Virus record (IMG/VR): IMGVR_UViG_3300018877_000003
From: a virus
Direction: 5' to 3' (one strand)
DNA: 64,000 nt
This document shows, in pieces, positions 1 through 64,000 of the stretch (the stretch's first letter is position 1; the number at the start of each line of letters is the position of its first letter). A program made the position numbers and the translations under genes. The notes below the pieces were generated by a model that saw only the letters and a program-made list of their open reading frames with translations, ran no database searches and had not been told where the DNA came from.

Positions 1-53
1 ACAAAAGGGCTTGAAAAAAGGGGTTGCAAAAAGAATAGAGGAGGAAGCCAGAA

Positions 54-377
54 ATGAATTTCTTAGAATTGCTATCAGATACAGCTTGGTTAACAGCTAT
101 CTCGGCTATTCTAGGTTCTGTTTTGACATACTTTGCAACAAAGACGAATAACAAAAAGGAAATGTCAATCAACGACAGAATGCAACTCTCTAAAGACCAA
201 TATCAACTTATAGCTGAATTACGTGCAATGATGCAAGAACAACGAGACGAAATTGATCATTTAAGAGAAGAGATTAAGCAGTTACAAGAGGTAAATGTTA
301 GCTTGATGATTGAAAACAAGGAATTACAAGTTAAGATTAATGCATTAAATAATAGACTATCATCATTTGGTAGTTAA
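54..377 (+). CDS. membrane-anchored coiled-coil protein, function unknown (late/lysis side)
   Basis: 107-aa ORF. GAGGAGG SD lies 9 nt before the ATG. N-terminal hydrophobic helix (WLTAISAILGSVLTYF) followed by a heptad-rich charged tail. Confidence 0.6.
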   Translation: MNFLELLSDTAWLTAISAILGSVLTYFATKTNNKKEMSINDRMQLSKDQYQLIAELRAMMQEQRDEIDHLREEIKQLQEVNVSLMIENKELQVKINALNNRLSSFGS

Positions 378-392
378 GAGGAGAAGATAAAG

Positions 393-722
393 ATGGAAAT
401 GTTATATGACCAAATTTTAAACTTAATAGCACTTATTATTGCTGGATGTGTTGGAGTAGTTACTCGGTATGTTGTTAAATTTCTTAAAAAGAAAGGCGTT
501 ATTGCAAAATTGGAAACTCATAAAGAGTTGACAAAAATTGTAGTAAATGCTGTTGAACAAGCATATAATCATTTAGACGGAGATAAAAAACTCGAACTTG
601 CGAAGTCAGAATTAGAGAAAGTAGCAAATAGCAAGGGATTAGCAATTACACAAAAAGAAATTGAATTGCTGATCGAGTCCACTGTAAAAGAAATGAATAA
701 GGCAATTAAAGAAGAATTGTAA
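393..722 (+). CDS. putative holin (LL-H-like architecture)
   Basis: 109 aa. Has an N-terminal TM helix (ILNLIALIIAGCVGVV) and an amphipathic charged tail with AVEQAY..G..K..LA, as in Holin_LLH-type proteins. Identified from memory only. Confidence 0.5.
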   Translation: MEMLYDQILNLIALIIAGCVGVVTRYVVKFLKKKGVIAKLETHKELTKIVVNAVEQAYNHLDGDKKLELAKSELEKVANSKGLAITQKEIELLIESTVKEMNKAIKEEL

Positions 723-817
723 GAAGTAGACCTCCCTTGAGCGTGCGAAACTTATAGGGAGGTTTACCGCATTCACCTTCGAGCCAGCCCCTTTTGATGG
801 GTCTGCTTTGTGTATGC

Positions 818-851
818 CCCGACTGTTGGCGCAGTCGGGATTTTTTGTTTT
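818..851 (+). terminator. rho-independent terminator of the rightward unit
   Basis: CCCGACTG-ttggcg-CAGTCGGG stem-loop followed by ATTTTTTGTTTT. Confidence 0.8.
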
Positions 852-915
852 GAAGCTCTAATGATTACTTTAACTTTGATTTAATCATTACACAAATTAT
901 ATAACATGTCAATAT

Positions 916-1785
916 TTAATTAGATATTTTAATATCAATCTGCAACTTTTCCTCAGAATCTTTTATTTCCTCAATCAAAATATTTAACCTTCTTATAATT
1001 GCATCCGCAGAGTATTCCCCATTAAGTTCAAAGTTAAATGTTTTTCCGTTGGCAGATATACTAGAAGAGTGATTAACTTTTTCATTTGATTCCTCATTAG
1101 TCACAGAAATAACATCTTTATTAACAGTTTCAACTAGACTGTTTTCAGTTGAAGGTTTCTGAGATAAAGACAGCTTATTAGCACGTTTCTTACTACTCTT
1201 TTTATATTGATATTTCAGATTATAAAAATAATCAACATTTGAGCCTTCCCAACTATCTACTAAAGAAGCAATGCTATGTTGATTTTCCATATATTTATTA
1301 AATATGATCATTTGCTGATCTCTATATAAAGTTTTAAACTTATCAAAGTCCATATAGTTATTTGGTTGAGAGAGAACTTCGTTTAATTCATCTTCGGATA
1401 AATTTGTTTTTTCAATATTACTTGTTCTCCCTAGACCATTTCTCGGAATATCTAGCTTATCTAAAAGTTTATAATATGTGTTGTGGCTAATTCCTAGACC
1501 TTCTATTATATTATGGATTTGATAATTTTCTCTCCAATGCATCATTAACATTTTCTGCTCTTCTTTTGACTTATTCTTCAAATCATAATAGTTGATTATT
1601 TCATTCATATTAAACACCTCGACTTTGCCGTTAAGTTTCTTCCGTTCTGAGTTATTCATAAATAAATAAGGAGTTCTTAAAGCTTGAGATATACCACCTC
1701 TTCTTGTGGATGCGCGCGCAAAAATATTCTTTCCTATTCTTTTCTTCTCACGAATCTCTTCATTAAGCATCCTTTTTACATTCAA
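916..1785 (-). CDS. hypothetical protein with possible HTH segment
   Basis: 289-aa ORF, last gene of the leftward array. The segment IIEGLGISHNTYYKLLDKL looks HTH-like. No family recognised. Confidence 0.65.
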   Translation of the reverse strand: MNVKRMLNEEIREKKRIGKNIFARASTRRGGISQALRTPYLFMNNSERKKLNGKVEVFNMNEIINYYDLKNKSKEEQKMLMMHWRENYQIHNIIEGLGISHNTYYKLLDKLDIPRNGLGRTSNIEKTNLSEDELNEVLSQPNNYMDFDKFKTLYRDQQMIIFNKYMENQHSIASLVDSWEGSNVDYFYNLKYQYKKSSKKRANKLSLSQKPSTENSLVETVNKDVISVTNEESNEKVNHSSSISANGKTFNFELNGEYSADAIIRRLNILIEEIKDSEEKLQIDIKISN

Positions 1786-1854
1786 TCTATATCAACTCCA
1801 GAACATACATACTCATTCATTATCATTGTATATTATTAGTGAGAATAATGAAAT

Positions 1855-1889
1855 AAAAAAAGAGAGGGAAATGATCCCTCTCTTTTTTT
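1855..1889 (-). terminator. bidirectional rho-independent terminator after phr
   Basis: A6-AGAGAGGGA-aatga-TCCCTCTCT-T6. The 9-bp stem is perfect. Confidence 0.85.
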
Positions 1890-1896
1890 AATATAT

Positions 1897-2016
1897 TCAG
1901 GTTGCATTTCTTTCTGTAACTTTAAAGGATGCATTATCTGCTTTAACATATGCTGATGCACTAACGCCTATAGCCCCTAACAATAGGACAGCACATACTA
2001 ACAATTTAATTTTCAT
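1897..2016 (-). CDS. phr: Phr-type secreted signalling pro-peptide (39 aa, not in the ORF track)
   Basis: Hand translation gives MKIKLLVCAVLLLGAIGVSASAYVKADNASFKVTERNAT. It has a signal peptide plus a C-terminal ERNAT, comparable to PhrA ARNQT and PhrE SRNVT. The ATG overlaps the rap stop by 11 nt, and an AAGGAG SD lies upstream. Confidence 0.75.
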   Translation of the reverse strand: MKIKLLVCAVLLLGAIGVSASAYVKADNASFKVTERNAT

Positions 2017-3133
2017 GTAATAACCCACTCCTTAAAATTTGTCTTCTTGCATTGTATGCAACACGGTAAAACTCACATGCATCATAAGCCTTCTCTTTAG
2101 ACTCTAAAATCTTTGCCGCAATGATACCGTAGTCTTCCACATCTGCATACAAGCCATTCTCGTTGAAGAACTTGAAGGTCTCTCTAACTAAGTCTACGTC
2201 ATGAATTAAATACAATCCTTTTAACATTTCGAACTTTGCAACATCATAAGCATTGCGAGCTTTTTCAGCAAACTCTTTTCCTTCAAGATAAAGATCATTA
2301 GCCGACACTCGCTCAGATTGTTTTGCTCTAACAAAAGCCAGATTAAATAAAGCTTTTGAAGTGAAAATATGATTAATCTTTTTGTATGCAGTTAAAGCTT
2401 TCTCTAGATGATTGGATGACTTTTCAAGTTCTTCAAGCTGATTATAACATATTCCAAGATTCAAATGCGATGAGCCAATTAGATGATCTATCTCCATTTT
2501 CTCTGATTCGTTTAAAGCTTTATTCAAACTTGGCAAAGCTTTTTCAGGAATCATTTGATCTCGGCAATTACCAGAAAATATAAATTGGCATCGAACTCTG
2601 TGCTCTCCATAAGTGTCATATTTTTTATAAATATCGTATGCTTGTTTAGCATAGTTCATCGAGAAGAATGTTTGTTTCATGTGATAATACACTTCTGATG
2701 TTTTAAAATAGAAGTCCGCTTTTTCTAGATCGTCACAATCAAAAGAGTGAAGTTGAATCTCAGCGTTTTTATAATAAGTGAGGGCGTGTAGTAACTCTTT
2801 CTGTCTAAAATGATACATACCAGCAAAGAAATTGTAGTAGTATTCAAGCATGCCCTCAAGGTTCTTTAGTTTTCTTAGCTTTCTAAATTCTTCAAAACGA
2901 CTATCAAGATCGCCTCCACTCGAACACATATAATCAAGTTGTAACTTGTGCCTGAAATCTAATAGGGAGTAATAAATTAAAGCATCTTGGTTTTCTTCCA
3001 TAGAGTCTATCTCTTCTTTAACTTCATTCTTTATTTTTTCCGCTTCATAAGTCCAATTATTTTTTAATGCTGTATACCAAAAATTCATTTTCGTTGTTAC
3101 CAAATCATAAGGTATTACATCGCTATTCTGCAA
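2006..3133 (-). CDS. rap: Rap-family TPR response-regulator aspartate phosphatase/regulator
   Basis: Rap-like N-terminus (MNFWY, YYSLLDFRHKLQLDY) and TPR repeats. I place the start at TTG 3133 (GGAG SD 9 nt upstream), giving 375 aa, which is typical Rap length. The track ORF extends to 3235. Confidence 0.85.
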   Translation of the reverse strand: MQNSDVIPYDLVTTKMNFWYTALKNNWTYEAEKIKNEVKEEIDSMEENQDALIYYSLLDFRHKLQLDYMCSSGGDLDSRFEEFRKLRKLKNLEGMLEYYYNFFAGMYHFRQKELLHALTYYKNAEIQLHSFDCDDLEKADFYFKTSEVYYHMKQTFFSMNYAKQAYDIYKKYDTYGEHRVRCQFIFSGNCRDQMIPEKALPSLNKALNESEKMEIDHLIGSSHLNLGICYNQLEELEKSSNHLEKALTAYKKINHIFTSKALFNLAFVRAKQSERVSANDLYLEGKEFAEKARNAYDVAKFEMLKGLYLIHDVDLVRETFKFFNENGLYADVEDYGIIAAKILESKEKAYDACEFYRVAYNARRQILRSGLLHEN

Positions 3134-3173
3134 ATCGTTAAACTCCTTCCACTTTAAATTCCCGTTATTTTGA

Positions 3174-3202
3174 ATTATAGCACAACAAAGGAATGTTATG
3201 GA
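3174..3202 (-). promoter_or_regulatory. candidate rap-phr promoter (extended -10)
   Basis: The - strand reads TGcTATAAT (-10 at 3174-3179) with a weak -35. It lies between the RuvC terminator and the rap SD. Confidence 0.4.
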
Positions 3203-3232
3203 AAGTGTTTGTAAGAATTTTTTAAAATATGA

Positions 3233-3258
3233 CAATAAAAGACGGTCTTCTAACCGCC
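3233..3258 (-). terminator. terminator after the RuvC-like gene
   Basis: The - strand reads GGCGG-ttagaaga-CCGTC followed by TTTTATTG. Confidence 0.5.
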
Positions 3259-3262
3259 TTTT

Positions 3263-3769
3263 TTATTTCTCAACTATAGGTTTCTCAAACTCTATCAAAT
3301 TATTCTTTATTAAGTATGTCAAAACCACTGCAAAGCTATCAGACTCATCTTCATTAGCAAATTCAATGTCAACAAAATTATTTTTTATGATCTTCTGAAC
3401 TTGAGCTTTGGTCGCATTCCCTTTGTATATAGCCTCTTTTACCGTTTTTGGTGGATAATAAATCTGATTAACATCACTGAATAGAAGATTTGTTACTCCA
3501 TGAACCCTATATATGGTCTGAGTAGCCGCATTAAATCTCGAAAATCCACGTTCTATAGTTACAATTGCAGGTGGATATGATTCCTTAAGATTATTCAACC
3601 AATTATATATCTCTTTTAGCTTAATCGCGTTATGATACTGATCTTTTTTCTTTTTGATTTTATCTGTGTTTACACTTCCAATAAAGACAAACTCTTGCTT
3701 TTCTAAATCATAAATTGTACACCCTGTGCAGGAGAGTGACAGGTCAAGTCCGTATATATAGTTTCCCAA
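3263..3769 (-). CDS. RuvC-like Holliday junction resolvase
   Basis: 168 aa. Contains GLDLSLSCTG, IERGF and a C-terminal ESDSFA, the acidic catalytic signature of the RuvC/RNase H fold. TTG start. Confidence 0.75.
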   Translation of the reverse strand: MGNYIYGLDLSLSCTGCTIYDLEKQEFVFIGSVNTDKIKKKKDQYHNAIKLKEIYNWLNNLKESYPPAIVTIERGFSRFNAATQTIYRVHGVTNLLFSDVNQIYYPPKTVKEAIYKGNATKAQVQKIIKNNFVDIEFANEDESDSFAVVLTYLIKNNLIEFEKPIVEK

Positions 3770-3857
3770 TATGGTTCAACTTTAAGATTAGGTGTGAAGT
3801 GTTTGTGTTTTGCTTTTTTTCATATAATTGGTTGTATGCAATTTGACGATTCGTCAT
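3744..3857 (-). CDS. small ORF (37 aa) overlapping the RuvC-like start
   Basis: GGAGG SD 8 nt before the ATG. Its stop lies 26 nt inside the RuvC-like ORF, which itself lacks an SD, so translational coupling is possible. Confidence 0.3.
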   Translation of the reverse strand: MTNRQIAYNQLYEKKQNTNTSHLILKLNHIGKLYIRT

Positions 3858-3873
3858 AAGTACAACCTCCAAC

Positions 3874-3907
3874 AAAAATTACTAGGCAGAATTAATCTAC
3901 CTAGTAA
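3874..3907 (-). terminator. terminator of the polymerase unit, nested just downstream of promoter copy A
   Basis: The - strand reads TTACTAGGTAG-attaatt-CTGCCTAGTAA (10/11 bp paired) followed by TTTTTG. Confidence 0.55.
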
Positions 3908-3909
3908 TT

Positions 3910-3939
3910 ATTATATCATTATTAATTCGTTTTGTTAAA
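3910..3939 (-). promoter_or_regulatory. 19-nt element copy A, full sigmaA-like promoter
   Basis: The - strand reads TTAACA-AAACGAATTAATAATGA-TATAAT. Core has 1 mismatch. Confidence 0.6.
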
Positions 3940-6900
3940 TTATCTATTACGTTTTAAGCTTTTTCTGACAAGCTGACACTTGTTAAGATGAAGCTCTTTA
4001 ACGTTAGGATTAGGCTTCCATTTTCCATTTTCGTTTTTCCAACCATATTTCTCTTCAACATCTAAAACTTTAATAATATCCCCTTCGTAGAGTAACTGGT
4101 CATCAAACGTCCAAAATTTCTTTTTGTTTACTTTAACAACAAATTCTCGACCAGTTTTGATCTGATAAAGAGTAACTTTTGGAGTATACTTTTTGTTAAT
4201 GTCTAAAACCAGCGCATATCTTCCATCCACATTGCTCCATGTAGAAGATGCATATCCGAGACTATCCTTTTCAAAAGCAATCTGATCATACAGGTCAATT
4301 TTCTGCGGTGGATTACTCCTAACCGCTTCTTCGTATTCTTTCAGATTTTTTAGTCGTTGAATCTTTGTTTTCTCTAAAAGACCTGCATCGTATTTCAAAG
4401 GTTTCTTAATTGTTTTCTCTTTCTCAGTTATAGTGACTTGACCTGTTTTTTTATTCTTTTTCTCTTTTCGGTCAATCACAATTTGGTCATCAAATTCTGG
4501 GTATAATTCAATGTTTGCTTTTTTCTTCCCTGACATGCAGAGGTATAATTCCAACAGGACTTCTTTCTCTCCGAACTCTCTAAAGAAATCGAGGCGGATC
4601 AATGTTTCCATTTGACGACTGTCTACAGAAGTTTTAAAAATGTCAACCAACAATGATACGAAATCATTCTTATCATAGTCTTTATCTTGGGCTAACTTAT
4701 AAAGTTCTTCTGCAACTTTTCTATTCAAATATTTGATAGATGCAATTCCTTTATAGATGTTCTGCTCTTTTCTATTGAAGTTGTAAAACGCTCTTGATTG
4801 ACCAAATTGTATCGGCTTGATTTCAACGTCCATTTTTTTAGCATAATTAACGATTTTTGTTGTCTTATCTTTATCATCATCTTGAATATTTAAGATGGTT
4901 GTTAAAAACTCAAGTGGATAATGATATCTTAAATAAGCCCCAATATATCCGATATAGCTATATGGCTGTGAATGGTTTACAGAGAATCCATACCGACTTG
5001 CATCGTCAATTACCTTTAGAAATGATTCTAAAATCTGCTCAATGTGCTCCTCAGATTCATTATATTGTTCTTTCATATGAGAAATAAAACCGTCATGAAT
5101 CTTAGGCAATAATTTTTGTGTTCCTTCTTTCTTTGCAAGTCCACGCCGAACCGTGTCAGATTCCGCTCCAGTATGTTTACAGAAGTCTGTAAGAAAGTTC
5201 ATAATCTGTTCTTGGAAAATAAGGTAGCCAAGAGTAGGTTTTAATGCCTCGTTCAAAGCTGGATGTCCATTATCTTTTGTCTCCCCAGCCGCGAGGTTAT
5301 ATCTATAGCTGTCACCAGATGGCCTTATTGCTCCATTAGCCATTGATAATAAATCAATATAGTCGATATCTCCAATATTATTCTTTATCCTATTCAAGGT
5401 TTCGTCACTAAACAACTGTTTAATATAGGCATGTGCAGAATCAGATTCAAGTTGGAATACTCCAAGAGTCGAATCACGAAGTGACTTCCACACATCCATG
5501 TCTTTAACATCGACATTGTCTGGAGTAAGTCTTTCGATATTTGCAAGTTTGCATGTTTCATTGATAAGTTCAATATTTGCTAAACCTAAAACGTCTAGTT
5601 TGACATAGTTTTCACCATCAAGTTCTTTCATATTAACCGCAGTAACACGATATTTACTCTCTTTTGTATATAATGTTGAAACGTTTGTCGCCAAATCAAT
5701 AGGAGACACGATAAATCCAGAAGGATGACTTCCCATAGATTCGATTACGCCGTTCATTACATCAACATATTCAAATAGCTCAGGGTATTTATGTCTATAG
5801 CTTTCATCAATTCGATCTTTTCCGTTAAATGTTTCTACAGCCTTGGCAATTGTATCAACCTCTTCTAACGGCATGCCTAATCCTTTTCCTACGAGGCGGA
5901 TCGATCCTTTTAAAGCTTTAGTGTTAAAAGTGACGATTTCAGCAAAATCAATTCCATCAAGACTAGCAAGATAATCGATTACTTCCTGTCTTCTAGATGG
6001 TGGAAAATCAATATCGATATCAGGAAGAGAGATACGGTCTGGATTCAAGAATCGGAAAAAGTTCAAATTATGCTTAATTGAATCCATCTCTGTAATTCCT
6101 AATACATAGGCAATCAAGCTTCCATTTACCGAACCGCGTCCATATCCTTGATAGATATCATTATCGTGACACCAGTCAATAATATTTTTTTGTAAAAGCA
6201 TATAATCAACAGCATTAAGTTTTACATAGGTGTCAAACTCTTCTCTAATCCTATCGAAGTAATCTTTTTTCTTTTCACTTGGGAACTTGTCAAAACCTCG
6301 TTTCTTAACACCTTCATTTATTTTTTGTTGAAAGACTTCAATAGGGTTCTCGTATAACTTTGGATATTTCGGAGTTTTATCCAAAGTAAACTCCTCGACC
6401 ATATCTGCCATTACATTAGTGTTATGTATAGCTTCTAAATATACGTTACGTGGCAATGCTCCTTGTCTTTCAAACATCTCAACTAATTCTGGATAGGATT
6501 TCATTGTTAAATCAAAAGAGTCTTCATCTCCATAATTAGCACCTTTTGATTTTAGAAATAGCTGTCTTGCTTTTGCGTGCTCAGCGTTTAATGCGTGTGT
6601 ATCAGTTCCAGCGATAAGAGGGATGTTCAGCTCTTTTGATAGTCGTAAAAGCATCTGATTAAATGCTATCTGATCTGGATGACTGTGATATTGAATTTCA
6701 AAAAACATTCGATGACGATTTTTTGCCATCCAGTTCAACATATCCTCAAACTCATTATTGATTGCAACTGCCTCTGTTAGCTTGCCAGCCTCTTCTAATG
6801 CGTTATATTTACTATACATTCTCCAGAGTGGGGAAGCCAAGCATGCAGAAGTCATAATAACATTGTCAGATGTAGCCTTTAATTCATCAAAGGTAATCCG

Positions 6901-7314
6901 AGGATTATAATAAAAATGACCATCTTCACGATTAAATGATTGAGATGTCAATTTATTGATCTCCAATACACCTTCGTAATTTTTAGCAATTAACATGTAG
7001 TGAAAGTTGTCACGTTCTAAAATCAGTTTACCAGTGGGACTTCCGTCCACGCCTTCTTCTTTTTTGATCTCTTTAGTTAAATAAACTTCATTTGCGTGTA
7101 TGTATTTCATGCCAACTTTCTCAATTGCTTGCTTCTTTTTAATCCAATTCATGACGCTTCCATGTTCTGAGATGGCTAGAGCATTCATTCCTAGTTTTTC
7201 AGCATAATCTATGTAATCTTGGTATTTTGTTACACTGTCTGCCCCTGTACCAGCCGTAAGGTTACTAATGTCAGAATGGTCATGATACATCACATAATTA
7301 TCCACGTACATCAC
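3940..7314 (-). CDS. DNA polymerase III alpha-subunit-like replicative polymerase (PHP + pol domains)
   Basis: 1124 aa. N-terminal PHP motif (HDHSDIS, GTDTH) and DnaE-type palm/fingers segments (GRGSVNGSLIAY, PDIDIDF). The exact start is uncertain (GTG, ATG or M9). Confidence 0.85.
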   Translation of the reverse strand: MMYVDNYVMYHDHSDISNLTAGTGADSVTKYQDYIDYAEKLGMNALAISEHGSVMNWIKKKQAIEKVGMKYIHANEVYLTKEIKKEEGVDGSPTGKLILERDNFHYMLIAKNYEGVLEINKLTSQSFNREDGHFYYNPRITFDELKATSDNVIMTSACLASPLWRMYSKYNALEEAGKLTEAVAINNEFEDMLNWMAKNRHRMFFEIQYHSHPDQIAFNQMLLRLSKELNIPLIAGTDTHALNAEHAKARQLFLKSKGANYGDEDSFDLTMKSYPELVEMFERQGALPRNVYLEAIHNTNVMADMVEEFTLDKTPKYPKLYENPIEVFQQKINEGVKKRGFDKFPSEKKKDYFDRIREEFDTYVKLNAVDYMLLQKNIIDWCHDNDIYQGYGRGSVNGSLIAYVLGITEMDSIKHNLNFFRFLNPDRISLPDIDIDFPPSRRQEVIDYLASLDGIDFAEIVTFNTKALKGSIRLVGKGLGMPLEEVDTIAKAVETFNGKDRIDESYRHKYPELFEYVDVMNGVIESMGSHPSGFIVSPIDLATNVSTLYTKESKYRVTAVNMKELDGENYVKLDVLGLANIELINETCKLANIERLTPDNVDVKDMDVWKSLRDSTLGVFQLESDSAHAYIKQLFSDETLNRIKNNIGDIDYIDLLSMANGAIRPSGDSYRYNLAAGETKDNGHPALNEALKPTLGYLIFQEQIMNFLTDFCKHTGAESDTVRRGLAKKEGTQKLLPKIHDGFISHMKEQYNESEEHIEQILESFLKVIDDASRYGFSVNHSQPYSYIGYIGAYLRYHYPLEFLTTILNIQDDDKDKTTKIVNYAKKMDVEIKPIQFGQSRAFYNFNRKEQNIYKGIASIKYLNRKVAEELYKLAQDKDYDKNDFVSLLVDIFKTSVDSRQMETLIRLDFFREFGEKEVLLELYLCMSGKKKANIELYPEFDDQIVIDRKEKKNKKTGQVTITEKEKTIKKPLKYDAGLLEKTKIQRLKNLKEYEEAVRSNPPQKIDLYDQIAFEKDSLGYASSTWSNVDGRYALVLDINKKYTPKVTLYQIKTGREFVVKVNKKKFWTFDDQLLYEGDIIKVLDVEEKYGWKNENGKWKPNPNVKELHLNKCQLVRKSLKRNR

Positions 7315-7828
7315 TCCTAATTAAATCGTTAACTCTTTTCTCAACTACTTCTGTTAGTTGTAAATAAACTTCATCTCCAAATGTTTTATGCAACTTTTTT
7401 AGATCGTTAATTGCATCAAGGCATTCATCAATCGATTCAATTAAGTCATATCTAACTACATCACTGTCGTTTACACCTTTTATACCAATTGCATCTCTAA
7501 TGGCGAATTTTATTTCTTCTTTAACTTTATTTGAATTAAGTAACACAAAGCAAAATGAAGGATAGCCACCTGTTTCGTGATTATACTCCTTAATTGCTGT
7601 TGCAATGATGTCATATGCAGTATCTCCTTCGGCAAATAAAAATACTTCTTCATGATCAAAATCTTTCATATGATTGATAAGATCAGGGTATATAGGATAG
7701 CCAAAGTAATAATACTCCTTAAATTCTTCATCATACCGAACATCTGTAATTAGGTAAGCATGGTTGTATAGATTGGATGAACGTAATTTAACAATGTCTC
7801 CTATTTGAAAATGCTCCAAATTAATCAC
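7298..7828 (-). CDS. hypothetical protein
   Basis: 176-aa co-oriented ORF. No motif recognised. Confidence 0.65.
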   Translation of the reverse strand: MINLEHFQIGDIVKLRSSNLYNHAYLITDVRYDEEFKEYYYFGYPIYPDLINHMKDFDHEEVFLFAEGDTAYDIIATAIKEYNHETGGYPSFCFVLLNSNKVKEEIKFAIRDAIGIKGVNDSDVVRYDLIESIDECLDAINDLKKLHKTFGDEVYLQLTEVVEKRVNDLIRSDVRG

Positions 7829-7837
7829 CCCTTATTG

Positions 7838-8440
7838 TTATGATTTTTTAATAGCCTTCTGGAAGCAGGAGTAACAAACGGATTCATATTTTTGCTTCTT
7901 GTCAGTAAAATCCTCAACACTAATTCCACTATCATCAATTTGTAGTTGACCATCTAAATATAAAAGGTGATGGGTAGCGTCATTTATACAATGATCACAA
8001 GGCATGTCAATTGTATTAATCCTGAATCCACACTCGATTGCGCGTTTAATCGAATCAAACATTGTCCCATTGTATGAAATCATTAATCCATACGCATATA
8101 TGTCCACATCATGTATTACTGATATTTCTGCAAGCTTTTCTACCTGTTGAACAGTGAAAAATTGCAGTTCATCTAAAAGAATAATTTCTGGGTTGTTATT
8201 TTGGACTTCTTTAGACATGATTGAACCATCATCGTTTTTTGGAACTACTATAGCAGGACGCTTAAATGTTAGTGCTCTAGATGCTACAAATTCTCCATCT
8301 CTAATGTCTGTTTCAGGTTTAAACGTAAGAACTCTTTTTCCTTGTTCATCTAGTAGGAATCCTTTCATAATTAATTGTGCGGACTTGGCAGATTTCATTG
8401 TTCCAAGTATTAAATCTCTAACTCTTAAATCTTTTGACAT
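7838..8440 (-). CDS. tdk: thymidine kinase-like (TK1 family) protein
   Basis: Contains LLDELQFF (cf. IDEAQFF), C-terminal CDHC..CYSC zinc ligands, and an atypical P-loop GTMKSAKS. Confidence 0.65.
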   Translation of the reverse strand: MSKDLRVRDLILGTMKSAKSAQLIMKGFLLDEQGKRVLTFKPETDIRDGEFVASRALTFKRPAIVVPKNDDGSIMSKEVQNNNPEIILLDELQFFTVQQVEKLAEISVIHDVDIYAYGLMISYNGTMFDSIKRAIECGFRINTIDMPCDHCINDATHHLLYLDGQLQIDDSGISVEDFTDKKQKYESVCYSCFQKAIKKS

Positions 8441-8442
8441 GA

Positions 8443-9021
8443 TTAACCCTCTTTTTTAACTTTTTCTAACGTATCCATGTAACACTTTTTAAGCACTTTG
8501 TCCAAGTGAAAACACACACTAATGTCTTTGAAAGACAGGAAGAAATCTTCGTCTGAAAGAAATTCAGAATAAATAGTGTCTTTTAAGAAGAACTCTTCAC
8601 TATGTTTAGTTAAATCTCGCATCTCAATAAGCAACATCGTTAGATCAATGCGTTTAATTTTTTCATGCTCTTCGGAAGTCGGCGGTTCGATCCCAATATG
8701 TTTACAAATTGCCTCCTCAACTTTAGATTCAATAGAAGAGAATTTAGGCAATAGTTCTTTTAGAGGAGCAGGACAGTCTCCTACATATGCCTCGGTAAAG
8801 TCATGAATCAAAGTCAATAGACACTCACGATTCGAATATCCTAATTTTTTCGCCATCTCATAGCAGTAAATTGAGTGTTCCGCAACACTATAAGCTCTCT
8901 TAGAATGTCCAACAAATCTATTAATTCTAGTTAAAGATTGGACGATATCATCAATATCAATCATTTCAGGCGTAGGATTTAGATAATCAAATTTAATTCC
9001 TTTATATGTAACCAGTGACAT
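8443..9021 (-). CDS. HD-domain 5'-deoxynucleotidase (YfbR-like)
   Basis: Contains SVAEHS ... LIHDFTEAYVGDCPAPLK. Start moved to M6 because of a GGAGAG SD 7 nt upstream. Confidence 0.7.
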   Translation of the reverse strand: MSLVTYKGIKFDYLNPTPEMIDIDDIVQSLTRINRFVGHSKRAYSVAEHSIYCYEMAKKLGYSNRECLLTLIHDFTEAYVGDCPAPLKELLPKFSSIESKVEEAICKHIGIEPPTSEEHEKIKRIDLTMLLIEMRDLTKHSEEFFLKDTIYSEFLSDEDFFLSFKDISVCFHLDKVLKKCYMDTLEKVKKEG

Positions 9022-9050
9022 TTCAACACTCTCCATTTTTGTTGTTTGTT

Positions 9051-9083
9051 AGAATAAAAGTGGAAGAATAATCTCCCACTTTT
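9051..9083 (-). terminator. terminator after ClpP-like 1
   Basis: GTGGGAG/CTTCCAC stem followed by TTTTATTCT on the - strand. Confidence 0.45.
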
Positions 9084-9084
9084 A

Positions 9085-9690
9085 TTATTTGTTACTAAAA
9101 TTCCAAAATGAATTGGATTTACTTTGGCTTTCTTCTTGAGGTTCTCCCAAAACTTGATCTGCGATACCAAGTTCAACGGCCTCATTTGCCGAAAAGAAGA
9201 AATCCCGTTTACTTCTTTGAATTTCATCCATTTGACTTCTCGACAATTTAGTAGATGAAAAGAGGCTGTCATACATTTCTTGAAGTATGCCTACTTCATT
9301 ACGCATATCATCGTGATCTTTAATTTGTCCCTCCATTCCATAAGAAACAGAATGATACATAAATCTTGCTAAACGATATGCTAGGCGCCGATGTCCTGCA
9401 ACAAAAATTCCTAAAGCCATTGATGCAACAAGTCCCATTCCATATGTAATGATTGGAACAGCAGATAACTCCATCGCTCCAATGATTGCAAAACCTGCTG
9501 TAGCACTTCCTCCAACGGAATTAATAAAAATTTCAATTGGTTGTGACTCATAGTCCTTGATTGTTGATGAAAGGTACGCATCTTCATCGTTAATAGCAAT
9601 GATTCTATCAATAACATCTCCTGCAAGCGCATCGTCAATTTGTTGAGAAATAATAATAACTCTGTCTGTTCTTGCTGTTTGCTCCATCAT
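9085..9690 (-). CDS. ClpP-family (S14) serine protease paralog 1
   Basis: Contains INSVGGS, the Ser in GLVASMA, the His in FMYHS, and KRDFFFSANEAVELGIAD (cf. ClpP ERDRF.SA.EA.EYGL.D). Confidence 0.8.
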   Translation of the reverse strand: MMEQTARTDRVIIISQQIDDALAGDVIDRIIAINDEDAYLSSTIKDYESQPIEIFINSVGGSATAGFAIIGAMELSAVPIITYGMGLVASMALGIFVAGHRRLAYRLARFMYHSVSYGMEGQIKDHDDMRNEVGILQEMYDSLFSSTKLSRSQMDEIQRSKRDFFFSANEAVELGIADQVLGEPQEESQSKSNSFWNFSNK

Positions 9691-9699
9691 CCAACACTC

Positions 9700-10197
9700 C
9701 TAATCATTTTTTCTTTCATATGTAGCAAATGAGAAGCTGTATGGATGATTTTCATCCGCTTCATTTTTAACTGGTTCTCCAACCATTTTCCATTCTTTCG
9801 CATCGAAGTCGGGGAAGTGGACTCTAGCTTTGTTGCTAATTGTATGTACATGAGTGATGATGAGTTTATCAGCATCATCAATTAACTGATAATACATTTC
9901 TCCGCCACCAATGACATAGATGTCATGTTTTTGGCCTAACTCCAAAACTTCATCGATTGAATGAAGGACTTTAGCTCCAACAGGATCAAAGGATTCGTCC
10001 ATTGTTACAACATAATTTTTTCTTTTTTCTAAAGGTTTCTTCGGAAGAGAATCCCATGTTTTTCTACCCATAACAACAATCTTCCCGCTTGTGACTGATT
10101 TAAAATGTTTCATGTCTCTGGGAAGAGAGAAGAGGAGGTTTCCATCTCCATCTCCGATCCCGAAGTTCATATCAAGGCATGCTACAAGTGTAATCAT
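9700..10197 (-). CDS. dfrA: dihydrofolate reductase
   Basis: Contains IGDGDGNLLFSLPRDMKHFK, VVMGRKTWDSLP and VIGGGEMY. Confidence 0.85.
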   Translation of the reverse strand: MITLVACLDMNFGIGDGDGNLLFSLPRDMKHFKSVTSGKIVVMGRKTWDSLPKKPLEKRKNYVVTMDESFDPVGAKVLHSIDEVLELGQKHDIYVIGGGEMYYQLIDDADKLIITHVHTISNKARVHFPDFDAKEWKMVGEPVKNEADENHPYSFSFATYERKND

Positions 10198-10208
10198 TAT
10201 TTCAACTC

Positions 10209-10634
10209 CTATTTCAATTTCTTATATAAATTAAAGAATTTAAGTTTCTTATATGACCTTCTAAGTTCATCGTTCTCTTCAATCAGACAGCGATATTTTT
10301 TATAGTAATAATTGTCAAGTTTATTCACTGCTTTATCTAACGATTTATGATTTAATTTTTCTTCAATAACATAGTCTGTATAAATCCTCAATCCACCATC
10401 AATATCTTTAACTATATCCTTGATTTCAACATTTTTATTTATTTCACTTAAGAATATCGTGACACCGATTATAAGTTCTTCTTTTGGTAAATTTAAAAAT
10501 TCTCTAGTAACAATAGCTTCATATTTTTCTGATGATACTCTTTTTTTAATAGAAGGTCGTTCAAACCCATAAGCGTCATTTTCAAAATAATATTCACACT
10601 TTTCGACTTTCCCTAGAAATGTATATTTAATCAT
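10209..10634 (-). CDS. hypothetical protein
   Basis: 141-aa co-oriented ORF. No motif recognised. Confidence 0.65.
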   Translation of the reverse strand: MIKYTFLGKVEKCEYYFENDAYGFERPSIKKRVSSEKYEAIVTREFLNLPKEELIIGVTIFLSEINKNVEIKDIVKDIDGGLRIYTDYVIEEKLNHKSLDKAVNKLDNYYYKKYRCLIEENDELRRSYKKLKFFNLYKKLK

Positions 10635-10654
10635 TTTTAATCTCCTTAAATAAT

Positions 10655-11542
10655 TTAGATAGCAACTTCAAAATCTAATCTATCTCCATGTTTATAATCG
10701 ATTAGCTTAAAATCATCGATAGTGAAATCGTAAAAATTATCGACTTCTGGATTAATCCAAATTTGAGGAGCAGAGAAAGATTCTCTACTCATTTGTTCCT
10801 TGAGACCTTCGATATGTCGAGTGTAAATATGAGCATCACCAATATGATAAATATAGCTTCCCAATTCTAATCCTGTAACCTGAGCAATCATTCGCTGTAA
10901 CACGTTGTATTGAAATACGTTAAATGGATTTCCTAATGCCATATCGTTTGATCTACATCGAACTTCGAGATGTAGTTTTCCACCTTTCACATGCCATTGA
11001 GTTTCATACACACATGGTGTCAAAGCCATATCATCTAAATCATCTGGATTCCAAAGCGTTGTAATATGTCTGCGTGAAGCAGGGTTATTTTTGAGTTGAC
11101 TTAACAAGTAGTCAACTTGGTCTACCTTTTCGACTTTGAGAGTGCCTGCTATTGTATCGTCAGAATAATGACTGTTCACAGAAGTTATTGCTTTTCTATT
11201 CTTCTTACCTAACTGATAACCATAAGCTTTACCAATCGTTCCATCTTCAAGTTCCCATTCGTTCCAAATCTTAACCCCCATGTCTCGAAGGTCTTGAACG
11301 ACATTAGATTTCTTTTGCCAAATCCAAAGCAACTCTTTAATTGCTGTTTTCCATGCAACCCTCTTTGTAGTCAAAATAGGTACTTCTGAATTGTCAAACC
11401 GCATTGATTGTCCAATGTAGGAAATGGCGTGAGCAGGAGTTCCATCTGCCCACACAGTCCTTACCCGTTCTTCTTCATCGCTATATCCATGATTTAAAAT
11501 TGTTTCAATAATCTTTCTGTATTGTGTATCTGCTTGATTCAT
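10655..11542 (-). CDS. thyA: thymidylate synthase (ThyA type) with an internal insertion
   Basis: Contains ALTPCVYETQW (catalytic Cys), RSNDMALGNPFN and GDAHIY. Start set to ATG 11542, because the upstream small ORF stops at 11562. Confidence 0.85.
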   Translation of the reverse strand: MNQADTQYRKIIETILNHGYSDEEERVRTVWADGTPAHAISYIGQSMRFDNSEVPILTTKRVAWKTAIKELLWIWQKKSNVVQDLRDMGVKIWNEWELEDGTIGKAYGYQLGKKNRKAITSVNSHYSDDTIAGTLKVEKVDQVDYLLSQLKNNPASRRHITTLWNPDDLDDMALTPCVYETQWHVKGGKLHLEVRCRSNDMALGNPFNVFQYNVLQRMIAQVTGLELGSYIYHIGDAHIYTRHIEGLKEQMSRESFSAPQIWINPEVDNFYDFTIDDFKLIDYKHGDRLDFEVAI

Positions 11543-11561
11543 TATGTATTTCCTTTCAAAA

Positions 11562-11684
11562 TCATTTGCTTCTATTAAGCTCTTCACTAACGATATTTGC
11601 CATCTTTCTCATTCCCATATACTTACCAAAGTAATAAACTGAGACGAAAAAAATGCCTGCTATCAAACCAATGGTTGGCGTCAT
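11562..11684 (-). CDS. small membrane protein (40 aa, not in the ORF track)
   Basis: GAAGGAG SD 7 nt before the ATG. Sequence MTPTIGLIAGIFFVSVYYFGKYMG... has a single TM helix. Confidence 0.5.
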   Translation of the reverse strand: MTPTIGLIAGIFFVSVYYFGKYMGMRKMANIVSEELNRSK

Positions 11685-11716
11685 GATATTATCTCCTTCT
11701 GTATAAAACTACACTT

Positions 11717-12091
11717 TTATTCATTATTAATTAGTTTTGTAATATAAATAGCAACTTTCCGATCTGTGTATTGACATGTTTTCTTTCCAATAATTTCAAC
11801 CAATCCTTTTGCTCTAAGTTCATTCAAGCGCGGATGGACACTATTACGATCTGATGAAGGGACTAGATTTTTCTTATGTAAAAAAACTGCTAGTTCTTTG
11901 GCTGTAGCTCCATTTTCAAATGAGTTATGTAAATTTTCAAAAACGACACGTTGACGTTCACTCAGAGTTTCTGAAACATGTGCATATGCTTCATTGCGCG
12001 TCTCCTTGGTGATGTCACTTGTTTTGTTCTTTTTGAATAAAGACGACAATCCACTAAAAAGTGATTCAGTAAAAGGCAACTTTGTAATCAT
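11717..12091 (-). CDS. winged-helix DNA-binding protein
   Basis: 124 aa. The segment ATAKELAVFL...RNSVHPRLNELRAKGLVE resembles a MarR/wHTH recognition helix plus wing. Confidence 0.55.
   Translation of the reverse strand: MITKLPFTESLFSGLSSLFKKNKTSDITKETRNEAYAHVSETLSERQRVVFENLHNSFENGATAKELAVFLHKKNLVPSSDRNSVHPRLNELRAKGLVEIIGKKTCQYTDRKVAIYITKLINNE
11722..11740 (-). promoter_or_regulatory. 19-nt element copy B (exact core), embedded in a CDS 3' end
   Basis: The core encodes the last residues TKLINN of 11717..12091. The flanking hexamers are weak (ATTACA / TAAAAG). Confidence 0.45.
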
Positions 12092-12102
12092 ATATCATTC
12101 TC

Positions 12103-12567
12103 CTATTCTTCTAAGTATTCAAAATTCAATTTCAAGACATAACCTTTTTTAAATATGTGTTCGTTTCCACACGTCATACAATATGTAGTATTTTCTTCAA
12201 CTAGATTTACTCTTTTACTTGAGCAAGATGGGCAACTATTGATATCAAAGTCTCCTTCAATTTTTGTGAAAACTTTATCAGATGTAACTTTCTCTTTAAG
12301 TGATTGCCCAAACTGCATGCAAGATTTCTTTACAGTAGTTGGATTAATTCCTAGCTCTTTTGCAATAACCATCCTAGGAACTCCATTTATATCTCTTTCA
12401 GCAATAATCTTTTTAAAATCATCTGTAAATGTCTTTTTGTATCTGCTATTTTCTTTATATGTATTCAAAACATTTAATACATCGCTACTCGATATTTGAA
12501 AACTGTCACTTATAAATTCAATAGGGCTTCCTTCTGCATAAGCAGTTAAAATCTTTTCTATTAACAC
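12103..12567 (-). CDS. HTH plus zinc-ribbon protein (putative regulator)
   Basis: 154 aa. Contains VIAKELGINPTTVKK (HTH-like) and CPSC...CMTCG. Confidence 0.55.
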   Translation of the reverse strand: MLIEKILTAYAEGSPIEFISDSFQISSSDVLNVLNTYKENSRYKKTFTDDFKKIIAERDINGVPRMVIAKELGINPTTVKKSCMQFGQSLKEKVTSDKVFTKIEGDFDINSCPSCSSKRVNLVEENTTYCMTCGNEHIFKKGYVLKLNFEYLEE

Positions 12568-12582
12568 ATAATTGCTCTCCTT

Positions 12583-13035
12583 TTAAAGTAAATGTCGGTC
12601 ATAAATCAATGTTGCTCGTTCATTGTTAAAAAACTCATCTAGAACCTTAATTACAGGAACTTGGTTGCCATCTTCTGATACACTTCGGCTAAACAATAAT
12701 AGAGCAGTGAAGATATCTATTTCTCTGACTCCTTCTGGATTGTCAGCAGTGGCGTGTTCGTACTCTTCAATAGCATCCTTCTCATCTTTGGCTTTAACTA
12801 ATGAGTAATATGGATCGTCAAATTCATAAAACTTTAAACCATCTAATTTTTTAACCTGATCTATAATTTGATCAATTTGTTTTCCTAAACTAAAAGAATG
12901 AATATCTGAAACATCGGGACACACACCAACTTCACCAGCTACAGATAATTCCAATAATTTTTCGCGTACTTCGTTAGGGTTAACAAGCTTATCTGCTCCC
13001 ACGCTTTCAGAAACAACCAAAAAATTTTTTGTCAT
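12583..13035 (-). CDS. hypothetical protein
   Basis: 150-aa co-oriented ORF. Confidence 0.65.
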   Translation of the reverse strand: MTKNFLVVSESVGADKLVNPNEVREKLLELSVAGEVGVCPDVSDIHSFSLGKQIDQIIDQVKKLDGLKFYEFDDPYYSLVKAKDEKDAIEEYEHATADNPEGVREIDIFTALLLFSRSVSEDGNQVPVIKVLDEFFNNERATLIYDRHLL

Positions 13036-13046
13036 TTCATTACCTC

Positions 13047-13502
13047 CTATTGTTTGCTTAAAGATTGTTTTACAATTTGATTTACAAGCTTCATATCTGC
13101 TCTACCTTTAAGCTCTTGGCTTGCAAGTTTCATCGCCATCCCCATATTTCCTCCAGAGACTTTTACATATTCGACAATAGAACTTACGACATTTTCAACT
13201 TCACTTTCAGTTAATTGTTTTGGCAAATATAACATGAGCAATTGTTTTTCTGTTTCTTGCTTTGAAACATCGCGATCAACAGCTTTATACGCTTCAATCT
13301 CTTTGTCTAATTCTTTAATATTTCTTTGAATTACGGTTTGCACCTGATCATCGTTTAATTGAGTGATGTCAGATAGTTTGAGAGTGATCTTTTCTTTTTC
13401 CAACTTTGAAACCAATAGCCTCAGCGTAGAAAGTTTGTTTTTATCCTTCGACTTCAAGGCATTTTTGGTATCATCTTTAATCTGTTGTACCAGTTCAGTC
13501 AT
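13047..13502 (-). CDS. GatB/YqeY-domain protein
   Basis: 151 aa. Contains ALKSKDK..LSTLRLL and a C-terminal GGNMGMAMKL...GRAD.K.V, typical of the YqeY family. Confidence 0.7.
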   Translation of the reverse strand: MTELVQQIKDDTKNALKSKDKNKLSTLRLLVSKLEKEKITLKLSDITQLNDDQVQTVIQRNIKELDKEIEAYKAVDRDVSKQETEKQLLMLYLPKQLTESEVENVVSSIVEYVKVSGGNMGMAMKLASQELKGRADMKLVNQIVKQSLSKQ

Positions 13503-13533
13503 AGTAGCATCTCCTTTAATATCTCACACAAAA

Positions 13534-13552
13534 CATTATTAATTAGTTTTGT
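13534..13552 (-). promoter_or_regulatory. 19-nt element copy C (exact core, no credible -10)
   Basis: Lies 55 bp downstream of copy D. The - strand flanks are CATACA and TTTTGT. Confidence 0.45.
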
Positions 13553-13581
13553 ATGAATGTTTTAATTTGAGTTATGCATTT

Positions 13582-13610
13582 ATTATAGCATTATTAATTA
13601 GTTTTGTAAA
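13582..13610 (-). promoter_or_regulatory. 19-nt element copy D, full sigmaA-like promoter
   Basis: The - strand reads TTTACA-AAACTAATTAATAATGC-TATAAT. Confidence 0.65.
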
Positions 13611-13695
13611 GGTTTATTGAAAACTTTTGAATAAGGAATGATTAGTGTATATGAAATCAATTCTGCTCTATAAAATCTTCTTAAGAGACGGATTC

Positions 13696-13787
13696 ACTTC
13701 ACCCTAATAATAAATAAAGGTTGTAGACGCAATACGCCTTCAACCTCCCTCAAGTAGGCCTTTTAAAAAAACGTGACTTCACCCTAA
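13696..13787. repeat. 12-bp direct repeat ACTTCACCCTAA (13696-13707 and 13776-13787)
   Basis: Exact copies 80 bp apart that bracket the terminator hairpin at the island boundary. Confidence 0.6.
13711..13746 (-). terminator. terminator after the zinc-ribbon gene
   Basis: GGTTGAAGGCG-tattg-CGTCTACAACC (9/11 bp paired) followed by TTTATTTATTATT on the - strand. Confidence 0.5.
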
Positions 13788-13804
13788 ATATATTTTCATG
13801 CATT

Positions 13805-14125
13805 TTAACGTATAATTAATGATGAAGAGTAAATTGACTCCTCTCCATTCTTATAAATTACCTTAACTTCTTCGCTTTCTGGATTCCCTATAATTTTGCT
13901 TATATTATTTTGAATAAAAGACCTGTCAATTTCGTCTTCAAAAATGTTAAAGTGACCGCTTATTAGCCATAGAACCTCATCCTCATTTATTTGGTTTCTT
14001 GAACAGTGATTGGCTCCATAATTATCATACGTTGAACATACATAGGTATGTTTCTTAGCTCTCTTTTTAAATTTATGCTTCTTGCCACATTTCGAACAAT
14101 AAACTAAACCTTTTAGTAAAGACAT
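13805..14125 (-). CDS. stand-alone recombinase zinc-ribbon-domain protein (C-terminal third of a large serine recombinase)
   Basis: 106 aa from M8, which has an AGGGAGGA SD. LVYCSKCGKK...YVCSTYDNYGANHC matches the zinc beta-ribbon of large serine recombinases. No catalytic domain is present. Confidence 0.6.
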   Translation of the reverse strand: MSLLKGLVYCSKCGKKHKFKKRAKKHTYVCSTYDNYGANHCSRNQINEDEVLWLISGHFNIFEDEIDRSFIQNNISKIIGNPESEEVKVIYKNGEESIYSSSLIIR

Positions 14126-14221
14126 GTATGTATCCTCCCTGAACAACGCTCGTCTCCATTAATAAACATCTGTGATTATCTGGAGATAACAAAATAAAAG
14201 CACCCTTTGGATGCCTGAGTT

Positions 14222-14578
14222 TCAATTTTTATCTGATAATTCATTATCAATTATTTTCTTTGTTGCTTTCAGAATAGCTTTTCTTAATTTTTTATTTGAT
14301 GCAAGCTCTTCTTTGCCGACTTTCTCTAGATATGAGATAGTTATGTTGAGTGAATCTTCAACTTCTATTCCTTTAATTAAATAATCGAGAGACACTTCAT
14401 AATAATCGGACAACTTTTTGAGCATTTTTAAATTTGGTTTACGCTTTCCATTCTCATAGTTTGCATAAGTATTCTTTGCAACACCGATTGCTTCACCAAC
14501 TTCTTCCATAGTTGGCTTAAAAGGAATCTTTTTTCTTAATTCTCGTAGCCTGTTGCCAAATTCACTCACTTTCTTCAT
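14222..14578 (-). CDS. XRE-family HTH regulator 2
   Basis: Contains FGNRLRELRKK...MEEVGEAIGVAKNTYANYENGKRKPNL. Start uncertain (ATG 14578 or GTG 14569). Confidence 0.75.
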   Translation of the reverse strand: MKKVSEFGNRLRELRKKIPFKPTMEEVGEAIGVAKNTYANYENGKRKPNLKMLKKLSDYYEVSLDYLIKGIEVEDSLNITISYLEKVGKEELASNKKLRKAILKATKKIIDNELSDKN

Positions 14579-14918
14579 CTCCCGAGACGTCATCATTTTG
14601 AAGTATTTTTATAAGATTGATTACTGTCTTTCGTTTTTCTTCTGTTAACTTATATAAGCTATTTATGGTTTGGTTTATTTCTGACTCATAAAGATGCTGT
14701 CTTTTCATTGTTGATTGGTTATATTCTGATCTTCCAAGTAAATAATCTGTAGTTGTATCCAACACATCTGCCAATTTGCAGAGTATATCATGAGATGGAG
14801 TGCTGTGACCTGTTTCATAATTTGAAATAGTTCCTTTTGTTGTACCTATTTTATTTGCCAACTCAGTTTGAGTTAACTTTTTCTCTTTTCGTTTCTGTCG
14901 CAACCTCTTAACATCCAT
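14562..14918 (-). CDS. XRE-family HTH regulator 1
   Basis: Contains LRQKRKEKKLTQTELANKIGTTKGTISNYETGHSTPS. Start at ATG 14918, with a GAGGTGG SD. Confidence 0.8.
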   Translation of the reverse strand: MDVKRLRQKRKEKKLTQTELANKIGTTKGTISNYETGHSTPSHDILCKLADVLDTTTDYLLGRSEYNQSTMKRQHLYESEINQTINSLYKLTEEKRKTVINLIKILQNDDVSGDEESE

Positions 14919-14951
14919 GTGTTTAATCCACCTCACAGTCTGTATAAGCAT

Positions 14952-14980
14952 ATCATACATTGGTTAAGTTTCTCAAACAA
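14952..14980 (-). promoter_or_regulatory. candidate sigmaA promoter of the XRE-XRE-zinc-ribbon unit
   Basis: The - strand reads TTGTTT-17 nt-TATGAT. Confidence 0.45.
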
Positions 14981-14988
14981 GATCAAAT

Positions 14989-15016
14989 AAAAAAGCACCC
15001 CGAAGGATGCTTTTTA
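14989..15016 (-). terminator. rho-independent terminator
   Basis: GCATCC-ttcg-GGGTGC followed by TTTTTATTT on the - strand. Confidence 0.7.
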
Positions 15017-15352
15017 TTTGAAGATAAGTCTGTAAATCATTCGTTTTGGCTCATCTCTTCCGTTTTTCAAATCTGAGCGATCAACGGAGTGGATATACCA
15101 TTTATGATGTTTGTCAGACCAATTCATCAATTCAGTATCAACGATATCCGGGAAGCTATATGTATACTCTTCATCTGTTTCTGGATTTTTTAAATCCACT
15201 AACAGTATTGCTCCCATTTTTGCTTCAATGATTTGATGTCCTTTGATGCGGTGCAGGATTCTCTCATCAGCTCCGGGAATATCTGGACTCATACTCAATT
15301 CGACAGTCGAATAAGATTCAAGACACCCAATTAACATAGGATCAATAATCAC
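15014..15352 (-). CDS. hypothetical protein
   Basis: 112 aa. GTG start with a GGGAGGTG SD. Confidence 0.6.
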   Translation of the reverse strand: MIIDPMLIGCLESYSTVELSMSPDIPGADERILHRIKGHQIIEAKMGAILLVDLKNPETDEEYTYSFPDIVDTELMNWSDKHHKWYIHSVDRSDLKNGRDEPKRMIYRLIFK

Positions 15353-15423
15353 TTTTAATCACCTCCCTCTTTTTATATCGGACGTGGAGATGTAAATTTA
15401 AGGGTTTTGTAAAAATTTATAAT

Positions 15424-15452
15424 AAAAACACCCTTTGAGGGTGTTTTGTTTT
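15424..15452 (-). terminator. rho-independent terminator
   Basis: ACACCC-tcaaa-GGGTGT followed by TTTTTATT on the - strand. Confidence 0.7.
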
Positions 15453-15898
15453 TATGCTGATGGCGCATGGAGAGCTTTCCTGTACTCTTTAAAGAAGATT
15501 CGTGCACGTTCATTATCTTTAATAATATCTAGATTCTTGCTCTTTCTTACAACTTTATTTCTGTATTTTTTCTTTTTAGATTTGACGATTTGTTCATTTT
15601 CACTAAGCTTATAAGCGGCTGTTTCAAGAAAAACTTCGATCATCATTCCAATCACTAAAGGATATTCAAATATAACAAGTTTTAAGATGTGTAGTGAATA
15701 TTTCACGTTTCTTGTCAAATTAATAATCGCCCAGCCAAAATGGATAATAAAAACTGCTAATGGTATGACTAGATATATTGCCTTACTTTTTCCGATCAAA
15801 CGCATACCGCTTTGAGTGATCTTCTTATACGTTCCAACTGCCAATCCTGCATACACTACAACAGCAATAAATGGAACTCCCATAAGCAACATTGTCAT
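15452..15898 (-). CDS. multi-pass membrane protein with basic C-terminal tail
   Basis: 148 aa, about 4 hydrophobic helices, followed by KSKKKKYRNKVVRKSK. Confidence 0.65.
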   Translation of the reverse strand: MTMLLMGVPFIAVVVYAGLAVGTYKKITQSGMRLIGKSKAIYLVIPLAVFIIHFGWAIINLTRNVKYSLHILKLVIFEYPLVIGMMIEVFLETAAYKLSENEQIVKSKKKKYRNKVVRKSKNLDIIKDNERARIFFKEYRKALHAPSA

Positions 15899-15927
15899 CC
15901 CTCCCTAATTATCAGTGGTAAGGTTCT

Positions 15928-16446
15928 TTAAGCGTTTGTCTTTTTTGTTGCCCACTGCCGATTATTCACTCTGTAAAAGTCTACTCTATCCTCCATCGAT
16001 TCATACTTCCTTCTTTGACGAGTAAGCTCCTTTATTCTCTCTCTATGCTGAACTTCCTTTTTAGAACTTAATGTTGACCAATCGACAAAAGCTAAGAAAA
16101 CATATGAACCAAGTGAAAACCAGAGTATTATTTTAATCCATACATTTAAAAAAGCAGGATGAATGTTAAAACCACTCCAAGTAAAGCCCTGAATGATCGC
16201 AACTAAGATCACTGTAGCCCAAAGGCAGTAATTTCTTCTTTTGATATTTTTATTTTCAATCGGCTCTTGCGTAAAGTAATCTAATAAAAATGGCAATAAG
16301 AAAAGAATAACTGTGGAGAGTAAAGCACTCTGAGTAGCGCTTTCTTTAATTGTATTTCCAAGAGCAAACCATACCACTATGGTATATGCGGCTCTCACCC
16401 CATAAAAATTATTGTAATCTTTATCATTGCTATGATCCTTCCCCAA
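15928..16446 (-). CDS. multi-pass membrane protein with charged C-terminal tail
   Basis: 172 aa, about 4 hydrophobic helices. TTG start with an AGAGGTG SD. Confidence 0.65.
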   Translation of the reverse strand: MGKDHSNDKDYNNFYGVRAAYTIVVWFALGNTIKESATQSALLSTVILFLLPFLLDYFTQEPIENKNIKRRNYCLWATVILVAIIQGFTWSGFNIHPAFLNVWIKIILWFSLGSYVFLAFVDWSTLSSKKEVQHRERIKELTRQRRKYESMEDRVDFYRVNNRQWATKKTNA

Positions 16447-16571
16447 TACACAACACCTCTATATGTGATTATCTCTATCTTACCACATAATGTATAAAAA
16501 TTGGGTAATTTTAAATGTTTTTCTTTAAAAAATTGTCGTATAAACCGGAAATAAACAAGTGAATTGAACTA

Positions 16572-17006
16572 TTATGAGAGAACACTATTTATTGCTTCTT
16601 CAAGCATTTCATTAAAGTTTTCAAATTTTTCAATTACTTCCCCACTTGGTTTATCCAATTCGACAAAGACATTGTTATCAATATCGAGACAATACCAAGA
16701 AATGTTAGAATCACCAAAAAATAAGTAGTTATAATCCCAATCATTTTCACGCCATATTTCATTAGCTCCAATAATTCCATTGTTGTCGTCATTAGGACTT
16801 GCATTATAAATAACTAACCCATTAAAATCTAACCCATTTGCTTTTTTTAAAAATACCTCATGGTCTTTTACCCAAAGATTTTCTTTCACATTTTTGGAAA
16901 CCCATTCTTTTGTCAGTTGAATATCTTCATTATTTGCTGGTATCATAATTGATTTGTTATCTTTATTTTTAAATTCTTCTATTCGTAATAATAATTCAGA
17001 AATCAC
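16572..17006 (-). CDS. immunity protein for the LXG toxin (SUKH/SMI1-KNR4-like)
   Basis: Lies immediately downstream of the toxin. GTG start at 17006 with an AGGAGTG SD, 11 nt after the toxin stop. The FLKKANGLDFNGLVIY...YCLD pattern matches SUKH proteins. Confidence 0.6.
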   Translation of the reverse strand: MISELLLRIEEFKNKDNKSIMIPANNEDIQLTKEWVSKNVKENLWVKDHEVFLKKANGLDFNGLVIYNASPNDDNNGIIGANEIWRENDWDYNYLFFGDSNISWYCLDIDNNVFVELDKPSGEVIEKFENFNEMLEEAINSVLS

Positions 17007-17017
17007 AAAAATCACTC

Positions 17018-18889
17018 CTAGTCTTTTGTGGTTGGATATATGAAACCATCTGGCACAGGCCATTTAATTTCTGCTGATTCTCCCACCTTTAATCCTTTTG
17101 TTAAAGTTCTTTGAGCATTTGTGAGAGCCTTATGATAAGGATCGTTTTTAATTAAAACCAAATTCTCAAAATCATTTGTTCCACCATCATCTAGAGGGAG
17201 CTTGTGGTGAACTTGATAACCATCAGGAACAAGACCTTTTTTCATACTTTCAATATCTGCTTTAGTTAATCCTGCATTTATTAATTGATAAATCTTCTTT
17301 GGATCAACTGTCAAGTTCATAAGAAAATTTTTCCTAACAGAACTATTAAATTGATTTCTTAAAGTTTTAAATTCATCTCTATTACGTTTAGTGTAAGTTA
17401 TCTCTCTTTCAGAGACACTTTTTAAAGTAACGTTCTTACCTTTTAATTTCCCAATATATTCAGTTCCAATCTTTTGCATCGTGTCGATTACATTTTTATT
17501 CAAATCAGAAGCTCTCTTTATATAGTGAATGAGCTTATTTTTTATATTTTCACCATTTAGGGCATGGTAAGGGATTTTTGCTCCACCTGCAAATTGAACT
17601 TGAGGAGAAAGAGGGTTGTGTATTTGAATGTTTTTAAGTTTATTTATTTTGTCATGAATATATTTTTTAGAAGCTTCTACAGCTTTTGTTGTAGTCTGAC
17701 CAACTTTACCTGCTTTAGCGGCTTTCCCTACTTTATCAACGCCTTTTGTTCCAACAACTGATGTGCCGACCATTCCAATAGCATATGTAAACCATCTCGC
17801 TCTACTTTCTGCATCGCCATTGATAACATCTCTCTCAAAAGAGTCTTCTATCCCTTGTTTTATAATATTGAAGGTGTCAACAGGATGTATGATGGTATTA
17901 GCAATTCCTTTTAACGTTTCCATTGGATTAGTTAAGGTGTCCCAAATGCCAGTAGCAGTATCAACAACTACATCTTTCACTCCAATACCGATGCCAGTAA
18001 GAATGTCATCGCCTGTTTTGTTGAATTTAGCCAGATTGTAAATCACCTTCTGATCAGCAGTTAGATTGTCATAGCCAATCTCGTCAGCAATTTGAATATA
18101 TTCTCCATTATCTATAGTGTTATCAAGCTTTTTCTTCAATGCCTCTATTCGCTGTATTTCTTTTTCTACGGCTATTTTTTCAGCCTCTTCTTTTTTGATT
18201 GTAAGGTATTCCTGTGTTTTCTTATGGATTTCATCTTTGTACTTAAATGCTTTGGTGTCATAGTAAGCTTTTGCATTAAAGTTGATCGGTTGAGCATCCC
18301 TCCCTTTGCCTGTAGCGTCCAACAGGGCTTTGTTTCGCTCTTTGATATAATCTTGATTTAATTCCGATTTCTCGTATTCGTTTTTTAATTTCCAATCAAT
18401 TTCATGAATTTTGTCAACTGTATTGTCTTTAATCGCTTTTGCATTAGAGATATGTTCTTTAAAGTCTAATGTTGAAAAGACTTCTAACGGAACGATATCT
18501 TTTATATCTTCTAAGATAGTTTTAATCGCTTGCTTCTGTCCAACCACAATTTCATTCGATTTTCCATAGGCAACCTCTAGTTCGTTTTCTAAATAGGAGG
18601 TGTCAACAAATGTATCGCCCGAGAGACCAGCTTCTTCTAGTTTTCCAGCGATGCTATCAAAAAAAGCGATTTGCATGTCAATCATACCAAGCCATTCATC
18701 TACATTCCTAGCATGCTCTTTGTAAAAAGCCTTAATGTTGTCAGCACCTTCGCCTTGGAAATCATCTCCTAAGTTGGCTATTTCCTGAAAGGCGGTTTGA
18801 AGATTGACAAATTCTTCTCTAAGGTTCTTATATTCATTTGATCGACTTTCCATTGCGGATATAAGGGTTTTGGATTCATAAACTTTCAT
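17018..18889 (-). CDS. LXG-domain polymorphic toxin with C-terminal xHH-type HNH/EndoVII nuclease domain
   Basis: 623 aa. N-terminal LXG signature (FQGEGADNIKAFY), a long helical linker, and a C-terminal YQVHHKLPLDDGGTNDFENLVLI..DPYHKALT. Confidence 0.8.
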   Translation of the reverse strand: MKVYESKTLISAMESRSNEYKNLREEFVNLQTAFQEIANLGDDFQGEGADNIKAFYKEHARNVDEWLGMIDMQIAFFDSIAGKLEEAGLSGDTFVDTSYLENELEVAYGKSNEIVVGQKQAIKTILEDIKDIVPLEVFSTLDFKEHISNAKAIKDNTVDKIHEIDWKLKNEYEKSELNQDYIKERNKALLDATGKGRDAQPINFNAKAYYDTKAFKYKDEIHKKTQEYLTIKKEEAEKIAVEKEIQRIEALKKKLDNTIDNGEYIQIADEIGYDNLTADQKVIYNLAKFNKTGDDILTGIGIGVKDVVVDTATGIWDTLTNPMETLKGIANTIIHPVDTFNIIKQGIEDSFERDVINGDAESRARWFTYAIGMVGTSVVGTKGVDKVGKAAKAGKVGQTTTKAVEASKKYIHDKINKLKNIQIHNPLSPQVQFAGGAKIPYHALNGENIKNKLIHYIKRASDLNKNVIDTMQKIGTEYIGKLKGKNVTLKSVSEREITYTKRNRDEFKTLRNQFNSSVRKNFLMNLTVDPKKIYQLINAGLTKADIESMKKGLVPDGYQVHHKLPLDDGGTNDFENLVLIKNDPYHKALTNAQRTLTKGLKVGESAEIKWPVPDGFIYPTTKD

Positions 18890-18997
18890 GGATTCAATCC
18901 TTTCCCAAGCGATAGTTAGATATATTTTACCACTTAAGAGAAAGATTGGTGAAGAGGATTTTACTTTAAATCAATATTGTAGGGGAATATAGAGGTC

Positions 18998-19038
18998 AAC
19001 TTAAAAACACAATGAGAGTTGTGTACAGTTTTTAAGTT
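18998..19038. repeat. 41-bp palindrome A (11-bp perfect arms), probable terminator of the recombinase gene
   Basis: AACTTAAAAAC-19 nt-GTTTTTAAGTT. The loop carries the 16-mer ATGAGAGTTGTGTACA (19012-19027). Confidence 0.6.
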
Positions 19039-19044
19039 ATATAG

Positions 19045-19098
19045 ACTATGTTAGTTGTGGTTACAACGCTTTGCCGTTATGTTGTCAACTAGCATAGT
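19045..19098. other. 54-bp imperfect palindrome B, candidate attP or recombinase binding site
   Basis: ACTATGTTAGTTG (19045-57) pairs with CAACTAGCATAGT (19086-98) at 12/13 positions. There are inner ACAAC/GTTGT arms and a central TT at 19071-72. It lies 30 bp from the recombinase stop. Confidence 0.35.
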
Positions 19099-19127
19099 AT
19101 GGGTGAGCTAACATTCTCAAAATACGA

Positions 19128-20750
19128 TTAGCTGGCGAGGTATGTTTCTGATTGCTCTTTACGTCCTTTAATGAGACTGCCAATCACACCGACAATTGAA
19201 ATATTATATTGCTCACTTTCCCACTCAATTATAATTTCATCGATGAGCGAGGATATGATTTTTTGCTTTGTTTCAAAAGAAATCTTATCTTGATTCTTAA
19301 TTTCATTTTTAATCTGTCCAATAAATTTTATTAAATCCTTTTTATTCTGATTGTCGATTTCTTTATCTTGAATCTGATCCTCATATTTTGATATTTCAAT
19401 TTTGATTAACTTTTCTTTTTCATTTAGTTTTTGTATATCTAAATCCATTTCGTTCTCTTCAATATAACCTTTTTTAAATAATTGAAGTATTCTCTTTCGT
19501 TCTTTGGATATCTCCTCTAATTTAAACTTCAATAAATCGTATGCTTGTCTAACTGAATCATTTGCTCTTTCTTCTTTTCCAGCGTGAACAATTTTCGAAG
19601 GATCAAAAATAAAATCATAAATCATTTCCCAAATTTGTTTTTCAATTTCGTTAGCTTTTAAAATTTTTGAACAACAACTTTTTGCACCTTCTCCGAAAAC
19701 TCGACCATTCTTATTCACGCATCTATAATTTTTGTATGAATGTGTTGATGTAACCTCTCCTGTTACTTTTGATCTCGTTTTAGAAGTAGTTGTGTAGGAC
19801 GAATATTTTGCACCGCAGTGAGCACATCTGATCATTTTTCTCAAAAGATACTGATGTTTCACATTTCCTGAATGACTTGTATTTTTGACTCGTTGATTTT
19901 CTGCTAATGTAAATGTCGCGAAATCAACTATAGGAGGAACAGATACTTCGATCCATTCTTCTTTATCTCTATTTTCATAAGCTCTTTTTGGTTTACCTGA
20001 TTTAGTTTTTTCGCCTTTAATCTTTTTCATTTTTTTCTTGTTATAATAAAATTTCCCAATGTATGTTTCATTTTTAAGAATTTTATTGATGGTGCTCTGA
20101 TTCCACAAATGACTCTTTTTCATTTTTGTTTTGGCGCCCAATATGGAAAGTCGTTCACCAATTTCTCTGATCTTCAACTTATCATAAACATACCATTGGT
20201 AAATTTTCCTAACAAATTTTGCTTCTTCTTTGTTGATAACTAATTGCCTATCTACATAGTCGTATCCATAAGGTGGTACACGCATAGGCATAACAAATCC
20301 ATTTTTTACTGCCTTAATTGATCCTCTTCTTGTTCTTTTTTTGATTAATGCCAATTCATACTCAGCGATTGACGACTGAATATTAAAAAAGAGCTTCCCT
20401 TCTTCTGTATTCTTATACTCAGTATCAACAAAAACAAGCTCTACGTTACTTTTTTCAAATTCAGTACAAACAAGAAGTCGGTCAATCATGTTCCGGCTTA
20501 GACGGTCAGGATGAACGATGATAATTCTTTCTATCTTGCCCAATTTCACATCTTCTCTTAATTCATCCATCCGAGGTCTTTCAATATCTTCTCCAGAAAA
20601 ACCTCTTTCTTCATATTCAAGAATAAGATCATCAGGAACATTTAACTCTTTCGCCTTCTTCAAACAAGCCTCTCTTTGATATTCAAGACTTGTTCCATGA
20701 TCTACTTGCTTATCTGTGGACACACGTGTATAAATTGCTGTATATCTAAT
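19128..20750 (-). CDS. large serine recombinase (integrase)
   Basis: Contains AIYTRVSTDKQ (catalytic Ser), DRLSR, PPYGYDY, the zinc ribbon RCAHCG...YRC and a coiled-coil tail. The conserved N-terminus extends upstream of the track's GTG. The only in-frame start options there are ATT codons (20750 or 20756). Confidence 0.85.
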   Translation of the reverse strand: MRYTAIYTRVSTDKQVDHGTSLEYQREACLKKAKELNVPDDLILEYEERGFSGEDIERPRMDELREDVKLGKIERIIIVHPDRLSRNMIDRLLVCTEFEKSNVELVFVDTEYKNTEEGKLFFNIQSSIAEYELALIKKRTRRGSIKAVKNGFVMPMRVPPYGYDYVDRQLVINKEEAKFVRKIYQWYVYDKLKIREIGERLSILGAKTKMKKSHLWNQSTINKILKNETYIGKFYYNKKKMKKIKGEKTKSGKPKRAYENRDKEEWIEVSVPPIVDFATFTLAENQRVKNTSHSGNVKHQYLLRKMIRCAHCGAKYSSYTTTSKTRSKVTGEVTSTHSYKNYRCVNKNGRVFGEGAKSCCSKILKANEIEKQIWEMIYDFIFDPSKIVHAGKEERANDSVRQAYDLLKFKLEEISKERKRILQLFKKGYIEENEMDLDIQKLNEKEKLIKIEISKYEDQIQDKEIDNQNKKDLIKFIGQIKNEIKNQDKISFETKQKIISSLIDEIIIEWESEQYNISIVGVIGSLIKGRKEQSETYLAS

Positions 20751-20769
20751 GACAATTCATCTCCCGAAG

Positions 20770-20785
20770 TGTACACAACTCTCAT
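20770..20785. repeat. inverted copy of the 16-mer ATGAGAGTTGTGTACA
   Basis: Exact reverse complement of 19012-19027. Sits between the recombinase promoter -10 and its SD. Confidence 0.8.
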
Positions 20786-20789
20786 ATTA

Positions 20790-20818
20790 ATTATATACAC
20801 TATTATAGTATTTGAAAA
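20790..20818 (-). promoter_or_regulatory. candidate sigmaA promoter of the recombinase gene
   Basis: The - strand reads TTTTCA-17 nt-TATAAT. The predicted start falls at the edge of the 16-mer. Confidence 0.45.
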
Positions 20819-20867
20819 GAAAGAGATGAAAATCTTGCATTCACCTCTTTCTTATTATGTATTAGCA

Positions 20868-21053
20868 TCATTCTTCTACTCTATTAATTACTCCATTCAA
20901 AACTCCATTTAACCTTAAATCATTCCAGATTAGTTGATAACAATATGTTAAAGTCTTTTCAACATCGTCTTCATCAAAATCCTTTTGAATGAAACTAACT
21001 TTATTTAATTGACTCAATTTATTTTCACCTTTTCTTACACTACAAAGTGACAC
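20868..21053 (-). CDS. small acidic hypothetical protein
   Basis: 61-aa ORF (possibly 49 aa from TTG with an AAAGGTGA SD), directly upstream of the recombinase unit. Confidence 0.45.
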   Translation of the reverse strand: MSLCSVRKGENKLSQLNKVSFIQKDFDEDDVEKTLTYCYQLIWNDLRLNGVLNGVINRVEE

Positions 21054-21585
21054 TTAAAGATTTAGGATCAAGACGTATTACACTTCTTTGTCTCTTATTA
21101 GCATATTTAACTGTATTCCAAGTTCCTCCGGCTTCAACTCCGTCCCAAATTGCAATTAGAAATTTCGAGTTGTCTACCATCCATTCATTTCTTCTTTGCA
21201 TACACCAAGGTGTGTAATTTTCTTTTGATATATAGCAGATATGATCTGCATCTTTTAAAATATTATGATATGTATCTTTGTCTTCTCTCTTCCACTTTTC
21301 GCTTTGATTCATACAGGGGACTGCACAAATCAATTTAATATGTGGGTATTTCTTTCTTAAAGAAAGGACTACTTGTGCTGACCACATGTCTGATCCAAGT
21401 GCCATACCTGAGACAAATGTATCTATTCCTCTTCTATTAATAAGTCGCTCAACAAGGGTTTTTAATTTCAGAAACAGTCGCATATTCCCCTCTTCCAGAG
21501 GGTCATAGCCAAACAATTTATCTGGTCTATGACCTGTAAAAGCAAGGGTTTTATCAAAATTTATTTCAAATTGAAAGCAACTCAT
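21040..21585 (-). CDS. SLOG-superfamily DUF1273/YpsA-like protein
   Basis: Contains AFTGHRPDKL, SGMALGSDMWSAQVVL.LRKKYP.IKL, RRNEWMVDNS..LIAIWDG. Confidence 0.7.
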   Translation of the reverse strand: MSCFQFEINFDKTLAFTGHRPDKLFGYDPLEEGNMRLFLKLKTLVERLINRRGIDTFVSGMALGSDMWSAQVVLSLRKKYPHIKLICAVPCMNQSEKWKREDKDTYHNILKDADHICYISKENYTPWCMQRRNEWMVDNSKFLIAIWDGVEAGGTWNTVKYANKRQRSVIRLDPKSLSVTL

Positions 21586-22151
21586 TTCTTTTTAGATTTA
21601 ATTTGCTTTTTGCTTTGTTTTTCTTTGTTTTCCGTTTTAACTTTCTCTTCTTTTTTATTAATGATTTTCATTTGAAATGGTTTTTTGACCGTTTTAATTT
21701 CAAAATCACCTTTAACATTTAGAGCAATTTCTGTGATCTGATCAACTCCTTTATATTCGCCTTCATACAATAAAGGAGCAACATTCAACCCTAAATCTTG
21801 TCCAATTCGTTTTACTGCTGTATGAGGCAGGTATCGATCTGCTTCATTGTCAAGAATGTCTTCAAGCAGAAATTCACCTTTTTTTAACCACTTTCCTAAA
21901 AATGTATATCCATCACCAACATGAATTTTTAAATGGTCAACAAATTTATGAAATTCAAGAACAGATTCTTTATCGCGAGATGCAGAAAATCCCACGAGGT
22001 TGTTGACGACTCGTTTAAACGAAACGTTAATTCCATTAACAAATTCTCTAACAATAATTTCGTCACCTTTTACAAGGTTATCTCCTTTAGCAATAGATTT
22101 TTCAGCATCATTTTCATTTAGATTGATTACAACTTTGATTTGTTCGCTCAT
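21582..22151 (-). CDS. hypothetical protein, possibly a degenerate ligase-like nucleotidyltransferase fold
   Basis: 189 aa. EFVNGINVSF resembles ligase motif I (EKxNG) but lacks the Lys. Lys-rich tail. Confidence 0.6.
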   Translation of the reverse strand: MSEQIKVVINLNENDAEKSIAKGDNLVKGDEIIVREFVNGINVSFKRVVNNLVGFSASRDKESVLEFHKFVDHLKIHVGDGYTFLGKWLKKGEFLLEDILDNEADRYLPHTAVKRIGQDLGLNVAPLLYEGEYKGVDQITEIALNVKGDFEIKTVKKPFQMKIINKKEEKVKTENKEKQSKKQIKSKKK

Positions 22152-22155
22152 TTTA

Positions 22156-22575
22156 TTACTCTCCTTCTGTTGTTACTTTTAATTTTCCATTCTCTAAAGA
22201 AAAGAAATTGATTTGTTTTTTCTCGGTGTTAAAATTGACTCTGGTAATTATTGAATTTTTAACGAAATCTACACCATTTTTAGTAGACATTATTGATTTA
22301 TCTACGAAGATGTGTGTGAATTTTTCATCTGCTTCTATTTGTGCAATTGGTGCAAAATAAATCACACTTCCATCTGTAAAAAACTCTTTTCGCAATTGAG
22401 GTGAAGGCATTTGATAACCTGTTGTCTTTTTCCCTTCGGAAACCAAGCCTTTAACAACTTTCTGAAACATTGCCTCCCTTGCTCCTATAGAAGAGATATC
22501 TTGGCTATTAAAATATGTAATTAAAATTTTCTTTGGTTTATTCTCCATAATTAATATCATCAACTCCTTTGTCAT
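22156..22575 (-). CDS. hypothetical protein
   Basis: 139-aa co-oriented ORF. Start uncertain. Confidence 0.6.
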   Translation of the reverse strand: MTKELMILIMENKPKKILITYFNSQDISSIGAREAMFQKVVKGLVSEGKKTTGYQMPSPQLRKEFFTDGSVIYFAPIAQIEADEKFTHIFVDKSIMSTKNGVDFVKNSIITRVNFNTEKKQINFFSLENGKLKVTTEGE

Positions 22576-23842
22576 ATCTAATACATTTAAAGCTAGGAAA
22601 CCTCATAGACGGTTTACCTGTTTTTTCATCTTTAGATTCTTTGTGATATCGCACTTCAATAATTTTTCCACAGATTAAATCTGGGTTCTCTAAAAACTTT
22701 TTACGCTGTTCAGGACTAAAACCTGATCCAACTCCAACAAGATTACCTTTAAATTCAACATTAACATTCGACATTAGCCCTTCAAATTGTCCATCAATTG
22801 ATTTCTCGATGGACATCACAAGTAGGTCTGCTGTTTTAAATTCTTTAACTTTTAATAAATTAGCTGTTCTTTTGGTTACATAAAAACCATCTGCTGTATT
22901 AACCATTAATCCTTCGTGTCCAGCTTCCTCAACCCATTTCATTAGTTCAGTAATCATCTCTTTATCTTCTCCTGCATAAAGAACAGGTAGAATTTTTATG
23001 TGAGTTGAATTATTGTCTTGTAGAATACCGCTAAATAAATCAAGTTGATTTCTACGCTTTTCATATGTATTTTTTGATTTTCCATCTTTAAATTCTGCAA
23101 GAGGCAAAGTATCAAACATGTAAAACTCTAAATTTTTCTTTTCCCCATCTTTACGAATAACTTTTTGTGTTGCTCTAAAAAGATCATCCGATGAAAGATT
23201 GTCTTTATTTACAAGTAACAGCTCTCCATCAAAAACCCATCCATCTGGTAGGCATAGAAATTGATCTTCTAATTCAGTCAACCCGCTGATTTCTTTGCCT
23301 TGACGTGTGAAGAAATTGACTCTCCCTTCATCTTTAATAGCTACGCAACGATTTCCATCAAGCTTTAATGTTACATAGAATTTACCTTTAACTTTCGGTT
23401 CTTTTTCAGCATACGACTCCGCCAACATCACATCAAAACTAGGAATAAAACCTTTACCATAAACTTTATTAATTGTTTTTTCAGTAATCCCAACTTTTAA
23501 TTTTTTTGTAGCGATTTGTTTTGCTAACTCTTTTTCATCATCAGTTTCAAGTCTGTCCACAAAATATTGCACACTTAGAATATCTGTATCTCTGCCACTA
23601 TTGAGGCGCTTCAAATAATCCATCAAACCTTGAATGTCTCGAATAATCGTTACATATTCATCAAGCTTTATGTTTTTATTTATTTTCTTAGTCGAGATTC
23701 CAGTCACTATGTATGGGTTGAACACAAACTTTAAAACTTCTTTAAACAATTCATTATCTTCATACTTTTTCAGAATCGCCTCTTTACCGTTTCGAGATGA
23801 TTCATTTTTTAATTCGTGAAAAATCTTTACTAACTCCTTCAT
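22538..23842 (-). CDS. ATP-dependent DNA ligase
   Basis: Contains motif I LKLDGNR, motif III FDGELL, motif IV EGLMV and motif V LLKVK. Confidence 0.85.
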   Translation of the reverse strand: MKELVKIFHELKNESSRNGKEAILKKYEDNELFKEVLKFVFNPYIVTGISTKKINKNIKLDEYVTIIRDIQGLMDYLKRLNSGRDTDILSVQYFVDRLETDDEKELAKQIATKKLKVGITEKTINKVYGKGFIPSFDVMLAESYAEKEPKVKGKFYVTLKLDGNRCVAIKDEGRVNFFTRQGKEISGLTELEDQFLCLPDGWVFDGELLLVNKDNLSSDDLFRATQKVIRKDGEKKNLEFYMFDTLPLAEFKDGKSKNTYEKRRNQLDLFSGILQDNNSTHIKILPVLYAGEDKEMITELMKWVEEAGHEGLMVNTADGFYVTKRTANLLKVKEFKTADLLVMSIEKSIDGQFEGLMSNVNVEFKGNLVGVGSGFSPEQRKKFLENPDLICGKIIEVRYHKESKDEKTGKPSMRFPSFKCIRYDKGVDDINYGE

Positions 23843-23859
23843 TGATACACCTCTTTATC

Positions 23860-23878
23860 CATTATTAATTAGTTTTAT
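23860..23878 (-). promoter_or_regulatory. 19-nt element copy E (1 mismatch), abuts the ligase SD
   Basis: The - strand reads ATAAAACTAATTAATAATG-GATAAAGAGGTG. There is no credible -10. Confidence 0.45.
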
Positions 23879-23883
23879 ATTAG

Positions 23884-24453
23884 TTAAATAATTTCGTCTA
23901 CAATTCCATATTCCAACGCTTCATCTGCAAATAGGTAAAGCTCTTCTTTGTGCCGCTTTGTTTTATCCATTAGCTCTTTAGGAAGCTTAGTTCGGCTAAT
24001 GATATATTGATCATATCTGTCGCGAAGCTTTTCAACATGATCAATTTCACGTTTTAATCCTTCGACAGTGTCTTTTTGTCCAGTGGAAGCATCATGATAC
24101 ATAAAAGTAGCCAGTTTAGATGCGAAACGCTTATGCCCTGATACGTAAATATACAACCCAGCACTCATAGCTTTCCCACTACAGTATGTATGAATAGGAG
24201 TTTTACTGCTCTCGATAACACCAATTAGCATGTTGGCATCGTACAGCACACCACCATATGTATTAACATAAATTTTGATTGGTTTTGGTGTATATGATCT
24301 ATCTTTTTCTAATTTATCCTCATCATACCTATTGATTTCAATAATTTTGTCTACTAATTTATGAATGCTTTCTTCATTGACTGTTCCTCCAAGAATTAGG
24401 TCTCGTTTTTTGCCGCTACTATTTTGAGTATTATTTTTTTCTTTTTCTGACAT
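23884..24453 (-). CDS. ClpP-family (S14) serine protease paralog 2
   Basis: Contains VNTYGG, the Ser in GKAMSAG, the His in FMYHDAS and ADEALEYGIVDEI. Confidence 0.75.
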   Translation of the reverse strand: MSEKEKNNTQNSSGKKRDLILGGTVNEESIHKLVDKIIEINRYDEDKLEKDRSYTPKPIKIYVNTYGGVLYDANMLIGVIESSKTPIHTYCSGKAMSAGLYIYVSGHKRFASKLATFMYHDASTGQKDTVEGLKREIDHVEKLRDRYDQYIISRTKLPKELMDKTKRHKEELYLFADEALEYGIVDEII

Positions 24454-24480
24454 ATTAGATTTCCCCTCTCAATGTTCTTC

Positions 24481-24639
24481 TTAATTCAGCCAATCGTGAG
24501 CAAATGGTTGGTTAAGAAATTCCCCTATAATTGGATGCAGATCATCTGTAACATCTCTTCTCTCCAGAACCCCATCCCAAATGTTGATTTCTATGATAAG
24601 GAAAATTCGTCCATCTTTCAATTCAAATCTATGATTCAA
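24481..24639 (-). CDS. small ORF (52 aa, not in the ORF track)
   Basis: TTG start with a GGAGAG SD 9 nt upstream. Fills an otherwise empty 190-bp gap. Confidence 0.3.
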   Translation of the reverse strand: MNHRFELKDGRIFLIIEINIWDGVLERRDVTDDLHPIIGEFLNQPFAHDWLN

Positions 24640-24642
24640 TAG

Positions 24643-24894
24643 TCAAATCTCTCCATTAATTACAATCTCTTTTATGTCTTTTGTTTTAAGAATGAAACTT
24701 TTATCGTTATTATCTACAACCCATAGTGTGTTGTAATATTCTAATGAATTAGCTAAAAAGTTTGCAAGCTTGCTCTCACTTTCTCTGTATTCCAAAGCAT
24801 CAATAGAAGAACCGTCAGTTTTGTAAACTGTGTAAGAAAAAACTTTCAAATCAGGCTTCTTTTCTTCTTTTTTCTTAAAAAACTTTAAAAACAT
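24643..24894 (-). CDS. hypothetical protein
   Basis: 83-aa co-oriented ORF. Confidence 0.6.
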   Translation of the reverse strand: MFLKFFKKKEEKKPDLKVFSYTVYKTDGSSIDALEYRESESKLANFLANSLEYYNTLWVVDNNDKSFILKTKDIKEIVINGEI

Positions 24895-24908
24895 AACTCC
24901 ACCCCTCC

Positions 24909-25916
24909 TTAATGTGCTAATGTATCTGCTTCCCTTAGAAATTCCAGCTTTTTAAATAAATCTTCTCCCACATATTTTTTAAGCTTTTCTTTATTAGCAT
25001 TTTGATTTAAGAGATACATATGAAATTGAATCAATGTTACAACAGTATGTATAAAACCATCGTCAAACCCCATTTGTTTAAGAAGGTGCACAGCCAATTG
25101 TGAGCCAACGTATTCATGTCCAATAAAATTGGCATATCTCACCTCTTCTCCTTTTCTGTTAACAAAGCTCTTACAGAATGGTTTCCCAATGTCATGGAGG
25201 AGAGCAGTCCAAAGCATCATTTCTTTCTCAGTTTCATCTTCTGTCTTATAGTTGTCTAAAACATGCTTGTAAACGTAATATGTATGTCTACTTGTCGAAA
25301 AGCTATGATATTTCGAATCCTGAGGAAAGTCGTGAATAGCAAAGAACTCTCTAAAGTATGAGGCAAGAAAACCCATAAGATCATAACCTTCTCTGTTTAA
25401 CAAGACTCCTGCTCTCACCGCGTCAGCAAATTGTTTAGGGAGTACATCTTCAATTAGTCCTTCTGGGTAGTTAAAGACAATATTGTCCCAGCCTTCTGAA
25501 TAAATAGGGATTTGTAGACTCTTATACATATTGTCTATTGCGATTTTTGGCACAGTTCTCTCACGATGAGTGTTCATATCTATGCATGATCCATAGCCTG
25601 TCGCCATGTATACTGCCGTTTTAACCACTTCCTTTGGAAGTTGTTGAAGTAATCCTTTACGCTTTTTTCGGCTAATATTAGTAGCATCATAAATGACGTG
25701 TTTACCTTCTCTTAATGCATTTAACGTTCTTGTTCTCATTAGTTCAAAAACTTTTGAAGGGTCAGTCTGAACACTCTCATCCCCATATAATTCTTCTCGA
25801 ATCTTATCTGATGAAAGATATTTAATGTCATCTCTGCCGTCATAAATCTCTTCTGCGAATGTAGACTTGCCACTGGCAGGGAGACCAATTAGCATTAAGA
25901 ACCTCAATTGATCCAT
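24909..25916 (-). CDS. polynucleotide kinase (P-loop) fused to an HD phosphohydrolase, RNA-end healing enzyme
   Basis: N-terminal LIGLPASGKST plus kinase lid, and C-terminal LLHDIGKP...GHEYVG HD domain. Confidence 0.7.
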   Translation of the reverse strand: MDQLRFLMLIGLPASGKSTFAEEIYDGRDDIKYLSSDKIREELYGDESVQTDPSKVFELMRTRTLNALREGKHVIYDATNISRKKRKGLLQQLPKEVVKTAVYMATGYGSCIDMNTHRERTVPKIAIDNMYKSLQIPIYSEGWDNIVFNYPEGLIEDVLPKQFADAVRAGVLLNREGYDLMGFLASYFREFFAIHDFPQDSKYHSFSTSRHTYYVYKHVLDNYKTEDETEKEMMLWTALLHDIGKPFCKSFVNRKGEEVRYANFIGHEYVGSQLAVHLLKQMGFDDGFIHTVVTLIQFHMYLLNQNANKEKLKKYVGEDLFKKLEFLREADTLAH

Positions 25917-25937
25917 ATTTTCATCTCCTTTTTAGTT

Positions 25938-25956
25938 CATTATTAATTTGTTTATT
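25938..25956 (-). promoter_or_regulatory. 19-nt element copy F (3 mismatches), abuts the PNK SD
   Basis: The - strand reads AATAAACAAATTAATAATG-AACTAAAAAGGAG. Confidence 0.35.
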
Positions 25957-27230
25957 TAAACTAAAGAATTTTCTTCTTCCATATCTAAAATTTCTTGTGA
26001 TTTGATGATACCTTCTAATACTTTAAAATTGAAGCTCTTTTGTTTAAACGCTGTGAACTGATTTCTGTTCTCAATTCGAACAATTACGCCTTCCCTGATA
26101 TGAGTCTTACCAATCGGATCAGTTCCATCGACAAATTTATCTACACGATCTAAGAGGTCTTCTACAGAAGTAAATTCAAATCTTTCTAATTCAGGGCAAT
26201 GTTTGACTCCCATTTGCTCACATCTTAACTTTACTAAATGCCAAGGGTATTCAACTGTGTGACCGTCTTCATTTGTCATAGTCATTCTGTAAACATAAAT
26301 ATCGCTTTTGCCTTCCTCGCATCCATAAGTAAACCTTGTTTTCTTGCCATATTTTTTAATAAAATCTTTATCTTTTGTCTTCTTGTTGTCACATTCAGGC
26401 ATAATCAATTTTCCTTCATCAGTATATCCGACAACTTCGTAATAAATCTCTTCTCCCTTATGAAGCTTTCCTTTGAAAAAATCATGCCACTGTTTTCTAA
26501 ATTCATTTCCACCATAATATCCGCCTTTAAAATCTTTCAACACAACTCTTCTTGTACCTGTGACATGATCCCAACGATTCTCAGAGGAAACACCAAATTT
26601 ACTCATAATATTTTGCAAGATTGATTTTTTCTCTTTGATAGTATAAGCCGTTCGTTGAGATGTTCCATGCAATTTTAGAGTAACAACACAGGAGTCGCCT
26701 TCTTTAAAATGATTTGTATTGTAAGCTAATTGTTTAGTATCTAAATGCTCTTCAAAGAATGGATATGTAGCCTTTCTTTTATCTTTAACTTTACTTGAGC
26801 CATGACTAACTGATAGCTCTTTTCTTTTTGGAATATACTTTTCACAGATCAAAACTCCATTAACTATTGTAACAGTATCCCCCTCTTTTAGAGTGGCAAT
26901 GTTGCAAAAACTAGAAAGGCTTTCAATTGGCATGAATAAACCATCTGACTTCTCCCCTCTTAGTTTAAGACTTTTCACATGTCTTTTTGAAGGGTCTAAA
27001 TATCCTCCAGTTGGATTTCCATTTTCATCTTTTTCGCGCAACAACTTATTTGTTTTTGCATACTCTAGCCCTAAGCGTCCATCTGTAGGAAAGTAAATGC
27101 CTAAATCACCAACTTTGACTTTCAAATCAACAATCACATCATTGCCAAATAAGGTTGCTACTTGCAATTTGTCTGCATTAGAATGTTTTCTTAACTCTTT
27201 GATCTTAGTAATGTATCCACAATAGCTCAA
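25956..27230 (-). CDS. RNA ligase with N-terminal tRNA-binding-like OB domain
   Basis: Motif I TLKLHGTS. The N-terminus HSNADKLQVATL..VIV...VGDLGIYFP resembles the EMAP/CsaA tRNA-binding fold. TTG start with an AAGGAGAGG SD. Confidence 0.7.
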   Translation of the reverse strand: MSYCGYITKIKELRKHSNADKLQVATLFGNDVIVDLKVKVGDLGIYFPTDGRLGLEYAKTNKLLREKDENGNPTGGYLDPSKRHVKSLKLRGEKSDGLFMPIESLSSFCNIATLKEGDTVTIVNGVLICEKYIPKRKELSVSHGSSKVKDKRKATYPFFEEHLDTKQLAYNTNHFKEGDSCVVTLKLHGTSQRTAYTIKEKKSILQNIMSKFGVSSENRWDHVTGTRRVVLKDFKGGYYGGNEFRKQWHDFFKGKLHKGEEIYYEVVGYTDEGKLIMPECDNKKTKDKDFIKKYGKKTRFTYGCEEGKSDIYVYRMTMTNEDGHTVEYPWHLVKLRCEQMGVKHCPELERFEFTSVEDLLDRVDKFVDGTDPIGKTHIREGVIVRIENRNQFTAFKQKSFNFKVLEGIIKSQEILDMEEENSLV

Positions 27231-27247
27231 TTATACCTCTCCTTAAA

Positions 27248-27266
27248 CATTATTAATTAGTTTTGT
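27248..27266 (-). promoter_or_regulatory. 19-nt element copy G (exact), abuts the RNA ligase SD
   Basis: The - strand reads ACAAAACTAATTAATAATG-TTTAAGGAGAGG. Confidence 0.45.
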
Positions 27267-27276
27267 TGTGTTCAAA

Positions 27277-28116
27277 TTAAACAATAAGTTGATTGATATC
27301 AAGAATTTTATCTTCTAGATTTGAAATGATAGTTTTAATCTCTTTTGGAGTAATAATTTTGCCCTCTTTTCGAAGATAAGAGATTAATAGTGCAATTGCT
27401 CCCGCAACTAATGGTGACGCCATTGAAGTTCCAGTCATTTTTGCATATTTACCATCTTTATAAGAACTTAGAATTTCAGTAGAAGGAGCAAGAACATCGA
27501 AACCGCGATTAGTAAATGGAGCAATTTTTTTATCTTTATCAAAACCACCAACAGCTATCACTTCATCCAGACGTGCAGGATACAATGATTCGTTGCTTCC
27601 ATCATTGCCAGTTGCACAAACCATGACAATCCCTTCATTATAAGCTCTTTCGATCCGCTCTTTAAAAATGTTAGGCAGTTCTCTATCCATTCCTAAAGAC
27701 ATACATAGGACATCAAATCCATAGTTAATTGCATAAGTAATTCCATCCATTACGCTTGCCATATTTCCCTTGCCGTCATCGTTTAATACTTTAATAACAT
27801 GCAATTCAGCTTTCGGTGCGACTCCAGTATTTTTTCCTACTAAAAGTCCAGCAACATGACTTCCATGCCCTTTTTCATCTTCAACATTATGGCTTCTTTC
27901 AAAAAAGTTATAGCCAGATTTAAATGCATGGGATAGCTCAGGATGATCTGTGTCTACTCCTGTATCCATAAGAAGTATACGAACGCCTTCTCCTTTTGTT
28001 TTACTCCACACGTTAGGAGCATTGATCGCTTTTAGCCCCCAATCGATTTCGCTATCATCTCTTCTTAAAGAGTCAAACACTTCAATTTTGTCCAGATCGA
28101 TTTCTTTTCCTTTCAA
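27277..28116 (-). CDS. subtilisin-like (S8) serine protease, no signal peptide
   Basis: Catalytic triad contexts MDTGVDTDHPEL, HGSHVAG and GTSMASP. Confidence 0.85.
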   Translation of the reverse strand: MKGKEIDLDKIEVFDSLRRDDSEIDWGLKAINAPNVWSKTKGEGVRILLMDTGVDTDHPELSHAFKSGYNFFERSHNVEDEKGHGSHVAGLLVGKNTGVAPKAELHVIKVLNDDGKGNMASVMDGITYAINYGFDVLCMSLGMDRELPNIFKERIERAYNEGIVMVCATGNDGSNESLYPARLDEVIAVGGFDKDKKIAPFTNRGFDVLAPSTEILSSYKDGKYAKMTGTSMASPLVAGAIALLISYLRKEGKIITPKEIKTIISNLEDKILDINQLIV

Positions 28117-28375
28117 GTCTTCTTTTCTCCTTTTTGGTTTTTCTTATCTCCTTTTTATTTCTATATTCCTCATCATATTTTTGTTTCTCGCAAATCCTGT
28201 CATAGTCATGTCTCAAAACTTCTTTTTCCTTTTTACATTTAGGACAATAGATGATATAAATTTCTTTCAGTTCATAACCGACAGTCTTATCGATATCTCT
28301 TTTATATGTAGCCACAAGTTTGAAATCATGATTACAAAACAATCTTTTAATTAAATTAATCACTTTACTTATCAC
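28082..28375 (-). CDS. small Cys-containing protein with basic tail
   Basis: 97 aa. Contains CNHDF...CPKC followed by KKEKRRLERKRNR. Confidence 0.55.
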   Translation of the reverse strand: MISKVINLIKRLFCNHDFKLVATYKRDIDKTVGYELKEIYIIYCPKCKKEKEVLRHDYDRICEKQKYDEEYRNKKEIRKTKKEKRRLERKRNRSGQN

Positions 28376-28964
28376 TTCCTAATGGTGCAACCTCTCTAAA
28401 TTCAGTTTTTAAATTATTATAGATAGGCTTAAACACTTCTTTAATTTCATCCCAAGAGTCCATCTTTAAAATTTCGTCCAAAAGATGATTGGCACATGAA
28501 TAATCAACGATTTTGCTATGTTTTGCAATTTGAATACCAAACATCAAAATTCTTAATGAATGAAACATACTCTTCTTCCCAATATAATCCTCTCCAATAG
28601 CCAGTTTCTTTTTGCATTTTACAAAGCTATTAGATGATACAGCAGAGATTTCACGCCTAAGCTTTTCTTTATCAAGCATAAAATATTTAAGGTATGGATC
28701 ATTTGAGGTTTGAAAGATGCACTCCATGACACTAATATGATGATCTTTAATCCTCTCGATAAATTTACCTTCACTATAAACCGTATAATCTGCCCCTTCT
28801 TCTCGCACATTGTAATACAAATTCCTGTCGTCAGAATCTACTACGACAATATAGTCTGAGTCTGAGTTTTTGGTTTGAGAATTATAAACACTAGAACCAT
28901 ATGAATATACTTTTATGATTGGCTCATCAATTGTATCTCGCGTTTCATATTGTTCATCTTCCAT
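28365..28964 (-). CDS. Pol-beta-superfamily nucleotidyltransferase (RlaP-like)
   Basis: YSYGSSVYNSQTKNSDSDYIVVV is a GS...DxD NTase signature. Paralog of 39900..40622. Confidence 0.6.
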   Translation of the reverse strand: MEDEQYETRDTIDEPIIKVYSYGSSVYNSQTKNSDSDYIVVVDSDDRNLYYNVREEGADYTVYSEGKFIERIKDHHISVMECIFQTSNDPYLKYFMLDKEKLRREISAVSSNSFVKCKKKLAIGEDYIGKKSMFHSLRILMFGIQIAKHSKIVDYSCANHLLDEILKMDSWDEIKEVFKPIYNNLKTEFREVAPLGSDK

Positions 28965-28986
28965 AACGTTTCACCTCTACAAAATC

Positions 28987-29163
28987 CTAATCGTAAATTG
29001 CCTCTTCTTTTAAAAGCTTTTTAATGTGGGACAGTAGCTCAATTTCAATGTTCGCTTTTCTTACTCCGCGATCCACAAGCTGTGGCACATGAATATCAAG
29101 CTGTGTTTTTAGAGAATTTAAAATCTCCAAGTCCTCTTCATTTAATAGGTATCTGTTTTCCAT
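28987..29163 (-). CDS. small ORF (58 aa, not in the ORF track)
   Basis: AGGAGAA SD 5 nt before the ATG. Sequence begins MENRYLLNEEDLEIL... Confidence 0.45.
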   Translation of the reverse strand: MENRYLLNEEDLEILNSLKTQLDIHVPQLVDRGVRKANIEIELLSHIKKLLKEEAIYD

Positions 29164-29245
29164 GTGTTTTCTCCTGCATAAAATCCCTATTTTATTAAAT
29201 ATAATCTTCTTAATATATTTCGCAATATAAGCGAAGTGCGAATGT

Positions 29246-29554
29246 CTATCTTAGATATTCTTTAATTGTTTTTAAACTAATCATTCCGTCTTCATTTGCC
29301 ATTTCGGTCATATCTTCTAGTGCATGTTTTTTATAGATATAGTTATCATTTAACGATGCAATTACAGCACTTGCTTTTGTTAATGGTTGAGTTAAACCTG
29401 ACACTTCTTCATATACTTTAGGCGCTTCATTCAATAAAATTCTGTAATCTGCTAATTCACGTTGTACTTGGTCAAGAATTAACTCACCATTTTTATCTTC
29501 AACAATATCTTTCCAAAAATTCTGATATACTTCTTTATAATCCATTCTCATCAC
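29246..29554 (-). CDS. hypothetical protein
   Basis: 102-aa co-oriented ORF. Confidence 0.6.
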   Translation of the reverse strand: MMRMDYKEVYQNFWKDIVEDKNGELILDQVQRELADYRILLNEAPKVYEEVSGLTQPLTKASAVIASLNDNYIYKKHALEDMTEMANEDGMISLKTIKEYLR

Positions 29555-29596
29555 CTTTCTCTACTTCACAATTTTTCAACTGTATCAAAATGGCAC

Positions 29597-29779
29597 TTAA
29601 ACAATCTTTGATTGAAGAATACTCTGTTTCATCAATTCCATCATTTCGATTTTTTTCTTATGTATATCTTTACAAATTCTATTAATCTCAAGCTTTACGT
29701 CACTTGACTGACCCATTAATTTTTCTAAGTATGTTTTCTTTTTAAATAAAGCCCTTAATTCATCTTTAAGTTGATTCAT
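29597..29779 (-). CDS. hypothetical small protein
   Basis: 60-aa co-oriented ORF with coiled-coil character. Confidence 0.5.
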   Translation of the reverse strand: MNQLKDELRALFKKKTYLEKLMGQSSDVKLEINRICKDIHKKKIEMMELMKQSILQSKIV

Positions 29780-29789
29780 CTTAAGCCCC

Positions 29790-30341
29790 CTAAGAATATT
29801 GATTAATAATGTTTAAAATAATTTGCACTGTTTTCCTCAAGCCTTTACCTCGAACATTTTTGACCACATAATCAAAATTATCTCTATTCTTCATTTCATT
29901 TTCATAAGTTTCAATTCGTGATAAGGACTGTTCAATGGTGTCACCTCTTAGAAGCATATTCGCTAGGCAATCCTCCTTGCTCATGTGTAGGAAGATCCCA
30001 ACTGCATCTGGATATACTTCTTTTAATTGTTTATATCCATGATAATCAGCGATTATATATGCATGGTTATATTTCTTCATAACAGTTTCAATTTGATGCT
30101 TGGTTATCCCATAGTAGTGACTTCCATAGACAACATGTTCGACAAATTCACCATCATTCATTGCAGAAGTAAACTCTTTTTCTGTAAGAAAATAGTACGA
30201 CTCGCCATCCACCTCACCTTTTCTTATAGGTCTAGTTGTTGTAGAGATACACTCTCCGATCATTTCAGTATGATTTTTAATTTCGTTCATAATCGTGGTC
30301 TTGCCAGCTCCACTTGGAGCTGTAATTATAAACAGTGCCAT
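29790..30341 (-). CDS. gmk: guanylate kinase
   Basis: Contains APSGAGKTT and STTTRPIRKGEVDGESYYF. Confidence 0.85.
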   Translation of the reverse strand: MALFIITAPSGAGKTTIMNEIKNHTEMIGECISTTTRPIRKGEVDGESYYFLTEKEFTSAMNDGEFVEHVVYGSHYYGITKHQIETVMKKYNHAYIIADYHGYKQLKEVYPDAVGIFLHMSKEDCLANMLLRGDTIEQSLSRIETYENEMKNRDNFDYVVKNVRGKGLRKTVQIILNIINQYS

Positions 30342-30381
30342 TTAAAAACCTCCTTTAAATATTTTATTTACTTATACTATT

Positions 30382-30410
30382 ATTATAACATTATTAATTA
30401 GTTTAGTCAA
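30382..30410 (-). promoter_or_regulatory. 19-nt element copy H, full sigmaA-like promoter
   Basis: The - strand reads TTGACT-AAACTAATTAATAATGT-TATAAT. The -35 overlaps the stop of 30407..30700. Confidence 0.65.
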
Positions 30411-30700
30411 TTTCTATTTTTCTTTTTCGATTTTTTAGACATTCTCTTCCGAGCTTTCTCTTTCTTCTTATTGCGCTTCGGGTTTGTTTTACTAATAGAA
30501 GGTGTTTTAATTGACTTTACTTTTGCAAAAACCTCTTGGAGTGCTTGATTCACTTCCTCTGGTGTCATCCGTTCTTCATTTGCAACCTCGTAGACAATCT
30601 CATCTATGGATTTATTTAATACTTCATCAATAACTTCTTCATCTGACAATAACTTATTAATATCCTTATATAAATCGTTCATGTTATTTATCCTCTCCAA
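30407..30700 (-). CDS. hypothetical protein with basic C-terminus
   Basis: 97 aa, acidic N-terminal half, with a KRNKKKEKARKRMSKKSKKKNRN tail. Confidence 0.55.
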   Translation of the reverse strand: MERINNMNDLYKDINKLLSDEEVIDEVLNKSIDEIVYEVANEERMTPEEVNQALQEVFAKVKSIKTPSISKTNPKRNKKKEKARKRMSKKSKKKNRN

Positions 30701-30971
30701 TCCTTTTAATCATATTTTCAATTTCTTCATCACTAAAATGTTGTGTTAAAATACTGCGAAGAATATTATTCTGCTCTAAAATCAATTCGTGTTCTTTAAT
30801 TATCTGTAGCGAAGCCCTTGCTAATTTATCAACCTTAACCTCTCTGTCCTCAGATGCTTTAAGGATGTTCATATACTTTTTTTCATAAAAATGAACTCTG
30901 ATCTCTGAGAACGCTCCTATGAACACCACTAAAGCTGACGCACAAATTAAAATTGTTACAGGTGATGGCAT
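30684..30971 (-). CDS. hypothetical membrane-anchored protein
   Basis: 95 aa with an N-terminal TM helix (ILICASALVVFIGAF). Confidence 0.55.
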   Translation of the reverse strand: MPSPVTILICASALVVFIGAFSEIRVHFYEKKYMNILKASEDREVKVDKLARASLQIIKEHELILEQNNILRSILTQHFSDEEIENMIKRIGEDK

Positions 30972-30987
30972 ATTATTATCTCCTTTT

Positions 30988-31026
30988 TAAAAAATAGAGA
31001 GTGAAATTTCACTCTCTATTTTTTAT
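30988..31026 (-). terminator. strong bidirectional terminator
   Basis: Perfect 13-bp stem ATAGAGAGTGAAA/TTTCACTCTCTAT flanked by A and T runs. Confidence 0.85.
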
Positions 31027-31785
31027 TTATTTTCCTGTAGAACCCCAACCACCAATTCCACGTGTGCTAGGTTTTTTAATTAACTCTTCATATGAAATAT
31101 GTTCATCTTCTGCATCAGACTGTTTTAAGACAACAGCTTGAGCAATTGCTTTAGAGTACGGTACAAAATATGTATTTGTTTTTTTATCATGGAAAAGTTC
31201 GTCCACTTCACTTGAGATAACTACATCCCCGATCAATGGGACTACTTGCAAAATAACTTCTCCTATATATGTCGCATCAATCAGTCCGCTTACATTAACC
31301 ATTCCAATCGATCCGATTGATGAGCGTTCGTGTTTTAGGGATAACACATCTTCAAGATTTAGGTATGAGGCAAATCCCAAAGGGATTTTAGCTAATGTTA
31401 ATTGTGGGATATGTAATTCGTAAATCTCTTTACCTTCACGAACAATTGGTTCTAATCTTGCATAGCAATCCCTACCACCATTTTCTTTATCTTTCGTAGG
31501 AATTACCCCTCCCTTAACTGATGCGAAGTATGTAACCTTTTTATTTTTTTGCTTTCTTGATTTTAAGAATTTTTCTTTTGCTTTATATTTCAGCTTGTCG
31601 ATCTCCCACATTTTTAACGTTTTTTCTTTTGTTGCATTCTTATCAAGTTTAATTTCAACTTTTACCTCAAGAGAGTTTAGATCGATAGAGAGGACTTTCG
31701 CCTCTGTCTTTTCTTTAATAACCCAAACAATTTCTCCTACATTATAATAGCGTCTTTTCCCTTTTTCCATGTTCATTCTCCTCAT
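31027..31785 (-). CDS. dut: dUTPase with an N-terminal extension of about 95 aa
   Basis: dUTPase motifs ERSSIG, GLIDATYIGEV and a C-terminal RGIGGWGSTG. The N-terminal YNVGEIVWVIKEK... looks like a KOW/SH3-type beta segment. Confidence 0.75.
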   Translation of the reverse strand: MRRMNMEKGKRRYYNVGEIVWVIKEKTEAKVLSIDLNSLEVKVEIKLDKNATKEKTLKMWEIDKLKYKAKEKFLKSRKQKNKKVTYFASVKGGVIPTKDKENGGRDCYARLEPIVREGKEIYELHIPQLTLAKIPLGFASYLNLEDVLSLKHERSSIGSIGMVNVSGLIDATYIGEVILQVVPLIGDVVISSEVDELFHDKKTNTYFVPYSKAIAQAVVLKQSDAEDEHISYEELIKKPSTRGIGGWGSTGK

Positions 31786-31791
31786 TAATGT

Positions 31792-31817
31792 ATTTTATCA
31801 TTATTAATTAGTTTAAT
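31792..31817 (-). promoter_or_regulatory. 19-nt element copy I (2 mismatches) with -10 TAAAAT
   Basis: Overlaps the nrdF stop codon. The -35 is weak. Confidence 0.45.
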
Positions 31818-32781
31818 AATCGTAATCGGAATCTCTCATATCTTCTACAACTGACATCAGGTATCCATTTCCGACTGCACTAAAGAAATCATGATTTGTT
31901 GTAGTAGTTGAAAGACCATTAATGACTATTGGATTTACATCATCCGCAGTATCAGGGAATAATGGAGACAATCCTAGATTCATCAAAGCTTTGTTCGCAT
32001 TATATCTTAGAAATACTTTGACATCCTCAGTCCATCCAATTTTGTCATATAGGTATTCTGTGTATTTACATTCATTTTCGTAAAGGGTATATAATAAATT
32101 ATATGCCCAAGATTTTAATTCTTCTTTTTCTTGATCAGACAATTTATTGAATCCTACTTTGAACTTATATCCAATGTAAGCTCCATGTGCTGATTCATCG
32201 CGAATGATTAGCTTGATTACCTCAGCCACATTAATTAATTTCCCTCTTCCCATATAATAAAGAGGTGTGTAAAATCCTGAGTAAAATAGGAATGATTCTA
32301 GAAAAACACTTGCAACTTTCTTTTGCAAAGGACTTCCATTATGATATACCTCTCTGATAATAGAAGCTTTCTTTTGTAGGTATTCATTGTTTTCTGCCCA
32401 TTCAAAAATCTCACGAATTTCTTTTGGAGTATTTAAAGTGCTGAAAATAGAAGAGTAACTTTTTGCATGCTCAGATTCCATAAACGCTATATTGTTATAA
32501 ACCGCTCTTTCATGTTGAGTGATCGCATCTTTTTTGATTGCGTCAATTCCGTCTTCTGATTGCAAAGTGTCTAATCCTGTTAATCCTCCAAACACTTTAC
32601 CGACTAGCTCTTGTTCAATTTCAGAGAGCAAACTCCAATCTTTCTTGTCTTTTCCGACAGGCATACGATTTGCCAGCCAGAATTGACTAGCAAGTTGTTC
32701 ATAAGTTTTCTTATCTAACATATCCTCAACAGCGTTCCAGTTAATTGGTTTGAGGACATTGATCGCCTTTTCATTATTCAT
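31813..32781 (-). CDS. nrdF: ribonucleotide reductase class Ib beta subunit
   Basis: 322 aa. Di-metal ligand contexts FMESEHAKSYS and RDESAHG, with an acidic C-terminal tail. Confidence 0.9.
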   Translation of the reverse strand: MNNEKAINVLKPINWNAVEDMLDKKTYEQLASQFWLANRMPVGKDKKDWSLLSEIEQELVGKVFGGLTGLDTLQSEDGIDAIKKDAITQHERAVYNNIAFMESEHAKSYSSIFSTLNTPKEIREIFEWAENNEYLQKKASIIREVYHNGSPLQKKVASVFLESFLFYSGFYTPLYYMGRGKLINVAEVIKLIIRDESAHGAYIGYKFKVGFNKLSDQEKEELKSWAYNLLYTLYENECKYTEYLYDKIGWTEDVKVFLRYNANKALMNLGLSPLFPDTADDVNPIVINGLSTTTTNHDFFSAVGNGYLMSVVEDMRDSDYDY

Positions 32782-32799
32782 CTTTAAAACACTTCCTCC

Positions 32800-34986
32800 T
32801 TAAATTGAGCAACTTTCACATTCATTAGCTCCGATCATATCTCCATCATCAGTGAATGTTCTAATGTAATAAACTGATTTGATACCTTTTTTCCACGCAT
32901 AGTTTCTAAGAATACTTAAATCACGAGTAGTTTTCTTAGTAGGGTAATCGCTATCAGCTTTCCATTCATACATGCCTTCTGGAAGCTCTTCTCTAAAGAA
33001 CAGAGTCATGCTCATGCCCTGATCAACATGTTTTTGTGCTACTGCATATGTATCAATAATCTTGCGTTGATCAATGTCATAGGCTGTTTTATAATAAGGA
33101 ATCGTGTCATCAGAAAGATATGGAACTGGATAATATACTTTACCTCGTTTGCCTTCGGTTCTCTCCTCAATCCGCTGAGTAATTGGGTGAATTGAGGCTG
33201 TTGCTTCATTAATGTATGAAATAGAGCCTGTTGGTGCAGTTGCCAATCTATATGCATTATAAAGTCCATATCTCATAACATTTTCTTTAAGTCTTTTCCA
33301 GTCTTGATGTTTAGGAATAAAGATTCCCTCAAATAGTTTTTTAACTTTTTCATGCTTAAATTCGCAATCAGGAGCGCTTAAGTACATATCAAAATAAGTT
33401 CCATCTGCATATTTTGATTTTTCAAATTCAAAAAATGTCTCTCCTCTTTCGCGAGCAATATCATTACTTTCAACAAGAGTCCAAAAGTTTAATAGCATAA
33501 AATAAATGTCTGTAAACTCTAGAGCTTCTGGAGAGCCATATTCAATATGATTTTTTGCTAGATAACCATGAAGGTTCATAGCTCCAAGGCCAACAGAATG
33601 ATATCTGTCATTCCCATTTTTCACTGTCGGTACAGAATCGATATTTGAATTATCACTAACGTAAGTTAGTGCGCGTAACATTGTCCTAACCGATTTCCCA
33701 AAGTTCGGTGACTCCATGAGCTTTACAACATTGGTCGATCCTAAATTACAACTGATGTCACTTCCTAGAATCTCGTATGTTTGATCATCTCTGATGATCG
33801 AATCTTTCATAATTTGGAAAATTTCCGTGCATAGGTTAGACATAATAATCTTTCCATTAATAGGATTCGCATTATTGGCCGTATCAATATTGATTATGTA
33901 TGGGTAGCCGCTCTCATTCTGCAAGTTGCTAATCTCTGTTTCAAGCTCACGTGCCTTAATTTTAGTTTTTCTAATTTCAGGGTTGTTGACCATGTTGTCA
34001 TACTCTTTCGTGATATCAACATATGAGAATGGAACACCATAAGCTTTTTCTACATCATGTGGAGAAAAGAGATACATATATTCATTTTTTTTGATAAGTT
34101 CATAGTATTTGTCTGGAACAACCAAGCCGAGCGATAGCGTTTTAATTCGAACTTTCTCATCAGCATTTTCTTTTCGAACTGCTAAGAAGTCTACAACATC
34201 TGGATGGAAGATATTGAGATAGACTACACCAGCTCCATCTCTTGCTCCACCTTGGTTTGCGTACGAAAAAGCATCTTCAAAGAGTTTCATGATAGGAACT
34301 ACTCCGTCGGCCAATCCATAAATCCCTTTAATCGGGTCATTATTTGCTCTGATGTTGGATAGATTTATTCCAACTCCTCCACCTCGTTTAGACAGTTGCA
34401 AAGCTGAATTAATTGATCGACCAATGCTGTTCATATCATCTGACAAAGTTAGCAAGAAGCAAGAAACCATTTCTCCTGCCCTCTCTTTACCAATGTTTAA
34501 AAATGTAGGTGTTGCAGGTTGATATCGCTGATTAATCATTTCATCTGCCAAATCCATTGCAAAATGTTCATCACCGTTAGCTATTGCTAATGCAGTGAAA
34601 GCAATTCTGTCTTCAAATCTTTCTAAGAATCTTTCTTTATCATTGGTTTTCATTGCATATTGTTGATAGAATTTATAAGCTCCCATAAAGCTACGGAATC
34701 TAAATTTGTGATTATACAATTTCTTGAATAATCGCTTAATAAACTTTCTGCTATACTTGTTCAAAATATCGTCTTTTATGTATTTATTCTCAACTAAGTA
34801 ATCAAGCTTTTCATCAAGTGTATGAAAAAACACTGTATTTGGGTTTACATGCTCTAGAAAGTATGCTCTTGCGGCTTCTCTATCTTTCTCAAGTTGAATC
34901 TTCCCATCTTTAGGGATGTTTAATAAGTTATTTAAAGTAAAATAACTATCGTCTTTAACTTTCTTTGTTAATTTCGGTGACTCCAA
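32800..34986 (-). CDS. nrdE: ribonucleotide reductase class Ib alpha subunit
   Basis: 728 aa. Contains VSCFLL, NLCTEI, the GLGAMNLHG region and a C-terminal CESCSI. Confidence 0.9.
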   Translation of the reverse strand: MESPKLTKKVKDDSYFTLNNLLNIPKDGKIQLEKDREAARAYFLEHVNPNTVFFHTLDEKLDYLVENKYIKDDILNKYSRKFIKRLFKKLYNHKFRFRSFMGAYKFYQQYAMKTNDKERFLERFEDRIAFTALAIANGDEHFAMDLADEMINQRYQPATPTFLNIGKERAGEMVSCFLLTLSDDMNSIGRSINSALQLSKRGGGVGINLSNIRANNDPIKGIYGLADGVVPIMKLFEDAFSYANQGGARDGAGVVYLNIFHPDVVDFLAVRKENADEKVRIKTLSLGLVVPDKYYELIKKNEYMYLFSPHDVEKAYGVPFSYVDITKEYDNMVNNPEIRKTKIKARELETEISNLQNESGYPYIINIDTANNANPINGKIIMSNLCTEIFQIMKDSIIRDDQTYEILGSDISCNLGSTNVVKLMESPNFGKSVRTMLRALTYVSDNSNIDSVPTVKNGNDRYHSVGLGAMNLHGYLAKNHIEYGSPEALEFTDIYFMLLNFWTLVESNDIARERGETFFEFEKSKYADGTYFDMYLSAPDCEFKHEKVKKLFEGIFIPKHQDWKRLKENVMRYGLYNAYRLATAPTGSISYINEATASIHPITQRIEERTEGKRGKVYYPVPYLSDDTIPYYKTAYDIDQRKIIDTYAVAQKHVDQGMSMTLFFREELPEGMYEWKADSDYPTKKTTRDLSILRNYAWKKGIKSVYYIRTFTDDGDMIGANECESCSI

Positions 34987-35344
34987 ATTCTTGCACTTCC
35001 TTTTTAAAATCAGTTATGTCTTTTTCTGTACCACTAAATTCAAACTTGAATATCAATGGTTTACTGTATTTGTTTGAAAGGTCTCTAGCATTAAAACAAT
35101 ACTCATCATCAAAATTCCTATTTCCACTGCCAACAAACCCAATCAAGTGTTTTAAGTTATCTTTATACTCGATAAACTCACTTATAACATCTGTCAAATC
35201 ATCATCATATGAGGGAGTTACCACAATATAATCTTCGTCAACCTCTGTTAGAGGATTGGAGTAATCTAATTCAAGACTATCCATTCCAACCCTGCCAACA
35301 AAGTCTCTAACATTGCCTGTTAGTGAAACAAAAACTAACAACAT
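34955..35344 (-). CDS. nrdI: NrdI flavodoxin-like protein
   Basis: Contains VFVSLTGNVRDFV and GSGNRNFDDEY. Confidence 0.85.
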   Translation of the reverse strand: MLLVFVSLTGNVRDFVGRVGMDSLELDYSNPLTEVDEDYIVVTPSYDDDLTDVISEFIEYKDNLKHLIGFVGSGNRNFDDEYCFNARDLSNKYSKPLIFKFEFSGTEKDITDFKKEVQEFGVTEINKES

Positions 35345-35586
35345 TATTTTTTAAGTTCTTCTAATTTATCTGGTCTAAAACCTGTGAATGGCTCTTCTCC
35401 CTCTACAACCACAACAGGCATAGCTGTTAAGCCTAAAGTATGTTTAACATACTCCAATGCTTTTTCATCTTCTTCTATATTAATAGATGTAAATTCAATT
35501 TCCTCACCAGTTAAAAATCTTTTTGTCATTTCACATTGCGGGCATCCGTTTTTCGTATAAACCATTACCTTTTTCAAATAAATCAA
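35344..35586 (-). CDS. nrdH: NrdH-like glutaredoxin
   Basis: Contains VYTKNGCPQCEMTKRFL. Start uncertain (TTG or ATG options). Confidence 0.8.
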   Translation of the reverse strand: MIYLKKVMVYTKNGCPQCEMTKRFLTGEEIEFTSINIEEDEKALEYVKHTLGLTAMPVVVVEGEEPFTGFRPDKLEELKK

Positions 35587-35596
35587 ACTCCTTTAT

Positions 35597-35615
35597 CATT
35601 ATTAATTAGTTTAGT
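35597..35615 (-). promoter_or_regulatory. 19-nt element copy J (1 mismatch), abuts the nrdH SD
   Basis: The - strand reads ACTAAACTAATTAATAATG-ATAAAGGAG. It lies 91 bp downstream of copy K. Confidence 0.45.
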
Positions 35616-35680
35616 TGTTTTAAAAATCATTTAAACTTCATTGGCTTAGACGACCTCCTATTCAACATGTTACAATTATT

Positions 35681-35709
35681 ATAATATCATTATTAATTAG
35701 TTTTGTCAA
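35681..35709 (-). promoter_or_regulatory. 19-nt element copy K, full sigmaA-like promoter
   Basis: The - strand reads TTGACA-AAACTAATTAATAATGA-TATTAT. The core encodes the last codons (LDKTN*) of the topoisomerase A subunit. Confidence 0.65.
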
Positions 35710-37864
35710 GCGTTAATAAAATATCTGAAAAATCTTCCTTACGAAGATACTTTCCAACTCCGGCATTTGTAGTTCGGTAATATTCTGCCTCTTCACACTT
35801 GTCTTTTAGTAAATAATACGCCTCGGCAATACTATCATTCTTTGATTTTAACACTTGAACACCTATTGTAGTCTTGCTGGTTTTTGAATTAATCATTGAT
35901 GTATTAAATACTAAAGCCTTTCCAATTGAAGAAACCGCCAAAATATCAATATCTTCTCTAATGTGCTCAAAGAAAATGGCTGTTTTATCTGCATAAGCTT
36001 TAGTAAGCATCTTTCTATTTTGTTTAGTTTGGTATGCGGAAAGATCAATTTTTGCAACCTTCCCGTCCTCAAACCCAACAATTAGATACCCGTCATAATC
36101 ATTAGTCACTGCTACAAAAAGAACGTTTTCTTCTTTTAATTCTAATAATGACGGTAAATACTCTCCTAAGCTAGATGGTTTGTGGTCTTCAATTTCATAC
36201 ATTTTGTGCTTGTACACTCGGTGCTGATCCGTAAATACTAAAACTTCCGAGTTATTGGTGGTCTCCACTTCTTTAATAACTTCATCCCCGTCTTTAACTT
36301 TAAGCGAGTAATTTCCCCTTAGAGATGTAAGAGGAACTTTTTTCAGATAACCATCTTTAGTTATAAAGACTTTTACATTGTAATCATCAACTTCAATTTT
36401 ATCCGCTTCTATTTTTGGGATATCACTTAGTTGGACAACGTTTGACTTTCTTTGCTTCCCGTATAGTTTTTTAACATTGGCCAATTCATCGATAATATAC
36501 TGAGCCAACCTTTTGCGATTGTTTAAAAGATCGTCTAAGTTCTCAATTTCACACTTTAGGTTCTCAATATCTTTAATACGATTAATTAGATATTCTTTAT
36601 TAAGATGTCTTAATTTAATCTCCGCAACAAATTCTGCCTGCTCTCTATCAATCGAAAACACAGACATAAGTCTTTTGACAACTTCATTATTTGTCTTGGT
36701 TTCTCTAATGATTTTGATCGCTTTATCAATATCTAAAAGAACCTGTTTTAATGCAGACAACAAATGCATTTTAGATTCCTTCTTCTGCTTTTCAAATCTA
36801 AATCCACGTTTGATTGTATTTGCTCTAAAAACTAACCATTCGTGAATAATTTGCTTTACTCCCAAAACCTTTGGTCTACCATTTACAATGATATTGAAGT
36901 TGCATCCGAAAGAAGATTGTAGCGGAGTTAATTTGAATAACTTTTCTACGAGTAGCTTTTTGTCAATATTGTTTTTAACTGTAACTTCAATACCCTTTGA
37001 ATTGATTCCGTAAATATCATCCACATCTACAACCTCTTTAAGTTTTCCTTCTTTAACAAGCTGGGAAATCTTCTCTATGACCGCTTCAAAGGTTGTTGTA
37101 TAAGGAATGTCCTCAAAAATAATTGAGTTTTTCTCAAACCTGTATGAAGAACGAATAACCACCGATCCTTTACCAGTATCATAAATTCTCTCAAGTTCAC
37201 TTTGGTTATACACAATATTTCCGCCCGTAGGAAAGTCTGGAGCTTTAATATAGTCAGAAACCTTTGTATGTTTTGGATTTTTGATGTATTGAATAGTGTA
37301 GTCAATTACCTCATTTAGATTGAATGGTGCAATACTTGACGCCATGCCATTCGCAATCCCATTCTGCGGATTCGTTAATATTGATGGGAAAGTTACAGGA
37401 AGGTATCTTGGCTCTTTCAGTGTTCCATCATAGTTATCGATCATCTCAACGGTATTTTTATCAATGTTTTTAAACAGTTCTTTAGCAATTTCAGTAAGTC
37501 TTACCTCAGTATATCGCGCTGATGCGTACTTCATATCTCTGGAATACTGCTTCCCGAAGTTACCTTTCGAATCGATAAATGGAATCAAAAGTGCTTCTGC
37601 ATCTTTAGACATCCTTACAAGTGTCTCATAGATAGCCGCATCACCATGAGGATGCAAAAACATAGTTTGTCCTACTACACCTTGAGATTTTTTACGGCCG
37701 CCCTTTTGTAAGCCCATCTTGTACATGGTGTATAATATCCTTCTTTGAGATGGTTTTAACCCATCGATTTCAGGTAAAGCTCTCTCCATAATAACATGCG
37801 CGGTATAAGGCATATAATTTTTGGTAAGCGTTTCAACAATGTTTTCTTCAATCATGTTAGTCAT
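35693..37864 (-). CDS. type IIA topoisomerase subunit A (GyrA/ParC-like)
   Basis: 723 aa. Contains RALPEIDGLKPSQRRILY and the catalytic Tyr context ASARYTE. The C-terminal domain is short. Confidence 0.85.
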   Translation of the reverse strand: MTNMIEENIVETLTKNYMPYTAHVIMERALPEIDGLKPSQRRILYTMYKMGLQKGGRKKSQGVVGQTMFLHPHGDAAIYETLVRMSKDAEALLIPFIDSKGNFGKQYSRDMKYASARYTEVRLTEIAKELFKNIDKNTVEMIDNYDGTLKEPRYLPVTFPSILTNPQNGIANGMASSIAPFNLNEVIDYTIQYIKNPKHTKVSDYIKAPDFPTGGNIVYNQSELERIYDTGKGSVVIRSSYRFEKNSIIFEDIPYTTTFEAVIEKISQLVKEGKLKEVVDVDDIYGINSKGIEVTVKNNIDKKLLVEKLFKLTPLQSSFGCNFNIIVNGRPKVLGVKQIIHEWLVFRANTIKRGFRFEKQKKESKMHLLSALKQVLLDIDKAIKIIRETKTNNEVVKRLMSVFSIDREQAEFVAEIKLRHLNKEYLINRIKDIENLKCEIENLDDLLNNRKRLAQYIIDELANVKKLYGKQRKSNVVQLSDIPKIEADKIEVDDYNVKVFITKDGYLKKVPLTSLRGNYSLKVKDGDEVIKEVETTNNSEVLVFTDQHRVYKHKMYEIEDHKPSSLGEYLPSLLELKEENVLFVAVTNDYDGYLIVGFEDGKVAKIDLSAYQTKQNRKMLTKAYADKTAIFFEHIREDIDILAVSSIGKALVFNTSMINSKTSKTTIGVQVLKSKNDSIAEAYYLLKDKCEEAEYYRTTNAGVGKYLRKEDFSDILLTLDKTN

Positions 37865-37876
37865 TTACTTCTCCTC

Positions 37877-39835
37877 CTAATCAAGCGCATCTTCTATATA
37901 AAGATGAAGGTTATCTTCAATATATTTTTTGCGTGCAGATAAATCGTCTCCTAGAAACATTTCAAAATAATGCAAAGTGTCCTCTGCGCCGCTTGGAGTT
38001 ACTTTGATTAATTTACGCGTTTCAGGATTCATGGTAGTTTCCCACATCATTTCTGCGGTATTCTCTCCTAACCCTTTAGATCGTTGAACCGTATAGTCAC
38101 CTTTCATATTTGATACAATTTCATCTTTTTCTTTGTCACTGTATGCAAATACTGATGCGTCATTTTGTTCAATTTCATATAATGGAGATTCTGCAATATA
38201 TACATATCCCTTTTCAATAAGAGTAGGCATAAGCCTATAGATAGCCGTAAGAAGGAGTGTTCTAATGTGGAATCCATCTACGTCTGCATCTGTTGTAATG
38301 ACTATTTTTGACCATCGTAATTTGTTGATATCAAAACTATTCAAGTCTTTGGCATGTTTAGATTTAACTTCGATGCCACACCCAAGTAATTTAATCAGAT
38401 CGATAATAATGTCATTTTTAAAAATTTTGTCATAATCAGCCTTTAAGCAGTTGAGAATCTTGCCACGCAATGCATATATAGCCTGAAACTCAGCGTCTCT
38501 TCCTTGCTTTGTAGAGCCTAGAGCTGACTTTCCTTCTACAAGATATAGCTCAGTTTTCGTATTATCTTTTGACTTACAATTTACAAATCCCTCAATACGA
38601 TTAGTTAAATTGTTTACTGTCCCAGAGAGCTTCTTTTTGACACTAAGTCTCGTTGCCTCAGCCTTCTCTCGACTGTTCTTGTTTACTAGCACCTGTTTTA
38701 AAATAAGATTTGCTTCATTTGGGTTTTCCACAAAATAAATTTCTAATTGTTCTCTGAGCCATTTTGTAATCGATTGCTTCATGAAGTCTGAACCAATTTT
38801 CTTTTTTGTCTGGTCGGTAAATAAAGAAATTGTAGAGTATGTACTGGTGACAATAAGAAGACTATCTGAGATATCATCAAATGAAATCTTCTTCTCTCCT
38901 TTTTTATAAAGGTTTTGCTCTTTTAAAAATTTATCAATTACATATGTAAAAGAGTTTTTGATAAATTCTTCTGGTGTTCCACCGTTCTCCAACCATGACG
39001 TATTGTGATAGTATCTGCTAAAGGATGTTTCGCGATTGAAACTAAAATAAATATTGGCCTTAATTCTATAATCTTTATCTGAGTCATTGTCTCTCCCTTT
39101 CTGTTCTGTAGAAAAGGAAATGACATCAGTCAAAGAATATTCCTCATTTGACAGAGATTTAATATAATCAGGAACTCCATTTTCATAAAAATATTCAGTT
39201 GTCTCTTCTGTCTTCTGATTGGTGAAAATAAATTTCACACCACCATTGACTATTGCTTGATCCCGAAGAGTTGTAATAATAAACTCATCATCAATTTCGC
39301 TTTTGCCTCTAAAACACTCGGCAGAAGGTAGCCATGAAATTTTTGTTCCTCTCGGCTCACTTGACTCTTTCTCTATTAAAGACGTATATTCTGCGCCCTT
39401 TAAATATTCAATTGCAAGCAACCTTTTTCCGTTGTATGAAATTGCTTGGAAGTAATCAGAAGTGTAATTTGTTCCCGTGGCTCCCACACCATTAGTCCCT
39501 AATGAATACTCATAATTGCTTCCGCCATCTTCATCATTATTCTTATACTTTCCTCCTGCCCATAGCTCATCAAATACTTTTTTATATGCGTATTCGCCTT
39601 TTTCATTTTTTCCCATTGGAACTCCGCGGCCAAAGTCACGTACAGATATAGAGCCATCTTCATGCTTTGTTACAATAATTTCTTCTCCATATCCTGCGCG
39701 CGCTTCATCAATGGCATTTCCTAAAATTTCTAAGAAGGTGTGGTTGTGACTTTCAAGACCAATGGAAGCAGGCTTTGCCCGAACTCCGCCTAAAATTCCT
39801 AACGATTCAATTGCGTTTTCATTATACTTATTCAT
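37877..39835 (-). CDS. type IIA topoisomerase subunit B (GyrB/ParE-like)
   Basis: Contains GHKL ATPase (NAIDEA, GTNGVGA), the TOPRIM motif EGKSA, LRGKILN and DADVDG. Start set to M11 (AAGGA SD). Confidence 0.85.
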   Translation of the reverse strand: MNKYNENAIESLGILGGVRAKPASIGLESHNHTFLEILGNAIDEARAGYGEEIIVTKHEDGSISVRDFGRGVPMGKNEKGEYAYKKVFDELWAGGKYKNNDEDGGSNYEYSLGTNGVGATGTNYTSDYFQAISYNGKRLLAIEYLKGAEYTSLIEKESSEPRGTKISWLPSAECFRGKSEIDDEFIITTLRDQAIVNGGVKFIFTNQKTEETTEYFYENGVPDYIKSLSNEEYSLTDVISFSTEQKGRDNDSDKDYRIKANIYFSFNRETSFSRYYHNTSWLENGGTPEEFIKNSFTYVIDKFLKEQNLYKKGEKKISFDDISDSLLIVTSTYSTISLFTDQTKKKIGSDFMKQSITKWLREQLEIYFVENPNEANLILKQVLVNKNSREKAEATRLSVKKKLSGTVNNLTNRIEGFVNCKSKDNTKTELYLVEGKSALGSTKQGRDAEFQAIYALRGKILNCLKADYDKIFKNDIIIDLIKLLGCGIEVKSKHAKDLNSFDINKLRWSKIVITTDADVDGFHIRTLLLTAIYRLMPTLIEKGYVYIAESPLYEIEQNDASVFAYSDKEKDEIVSNMKGDYTVQRSKGLGENTAEMMWETTMNPETRKLIKVTPSGAEDTLHYFEMFLGDDLSARKKYIEDNLHLYIEDALD

Positions 39836-39862
39836 ACCATCATCCTTATTTTTCTGTATTGT

Positions 39863-39881
39863 CATTATTAATTCGTTTGAT
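39863..39881 (-). promoter_or_regulatory. 19-nt element copy L (3 mismatches)
   Basis: The - strand reads ATCAAACGAATTAATAATG, upstream of the topoisomerase B SD. Confidence 0.35.
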
Positions 39882-39899
39882 GAAATAGTATTAAACCTC

Positions 39900-40622
39900 T
39901 TATTTTAACTTTCTTTTTACTAACTGCATGATTAACTTATCAATTTTTGACTTTAATTCTAAGTTGGGTTCATGTGAGTGATACACCTCTTTGAGATGAG
40001 AAAACGTAGAATCATGATAATGTTTAATAAAGTTTTCAAAAACTTCTCTTTCAAAAACTCCATTCCTAATATCCATCATAAATTCTTTATCTTCTCCAGA
40101 GTATTTAATAACCGTTTCAAAGTCTTCAAATTTATTCTCTGCGTAATCTACAATTACCTTTAAGCATCTATAAGCGTGCTGAGCTTGTTTGGTGTCATAT
40201 CCAAACTTATCAACTAAATGTTGAGTTCCTTCTGTTCCTTTATGTAAAAGACTCATTTTGTTCTTGTGCATTCCGCCGCAAGCATTATATAAATACGGCA
40301 GATTCATTCGAAAAATATCCTCCCTCATTGAATAGATTTCTTCAATTTCAGGGTTGTTCGCTACTTCGATTTCTGTCGAGGCCAATACCTCAAGGAAGTT
40401 GATATTTGATTTAAAAAGCAACTTTGACAGCTTTCTGATATCATGAATATCATTATCTTCCGAATCAGTAATTACTGATTTTGAATATTCTTTTCCCATA
40501 TATAAGTCTTCAAAAGTTGGAGCGACAAATACTTTATAATCCTTATCAGATTCTTCTGTTGCTAAATTATAATTATGACTCCCCACCAACGCTTTTAAGA
40601 CAATTTCTCTATCTGTAGTCAT
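39900..40622 (-). CDS. Pol-beta-superfamily nucleotidyltransferase (RlaP-like)
   Basis: 240 aa. Contains LVGSHNYNLATEESDKDYKVFV. Confidence 0.6.
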   Translation of the reverse strand: MTTDREIVLKALVGSHNYNLATEESDKDYKVFVAPTFEDLYMGKEYSKSVITDSEDNDIHDIRKLSKLLFKSNINFLEVLASTEIEVANNPEIEEIYSMREDIFRMNLPYLYNACGGMHKNKMSLLHKGTEGTQHLVDKFGYDTKQAQHAYRCLKVIVDYAENKFEDFETVIKYSGEDKEFMMDIRNGVFEREVFENFIKHYHDSTFSHLKEVYHSHEPNLELKSKIDKLIMQLVKRKLK

Positions 40623-40638
40623 ATATCTATCTCCTTTG

Positions 40639-40745
40639 TTGAATTTTATTCAGAACTATAGTACAATAAAAGGGCTATATTAATTCCCACAACACTATGT
40701 TTTCATCTTTTCTGCGGCACTTTAAATAAGTGCCGTCTTTTTATT
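40639..40745 (+). ncRNA. candidate antisense small RNA (promoter plus about 70 nt transcript plus terminator)
   Basis: The + strand reads TTGAAT-17 nt-TACAAT (40639-40667). It is followed by CGGCACTT-taaat-AAGTGCCG and TCTTTTTATT (40715-40745). The U-tract is present only on the + strand. Confidence 0.3.
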
Positions 40746-40754
40746 GATAAGTCT

Positions 40755-40783
40755 ATTATAACATTATTAATTAGTTTAGTAAA
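40755..40783 (-). promoter_or_regulatory. 19-nt element copy M, full sigmaA-like promoter
   Basis: The - strand reads TTTACT-AAACTAATTAATAATGT-TATAAT. Confidence 0.65.
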
Positions 40784-40810
40784 CAAAAAAGAACGATTTT
40801 ATCGCTCTTT
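40783..40810 (-). terminator. terminator after the exonuclease gene
   Basis: GAGCGAT-aaa-ATCGTTC followed by TTTTTTG on the - strand. Confidence 0.6.
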
Positions 40811-41392
40811 TTAAGAAATTAAAGTCTTATAACATTCCGTGACTAATCTGATTTGATATTTAACATCATCCAATGCATTATGCTCAACTAGATTTTCATC
40901 AGCCATAAAATGTTTTACTGTTTCTTTTATCTCTCTTTCGTTAACACCGATCTTTTTACTTGCCAATTCTAGGATTGTTCTAACGTCTCTATCATTTTTA
41001 TAAAATATAGGGTATGGAAGATTGTGATCATTTTCAAGTTGATACTGGATCATCTTATTATCAAAAAGAATCCCATTTCCCCATAGATAAACACTTTTCT
41101 CTCCTCCTTGATCTACAATCCATTCATAAAAATTATTAAATAACTCAGATGAAGACACTGTTCCATTGCTAATAAGTTCTGCAAAAAGCTTGGAATCTGT
41201 TTCAATCCACCATTTAATTGTGTCCGCATCTAAATTTGGTGATTCAGAATTTCTTCCCAAATCAACAACCTGATTAAAACTTGATATGTATTTGCCTGTG
41301 TTAATATCAAAAGATATTGCGGCAATTTGAATGATTGTTGAATCGATCTTTTTGCCAAGTGATTCAATGTCTACCATAATATCTACTCTCAT
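40811..41392 (-). CDS. DnaQ-like DEDDh 3'-5' exonuclease
   Basis: Contains VDIESLG, GILFDNKM and HNALDDV. Confidence 0.75.
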   Translation of the reverse strand: MRVDIMVDIESLGKKIDSTIIQIAAISFDINTGKYISSFNQVVDLGRNSESPNLDADTIKWWIETDSKLFAELISNGTVSSSELFNNFYEWIVDQGGEKSVYLWGNGILFDNKMIQYQLENDHNLPYPIFYKNDRDVRTILELASKKIGVNEREIKETVKHFMADENLVEHNALDDVKYQIRLVTECYKTLIS

Positions 41393-41425
41393 TTATTCCT
41401 CTCCTTTTTAAACCTAAATCATCTT

Positions 41426-41821
41426 TTATGAATTGGATATAATATCGTTTTCCTTGCCAAATTGGTCTTCTTCTTCACAGTTGCAAAATGCCTTAGAGTA
41501 ATAGCACTCCTCACATCGAGAATACACATTTGTAAATTCGTTTAAACTCTCCCATTCATGTGTTAATCCAATTTTATAAATATCCTTTTTATTTCGTATG
41601 TATAAACATTCTTTTTCTTTCTTAAAGTTTTTCAAAAAAGAATTTAGACCGCTCTTAGCAAAATATCTTACAACAAAAGGAATCCAATATCCTTCATTAC
41701 TCATCATAAGAAGCATATCACCGCTTAATGAATGTCTTCCAAAATACTTCGTACCTTTCGTAAATGTTCCATGATTATGGTCTATATCTGTATTTGCTGT
41801 ATATACCGAAACCTTTATCAT
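41426..41821 (-). CDS. hypothetical protein with Cys-rich C-terminus
   Basis: 131 aa. Contains CEECYYSKAFCNCEE. Confidence 0.6.
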   Translation of the reverse strand: MIKVSVYTANTDIDHNHGTFTKGTKYFGRHSLSGDMLLMMSNEGYWIPFVVRYFAKSGLNSFLKNFKKEKECLYIRNKKDIYKIGLTHEWESLNEFTNVYSRCEECYYSKAFCNCEEEDQFGKENDIISNS

Positions 41822-41853
41822 ACATATTTCACCTGCATTTTTAACTCTTCCTT

Positions 41854-42048
41854 TTATTTTTCTTCGAATACATTTAAAATTTCAAATTCAGTCTCTTCAT
41901 AGTTCCAATCATCATGATTCATTAAATCTGCCTTTTCCTCAGCAAGTTTATCGATTCTTGGATCGAGACTATCTTTAAAGTCACCCTCAACAACTACTGT
42001 AGTAGTGAATTTTTGAACAATTTCTAATTCAACTTCATATCTTTTCAT
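41854..42048 (-). CDS. small acidic hypothetical protein
   Basis: 64-aa co-oriented ORF. Confidence 0.5.
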   Translation of the reverse strand: MKRYEVELEIVQKFTTTVVVEGDFKDSLDPRIDKLAEEKADLMNHDDWNYEETEFEILNVFEEK

Positions 42049-42077
42049 ATTTTATCTCTCCTCTATTATTGAATTTT

Positions 42078-42105
42078 TTAATAAAGCCAGGGAGTTGCTC
42101 CCTTG
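42078..42105 (-). terminator. candidate terminator after the SPFH gene
   Basis: CAAGGGAG-caa-CTCCCTGG followed by CTTTATT on the - strand. Confidence 0.4.
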
Positions 42106-42111
42106 ACTTTA

Positions 42112-42912
42112 TTACTTATCCTCTAGCGGCAGTTGAATCATTGAATTTGAGCCAGTTGCTTTAGGTGTCTTTCCGTCCCATTTTTGAATCCATTGATATT
42201 TGATCATTTCATCTGACATCGATTTTCTAATGGTTTCGTTATAGTCTGCAATACCTTGCGCTTCAATCTTTTTCTTCTTAGCTTCTGCTTCTGCAATTTT
42301 AATTTCTGTTTGAGAACGCTCAAGCTCTTGAGATGATTTCACACGCGCGTCAATTGCTTCTTGTGTAGCTTTATCTGGCTTTGGAACACCAAGAGTTAAA
42401 TCATCAATAATGAATCCATATTTCTTCATGTCTTCTGCAAAAGCCTTTTGAACTTCTGCGGCCGCTTCGGAAGATTTTTGACCATATGTATCAATTACTG
42501 AATATTTAGAAATTGATTGTCTTGCCGCATCCCATAGACGCGTTTTCAAGTATGTATTTTCAATTTGTTCAACATCAACTGCACCGAACTTATTGAATAC
42601 ATCAACTACTTTATCTGGCTGAACGACATAGTTATAGGCAATGTCCATTGAGATATTTTTCCCGTCAGAAGTAGCTACCTTAATATCTTCGTTATTTACT
42701 GTTTGCATACGAACCGGATACTCTGTCACTTTATCGAACAGGCCAACCACATGCCATCCTTGATCTAATGTCGTATCTTTCACTCCACCATTTGGTGAGT
42801 AAACAACTCCTACATAACCATTTGGAATCTTCTCAATAAACATTGATCCCAGAATCCCTCCTAATACCAATGCTCCACCAACAATAATTCCACCAATAAT
42901 CTTTTTATTCAT
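42112..42912 (-). CDS. SPFH/band-7 (prohibitin-like) membrane protein
   Basis: 266 aa. N-terminal TM helix, an SPFH core (GYVGVVYSPNGG..., ITLGVPKPD context) and a coiled-coil EAEAKKKKIEAQG. Confidence 0.75.
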   Translation of the reverse strand: MNKKIIGGIIVGGALVLGGILGSMFIEKIPNGYVGVVYSPNGGVKDTTLDQGWHVVGLFDKVTEYPVRMQTVNNEDIKVATSDGKNISMDIAYNYVVQPDKVVDVFNKFGAVDVEQIENTYLKTRLWDAARQSISKYSVIDTYGQKSSEAAAEVQKAFAEDMKKYGFIIDDLTLGVPKPDKATQEAIDARVKSSQELERSQTEIKIAEAEAKKKKIEAQGIADYNETIRKSMSDEMIKYQWIQKWDGKTPKATGSNSMIQLPLEDK

Positions 42913-43045
42913 TCTTATCTTCCTCCATAATTTTTTTAATTTTAGTTGCTTGCTTACCTACTTTCCCGAAAGTTGGGCTTAGCATTAACCATACTCCAAA
43001 AGCAAAAATAAACAGGATAATCAGAGAACCAATTACAACCTTCAT
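42905..43045 (-). CDS. small single-pass membrane protein (46 aa, not in the ORF track)
   Basis: GAGGTGA SD. Sequence begins MKVVIGSLIILFIFAFGVWLML... Its stop overlaps the SPFH ATG. Confidence 0.5.
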   Translation of the reverse strand: MKVVIGSLIILFIFAFGVWLMLSPTFGKVGKQATKIKKIMEEDKNE

Positions 43046-43048
43046 GCT

Positions 43049-43369
43049 TTATCTCACCTCTTCATGAATAGCTAGAGCAATTCTCCTTGCAAGATTCACA
43101 TGATCTTCTGGTTTAGCAAAATCTTTAACTACATCAAAAATACACATCGGAAGTGAGGTAAAGCTATGATAATTCGCATTTTCTAATTCTTCACCAATGA
43201 TATCGAGAATTACATCTGTATCTTTGATTTCATTGAATTTTGTAATCTGGTTCACTGAACCGCAGTGTTCACATACCTCAAAATCACTTACATGAGAATA
43301 GTGATTGTCGATATACTCATTAAAACTATAGGTACATTTAGGGCATTTAATGTGCACATAACTTTCCAT
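43049..43369 (-). CDS. zinc-ribbon protein
   Basis: 106 aa. Contains CPKC...CEHCG. Confidence 0.6.
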   Translation of the reverse strand: MESYVHIKCPKCTYSFNEYIDNHYSHVSDFEVCEHCGSVNQITKFNEIKDTDVILDIIGEELENANYHSFTSLPMCIFDVVKDFAKPEDHVNLARRIALAIHEEVR

Positions 43370-43400
43370 ACTGGAGACCCTCCTTCATAAAAGTTGAATT

Positions 43401-43652
43401 TTATACAATCTTGAACTCAAACTTGTTAAGCATATCCTCTATTTGATTAAAAGATTTATAGGCTCGCTCACCATTTTGCAAATTCTCAATAGTGATATAG
43501 CTTGCATAAGTTCCTCTATTACTCCCTGCTTTTTTCACAGGGATTGACAACATAATTTTGTCTCCAATTTTTAAATCTTTAAACATTTTTGCATTTGTTT
43601 TTGTAATGATCTTTTCAACTTCTAACACTTCACTTTTTAAAAAAATGTTCAT
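43401..43652 (-). CDS. hypothetical protein
   Basis: 83-aa co-oriented ORF. Confidence 0.6.
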   Translation of the reverse strand: MNIFLKSEVLEVEKIITKTNAKMFKDLKIGDKIMLSIPVKKAGSNRGTYASYITIENLQNGERAYKSFNQIEDMLNKFEFKIV

Positions 43653-43671
43653 TATAGCTGTCCTCCATTGG

Positions 43672-43890
43672 CTATAATTTCTTAACCAGACTTTTTATCT
43701 CTTTCGCCATATCTTTTTGTCCTTTATAGAAAAACATGTCATGATCATCTTCCCGATCAACTGCGTCTTCTTGCCATCTCTCTGACCTATTAATAAGTTT
43801 ATCTAGCAAGTGAACAAGCTTATCCTTATAAATTGAAACTTTTGATTGATTCATAAAATAGTTTTCCACTCCTATTATTCCTTTATACAT
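43672..43890 (-). CDS. hypothetical protein
   Basis: 72-aa ORF, first gene after promoter copy N. Confidence 0.55.
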   Translation of the reverse strand: MYKGIIGVENYFMNQSKVSIYKDKLVHLLDKLINRSERWQEDAVDREDDHDMFFYKGQKDMAKEIKSLVKKL

Positions 43891-43892
43891 TT

Positions 43893-43921
43893 ATTATATC
43901 ATTATTAATTAGTTTTGTAAA
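43893..43921 (-). promoter_or_regulatory. 19-nt element copy N, full sigmaA-like promoter
   Basis: The - strand reads TTTACA-AAACTAATTAATAATGA-TATAAT. Confidence 0.65.
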
Positions 43922-43934
43922 GGAGATTTAAAAA

Positions 43935-44129
43935 CTATTTACCCCTCTTAAATTCATCTAAAGCCGACTCTTCTGGTGGATAATACACCATTTCTTTTAT
44001 GCCATCTTTACTTTTCAAAGTAAATTTTTGTTTTCCATTATAATATTTAACTATTCCTTCAACTGAATACAATTCCCCATCAAATTCAATATTTCCTAAA
44101 CATGCATAGAAAGGAGTATAAATTCCCAT
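43935..44129 (-). CDS. hypothetical small protein
   Basis: 64-aa ORF. Its start overlaps the upstream stop by 1 nt. Confidence 0.5.
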   Translation of the reverse strand: MGIYTPFYACLGNIEFDGELYSVEGIVKYYNGKQKFTLKSKDGIKEMVYYPPEESALDEFKRGK

Positions 44130-44437
44130 TATTCATCCGCCGCCTCCTTAATGACATAACCCTTTAAAATGGCTTGATTCAAGTCAAACGCTGATAGACT
44201 GTTCAACGGTTCGAATAAACCCTCCCACGGTTTAGCATCACCTACCTTAATGATGAAGTGTTTACCAACGAATTGAATGCGTGCAAATTCCTTTTTGTCT
44301 CCTTTGGTCAAATCGTTTACTCTTTCAGGTTCAGCATCAGCCATTTTTAAATAAAACTTCATTCCCTCATCAATCGCCCGAGCCTGCGCGCGCGCGACTT
44401 CTATCTTGTCACTTGTTTTGATTGTAAATTTGTTCAT
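44129..44437 (-). CDS. hypothetical protein
   Basis: 102-aa co-oriented ORF. Confidence 0.6.
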   Translation of the reverse strand: MNKFTIKTSDKIEVARAQARAIDEGMKFYLKMADAEPERVNDLTKGDKKEFARIQFVGKHFIIKVGDAKPWEGLFEPLNSLSAFDLNQAILKGYVIKEAADE

Positions 44438-44463
44438 TTCCTCATCTCTCTTTACACATTGTT

Positions 44464-44838
44464 TTAAATCAATGTCTGAATCTCAAAAGAAACAGAATAA
44501 TCACAATAAATATTATTACTTCTTCGAATTAACGGAACTCCTGAACGAATTAAAGATTTCCTTGCAGAACGATATGTATTTGGATATTTTTCTTTATTTT
44601 TAGCTAAAGAATATTCCCATATTTTATATCTATCTGCTTCATATTCTGGTTTACAATCGCAACCACCATCACACCAAAGTTTATAAATCTCCTCTGATAA
44701 CTCATCTCTGTCAATAGTTACAAAATAACATTCGTAATATTCATTGTAAGCAAAGTAAATCTCGTCATAATCTTCAATTTCTCTTGATAACCTTTTAACC
44801 TTTCGTAAGGCGTCAAAAACACAATCAAACCGATCCAT
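44464..44838 (-). CDS. hypothetical Cys-containing protein
   Basis: 124 aa. The SD lies inside the GC-rich repeat copy 1. Confidence 0.6.
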   Translation of the reverse strand: MDRFDCVFDALRKVKRLSREIEDYDEIYFAYNEYYECYFVTIDRDELSEEIYKLWCDGGCDCKPEYEADRYKIWEYSLAKNKEKYPNTYRSARKSLIRSGVPLIRRSNNIYCDYSVSFEIQTLI

Positions 44839-44842
44839 TTTA

Positions 44843-44867
44843 ATTCTCCTTCCCAGCTCCGGCCGCT
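44843..44867. repeat. GC-rich 25-nt direct repeat, copy 1
   Basis: The + strand reads ATTCTCCTTCCCAGCTCCGGCCGCT. On the - strand it reads AGCGGCCGGAGCTGGGAAGGAGAAT, which includes an SD. Confidence 0.85.
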
Positions 44868-44870
44868 GTT

Positions 44871-45029
44871 TTACGCATTAACTCCCTTGACTTTATGCCC
44901 CTGTATGTCAAGTATCTCTAATATCACTTGAATAATTTCAGGGTTGTATTCATCGTATGGCTTGTTTATTTCCCTGTTGCAATAATACTCATACATTCTC
45001 CTGATTTTTTCGTTTTGTTCATCAGTCAT
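44871..45029 (-). CDS. hypothetical small protein
   Basis: 52 aa from ATG 45029 (AAGGAG SD 7 nt upstream, inside repeat copy 2). The track ORF's N-terminus merely translates the repeat. Confidence 0.5.
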   Translation of the reverse strand: MTDEQNEKIRRMYEYYCNREINKPYDEYNPEIIQVILEILDIQGHKVKGVNA

Positions 45030-45033
45030 ACTC

Positions 45034-45058
45034 ATTCTCCTTCCCAGCTCCGGCCGCT
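45034..45058. repeat. GC-rich 25-nt direct repeat, copy 2
   Basis: Exact copy of 44843-44867. It starts at the stop codon of 45058..45465. Confidence 0.85.
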
Positions 45059-45465
45059 CACACTTTACCTTCAAGTAATTTCAAAATGTCGTCGATGTCC
45101 TTTTCCTCGATGTAATGCCACTTTGCCCTTTGACATATGAATTTAATTTTTTGCATGCGCGTTATGCATTCATGTAAAGATCTCATGATCGCGGCATTCT
45201 CTGTCATCTCTTTTACAACCTGTTCGATAAGCCATTCCATATCAACACGCTCGATTTCATCTTCATTAAATCGTTCTTTGATTGCACTTAATTTGTCCGT
45301 TTTCATGCCTCCCTGTCTGCTCTTCGATTCTATTTTACCGACCGCTGTTTGTTCGCCGCTTATGTTTCTGCTGATGTTCACATGGCCACATTTAAGACAA
45401 AAATCGTGTTTGTGCTCATCTATGTACTCTTCCCAATCGCACTCATTACACCGATATAAATACAT
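45058..45465 (-). CDS. zinc-ribbon protein
   Basis: Contains CNEC...CLKCG. Start set to M14 (GGAAGGTGA SD). Confidence 0.6.
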   Translation of the reverse strand: MYLYRCNECDWEEYIDEHKHDFCLKCGHVNISRNISGEQTAVGKIESKSRQGGMKTDKLSAIKERFNEDEIERVDMEWLIEQVVKEMTENAAIMRSLHECITRMQKIKFICQRAKWHYIEEKDIDDILKLLEGKV

Positions 45466-45500
45466 TTTCTCACCTTCCTTACACGCAAAAAATGGCCTAA

Positions 45501-45716
45501 TCAACTTTCATAATCACTTGGGTTTTCAAGATAATCATCCACTAATTTCTTTAAATCATTAACAAAATCTTCGATCACGTCTTCGCATTCGTAAAAATTA
45601 TCTTCTAAAAACCAACCATCATCTTCATGCATTACTGTGTAGTAGATGCTATCCCAACCACCTAACGCTTTTTCTCGTTTCGCTTCAATTTCAAATCCTC
45701 TGTAATTAACCTTCAT
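45501..45716 (-). CDS. hypothetical small acidic protein
   Basis: 71-aa co-oriented ORF. Confidence 0.55.
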   Translation of the reverse strand: MKVNYRGFEIEAKREKALGGWDSIYYTVMHEDDGWFLEDNFYECEDVIEDFVNDLKKLVDDYLENPSDYES

Positions 45717-45728
45717 CTTTACACCTTG

Positions 45729-45920
45729 TTATGTTGCTATCCCTTTCTTTTCAATTAATTCAAAAAGATCATTTTCTTTATTGTATTTGACCTTCAAACT
45801 CATTCCATTTTTGAACCAAATATGTAAACTCATATCACCAAAGGGTCTATAATCCTCATAAAATGATTTAAGCTCAGGGAATTTCGATACAAATAATTTA
45901 TAAAGCTCACCATAAGTCAT
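45729..45920 (-). CDS. hypothetical small protein
   Basis: 63-aa co-oriented ORF. Confidence 0.5.
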   Translation of the reverse strand: MTYGELYKLFVSKFPELKSFYEDYRPFGDMSLHIWFKNGMSLKVKYNKENDLFELIEKKGIAT

Positions 45921-46140
45921 GTTGGTTTGTCAACTCCATTTCAAACCTCTTTTTAGATTCTTCTAATTTTTGTGGATCAACTGTTTTCATTACAATAGAG
46001 ACACCACTTAATTGAACCTTCCCACTATTTGAAATCAATGTTCCTCCGCACTTTACGCACTTTATACTTTTATCTGTCTGTTTGAAATTTTTAATGTCAT
46101 ATGTTTGCCTACAGTCATGATTCCAACAAACTAAGTACAC
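45907..46140 (-). CDS. zinc-ribbon protein
   Basis: 77 aa. Contains CWNHDC...CVKCGG. Confidence 0.55.
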   Translation of the reverse strand: MYLVCWNHDCRQTYDIKNFKQTDKSIKCVKCGGTLISNSGKVQLSGVSIVMKTVDPQKLEESKKRFEMELTNQHDLW

Positions 46141-46201
46141 AAATCATCCTCCTTGTCTATGCATGTTTATTGCTCTACTATAAGTATAATTTCTAAAAGC
46201 T

Positions 46202-46480
46202 TTATTCGCTCTTAAATTCAATAGAAAACGCTTTTGGTCTAAGACCTTTATCTAGCTCTATATATTCTCCTTGAAGTTCAGGTGTGATATCCCATAGTTC
46301 AATTGTTAGCTCAACTTCACTATCGTCAATCTCTTTTGCATTTGTGATTTTACCAATAACTTTAGGGATATGTTCTTCAATGTTCTTTTGCGATGCACTT
46401 CTATCAATAATCGGGAGATGTATAAAGTTTTTAATATCTACATTTGTATATCTTGCTATCTTTGTTTTAAATATTAACAT
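46202..46480 (-). CDS. hypothetical protein, paralog of 47094..47387
   Basis: Start at M9 (GAGGGGTG SD). MLIFKTKIARYTNVDI...VIGKITNAKEIDD.EVELTI.LW aligns along its whole length with the paralog. Confidence 0.6.
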   Translation of the reverse strand: MLIFKTKIARYTNVDIKNFIHLPIIDRSASQKNIEEHIPKVIGKITNAKEIDDSEVELTIELWDITPELQGEYIELDKGLRPKAFSIEFKSE

Positions 46481-46529
46481 GCTCACACCCCTCATAATCT
46501 TCATTCCTATAGAAAAGGATAATTATATC

Positions 46530-46781
46530 TCACTTTTCACAATCGACTCCATCAAAGCTTGAATACAATGGAGACATCGCAGTTGTTTTATAGTTGCCTT
46601 GTCCATCTTCAACATAAATATATTTACATCCTGTTTTTGAGTCGGTAATTATAGTGATGCGATTTGCATTTATACCATTGAATCTGTTCTCTCCATTGGT
46701 AGGTGCTTCACTTACAACAGTTTGTCCACAGCCAACTAAAAATGTTAGCAGTACAGTTGGTAATAACTTTGTCAGTTTCAT
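46530..46781 (-). CDS. lipoprotein
   Basis: Signal peptide plus lipobox: MKLTKLLPTVLLTFLVGCGQ. Confidence 0.7.
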   Translation of the reverse strand: MKLTKLLPTVLLTFLVGCGQTVVSEAPTNGENRFNGINANRITIITDSKTGCKYIYVEDGQGNYKTTAMSPLYSSFDGVDCEK

Positions 46782-46808
46782 CTTTTCTCTCCTAATATTT
46801 ATAACATT

Positions 46809-47033
46809 TTATATAATTTCGCTAATGTTATCATATTTTTTCAATTCGCTAATGACCTTTTCCATTTCAGCAATTTTCATTCCATTTAATGCTGGCACAT
46901 AACCCAAAATCCTATGTAGAAACCATCTTTTTTCTTTGATATTCCCAAATCCTACTCTTTTAAATTCTTTGTCCATCTCTTTTCTTAATACAGGAAAGTA
47001 TCCCATAGCAGTGTAAAAATTCATAATAATCAC
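46809..47033 (-). CDS. hypothetical small protein
   Basis: 74-aa co-oriented ORF. Confidence 0.5.
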   Translation of the reverse strand: MIIMNFYTAMGYFPVLRKEMDKEFKRVGFGNIKEKRWFLHRILGYVPALNGMKIAEMEKVISELKKYDNISEII

Positions 47034-47093
47034 TCCAGAAAGCTTTATTTGCTCTTAATAGAGGGGTTTTAATTTCTTAATAAAAGAAAAGTT

Positions 47094-47387
47094 TTATTCA
47101 GAATCAAAACCCATTGAGAATGTTACTGGCTTGACATTGCCGTTCGTTTCTCTTAAATATTCCCCTTGAAGTTTATTTTTCCATAATGTTATTGTTAATT
47201 CGATTTCGTTATTATCAACGACTTCTGCATTTGTTATTACGCCAATAACTTTAGAGTTGTCGTTTCCATAAATAACGCCTTCTTTAAAATTCATCCGTGC
47301 TGTAACTCTATCAGTGACAGGAACATTTATGTAATCCTCAATATTTACATTAGTACGCCTTATTGTTCTTGTTTTAATGATCATCAT
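47094..47387 (-). CDS. hypothetical protein, paralog of 46202..46480
   Basis: 97 aa. Contains MMIIKTRTIRRTNVNI...VIGVITNAEVVDNNEIELTITLW. Confidence 0.6.
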   Translation of the reverse strand: MMIIKTRTIRRTNVNIEDYINVPVTDRVTARMNFKEGVIYGNDNSKVIGVITNAEVVDNNEIELTITLWKNKLQGEYLRETNGNVKPVTFSMGFDSE

Positions 47388-47427
47388 GTTTATACACCTC
47401 TTTATAAGATAGAAGTTTTATTTATAT

Positions 47428-47550
47428 TTATACATTAATCTTACATAGGCTTTTTTGCCATGCATTTAAACGAAAATCTAAGTATTTCTCAACAAAGTAA
47501 ACAGGGTCGCTCTTTATTTTATCAAGTTCTTTTTTGCTATTTTTATCCAC
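47428..47550 (-). CDS. small ORF (40 aa, not in the ORF track)
   Basis: GTG start with a GAGGTGA SD. Sequence is VDKNSKKELDKIKSDPVYFVEKYLDFRLNAWQKSLCKINV. Confidence 0.3.
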   Translation of the reverse strand: MDKNSKKELDKIKSDPVYFVEKYLDFRLNAWQKSLCKINV

Positions 47551-47586
47551 CTTATTCACCTCTAAATAAAACTCGCATTTTAATTA

Positions 47587-48066
47587 TTATAAAAACCAGT
47601 GTCTCTTTCCATTTAGTACGTTATATGGAATTTCCTCATCCATTTCTACATCATACCCCTCTACCCAAGGGTTAGAATTTACAGAAGTTTGATTCCAACA
47701 AACTCCAATAAAATCTTCGTCAAGCAAAATCTCTTCTGAAATAATTCTTGCTTGTTCTGGCAAATTACTGTTCGGATAAGTCTTATCATATTCTTTAAAT
47801 GCTTGTAATAGATTAGGGACATCTTCTTTCTTTACCACAACATTATCGAAGGTTGCCTTCATTGTGATATTTTCAAAATCTTTAAGAACACCTTTATCAG
47901 CCATTTTCCAAAGTTGATTGAACCCTCCAAGCATTCCACCTTGAATACCATAAGCATCAGCTAGACTCTGCCATACATGAAAAGCACCTGCGAAAGCATT
48001 TCTTACTTCATCTACAAAAACAACTTCACCATTTGTCTTAACTCCATAAATTTCTGTATAACTCAT
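47587..48066 (-). CDS. hypothetical protein
   Basis: 159-aa co-oriented ORF. Confidence 0.65.
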   Translation of the reverse strand: MSYTEIYGVKTNGEVVFVDEVRNAFAGAFHVWQSLADAYGIQGGMLGGFNQLWKMADKGVLKDFENITMKATFDNVVVKKEDVPNLLQAFKEYDKTYPNSNLPEQARIISEEILLDEDFIGVCWNQTSVNSNPWVEGYDVEMDEEIPYNVLNGKRHWFL

Positions 48067-48100
48067 TTTATATTCCTCCTTTATAAAGCAAGCATCTTAT

Positions 48101-48313
48101 CTATTTTAATAAGCCTCTTATCTCCCCTGCATCGATACGTTCATCATCCCACATATCAGAAATTAAATCTTCAATGCCATCAACGTTCTCAATCATTTTC
48201 TTAACTTCTTCATATGCTTCTTCCACTTCTTCTCTGTGGTCATCTTCTAATTCACAATCTAAATAATGTTCGAAAACATAATCTATTACATATTTAAATT
48301 TATCTCTTTTCAT
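48101..48313 (-). CDS. small highly acidic protein
   Basis: 70 aa, with 24 D/E against 10 K/R by hand count. Confidence 0.55.
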   Translation of the reverse strand: MKRDKFKYVIDYVFEHYLDCELEDDHREEVEEAYEEVKKMIENVDGIEDLISDMWDDERIDAGEIRGLLK

Positions 48314-48368
48314 AATATCACCTCTGTATAAAACTGAACTTTATTCATCTATTACTTCATTTTTTGTA

Positions 48369-48677
48369 TCAATCTATCTTCTTTAAATAATCAACCTTAA
48401 TCACACATTCAAAATCATAGAATGGGATACCATTATTCTGTATTACATAGTATGTCTCTTCTGACGGATGCGGATCATATAAATATTCATATACCTCACC
48501 GAAGGTTAAATCTGTTCCTTGTAAATCCTCATCTATGATTTTGACATGTGTTGCTTCTTTTTTAGCACAAGAAATGAATTTCATAGTATAATCCTTTCCA
48601 ACCCTATATCCAATCCAATAGCACGCAAATCCTTGCAGAATGAGCATAATAAGAAGTTCACCAAATCCAAAATACAT
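48369..48677 (-). CDS. hypothetical membrane-anchored protein
   Basis: 102 aa with an N-terminal TM helix. Confidence 0.6.
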   Translation of the reverse strand: MYFGFGELLIMLILQGFACYWIGYRVGKDYTMKFISCAKKEATHVKIIDEDLQGTDLTFGEVYEYLYDPHPSEETYYVIQNNGIPFYDFECVIKVDYLKKID

Positions 48678-48691
48678 TTATAATTCTCCTT

Positions 48692-49027
48692 TTAACTATT
48701 TCCAATTAAGCTGAACAATCTATCAATATCTTCTGGTTTATGCCCATCCCATTTTGGAGCAAATTCTAATTCTTTAACATCAAACAATTCCCAATAGTCT
48801 TTGTGATAGTGGTAAGTATAGTGGCCGTGAGCAGTCTCAATCCCAACAATGAAGTAATCGTCAAACATTGTTCCATCATCATGTTTCCAAGACTTCCATG
48901 CTTTATCTTTATATGTATTACAAATGACAGAGAATAAAATCATTCGATGATAATATAATTCATCAAAAGTATGATATCCATCGCTAATTAAACCTTTTCT
49001 TTCTACGTTAAATTCAAATTTCGACAT
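48692..49027 (-). CDS. hypothetical protein
   Basis: 111-aa co-oriented ORF, rich in His, Trp and Tyr. Confidence 0.6.
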   Translation of the reverse strand: MSKFEFNVERKGLISDGYHTFDELYYHRMILFSVICNTYKDKAWKSWKHDDGTMFDDYFIVGIETAHGHYTYHYHKDYWELFDVKELEFAPKWDGHKPEDIDRLFSLIGNS

Positions 49028-49038
49028 CTATTTCTCTC

Positions 49039-49380
49039 CTAACCTTTGAATAGTTGTAATCTCTTCACATATTTTTGCGCCTCTGATTTTTTCATAGGTG
49101 GTAAGACAACAACAGTTTTTGATCCTTTTGGTATCTCTGTTAATCCATTATCAGTAACCATGAAACTGTATGTTACATTTGACAGGATTTTATGTAAATC
49201 TTTTTCTTTTCCTTGAAGTATGATCTTTTTTTGATCTCTCTCGTACCATTTCTGAAATGTCTCTTGTTCACTCAGCATCACAGCGGAAATGGTTGCTCCA
49301 TGTGCAACTTGTGCAGACATTTTTCCTTTTGACATATTAAGTTCTTTGTTAACAACGTAATATTGAACAAGCTCATCCAT
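49039..49380 (-). CDS. peptidyl-tRNA hydrolase, PTH2 (archaeal/eukaryotic) type
   Basis: YYVVNKELNMSKGKMSAQVAHGA, DQKKIILQ, VTDNGLTEIPKGSKTVVVLPP and RLQLF align with the Pth2 signature VVR.DL.MGKGK.AAQ.AHA...DAG.T....G..T. Confidence 0.75.
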   Translation of the reverse strand: MDELVQYYVVNKELNMSKGKMSAQVAHGATISAVMLSEQETFQKWYERDQKKIILQGKEKDLHKILSNVTYSFMVTDNGLTEIPKGSKTVVVLPPMKKSEAQKYVKRLQLFKG

Positions 49381-49399
49381 ATAATTCTCCTAAACCAAT

Positions 49400-49663
49400 T
49401 TAACTTTTATAATATCTCTCTTCAATTTTTGCATAGTCATATTCCTTGTCTTTTGGAGCATAATGACTGACTAGATTTAAACACGAACTCAATGTTTCAG
49501 GAGGGTGATCGAATTTTTTAGATTCATGTACAATGCCTTGCCCTATGTATTGATTTTCCCATCCACCGTTTAAAAATACATTCATATAGGTATTACCGTA
49601 ATAAGCAATTACATATTTTTTAATCATGTTTATCTCCTTATTATCTATTGATGCTTTATCCAA
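49400..49663 (-). CDS. hypothetical protein
   Basis: 87-aa co-oriented ORF. Confidence 0.55.
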   Translation of the reverse strand: MDKASIDNKEINMIKKYVIAYYGNTYMNVFLNGGWENQYIGQGIVHESKKFDHPPETLSSCLNLVSHYAPKDKEYDYAKIEERYYKS

Positions 49664-49838
49664 ATAACCTATTCTTCATATTCTTCAAAGCCTCTACAAC
49701 TGTTTCACCATCTGTCGACTCCATATCCATGAAGCTACGTCCTTTTGGAACGGCATGTACCGTTGGTTTGCGATTTATGTCTATTGTTATTTGTAATGCT
49801 ACGCAATTTTCTTTAAAGAAATCCAGTAATTCTTCCAT
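49656..49838 (-). CDS. hypothetical small protein
   Basis: 60-aa ORF. Preferred over the antisense + strand ORF because its strand is consistent with the array. Confidence 0.45.
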   Translation of the reverse strand: MEELLDFFKENCVALQITIDINRKPTVHAVPKGRSFMDMESTDGETVVEALKNMKNRLFG

Positions 49839-49874
49839 CTTGTCACTCCCTTTGTAAAGCTGTGCCCCATAATA

Positions 49875-50195
49875 TTAATTTCTTTCCAAATACAATTTCA
49901 TAGAGCTTTCAGTACCCCAAATATAAACACCGTTATCTGAATACTCTTCACGTTGTGGCGGATTGCCTATAATCTTCGCCTCTTGTTCAAAATCGAAATT
50001 CTCTAATTCTTTTAAATTAGTGACAACAAGCTTTCTAACCTCTCCAAGATAACCAGCAGGACACATTATAATTTGAATTTTTCTCTCATCTTGCGGAATG
50101 TTTAAATCGTCACAGCCAATGTTCTCTCCGTAGTAAAGAGATACAGCATAGTTGCCTTGCTGTTTAAATTTTTCTAAAACATCTTGCAATTTCAT
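49875..50195 (-). CDS. hypothetical protein
   Basis: 106-aa co-oriented ORF. Confidence 0.6.
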   Translation of the reverse strand: MKLQDVLEKFKQQGNYAVSLYYGENIGCDDLNIPQDERKIQIIMCPAGYLGEVRKLVVTNLKELENFDFEQEAKIIGNPPQREEYSDNGVYIWGTESSMKLYLERN

Positions 50196-50222
50196 CTCAA
50201 AACTCCCTATAAAATATATTTT

Positions 50223-50360
50223 TTATTTAACTCTAAAAATTCTTGATGATTTAATTAAATAGTAAGCATTGCAACATGGGCACTTCACCTTTAATTCTTG
50301 TAAGTCTATGCTCATGAAAAATGTATGACCATTTTCGCATTCATATCTCGTCACATTCAC
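50223..50360 (-). CDS. small zinc-ribbon ORF (45 aa, not in the ORF track)
   Basis: GTG start with an AGGAGATGA SD. Contains YECENGH...CPCC. Confidence 0.4.
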   Translation of the reverse strand: MNVTRYECENGHTFFMSIDLQELKVKCPCCNAYYLIKSSRIFRVK

Positions 50361-50389
50361 GTTATCATCTCCTAAATAAAAGTAAGATT

Positions 50390-50608
50390 TTATTCTGATT
50401 CAATCTCTTTAAAACTAACTCTCGCTACTTGACTAAGAGAAATAAACATAAATTCTTCTGCATTGTTTAAGCGAATAATTGCACTAACACCTTCTTTAAA
50501 AGCTGAGTCAATAATCTTTGCAATATTTTCAAATTCTTCTTCACGAAGTTCTTGCACTGCCTCCTCCTTGATTCCACTATTATATAAAATACTAATTTTT
50601 ACTTTCAT
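50390..50608 (-). CDS. hypothetical small protein
   Basis: 72-aa co-oriented ORF. Confidence 0.5.
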   Translation of the reverse strand: MKVKISILYNSGIKEEAVQELREEEFENIAKIIDSAFKEGVSAIIRLNNAEEFMFISLSQVARVSFKEIESE

Positions 50609-50642
50609 TCTTTTTTCTCCTTCCTATGTACCAATTTAAATT

Positions 50643-50858
50643 TTAAAATTCTTGCTCTAAAGAATTTTCTAAAAACAATTTTAAATTTATTGTCTCTTCT
50701 CTATCTAATTTAATTTTTCCATGAATAGAATGTGTTATTGTAATATTGGACAATCTTTTTTGAGGAACTTTATTTTCTCCAGTTATTCCGACTCCGTAAA
50801 AAGCACGATTGACCATACAATCTTCGCTGAGTAACTTGGTGTCTTTAAAATCTTTCAT
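50643..50858 (-). CDS. hypothetical small protein
   Basis: 71-aa co-oriented ORF. Confidence 0.5.
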   Translation of the reverse strand: MKDFKDTKLLSEDCMVNRAFYGVGITGENKVPQKRLSNITITHSIHGKIKLDREETINLKLFLENSLEQEF

Positions 50859-50911
50859 AATATTATTTCTCCTCTCATGATAAAAACAAGATTGATGTAT
50901 AACTCTATGAA

Positions 50912-51112
50912 TTACTTGTATTCAAAAATGAATCCTTCTTCTTCTTTAGGAATTTTAGAACACTCATTTGTATTTGGTTTAGAATTAACATATATAAATT
51001 CTTTATCTTCGCTCAAAATTTCATATTCTTTACCCTTTTCAAAGACAATATCACTGCAATTATCAGTAAAGAAAACATCTCTTTTAAAGACAACTAAATC
51101 CATTCTTTTCAC
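50912..51112 (-). CDS. hypothetical small protein
   Basis: 66-aa co-oriented ORF. Confidence 0.5.
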   Translation of the reverse strand: MKRMDLVVFKRDVFFTDNCSDIVFEKGKEYEILSEDKEFIYVNSKPNTNECSKIPKEEEGFIFEYK

Positions 51113-51149
51113 CCTTTCTGTTTGATATGCGATTGATAAAAATGATATT

Positions 51150-51386
51150 TTATTTATTATCTTTCACAATCCAACCCCAATCACCCCAACTAAAGAGATT
51201 AAAGATATTTCCTTTGAATCCCCATTTAACTACCACCTTATCCCATCCATCATATCCATCTGAAAATCCATATTTATCTTTGATAGGATTTTTTAATGTG
51301 CCGCAACCGCCACAACATTCATCTAGTTTCCACCCGCTTATATGTCCACATTTATCGCATTGGTACATTGTTTTCCACTCATTCAT
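51150..51386 (-). CDS. zinc-ribbon protein
   Basis: 78 aa. Contains CDKCGH...CCGGCG. Confidence 0.55.
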   Translation of the reverse strand: MNEWKTMYQCDKCGHISGWKLDECCGGCGTLKNPIKDKYGFSDGYDGWDKVVVKWGFKGNIFNLFSWGDWGWIVKDNK

Positions 51387-51404
51387 ATTATCACCGCTTA
51401 ATCA

Positions 51405-51590
51405 TCAAAATTCTTCTTCTTCATCTAGTCCCATCAATTCAATTTCTTCTGCCCAATTTTTAATTTGATTTACAGGAATAGCAATTTGGATTTCTTCAAA
51501 GTCTTCATCTTTTACATCCACAACAATTGATTTATCTGTAACTACTCTACCTTTACCTTTCAATAAATAGCCTTTTTGCATCTTAATCAT
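51405..51590 (-). CDS. hypothetical small protein
   Basis: 61-aa co-oriented ORF. Confidence 0.5.
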   Translation of the reverse strand: MIKMQKGYLLKGKGRVVTDKSIVVDVKDEDFEEIQIAIPVNQIKNWAEEIELMGLDEEEEF

Positions 51591-51640
51591 TCAAAAACAT
51601 CTCCCTTGTAAGTTGATTAGTTCTTCTTAATTCATACGTA

Positions 51641-51982
51641 TCAAACGTTAGGTGAAACTAAAATTTGCAATCCGCTCTCACCATAGTCCCACATTTTAAC
51701 GAAAGGATACGTGCCCTCTGGAAGATTAAAAACTCTCTTTTCATATGGTTTGATTACTTCCATGTCACATACAGTTCCATGAATTTTCGTTGCAGGGTGT
51801 ATACTTATTTCTCTTTCTGTATCATTAAAATATACAAACTTCATTAAAGCACTCCTTTGCTCTTCTTTCATTTGTTTTTGTTTTTCATAACACACATTAA
51901 ACAGCCAATCCTCAATCAATCCATACCGATCTTCAATTAATCCCTTCCATTCAAGAGGTATCTCGACAGTGATCTTCTGCAT
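51641..51982 (-). CDS. hypothetical protein
   Basis: 113-aa co-oriented ORF. Confidence 0.6.
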   Translation of the reverse strand: MQKITVEIPLEWKGLIEDRYGLIEDWLFNVCYEKQKQMKEEQRSALMKFVYFNDTEREISIHPATKIHGTVCDMEVIKPYEKRVFNLPEGTYPFVKMWDYGESGLQILVSPNV

Positions 51983-51985
51983 ATT

Positions 51986-52186
51986 TCACTCTCCACTAAT
52001 TCTTTTGTTACTTCTCTTTTCTGCCAACCACATAAGTTGATTTTCCTTCAATCTTTCCTCAACTTTTTCAGGTGGTACTAATGGAAATTCGGTTGTTTCC
52101 CAAAGAATAAACTCGCACTCTTTATCGTCTGCATCAGGGAAATATTTTCTAACCAAATCGAACCAAGTCATTCCTTCATAAAACAT
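51986..52186 (-). CDS. hypothetical small protein
   Basis: 66-aa co-oriented ORF. Confidence 0.5.
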   Translation of the reverse strand: MFYEGMTWFDLVRKYFPDADDKECEFILWETTEFPLVPPEKVEERLKENQLMWLAEKRSNKRISGE

Positions 52187-52330
52187 TTGATTTCACCCTC
52201 ATTCAATTAATCTTTCAGTCATTATAAATTCTGTCTAAAAGATTCCATTGCCATTTATAAAAATGCTTTTCAGGGTAGGATAATTGTTTAAAATTTATAT
52301 AAACACTTTTTTGTCTAATAGTCATAAGAA

Positions 52331-52368
52331 TAAAAAGCATTTTGAAAGGAGATTTAATGGCTTTCAAA
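52331..52368 (-). terminator. candidate terminator inside the small-gene block
   Basis: TTTGAAAG-12 nt-CTTTCAAA, followed by AATGCTTTTTATT on the - strand. Confidence 0.4.
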
Positions 52369-52385
52369 TTCATTCATTCCTTTAG

Positions 52386-52574
52386 TTAAACTTCAAATTT
52401 ATATAATTCGTAATCATCATCAACTAATCGGTAGCATTTAAGGCTGTCCAAACCTGAAAATTTCTCATTTAAAAATTCAACAATTTTCTCCCCGTGGTAT
52501 TTATTAATGTTTTCACAAACCAACACATCGTCTACAGTTTCTTTATTAAAATTGTCTACGCAAATTATTTTCAA
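52386..52574 (-). CDS. hypothetical small protein
   Basis: 62-aa co-oriented ORF. Confidence 0.5.
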   Translation of the reverse strand: MKIICVDNFNKETVDDVLVCENINKYHGEKIVEFLNEKFSGLDSLKCYRLVDDDYELYKFEV

Positions 52575-52576
52575 TA

Positions 52577-52768
52577 TTACTCTCCTTCCACTACTTCATC
52601 TTTAAATACATCTTTAATTTTCTTTATCGCTGATTTAATCATTCTTATATCTGTTATAGCTCCATCTTCATATGGTTTTTCCCATTCCTTATTGAATAAC
52701 GCATCAATTCTTTCCTCTTCTTCTTTTTCTAAAACTGCTAAAGCAAAGCTAATATCTTTATGTTTCAT
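52577..52768 (-). CDS. hypothetical small protein
   Basis: 63 aa from ATG 52768 (GGTGAGGG SD). Confidence 0.5.
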   Translation of the reverse strand: MKHKDISFALAVLEKEEEERIDALFNKEWEKPYEDGAITDIRMIKSAIKKIKDVFKDEVVEGE

Positions 52769-52904
52769 TACGACCCTCACCTAGATTAACCTTTTCTTTT
52801 GTAAGTTTATGTATCATATTAGCTATTTCAATTAAAAGATAAAGTATGTTGCTTCCCAATAAATATAAGAGATGGACAGAATTTGTTGTTATATTTGTTT
52901 TCAT
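52758..52904 (-). CDS. small ORF (48 aa, not in the ORF track)
   Basis: AAGGAGA SD 6 nt before the ATG. Has a hydrophobic centre (LLYLLGSNILYLLIEI). Confidence 0.4.
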   Translation of the reverse strand: MKTNITTNSVHLLYLLGSNILYLLIEIANMIHKLTKEKVNLGEGRNET

Positions 52905-52915
52905 TAACTATCTCC

Positions 52916-53098
52916 TTATTGTATTGCCATTGTTAATAGTATCGGAGTAAAAGCTGAGGCCACGGAAGTAGAAATTATTGCTCCCCACATCATTGCCGCT
53001 CCTCTGTGTTTTTTAGAAAATAATTGACCAATAAAAGTTCCTAGAAATGGGGATGCGAGTAGTATTGTTATGTAAATAATAATCATGTCATTTGTCAA
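52916..53098 (-). CDS. small two-pass membrane protein
   Basis: 60 aa with two hydrophobic helices. Confidence 0.55.
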   Translation of the reverse strand: MTNDMIIIYITILLASPFLGTFIGQLFSKKHRGAAMMWGAIISTSVASAFTPILLTMAIQ

Positions 53099-53127
53099 GA
53101 GGTTTCCTCCTCACATATCAATGGTTT

Positions 53128-53280
53128 TCAACCCTCATATTCTCCATGTGTATCAAATCCACACCGCCGACAATATCCAGCTTGTTCAATATCGTAACTC
53201 CAGTATCCTGTACTAACTGTATATGTAATCCAATCATGATCTTTGTATTTGCAAATCAAACGTTTTAAGTATTTCAACAT
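53128..53280 (-). CDS. small Cys-containing ORF (50 aa, not in the ORF track)
   Basis: AGGTGA SD. Contains LICKYKDHDW...CRRCG, the same pattern as 28082..28375. Confidence 0.4.
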   Translation of the reverse strand: MLKYLKRLICKYKDHDWITYTVSTGYWSYDIEQAGYCRRCGFDTHGEYEG

Positions 53281-53289
53281 ATCTATCAC

Positions 53290-53622
53290 CTATAAAACTT
53301 CTGTTAGTATTCTAAAAGATTTAAGCCTATCGCCTTCTATTTCAACTTCAATTGGCTTTCCAATTAATTCAGAAACATAATTCACTTTTGCATCATCAAG
53401 AACTCTCTTTAAGTCTTTCAATGCTCTTTCATACCTTTCATATTTTTGGATTTCGCTTTCCCAAAAGCAATTTTCACTAACATTTACAGTATGGTATCCA
53501 TCATCGCTAACATTGAAACCTCCATTAAACTCAAATGCTAGTTGGAGACCAAGAAAATAATCTCTTTCTTTAACAGTTCCAAATTCAGCTTGTACGATTT
53601 TCCCTAAAAATGTTCCATCCAT
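53290..53622 (-). CDS. hypothetical protein
   Basis: 110 aa from M8 (AAGGAGG SD 7 nt upstream). Confidence 0.6.
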   Translation of the reverse strand: MDGTFLGKIVQAEFGTVKERDYFLGLQLAFEFNGGFNVSDDGYHTVNVSENCFWESEIQKYERYERALKDLKRVLDDAKVNYVSELIGKPIEVEIEGDRLKSFRILTEVL

Positions 53623-53635
53623 TGCTTTTCCTCCT

Positions 53636-53836
53636 TTATTCATCTTCTATATTGAAATATTGGTTAACTTTTATTGGATATTCGCCTAAATATGTGCGAA
53701 TCTCATTTAAACTTTCAATGACTTTATCAAAAGGCTCTCTAACATGAGGTGCATATTCAACTGATGAATCTGATTGCCCTAATTCACTTAAATTTTCATC
53801 TAATTTTTTGAAATATTTCTGTAATGTTTTGTCCAC
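53636..53836 (-). CDS. hypothetical small protein
   Basis: 66-aa co-oriented ORF. Confidence 0.5.
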   Translation of the reverse strand: MDKTLQKYFKKLDENLSELGQSDSSVEYAPHVREPFDKVIESLNEIRTYLGEYPIKVNQYFNIEDE

Positions 53837-53865
53837 TTAATCCACCCCTTAATAAAAACTATCTT

Positions 53866-54216
53866 TTATTCAATCTCTATATTCAACCCTGTTGCTCCCA
53901 CTTTAATTTCCTTCATCTCTCCAATTTGTGGTATATATAAATGTTTCTTTCCATTCACCGAAACAATTTCACCCTTCCAACAACCGTTTTGCACAAAGAA
54001 TTTTGTCCCAATTGGTAAAGTGTGAATATCTGCGTTCTCTATATATTCTCCTTCCTCTCTATACACCTCTCCTTGTTCAGAAACCCTCCTTTTAGAAACT
54101 TTAATATCGATTTTGTATAGTGAATTTTCATCTTCAAGCATTAAATTATGTAACCAATCAGTTACTTTTGATTGCCCATCAATAACGTTAACTGTATCGA
54201 AAATCTTCCTATACAT
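53866..54216 (-). CDS. hypothetical protein
   Basis: 116-aa co-oriented ORF. Confidence 0.6.
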   Translation of the reverse strand: MYRKIFDTVNVIDGQSKVTDWLHNLMLEDENSLYKIDIKVSKRRVSEQGEVYREEGEYIENADIHTLPIGTKFFVQNGCWKGEIVSVNGKKHLYIPQIGEMKEIKVGATGLNIEIE

Positions 54217-54217
54217 G

Positions 54218-54412
54218 TCATTCCTCTTCTCTTGAAAAATACTTGTCTACCACTTGTTTTTCTAAGTAAACGACACCATCTATTAATATGCCTCTATGTG
54301 CATCTACATCTTTAACAGTAACCGTTCCGCCTTTCCAGAAGTTATTTAGGCAATCTTCTTTAACAGTTAATGTTTGACCCTTATAATAATCATATTGATT
54401 CCTTTTATTCAT
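54218..54412 (-). CDS. hypothetical small protein
   Basis: 64 aa from M8 (GGAGAGGAG SD). Confidence 0.5.
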   Translation of the reverse strand: MNKRNQYDYYKGQTLTVKEDCLNNFWKGGTVTVKDVDAHRGILIDGVVYLEKQVVDKYFSREEE

Positions 54413-54507
54413 TGATCTCCTCTCCAGATCCATCAGCTTGTCCTCCGCTCTGAATAAAATAACCCCTTTATTGAGCCTTATAATTTCGACTCTTTTGCTT
54501 TTTATGT

Positions 54508-54807
54508 TTACTTATGAATGCCGCTCTCTTCAATTAATTCATATGTTTCTTCAAAAATCTCTTTTTCAACCGGATATCGCTCACCTTTAACACCTGTAAC
54601 AATATAGTGCTTTCCAACTTCAACTTCATACCATCCTTCAAGTGTTTTAATTGCTGGTCTCCTATTTGTTTTAGGAATGTACCCATCTTTTGGGAAGAAC
54701 CCTAATAATTTATCCGAGAACAATGGGTAGCATGCATATCCATCTTCCATTCCCATTTCGAATAACTCCGCTTCAACAACAATAGGTTTTTTACGATATT
54801 TAGCCAA
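54508..54807 (-). CDS. hypothetical phage protein
   Basis: 99 aa. KKPIVVEAE...GERYPVEKEIFEETYE is a pattern I recall from widespread small phage proteins. Family not verified. Confidence 0.6.
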   Translation of the reverse strand: MAKYRKKPIVVEAELFEMGMEDGYACYPLFSDKLLGFFPKDGYIPKTNRRPAIKTLEGWYEVEVGKHYIVTGVKGERYPVEKEIFEETYELIEESGIHK

Positions 54808-54820
54808 TCCTTGCTCCTCC

Positions 54821-55168
54821 TCAAATTGTTTTATATGTCAATAAAATGATAATCTGTAAAATATGTATACCCTGATCGATCACCAATCCTGCACCTAACG
54901 GATTTAACTTTTTATAAAACCCTACGGGTTTTGCTTTCATATAATCTGCGATAGCATGAACTACAAATAGCCATACAATATCTATTGGTGTGACAAGAAT
55001 ATTCATAAACCACAATGCGATACAGATGACACCTGTCCAAATTCCAGCATGTGTTGCTAAGATAATTAGATTTTTACCTTTCATATTCGCAAGAAAGTCT
55101 CCTTGCAATGGGTAATCAGCCAATAAATGTGCAAATAATAAAATTAAAAACATCATATAAACGCTCAT
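54821..55168 (-). CDS. multi-pass membrane protein (DUF3307-like)
   Basis: 115 aa. Contains HLLADYPLQ...HAIADY and about 4 TM helices. Confidence 0.6.
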   Translation of the reverse strand: MSVYMMFLILLFAHLLADYPLQGDFLANMKGKNLIILATHAGIWTGVICIALWFMNILVTPIDIVWLFVVHAIADYMKAKPVGFYKKLNPLGAGLVIDQGIHILQIIILLTYKTI

Positions 55169-55180
55169 AATTCACTCCCT

Positions 55181-55342
55181 TTACAAAGCAAATCCTGTTA
55201 CTTTTAGAAAATAAATTAAACATCCTAATCCCAAAAAGAATGGAATAACTTTAAACACTACCGAACTACCAAAATCTCTCGTCTTTAAAATTAGACTAAG
55301 GAAAATATTGTAAATACCACATGCTAAAACAATCCAAATCAT
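55181..55342 (-). CDS. small membrane protein (53 aa, not in the ORF track)
   Basis: AAGGAGG SD. Sequence begins MIWIVLACGIYNIFLSLIL... Confidence 0.5.
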   Translation of the reverse strand: MIWIVLACGIYNIFLSLILKTRDFGSSVVFKVIPFFLGLGCLIYFLKVTGFAL

Positions 55343-55515
55343 AATTGATCCTCCTTCTTTTCTACTTGTTTTATAATGTCTTTTAGGTCTACTACGGTCA
55401 GCAAGACTGTTCTTCCATCAATCGTTCCTATAACTGCATCGTTATTATCAAGCATTTCAGATGTAAGCTTTGAATCTAAAAAGCGAATTTTATTTACGTT
55501 AATCTTTAACTCCAT
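55339..55515 (-). CDS. small ORF (58 aa, not in the ORF track)
   Basis: GAGAGGAA SD. ATGA overlap with the next gene. Confidence 0.4.
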   Translation of the reverse strand: MELKINVNKIRFLDSKLTSEMLDNNDAVIGTIDGRTVLLTVVDLKDIIKQVEKKEDQL

Positions 55516-55602
55516 ATACTCATTCCTCTCTTAGATTTTTGAGTTCTTCTACTTCGTCATATTTTGTACCGCGCTTAATTTTGAAGCATTGTACTTCCCT
55601 CA

Positions 55603-55839
55603 TCAAATCTTCCTCCGATCTGTTTCCCAAGCAATGATAAACCTAGTCTGATCCTTGATAGAGAATTTTTTCACTTTAAAGCCATATAGCCCATACTCTT
55701 TAGGATGATAACCAACTTCAATGCTAGTATTGAAAACCAAATCATTTTCATCAACCACGCCAGAGGCTTCTATCAGTGCTTTGTGTTTTAAAAAGTATCC
55801 TGAATGACTTTTTTCATACTTTAAAATTTTAATCTCCAT
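55603..55839 (-). CDS. hypothetical small protein
   Basis: 78-aa co-oriented ORF. Confidence 0.55.
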   Translation of the reverse strand: MEIKILKYEKSHSGYFLKHKALIEASGVVDENDLVFNTSIEVGYHPKEYGLYGFKVKKFSIKDQTRFIIAWETDRRKI

Positions 55840-55859
55840 TATGTATATATCCCTTCTAA

Positions 55860-55878
55860 CATTATTAATTAGTTTTGT
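55860..55878 (-). promoter_or_regulatory. 19-nt element copy O (exact), no credible hexamers
   Basis: The - strand reads CACC-ACAAAACTAATTAATAATG-TTAGAAGGGA, running directly into the SD region. Confidence 0.45.
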
Positions 55879-55884
55879 GGTGTT

Positions 55885-56109
55885 TTAAAAAAGATGATTT
55901 GCGTAAATTGATCCATCTAGTCTTTCAATAGTTACTTTGTCTTCATTTTGCAAGGTTTGCATAACAGTTTTTGAGTTTAATCTGTGACCAGTAATTCCGA
56001 ATTTATGCTTTGTTACTTCGTACAAATTGTTATAAACCTCTGTAAAGTAAAAATTAGCTCTTTCTTTTGCCTTTTTGTTGCACTTTGATTCATATATATA
56101 ACGCATCAA
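55885..56109 (-). CDS. hypothetical small protein
   Basis: 74-aa co-oriented ORF. Confidence 0.55.
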   Translation of the reverse strand: MMRYIYESKCNKKAKERANFYFTEVYNNLYEVTKHKFGITGHRLNSKTVMQTLQNEDKVTIERLDGSIYANHLF

Positions 56110-56159
56110 AATCTCTCCTTATTAAGCAAGATCGAACTAACAATTAATTATGTATTATT

Positions 56160-56188
56160 ATTTTCTCATTATTAATTAGTTTTGTCAA
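56160..56188 (-). promoter_or_regulatory. 19-nt element copy P (exact) with -35 TTGACA and -10 GAAAAT
   Basis: The -35 overlaps the stop codon of 56185..56856. Confidence 0.5.
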
Positions 56189-56856
56189 CTGCCAAAATCG
56201 TTTCTTTCATCGTTTATATGTAAAATTTCTAACTCTCTTTCATTAAAGCCAACTTCATGTAATTTTAAAAGCATCTTCGCCACTTCATGATTAGTAATGG
56301 TAAATCCGCGCTCAACAAATTTCTTTATTCTAATAATTGTTCCACAAATATCTCTAGCTCTCTTTTCATTGTATTTAAGCTTATTGTCATTTAAATACTC
56401 CCAGCCAACTAACGTCTCAATCTCTCCATTTATGTAGTAATACATATTATGTTTAAAGTCAAATTCTCCAATTACATCCTCTGGTTTGCCCACCCATTTA
56501 GTAATTATCTGGTACATTCCAATTGATATTGCATTGTCAGTATATACAAGAGTCTCACCCTTATACTTTCCGATTTTGACACCATTTTTATATTTAAGTG
56601 TTCCATTATCAAAGAATCTCCGTAATTCTTTTACGAGCGACTCATCTGTTAAAAAGAAATCATAATCCTTTGGTATTTGATTATTATATAAACTGTAAAT
56701 AGCTCCACCAGCCAAATATGATTTGTTTTTAAACTCCTCCTGATATTCTGGAGGAAGAAGGTTTGTAAAATCTTTCTTTGCTTTTTCAAGGTCTTTTTTA
56801 ATATTTGCAAGTTGCAAAAAAGGCTTCATACCTCGATAAACAGTTTCTTTCCCCAT
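56185..56856 (-). CDS. hypothetical protein, possible nucleotidyltransferase head (GG...DxD-like)
   Basis: 223 aa. YLAGGAIYSLYNNQIPKDYDFFL is reminiscent of the CCA-adding/poly(A) polymerase head motif GGxVRD...DxD. The resemblance is weak. Confidence 0.6.
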   Translation of the reverse strand: MGKETVYRGMKPFLQLANIKKDLEKAKKDFTNLLPPEYQEEFKNKSYLAGGAIYSLYNNQIPKDYDFFLTDESLVKELRRFFDNGTLKYKNGVKIGKYKGETLVYTDNAISIGMYQIITKWVGKPEDVIGEFDFKHNMYYYINGEIETLVGWEYLNDNKLKYNEKRARDICGTIIRIKKFVERGFTITNHEVAKMLLKLHEVGFNERELEILHINDERNDFGS

Positions 56857-57305
56857 TACTTCACCTCGTCCATAGCTAAGTTTGCCAACTCATCTGCTCT
56901 TTCGTTTAGATCAACACCTGCATGTCCTTTTACTTTTAACACTTGAATATCTTCCTGTTTTGAAACAAGATTATCAAGGTGTTTCCAAAGTTCAAGGTTT
57001 TCAGGATTTTTTCCATCGCCTTTCTTCCAACCTTTTTTCTTCCATCCTTTAACCCATTGATTTATTCCATTTACCACATAAGCAGAATCCATGTGTAAAC
57101 GAACAGGAATATTTGTTGTTTTAAGTGTCTCTAGCGCATTGATAGCTCCTTTTAATTCTTGAATATTATTGGTGGTATTTCTTTCTCCTGCGTAAAGCTC
57201 TTTTACATGGCCGTTATATTGAAGCACCGCTCCCCAACCACCAATATTATTCTCTTTACCATTATTCCTACAACCTCCATCAGCATAGATAATAATTTCG
57301 CTCAT
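56856..57305 (-). CDS. rnhA: ribonuclease HI
   Basis: Contains IYADGGCRNNG, NNIQELKG, MDSAYV, VKGHAG and NERADELA. Start at M10 (AAAGGGGAG SD). Confidence 0.85.
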   Translation of the reverse strand: MSEIIIYADGGCRNNGKENNIGGWGAVLQYNGHVKELYAGERNTTNNIQELKGAINALETLKTTNIPVRLHMDSAYVVNGINQWVKGWKKKGWKKGDGKNPENLELWKHLDNLVSKQEDIQVLKVKGHAGVDLNERADELANLAMDEVK

Positions 57306-57316
57306 ACGCTCCCCTT

Positions 57317-57538
57317 TCAAACGAATTTCCAATAAACGGTTTTTGATTCTTCATCTATTCCCAACTTGATTTCGTAAATATCTCCCCATCCACCTCTTAT
57401 AGTCAGGCTTTTATTTAAATGTATAATTCTATTTTCTTTTAATTCAGCATATTTCTTTGCATATTTAATTCCAAAGAAAGTTTTATATGAGAGTAATATT
57501 TTTTCAATATTTGCAAGAGTGACCTCCACTAGATGCAT
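57317..57538 (-). CDS. hypothetical small protein
   Basis: 73-aa co-oriented ORF. Confidence 0.5.
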   Translation of the reverse strand: MHLVEVTLANIEKILLSYKTFFGIKYAKKYAELKENRIIHLNKSLTIRGGWGDIYEIKLGIDEESKTVYWKFV

Positions 57539-57612
57539 TCCAATTTGCTCAATCTCGTATTTTGGGAATAATATTTCAAGCCTATTTTCAATATATTCAG
57601 CAGTATAAGAAG

Positions 57613-58095
57613 TTACTGCCTCAACTCACTCCTGACTTCCATAAGAACTTTACCTAATAAATTCAGACCTTTCCACTTTTCAGGGTTTTCGGCATCAGGA
57701 TGACTTTCCGACAATCCAATACCCCAAATCTTATCATAAGGGCTGGCCTCAACTAACATCCTATTCCCTGTAGATAGGATTGCGATCTTTGCATGTGGAT
57801 GTGAGAACTTATCCTTTAAGACTTCTTTATAAATTCTTTCTCTGTTTTTCAGCCAGACTTCTTCATTAAATGGGATTTGTCTGCTTCTCCCCAAAGATTT
57901 ACATTCTTTTGGTGAATTAGCTTCTAAGATTTTCGATGCAATTTTATGTGCTCCAAAAAGCTTTGCCTTTCTGTACATTACAGCTTGTTCTGACCATTTA
58001 AATGAAACACCTTGATGTTCAAACGGAAAGTAATGAAAGTTTGAAAAAACATCTTCCGCTCCCCAGAAGAAAACAAATTTATCAGTTAACTTCAT
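57613..58095 (-). CDS. NADAR (YbiA/DUF1768) family protein
   Basis: Contains FFWGAEDVFSNFHYFPF..GVSFKWSEQAVMYRKAKLF, KSLGRS, VWL.NRE, LLSTGNRMLVEASPYDKIWGIG. Confidence 0.8.
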   Translation of the reverse strand: MKLTDKFVFFWGAEDVFSNFHYFPFEHQGVSFKWSEQAVMYRKAKLFGAHKIASKILEANSPKECKSLGRSRQIPFNEEVWLKNRERIYKEVLKDKFSHPHAKIAILSTGNRMLVEASPYDKIWGIGLSESHPDAENPEKWKGLNLLGKVLMEVRSELRQ

Positions 58096-58112
58096 TCGCC
58101 CAATTCCTTTCG

Positions 58113-58409
58113 TTAGTTCTCGTTTGCCGGATGACGGTACAAAATTTTTATAGAGTCCACACGACCAATTCCCACGGACATTTCTGTTACGTAACCGTTT
58201 TCTGGATTATCTTTCATTAAGCTTCTTGCATACACTTCAATGTGTTGGTCTGAAACTCGTTTAACTACTCCAACTGTTTTCTTCGGCAAATCGTAGTATC
58301 CGGGAGGCAGTTTTAGTAATCGGAACTCGTATTCACTAAATTCAATTATGTCTCCCTTTCCAATCTTACTGCGGTCGAATATAGTTCGTGTTTCTGTTTT
58401 TGTAATCAT
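58113..58409 (-). CDS. hypothetical protein
   Basis: 98-aa ORF with a 4-nt overlap with its upstream neighbour. Confidence 0.6.
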   Translation of the reverse strand: MITKTETRTIFDRSKIGKGDIIEFSEYEFRLLKLPPGYYDLPKKTVGVVKRVSDQHIEVYARSLMKDNPENGYVTEMSVGIGRVDSIKILYRHPANEN

Positions 58410-58765
58410 CCTTCGCCTGCCCCCTTTCGTTGGTTTTCACCTTTTAGATATTTCTCTTTCTCTTCTTCATTTAAAACTTCGTAGTCATCGTTCTCAAGAA
58501 AAAACATCACTTCGAAGCACTCTTTATGGATATCCACACCCAGAGGAACCCAAGTTGGGAAAGCCGTTACTTCATCTGCTTTAGTTCCTTCTGGGTAATT
58601 GATTTCTACATGCTCCTCATCGTACTCTCCGTTTTCAATCTTCTTTCTAATCGGAGACATATCGATTATCTCATGAACTCGAAGAACACTTCCTTCCTGA
58701 TAATTTTTGCTTGCGTAAATGGTCAGTCGAATCAAATCACCTATGTTTGCTTTAGCTTTAGTCAT
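58406..58765 (-). CDS. hypothetical protein
   Basis: 119-aa ORF with 4-nt overlaps on both sides. Confidence 0.6.
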   Translation of the reverse strand: MTKAKANIGDLIRLTIYASKNYQEGSVLRVHEIIDMSPIRKKIENGEYDEEHVEINYPEGTKADEVTAFPTWVPLGVDIHKECFEVMFFLENDDYEVLNEEEKEKYLKGENQRKGAGEG

Positions 58766-59022
58766 TCACTCAACTCCTCAGCAGTTTTTACAGCATCAAT
58801 AACTAATTGTATTGGCAAGCTTCCTTGAGCATCCATAATGACTTCTCTTCTTTTACAATCAAATAATTCAAAGTAATCGTGCATCAGAAATCTGGCAAGT
58901 TTAAGCCTAGGCAATTCTTTCATTGCTTCTTCATAGGTGTTAAAGTGACATACTACATCACTCATACCCCCTATAGGTTTAGATGTGTTTAAGCTGAATA
59001 ATATAAATCTACCATAACTCAT
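58762..59022 (-). CDS. hypothetical protein
   Basis: 86-aa co-oriented ORF. Confidence 0.55.
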   Translation of the reverse strand: MSYGRFILFSLNTSKPIGGMSDVVCHFNTYEEAMKELPRLKLARFLMHDYFELFDCKRREVIMDAQGSLPIQLVIDAVKTAEELSE

Positions 59023-59329
59023 AATAACTCCTCCTTAATTGCTTTAGTTCATCTTTTATAGAATTTCTTAGAGAAACAGTCTCTCTAAATTCTATATTTA
59101 AATTCTTATGTTCTTCTAGGTGTAAACTTAAAGTGACTCGATCTTCTATTTGATTTACTCTATGCTCTCTCAAAATCTTAAGATGGTTATCCATTTCTTC
59201 TAATAATGTGTTTAGTTTATTTTCTAGCTCTTCTATAAACCATTTTAATATTTCAATCCTTATTTTGTGGTTTGATCGTTGATTATGTATGTCTATTCTT
59301 TCTTTTATTTGGCTGATAATTCTTTTCAT
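59009..59329 (-). CDS. hypothetical coiled-coil protein
   Basis: 106 aa with heptad-rich sequence. Confidence 0.55.
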   Translation of the reverse strand: MKRIISQIKERIDIHNQRSNHKIRIEILKWFIEELENKLNTLLEEMDNHLKILREHRVNQIEDRVTLSLHLEEHKNLNIEFRETVSLRNSIKDELKQLRRSYYELW

Positions 59330-59392
59330 TTATGTTCACTCCTTAATAAAAGAATGGTTTTATACATCCAGCTTTCAGACGATCTATCATCT

Positions 59393-59653
59393 TTAATAAT
59401 GCTTTGCTTTTTTAATAATTTCTTCGATATCTGTATGGTTAAAATATGTAATGTTTGACTCCCAATCCTTGCTATACTTACTATAGTCTAATCGATATCC
59501 CTCGCTAAAGGGTACGCAAACATAGTCCCAGCGATTCATGGTATTTGGGTTCACCTGTCTTACACCAATTATGATATACATTTCAATCTTTTCATCATCG
59601 TGCGGTGGATAAGCCTTTACAATACTGCCATGTGTAAGTAAAACATCTTTCAT
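59393..59653 (-). CDS. hypothetical protein
   Basis: 86-aa co-oriented ORF. Confidence 0.55.
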   Translation of the reverse strand: MKDVLLTHGSIVKAYPPHDDEKIEMYIIIGVRQVNPNTMNRWDYVCVPFSEGYRLDYSKYSKDWESNITYFNHTDIEEIIKKAKHY

Positions 59654-59797
59654 TGACTCTCTCCTAATTCTTTATTTTCCTTATAATTTCTCCAACTACA
59701 ATTCTCAAAAACTTTAATGTCTGCTCCTAAATGCCATTTATACCAAGCTAAGTTGAACCACGCTGTGTCTAAAATGTATTTAATATAGCCTAAAATC

Positions 59798-60508
59798 TCA
59801 TCCACCTCGTTTAACTTTCTTTTCTAACGCCTTTCTTTTCATTCTCTCTTGATTTAATTTGTGTTCAAGCTCTTTAATTTTCTCTTTTAGTTTTGCCTCA
59901 TCCTTATATGCTTTCTTAATTCTTAATAAATGGGGCATAATCGAAGTTTTCACAGAATGAAAATAAGCAGAATAATCGGGATATTTCTTTCGAGCCTGTT
60001 TAAAGAAAGGAATATAAAATTCCTCTGTTTCCTTTACCTGTTTCATTTCATGTTTCCTATTTGATTCATTCAATGTGCTAAAATTATGCTTTCTGTCCGC
60101 CGCTTTTATTAGGCAAGCTCCCAAGCATATTAAAATATTATTTAAATAGTCTTTTAAATTTTCTTCAATTTTATAATCAATATCATCTTGTTTTGTGACA
60201 CTCAAAACTAAGTGAGCAACATCTTTCCCATATTGATCCTCAATTAAATAATAGTCCACCTCTGGAATATCTTCTATTGAATCATGAAGTATACAAGCTG
60301 TAATAATTGATTCATTCCTGATCCCATGATTCAATAAATCCTGAGCTGTATCAACTAAATGATAATAATAATGGCTTCCATCATGCCTCATATAATTGTT
60401 GTTTGCATTCATTGTCTCGATCATCCAATACAAAGCTCTTAAGGCATTGTTGTAGTTCAATTGTTTTAAATCGTTTTTTAACTGAGCAACCCTTGCTTCC
60501 TTTGCCAT
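59798..60508 (-). CDS. RelA/SpoT-type HD hydrolase (small alarmone hydrolase-like)
   Basis: RHDGSHYYYHLVDTAQDLL...ITACILHDSIEDIPE...YGKDVAHLVLSVTK matches the (p)ppGpp hydrolase HD_4 signature. No synthetase domain is present. Confidence 0.8.
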   Translation of the reverse strand: MAKEARVAQLKNDLKQLNYNNALRALYWMIETMNANNNYMRHDGSHYYYHLVDTAQDLLNHGIRNESIITACILHDSIEDIPEVDYYLIEDQYGKDVAHLVLSVTKQDDIDYKIEENLKDYLNNILICLGACLIKAADRKHNFSTLNESNRKHEMKQVKETEEFYIPFFKQARKKYPDYSAYFHSVKTSIMPHLLRIKKAYKDEAKLKEKIKELEHKLNQERMKRKALEKKVKRGG

Positions 60509-60538
60509 GTCATCACCCTTTAACTTTTTGATATTATT

Positions 60539-60567
60539 ATTATAACATTATTAGTTAGTTTTGTAAA
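60539..60567 (-). promoter_or_regulatory. 19-nt element copy Q, full sigmaA-like promoter
   Basis: The - strand reads TTTACA-AAACTAACTAATAATGT-TATAAT. Core has 1 mismatch. Confidence 0.65.
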
Positions 60568-60573
60568 TGTATA

Positions 60574-60604
60574 TAAAAGAAAAAGGTGAGAATTATTTCT
60601 CACC
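60574..60604 (-). terminator. rho-independent terminator after the RecJ-like gene
   Basis: GGTGAGAA-ataa-TTCTCACC followed by TTTTTCTTTT, immediately after the stop codon. Confidence 0.85.
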
Positions 60605-62293
60605 TCAACTTTTCACATAATCGTGTAATATCACCTGTGGTATAGCTACTAATTTTCTCGTTGCAAAATTAAACCACTCGTTCATTGTTAGTTGACCTAC
60701 TACATCAATCATGTCAAAATAACCTAGTTCTGACGCGTATTCTTCGTTAACTCTAAATTTAATTAATTCCATATCATTTAAAGTTCCTATTTTTACTGTC
60801 TCTCTTGTCTCACCAATACAAGACGGCTCTTCTACCGATATACCATTAACTCGAACAATCACTTTAGGGAATCCATTCCCTGTAAGCAGATTAAATTTGT
60901 CCAACTCTTTTACATATTGATCAACCTCATCTACGCTGATATCCAGATCGTAATATACAGTAGGCTTCACATCTTCAAGAGAAGGCATATGTCTTTCAAT
61001 ATATTTCTCTAGATCAGGAAGTAAATCTTGAGATATCTCAATACCTCCTGCACCTTCATGTCCAAGAGCATCAAGCTCTCCATCAAATTGATTTAAAAAC
61101 CTCTTAAACTTAAATCCGTTATAGCTTCGAAAACTTCCTGATAACTTACCGTTATGTATACGCCCAACAATCACAGGGCGCTTGTATTCTTCTGATAGCT
61201 GTTGAGCTACAATACCATTAAATCCTTTACTTGATTGTTCATCAGTAACAATAAGAACCTTCTTGGTGTCGTCAATGTTCTTTTTGTATTGCTCAGTAAT
61301 CTCTTTTTGCTTTTCTTTTCGATGCTGATTTAATTTGTGCATTTGTAGGCGAATTTTTTTACAAACCTTATCATCATCTTCTAACAATATATCGATTGCT
61401 AATTTGATGTTATCCATACGTGCCGCTCCATTTAGCATTGGAGCAATGGTGAACCCAATTGCATCGCCTTTCATTTTGTACGTGTTCACTTTTCCACCTT
61501 TTAAAATGCGAACAAGACCAGTATTCTTCATATTTCTTAATCCTTGCATGATTAAATATCTGTTTTCTAAGATATCTAATCTCATAACATCCGCATAGAG
61601 ACCAACTGCCACCAAATCAATGTACTGCCAAACGTCTACCTGATTTAATGTATCCTCCATTACTTGAATAGTTTTAAATACTACTCCCGCACCACTCAAA
61701 TACTTGTTAGGGTATTCGCATCCATCCTGCTGTGGATTAACTAATAGCACATAAGGATTCTTGCATTCAATAGCATGGTGATCTAAGATTATAATATCTG
61801 TATTTAATTTTTCTTTTATAAATTTACAAGTCTCTACATCATTTGAAGATGAGTCAATTAAAATCAGCAAGTCCGCATTGCGAATCTTATCTGTATTTAA
61901 CTTATTATGATCAATCCGCTCAGCATCTTTTGATGGATCAAGACTACTGACTTTAATCATCTCTGTAATGCCGTGTCCATCACTTCTTTCACCATATATG
62001 TAATCAACATTATCGGTGTAATTTTTCAAATATCTCAACATGATTGTTGTAGCTGTCAACCCATCCGCATCTGGATCATATGAAACAATTATTCTTTCAT
62101 TCTTATCGATTGCCTTTATGATACGGTTGCTTGCATCTTGGATATTTTTCATGGAGTATGGATCGTGTAATTCCACCTCTGTAGGATTTAAAAATTTTTG
62201 ATAATCTTCGATGCCTCTGATTTTTGCAATCCTTTCTAGGATCGAGTCATCATTATTTGGCTTTCTTATAGGCTTTCTTTGTATCCAATTCAT
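60605..62293 (-). CDS. RecJ-like DHH-family single-strand DNA exonuclease
   Basis: Contains YDPDADGLTA, LILIDSSSND, ILDHHA and GHEGAGG. Start set to ATG 62293 (GAAGGTG SD). Confidence 0.8.
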   Translation of the reverse strand: MNWIQRKPIRKPNNDDSILERIAKIRGIEDYQKFLNPTEVELHDPYSMKNIQDASNRIIKAIDKNERIIVSYDPDADGLTATTIMLRYLKNYTDNVDYIYGERSDGHGITEMIKVSSLDPSKDAERIDHNKLNTDKIRNADLLILIDSSSNDVETCKFIKEKLNTDIIILDHHAIECKNPYVLLVNPQQDGCEYPNKYLSGAGVVFKTIQVMEDTLNQVDVWQYIDLVAVGLYADVMRLDILENRYLIMQGLRNMKNTGLVRILKGGKVNTYKMKGDAIGFTIAPMLNGAARMDNIKLAIDILLEDDDKVCKKIRLQMHKLNQHRKEKQKEITEQYKKNIDDTKKVLIVTDEQSSKGFNGIVAQQLSEEYKRPVIVGRIHNGKLSGSFRSYNGFKFKRFLNQFDGELDALGHEGAGGIEISQDLLPDLEKYIERHMPSLEDVKPTVYYDLDISVDEVDQYVKELDKFNLLTGNGFPKVIVRVNGISVEEPSCIGETRETVKIGTLNDMELIKFRVNEEYASELGYFDMIDVVGQLTMNEWFNFATRKLVAIPQVILHDYVKS

Positions 62294-62402
62294 AATAAAT
62301 AACACCTTCTTCTGCAAAGAAAAACTCCTCAGATATTTCTAAGTTGATTTTCCCCATTTCTTCATATCCTTTAGCCATTTCTAATTTATCGATATTTTTC
62401 AT
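62253..62402 (-). CDS. small ORF (49 aa, not in the ORF track)
   Basis: AGGGG SD. Overlaps the RecJ-like start by about 40 nt, so it is uncertain. Confidence 0.25.
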   Translation of the reverse strand: MKNIDKLEMAKGYEEMGKINLEISEEFFFAEEGVIYYELDTKKAYKKAK

Positions 62403-62454
62403 ATTTCATTTCCCCTTTCAGAATGATATCCAAAAGCAAATGCAACTATTACAT

Positions 62455-62473
62455 CATTATTAATTAGTTTTAT
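62455..62473 (-). promoter_or_regulatory. 19-nt element copy R (1 mismatch) with -10 TGTAAT
   Basis: Lies 128 bp downstream of copy S. It contains the stop codon of the 19-codon micro-ORF. Confidence 0.45.
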
Positions 62474-62529
62474 GAAATATGAATCTTTCCCCTTTCGGGA
62501 GTTATATGTATTTCGGATATGTCGATCAT
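62470..62529 (-). CDS. 19-codon micro-ORF between element copies S and R
   Basis: AGAGGTGA SD 4 nt before the ATG. Sequence is MIDISEIHITPERGKIHIS. May be a leader rather than a protein gene. Confidence 0.25.
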   Translation of the reverse strand: MIDISEIHITPERGKIHIS

Positions 62530-62575
62530 TATATCACCTCTGATAAAATTGAACTATGACAAAACTCATAAAACT

Positions 62576-62604
62576 AATATAACATTATTAATTAGTTTTG
62601 TAAA
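62576..62604 (-). promoter_or_regulatory. 19-nt element copy S, full sigmaA-like promoter
   Basis: The - strand reads TTTACA-AAACTAATTAATAATGT-TATATT. Confidence 0.6.
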
Positions 62605-62611
62605 TATGTTT

Positions 62612-63706
62612 TTAAGATTTATTTTTAGGTATTTTTACTTCAAATACACAATTGTCAAGTAACTTATTCCATGTCTCAATACCTTGGTCAATAGGAGAAT
62701 TTTTCTCTTCAAGAAGGCCTTTTGTATCGAACATCGCCAGCACTCTTCTTCCTTCAAACATCTTTGCATTTTTTCGTATTTCATCAACCGTTATGCCTTT
62801 GTCGTAGCATAGAACTATCTCTATATCTAACCCTATTTGCATTACGATCTGTGCCTGCTCTGGAGATATTTCAGATGCACCAATACCTAATGTATTATAT
62901 ATCCCATTGTCAAAAGCTTTCATGTTAGACTTCTCCGCTTCAAAGATATACACTCTTTTGTTCATCTGTATATAGGGAAGTGCGTAATGAAAATTAAACC
63001 ACTCATAACGATTTTGATACGGATAAAGATAGAGATATTTTCTATCATCATCCTCATCTTTCATTATTCTGCCTTTGACACCAACCAATTGTCCAAATCT
63101 ATTTCTCATTGGAATGATTACTCTTTTTGTATCAAGATCGAAACCAATCCCATACATTTCTTGAGTTTTATATGAAATCCCCTCATCAATCCATCCTTTA
63201 TAAGGTAGGGGTTTATCATAAAAGTAATAATCGTTTAAGACTTCTTCTGGAAGAACAGGATTTGGTTTAATTTCTTTAACCCTTTTTTTATCTTTTAAAA
63301 TAGCTTTAAGAGGTGCTACATAATCTTTTTTTGTTTTAAACGATCCACCTTTTAAAAACTCTGTCCATCCTAAATGTTCGCAGATAAATGTCTTTGCATT
63401 ATGTAAGTCCTTTAAGATATCTTCTCCACGTTTATCATTGACAATATAAGATACAAGAGAAAATATATCCGGTGAAGAGTCGATATTTCCGCTCTCAAAA
63501 TCTGGTCTATTGCGGATAGCTGAGGTAAGCCATTTATTAAGCTTGGTCTGAACCGCTCTCTTATTGTTGCTATGATACCTTGATGGCAATTGAGCTTCTA
63601 TTCTTCCTCCACTGTATGATATATACTCACAGCCCATTGCTCTGTAAATATCTTCGACCTTATCTTCTCTAAGTATCCTTTCTTTGATTTCCTGCAAGTC
63701 CGACAT
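62612..63706 (-). CDS. DNA primase-like (TOPRIM) replication protein
   Basis: 364 aa from ATG 63706 (AGAGGTGG SD). The TOPRIM-like segments IFEAEKSNM and VLCYDKG are the evidence. Sits between helicase-like and RecJ-like genes. Confidence 0.55.
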   Translation of the reverse strand: MSDLQEIKERILREDKVEDIYRAMGCEYISYSGGRIEAQLPSRYHSNNKRAVQTKLNKWLTSAIRNRPDFESGNIDSSPDIFSLVSYIVNDKRGEDILKDLHNAKTFICEHLGWTEFLKGGSFKTKKDYVAPLKAILKDKKRVKEIKPNPVLPEEVLNDYYFYDKPLPYKGWIDEGISYKTQEMYGIGFDLDTKRVIIPMRNRFGQLVGVKGRIMKDEDDDRKYLYLYPYQNRYEWFNFHYALPYIQMNKRVYIFEAEKSNMKAFDNGIYNTLGIGASEISPEQAQIVMQIGLDIEIVLCYDKGITVDEIRKNAKMFEGRRVLAMFDTKGLLEEKNSPIDQGIETWNKLLDNCVFEVKIPKNKS

Positions 63707-63753
63707 CCATCTTACCACCTCTTTTACTAACTAAATAATCAACTTGAGAGAGA

Positions 63754-64000
63754 CTACCTTCCTGCTTTTTCGTTTGGTACAAACGTCCAGCCAATCTCTT
63801 TAAAGTGATTACTATTAAATATTGGTTCAATAACCAACACAGGCTGTCCATTATCATTATTAGCTCCGAATCTGTTTTTAGGCGTAAAGACTAGGTAATA
63901 TGTTTTCCCTTTTTCTAATTGGAAAAACTCTTTAAGATACCCATCTCCTTTAGGGTTTTTCTTTAATCTATAGCAGTTTAATTCCTTCTTTTCACCTTTG
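63754..64000 (-). CDS. replicative helicase / RecA-fold ATPase, C-terminal fragment (runs off the window)
   Basis: Hand translation of the open frame to the window edge gives ...YYLVFTPKNRFGANNDNGQPVLVIEPIFNSNHFKEIGWTFV... This resembles the DnaB-type C-terminus (K.R.G motif). Confidence 0.5.
   Translation of the reverse strand, partial: KGEKKELNCYRLKKNPKGDGYLKEFFQLEKGKTYYLVFTPKNRFGANNDNGQPVLVIEPIFNSNHFKEIGWTFVPNEKAGR

What the first reader, a model, noticed from the sequence alone, without database searches (positions are those of the whole stretch)
19012..20785. Perfect 16-bp inverted repeat brackets the recombinase gene: one copy at its transcription start, one in the loop of its terminator palindrome
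ATGAGAGTTGTGTACA occurs at 19012-19027 and as its exact reverse complement at 20770-20785. The upstream copy lies between the predicted -10 (20790-20795) and the SD of the recombinase. The downstream copy occupies the 19-nt centre of the 41-bp palindrome A (18998-19038, 11-bp perfect arms). A 16-mer match somewhere in 64 kb is not remarkable by itself. Finding the pair within about 100 bp of both ends of one gene is remarkable. There are three non-exclusive readings. (i) The 5' leader and the 3' terminator loop of the same mRNA can pair over 16 nt next to the SD, which would control translation or stability. (ii) The pair is a duplicated operator for one DNA-binding protein. (iii) The pair marks crossover sites for inversion of a 1.77-kb segment, which would uncouple the recombinase from its promoter.
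Basis: seen in the sequence. Interest (0 to 1): 0.65.

Follow-up and report, generated by a model that had tools for sequence, protein, structure and literature searches.

The report
Integrase gene and attP bracketed by repeat
A perfect 16-base inverted repeat flanks a Bacillus phage's serine integrase gene together with its attachment site (attP). One copy is an attachment-site look-alike on the integrase promoter, so the pair probably controls integrase expression according to whether the phage is integrated.

Summary
ATGAGAGTTGTGTACA occurs only at 19012-19027 (+) and 20770-20785 (-), against 0.05 matches expected by chance.

The anatomy needs revising. The gene is a large serine integrase of an SPbeta-like phage of the Bacillus licheniformis group. 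Its attP is a 52-bp imperfect palindrome at 19046-19097. I confirmed this by comparing attP-, attL- and attR-state relatives. "Palindrome A" is not a terminator. It lies 8 bp outside attP. The repeat therefore brackets int plus attP, and in lysogens the two copies sit at opposite ends of the prophage.

The promoter copy (H1) is a consensus att half-site covering about +1 to +24 of the int transcript. Matrices built only from foreign att arms rank it among the top three sites in the window. Relatives at 54-59% identity, and an unrelated Goe14-type integrase, also carry a half-site-like element in the int 5'UTR.

The distal copy (H2) is conserved exactly in a second lineage. There the hairpin stem around it is kept by compensatory changes.

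My best reading, at about 0.4, is duplicated integrase-binding operators. The main rival, at about 0.3, is 5'/3' RNA pairing that depends on integration state. Inversion is not supported.

The parts
20770..20785 (-). H1: the promoter-proximal 16-mer. It reads ATGAGAGTTGTGTACA on the int sense strand.
   Evidence: It is invariant (14-16 of 16) in all relatives.
20764..20787 (+). H1 extended: a 24-nt att-type half-site, CCGAAGTGTACACAACTCTCATAT, written centre to outer. Its 'centre' falls on the SD.
   Evidence: PWM from 4 foreign arms: rank 3 of 128,000 positions, 19.3 bits, shuffle maximum 15.7. PWM from the L092/93/94 arms only: rank 2, 20.8 bits, noise 11.2.
20790..20818 (-). Predicted int promoter: -35 TTTTCA at 20813-20818 and -10 TATAAT at 20790-20795. 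The predicted start is near G20783.
   Evidence: 10 of 12 consensus matches. Conserved in relatives.
20806..20864 (-). Terminator hairpin of the upstream operon, followed by a T-run.
   Evidence: I2. L001 and L006 show compensatory changes in the stem.
20761..20765 (-). Shine-Dalgarno sequence GGGAG of int.
   Evidence: Read from the sequence. Invariant in relatives.
20746..20760 (-). Four-codon uORF, ATGAATTGTCATTAG, overlapping the int start (ATTAG).
   Evidence: Read from the sequence. Invariant in relatives.
19128..20750 (-). Large serine integrase, 540 codons, with the likely start at ATT 20750-20748.
   Evidence: Pfam Resolvase, Recombinase and Zn_ribbon_recom domains. P0001 (96% identical) begins MRYTAIYTRVST. 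An in-frame TGA lies at 20759-20757. The GTG at 20723 would delete the first beta-strand, ahead of the catalytic Ser.
19046..19097 (.). attP: P' arm 19046-19069, spacer with central dinucleotide at 19071-19072 (AA on the int strand), P arm 19074-19097.
   Evidence: Homology with prophage attR loci breaks here. The attL of L144 carries the identical P' arm joined to yprB. L155 attP equals the L006 attR P arm plus the L146 attL P' arm. These arms are the top PWM hits.
19012..19027 (+). H2: the distal 16-mer. It reads TGTACACAACTCTCAT on the int sense strand and lies 8 bp plus one stem arm outside the P' arm.
   Evidence: Exact in L155 and L146, 15 of 16 in L144.
18998..19038 (.). Palindrome A: 11-bp arms AACTTAAAAAC/GTTTTTAAGTT around H2.
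   Evidence: I21. Predicted RNA hairpin -10.1 kcal/mol, z -3.1. In L155 and L146 the arms are AACTTAAAATA/TATTTTAAGTT, so two base pairs changed on both sides. The arms are degraded in L144.
18924..18953 (-). Promoter of the LXG toxin operon (TTCACC-18-TAAAAT with a TG extension).
   Evidence: Conserved in L146 and L155.
17018..18889 (-). LXG/HNH polymorphic toxin gene. In lysogens it is the first prophage gene inside attL.
   Evidence: Pfam LXG. Context in lysogens.

Best explanation
The two 16-mers are DNA sites of the integrase's own att half-site type.

Shown:
- The gene is a large serine integrase.
- Its attP is the 52-bp imperfect palindrome at 19046-19097.
- The repeat brackets int plus attP in free phage DNA. 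After integration the copies lie just inside attL (H2) and 1.7 kb inside attR (H1), about a genome length apart.
- H1 is a consensus att half-site covering about +1 to +24 of the int transcript, with its inner end on the SD.

Inferred:
- Integrase binds H1 through its recombinase and zinc-ribbon domains and represses its own promoter or leader. The stand-alone zinc-ribbon paralogue encoded about 5 kb away could do this instead.
- H2 copies the outer, zinc-ribbon-domain part of that site. It provides a second landing site next to the P' arm.
- Integrase occupancy around int-attP, and hence int expression, would then differ between the unintegrated and the integrated state.

The claim that H1 is an integrase operator is stronger (about 0.65) than the claim that the pair acts only at the DNA level (about 0.4).
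For: - attP is defined by comparing attP, attL and attR sequences.
- A PWM from four foreign arms ranks the window's P arm, P' arm and H1 as 1, 2 and 3 of 128,000 positions. H1 scores 19.3 bits; the next hit is 14.1 and the shuffle maximum is 15.7.
- A PWM from only the L092/L093/L094 arms ranks H1 second, at 20.8 bits. That is above the window's own P arm (18.8), with noise at 11.2.
- H1 matches the family consensus better than it matches the window's own arms: 17 of 24 against 15 of 24.
- L092 and L094 carry half-site-like elements in the int 5'UTR, scoring 14.1 and 8.8 bits against a background maximum of 9.8. Their orientation is flipped, which suits a double-stranded DNA site and not an RNA element.
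- SPbetaL2 (Goe14-type) has an integrase only 28% identical. Its 5'UTR element is the best non-self match to its own attP arms, and an inverted copy lies beyond attP.
- The leader is a conservation island: 95-100% identity, against about 75-80% for the int coding sequence.
Against: - H2 matches only the outer 16-18 nt of a half-site. As a full 24-mer it scores 1.1 bits.
- H1 and H2 are identical at positions where both depart from the att consensus. They are more conserved than the real att arms. Integrase binding alone does not require this.
- The hairpin stem around H2 is kept by compensatory changes in a second lineage. A protein-binding model does not explain this.
- The Goe14-type distal copy lacks the CATAAAAG core of its half-site but stays complementary to the 5'UTR copy.
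- No large serine integrase is known to me to use lone half-sites or to autoregulate, and none turned up.
- No binding data exist.
Confidence: 0.4

Rival explanations
1. RNA-level sensor of integration state. The int mRNA starts at about the third base of H1. In unintegrated phage DNA it reads through attP into H2, which sits in the loop of an 11-bp hairpin. The 5' end then pairs with its own 3' region over 14-19 nt, next to the SD. This could change translation, create an RNase III target, or protect the 5' end. After integration H2 is a genome length away, so the cis pairing is lost. Host read-through from yprB or yknU across attL would instead produce an anti-leader RNA acting in trans.
For: - The complement is a perfect 16 of 16 (18 of 19). 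The predicted duplex is -26 kcal/mol, and the 5' end pairs with H2 in the minimum-energy fold of the 1.8-kb mRNA.
- No terminator is predicted between the int stop codon and H2.
- The hairpin has z -3.1 in the window and z -4.3 in L146. Two stem pairs changed on both sides in L155 and L146.
- The invariant 14 nt begin at the predicted transcription start. Positions 1-2 vary: L001 H1 has ACG, L144 H2 has GTG.
- H2 lies beyond attP, as lambda sib does.
- Host genes at attL point into H2.
- The Goe14-type pair is 23 of 26 even though the distal copy has lost the half-site core.
Against: - This model does not explain why H1 is a consensus att half-site, including the inner CCG that lies outside the repeat.
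- It does not explain why related leaders carry the element in flipped orientation.
- The hairpin is lost in the L144 lysogen, which folds at 0 kcal/mol.
- L093 and L094 have no H2-like copy.
- No covariation between H1 and H2 was observed, because both are invariant.
- The transcription start and the read-through are predictions only.
Confidence: 0.3
2. Only H1 is functional, as an operator or leader element. H2 would be a relic of a local duplication of an att arm or of H1. It would persist because it sits in a short spacer that is swapped as a block between these phages.
For: - P' and H2 are direct repeats 34-36 bp apart, which looks like a tandem duplication.
- Relatives at 54-59% identity have an H1-like element but no H2.
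- The palindrome has decayed in L144.
Against: - H2 with the left stem arm is the longest invariant block of the int-LXG spacer across three lineages. The adjacent P' arms differ at 7 of 24 positions.
- The stem shows compensatory changes.
- An independent analogue exists in Goe14-type phages.
Confidence: 0.13
3. The 16-mers are operators for a different phage regulator, for example one of the two HTH proteins at 14222-14960. The palindromic GTGTACAC core would be its binding site, and the resemblance to att arms would be incidental.
For: - The GTGTACAC in H1 is self-complementary.
- Two repressor-like HTH genes lie about 4-5 kb away.
- The sites stay invariant even though integrase and its att arms diverge.
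Against: - H2 has only TGTACA, because the eighth base differs.
- The core occurs nowhere else in 64 kb, so there is no sign of a regulon.
- The PWM evidence for half-site identity reaches well outside the 8-mer.
Confidence: 0.1
4. The pair are crossover sites for inversion of the 1.77-kb int-attP segment.
For: The repeats are inverted and flank a recombinase gene.
Against: - Each copy is a lone half-site with no partner half-site across a central dinucleotide (read from the flanks; no further PWM hit beside H1 or H2).
- All 8 attP-state sequences (the window, L069-L074, L155) and 10 or more prophage loci have the same orientation.
- The enzyme is a 540-aa integrase with a proven attP and attB system, not a small invertase.
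Confidence: 0.02

Closest known systems
Lambda sib retroregulation of int
   Same: A cis element lies on the far side of attP from int. It is linked to the int transcript only in unintegrated DNA and is removed by integration.
   Different: sib is a local RNase III hairpin acting from the 3' end of a tyrosine-integrase mRNA. Here the element is an exact complement of the 5' end of a serine-integrase mRNA. It is also an att half-site look-alike. No RNase III data exist.
Tn3/gamma-delta resolvase autoregulation at res
   Same: A serine recombinase binds recombination-type sites that overlap its own promoter and so represses itself (from established knowledge).
   Different: res is the actual recombination site, made of three dimer-binding sites, and it belongs to a small resolvase. 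Here a lone half-site mimic is separate from attP, the enzyme is a large serine integrase, and binding is untested.
Goe14-type SPbeta-like phages (SPbetaL2, SPR, BUCT082/083)
   Same: They have the same architecture: a half-site-like element in the int 5'UTR ending at the SD, then attP, then an inverted copy beyond it (26 nt, 88%).
   Different: The integrase is only 28% identical. attP lies inside the 3' coding part of int (bioRxiv 10.1101/2021.11.22.469490). The repeat sequence is unrelated and imperfect. The feature is not described in that paper.
S. aureus icaR 5'UTR-3'UTR pairing
   Same: A 3'UTR segment pairs with the 5'UTR of the same mRNA near the SD (from established knowledge).
   Different: In icaR the pairing is constitutive and covers the SD. 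Here it would stop 1-4 nt before the SD and would depend on integration state.
Integration-dependent immunity of mycobacteriophages
   Same: Integration at attP changes the expression of a phage regulatory or integration gene by changing what is physically linked to it (from established knowledge).
   Different: There attP lies inside the repressor gene and the switch works through a degradation tag on the protein. Here the coding sequence is untouched, and only a flanking 16-mer is separated from the gene.

Membership tests
Large serine recombinase / phage serine integrase system | N-terminal resolvase catalytic domain with the Ser nucleophile, a recombinase domain and a zinc-ribbon domain | tested here: met
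   Pfam PF00239 (8.5e-32), PF07508 (3.4e-18) and PF13408 (3.8e-08). The AIYTRVSTDKQ motif is present only if translation starts at ATT 20750.
Large serine recombinase / phage serine integrase system | An attP of about 50 bp: an imperfect inverted repeat around a central dinucleotide, next to int | tested here: met
   Window 19046-19097: 23-nt arms plus a 6-nt spacer, with central AA. The arms are the top PWM hits.
Large serine recombinase / phage serine integrase system | attL and attR hybrids in lysogens made of P or P' arms joined to host sequence | tested here: met
   L144 attL is yprB joined to the window's P' arm. L006 attR plus L146 attL reconstitute the L155 attP.
Large serine recombinase / phage serine integrase system | A recombination directionality factor | not tested
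   None was identified. A stand-alone Zn_ribbon_recom protein (13805-14146) is only a candidate partner.
Intrinsic (Rho-independent) terminator, for palindrome A | A G+C-rich stem followed by a U tract | tested here: not met
   No terminator-like site in 18700-21200. The stem has one G-C pair in 11, the loop is 19 nt and the tail is GACCUCUA.
Invertible DNA segment (Hin/Gin/Cin type) | Full crossover sites (two half-sites around a central dinucleotide) in inverted orientation | tested here: not met
   Each 16-mer is a lone half-site. No partner half-site lies across the predicted centre (read from the flanks; no further PWM hit beside H1 or H2).
Invertible DNA segment (Hin/Gin/Cin type) | Both orientations present in populations | tested here: not met
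   Only one orientation occurs in 8 attP-state and 10 or more prophage-state sequences. Read-level data were not available.
Lambda sib-type retroregulation | The element lies distal to attP, so integration unlinks it from int | tested here: met
   H2 lies outside the P' arm. In lysogens it sits at attL while int sits at attR.
Lambda sib-type retroregulation | The int read-through transcript forms a nuclease-sensitive duplex that lowers Int synthesis | not testable with these tools
   Only predictions are available: a -26 kcal/mol duplex of 16-19 bp and no terminator before H2.
Recombinase autoregulation through its own binding site at its promoter | A sequence of the recombinase's recognition type overlaps the promoter or transcription start | tested here: met
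   H1 scores 19.3-20.8 bits with PWMs built from foreign arms. It covers about +1 to +24.
Recombinase autoregulation through its own binding site at its promoter | The recombinase binds that site and represses transcription | not testable with these tools
   This needs EMSA or footprinting, and reporter assays.

The most novel reading that the evidence does not exclude
The pair is an RNA switch that senses integration state for a serine integrase. The 5' end of the int mRNA pairs with an anti-leader held in a hairpin loop just beyond attP. The pairing acts in cis only while the phage genome is unintegrated. In lysogens the anti-leader is made in trans from host read-through across attL. The same leader DNA would also serve as an integrase operator. 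Two unrelated integrase lineages of SPbeta-like phages would have arrived at this design independently.
Probability: 0.28. Interest if true: 0.8.

Novelty: new variant of a known kind. Interest (0 to 1): 0.6.

Why it matters
Large serine integrases are treated, both in phage biology and as genome-engineering tools, as minimal systems. The standard view is one protein, a 50-bp attP, a 40-bp attB and a directionality factor, with no accessory sites. Little is known about how their expression is set.

Suppose the promoter half-site is an integrase operator and the distal copy makes control depend on integration state. That would be the first cis-regulatory layer described for this enzyme class. 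It would be a functional counterpart of lambda sib or of res-type autoregulation. It would also give a simple sequence rule for finding regulated integrases, by looking for a third att-like half-site in the int 5'UTR.

As a practical result, the work fixes attP, the integration targets (yprB, and the yknU/yknV junction) and the true integrase start for an undescribed SPbeta-like phage group.

Tried and rejected
- Megablast of the region against the phage records found nothing.
- A scan of genome contigs with the 16-mer returned 61 hits. All but one (L043, a 2-kb Metabacillus contig carrying the promoter copy) were chance matches in unrelated taxa.
- The viral-contig scan gave one relevant prophage, which held only H1.
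- I searched for an upstream/downstream inverted or direct repeat around integrases 40-59% identical. Nothing rose above the reversed and complemented controls. The bracket is therefore not a general property of the clade.
- SPbeta c2 sprA has no bracket. Alicyclobacillus phage MMB025 has none either.
- The four Goe14-type phages have identical arms, so they gave no covariation test.
- Rfam returned no match.
- No further copies of the core occur in the window, so there is no regulon.
- I considered an apparent 17 of 22 direct repeat between the -10 region of P_int and the flank of the P' arm. I dropped it because it is within control noise and is not conserved in L144 or L155.
- I considered an inner 6-bp hairpin plus U5 inside palindrome A as a small terminator. 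I rejected it because the stem is not conserved in L146 or L144.
- MAFFT misplaced the 1-nt indel in the hairpin alignment. I therefore read the stem pairs directly instead of using the pair-count tool.
Full report
**Observation.** ATGAGAGTTGTGTACA is at 19012-19027 on the + strand. Its exact reverse complement is at 20770-20785. With up to two mismatches these are the only copies in the 64-kb window, against 0.05 expected from shuffles. The match extends to 19 nt with one mismatch (I3). The 11-bp arms around the downstream copy are perfect (I21). The upstream copy lies between a TTTTCA-17-TATAAT promoter match, with -10 at 20790-20795, and a GGGAG Shine-Dalgarno sequence (SD).

**The gene.** The ORF on the - strand carries Resolvase, Recombinase and Zn_ribbon_recom domains, so it is a large serine recombinase.
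- The ORF finder starts it at GTG 20723. That start would remove the first beta-strand and leave the catalytic Ser as residue 2.
- The reading frame is open back to an in-frame TGA at 20759-20757.
- A 96%-identical database protein begins MRYTAIYTRVST. This corresponds to ATT 20750-20748, 10 nt after GGGAG.
- This ATT, the four-codon uORF ATGAATTGTCATTAG that overlaps it, and the whole leader are identical in every relative examined.
- NCBI proteins from B. glycinifermentans, B. haynesii and B. sonorensis are annotated from the same internal GTG.

**What the genome is.** Nearly all ORFs are on one strand, G+C is 32-35%, and there are no tRNA genes. The same sequence occurs in metagenome contigs of 157-158 kb. 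The closest integrases are in the B. licheniformis group. The neighbouring LXG toxin has a 92%-identical copy in B. licheniformis genomes. SPbeta-like prophages of B. licheniformis are described as the largest members of Spbetavirus (bioRxiv 10.1101/2021.11.22.469490). The window is therefore an unintegrated SPbeta-like phage genome.

**Finding attP.**
- In B. glycinifermentans, B. haynesii and B. sonorensis the orthologous integrase is the last gene of a prophage. The upstream genes are syntenic with the window (RNA ligase, KTI12-like kinase, ClpP, DNA ligase, YpsA-like). The downstream genes are three different host contexts.
- Homology to the window stops 35-60 nt after the stop codon. At that point the window has CTATGTTAGTTGTGGTTACAACG-CTTTGC-CGTTATGTTGTCAACTAGCATAG (19046-19097). 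This is 52 bp, with imperfect 23-nt inverted arms.
- I found the other prophage ends through LXG homologues. In a B. licheniformis lysogen, the yprB sequence CTTGTCACCTATAACGGCAAAGC is joined to the window's exact P' arm (L144).
- In B. sonorensis, the region after yknU is joined to a different P' arm (L146).
- A contig of that second lineage in the free state (L155, integrase 77% identical) carries an attP that equals the P arm of the L006 attR plus the P' arm of the L146 attL.
- The size, the symmetry and the central AA resemble the 52-bp attP of SPbeta (PMC5499854).
- Palindrome A (18998-19038) therefore lies 8 bp outside the P' arm. It is not the terminator of the integrase gene. The terminator scan finds nothing there.

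**Consequence for the finding.** In free phage DNA the order along the int sense strand is: promoter, H1, int, P arm, P' arm, H2, LXG operon. In a lysogen, H2 sits just inside attL and H1 sits 1.7 kb inside attR, about 150 kb apart and inverted. Host genes at attL (yprA-yprB', or yknU) are transcribed toward H2.

**Conservation.**
- H1 with its leader is a conservation island. Positions -66 to +13 relative to the GTG are 95-100% identical in four relatives. Their int coding sequences are about 75-80% identical, and their upstream terminator region falls to 50-90%.
- H2 is exact in L155 and L146, and 15 of 16 in L144.
- TAACTTAAAAnnTGTACACAACTCTCA is the longest invariant block of the int-LXG spacer. 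The adjacent P' arms differ at 7 of 24 positions between lineages.
- In L155 and L146 the stem arms are AACTTAAAATA/TATTTTAAGTT, against AACTTAAAAAC/GTTTTTAAGTT in the window. Two base pairs have changed on both sides. The predicted hairpins are -10.1 kcal/mol (z -3.1) and -11.0 kcal/mol (z -4.3).
- In L144 a three-gene insertion starts inside the right arm, and no hairpin is predicted.

**H1 is an att half-site.** I wrote the att arms from centre to outer end and built position weight matrices (PWMs).
- A matrix from four arms of other phages, with no window sequence, ranks the window's P arm first (28.5 bits), its P' arm second (23.8) and H1 third (19.3) among 128,000 positions. The next hit scores 14.1, and the best of 20 shuffles scores 15.7.
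- A matrix from the arms of three distant lineages only (L092, L093, L094; integrases 54-59% identical) ranks H1 second at 20.8 bits. That is above the window's own P arm, with noise at 11.2.
- The match includes the inner CCG, which lies outside the 16-mer. H1 fits the family consensus (17 of 24) better than it fits the window's own arms (15 of 24).
- The half-site's centre falls on the SD.
- H2 shares only the outer 16-18 nt. On the outer part it scores 14.9 bits (rank 2), which is barely above noise at 14.7. As a full 24-mer it scores 1.1 bits.

**Relatives.**
- The L092 and L094 contigs contain intact attP sites just after int. Each also has a half-site-like element between the -10 and the SD of int. 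L092 has ATGTTATGGACACAAATAACAAGG at 14.1 bits. L094 has GTGTACACAACTAACAAG at 8.8 bits. The window background maximum is 9.8.
- These elements point the opposite way from H1. A flip preserves a double-stranded binding site but turns an RNA element into its complement.
- No H2-like copy follows attP in L093 or L094.
- SPbeta c2 sprA has no bracket.
- SPbetaL2, SPR, BUCT082 and BUCT083 have a Goe14-type integrase only 28% identical to this one. Their int is bracketed by a 26-nt, 88% inverted repeat.
- Their attP is an imperfect palindrome inside the 3' coding part of int. This agrees with the published Goe14 description.
- The 5'UTR arm is the best non-self match to the attP arms in that locus, and it again ends at the SD.
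- The distal arm has lost the CATAAAAG core that both attP arms share, yet it keeps 23 of 26 identity with the 5'UTR arm.

**Interpretation.** Two facts have to be reconciled.
- First, H1 is an integrase recognition half-site placed on the start of the int transcript. Analogous elements recur with either orientation. This points to a DNA-level operator, meaning integrase or a zinc-ribbon paralogue repressing int. Resolvases do this at res. I put this part at about 0.65.
- Second, H2 is a better complement of H1 than it is a half-site. It sits in a hairpin loop whose stem is maintained, and it lies beyond attP. This points to RNA pairing. The predicted leader-H2 duplex is -26 kcal/mol, and it appears in the minimum-energy fold of the whole mRNA. 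The invariant 14 nt begin at the predicted transcription start, while positions 1-2 vary.
- For the pair as a whole I rank the readings as follows: duplicated integrase-type operators about 0.4, integration-state-dependent RNA pairing about 0.3, H2 as a relic about 0.13, another regulator about 0.1, inversion about 0.02.
- Inversion fails because each copy is a lone half-site, and only one orientation is seen in 8 free-state and 10 or more prophage sequences.

**Limits.**
- The promoter, the transcription start, the read-through and all binding are predictions.
- No H1/H2 covariation could be tested, because both copies are invariant and no lysogen gave both ends.
- The distant-homologue scans cannot tell free DNA from integrated DNA, except where attP was found.
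- No paper in two literature searches describes autoregulation or accessory half-sites for large serine integrases. That is absence of evidence within an incomplete library.

Noticed in passing
window 20746-20760 and 20748-20750 (- strand): The integrase appears to start at a non-canonical ATT codon, 10 nt after GGGAG. A four-codon uORF (ATG AAT TGT CAT TAG) has a stop that overlaps that ATT. Both are invariant in all relatives. Public annotations start the protein at an internal GTG, which would delete the strand before the catalytic serine.
   Followed up: partly
window 19073: The base next to the central dinucleotide of attP is polymorphic among otherwise identical metagenome copies of this phage: G in the window, T in L069, C in L071 and L074. 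It corresponds to the third position of the Gly codon in the yprB target (AAC GGN AAA GC).
   Followed up: partly
window 13805-14146 (- strand): A stand-alone 113-aa protein consists of a recombinase-type zinc-ribbon domain (PF13408, 2.3e-11). It lies next to two Cro/CI-type HTH genes (14222-14960) and is conserved in all relatives. It could be a DNA-binding competitor or an integrase cofactor. It has only weak similarity to the integrase's own zinc ribbon.
   Followed up: partly
window 16572-18889 (- strand): An LXG/HNH polymorphic toxin and a downstream immunity-like gene are the first genes inside attL of the prophage. The toxin C-termini and immunity genes differ between lineages (WHH, LHH and HNH types; SUKH or SMI1 immunity).
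   Followed up: partly
L144 3160-4700 (B. licheniformis lysogen): Three extra minus-strand genes and a strong bidirectional terminator are inserted between H2 and the LXG gene. The insertion junction lies inside the right arm of the palindrome.
   Followed up: no
L148 1380-1405, 3079-3124 and 3531-3556 (phage SPbetaL2; also SPR, BUCT082, BUCT083): In Goe14-type SPbeta-like phages a 26-nt inverted repeat brackets int. A 46-bp imperfect palindrome (probable attP, centre TTC AA GAAC) lies inside the 3' coding part of int. A short uORF overlaps the annotated TTG start.
   Followed up: partly
L001 and L002 about 7585-7600: In the B. glycinifermentans prophages the last codons of int (TAT GCT AGT TGA) are themselves the outer part of the P arm. 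The window has about 40 nt between a similar C-terminal sequence (GCCAGCTAA) and the P arm (GCTAGTTGA).
   Followed up: no
window 20806-20864: The terminator hairpin of the upstream operon overlaps the -35 of the int promoter. Its stem shows compensatory changes in L001 and L006.
   Followed up: no
L005 7678-13596 (B. haynesii): One relative is integrated inside a PBSX-like defective prophage, upstream of the xkdP/xkdQ-like baseplate genes. This is one prophage inside another.
   Followed up: no
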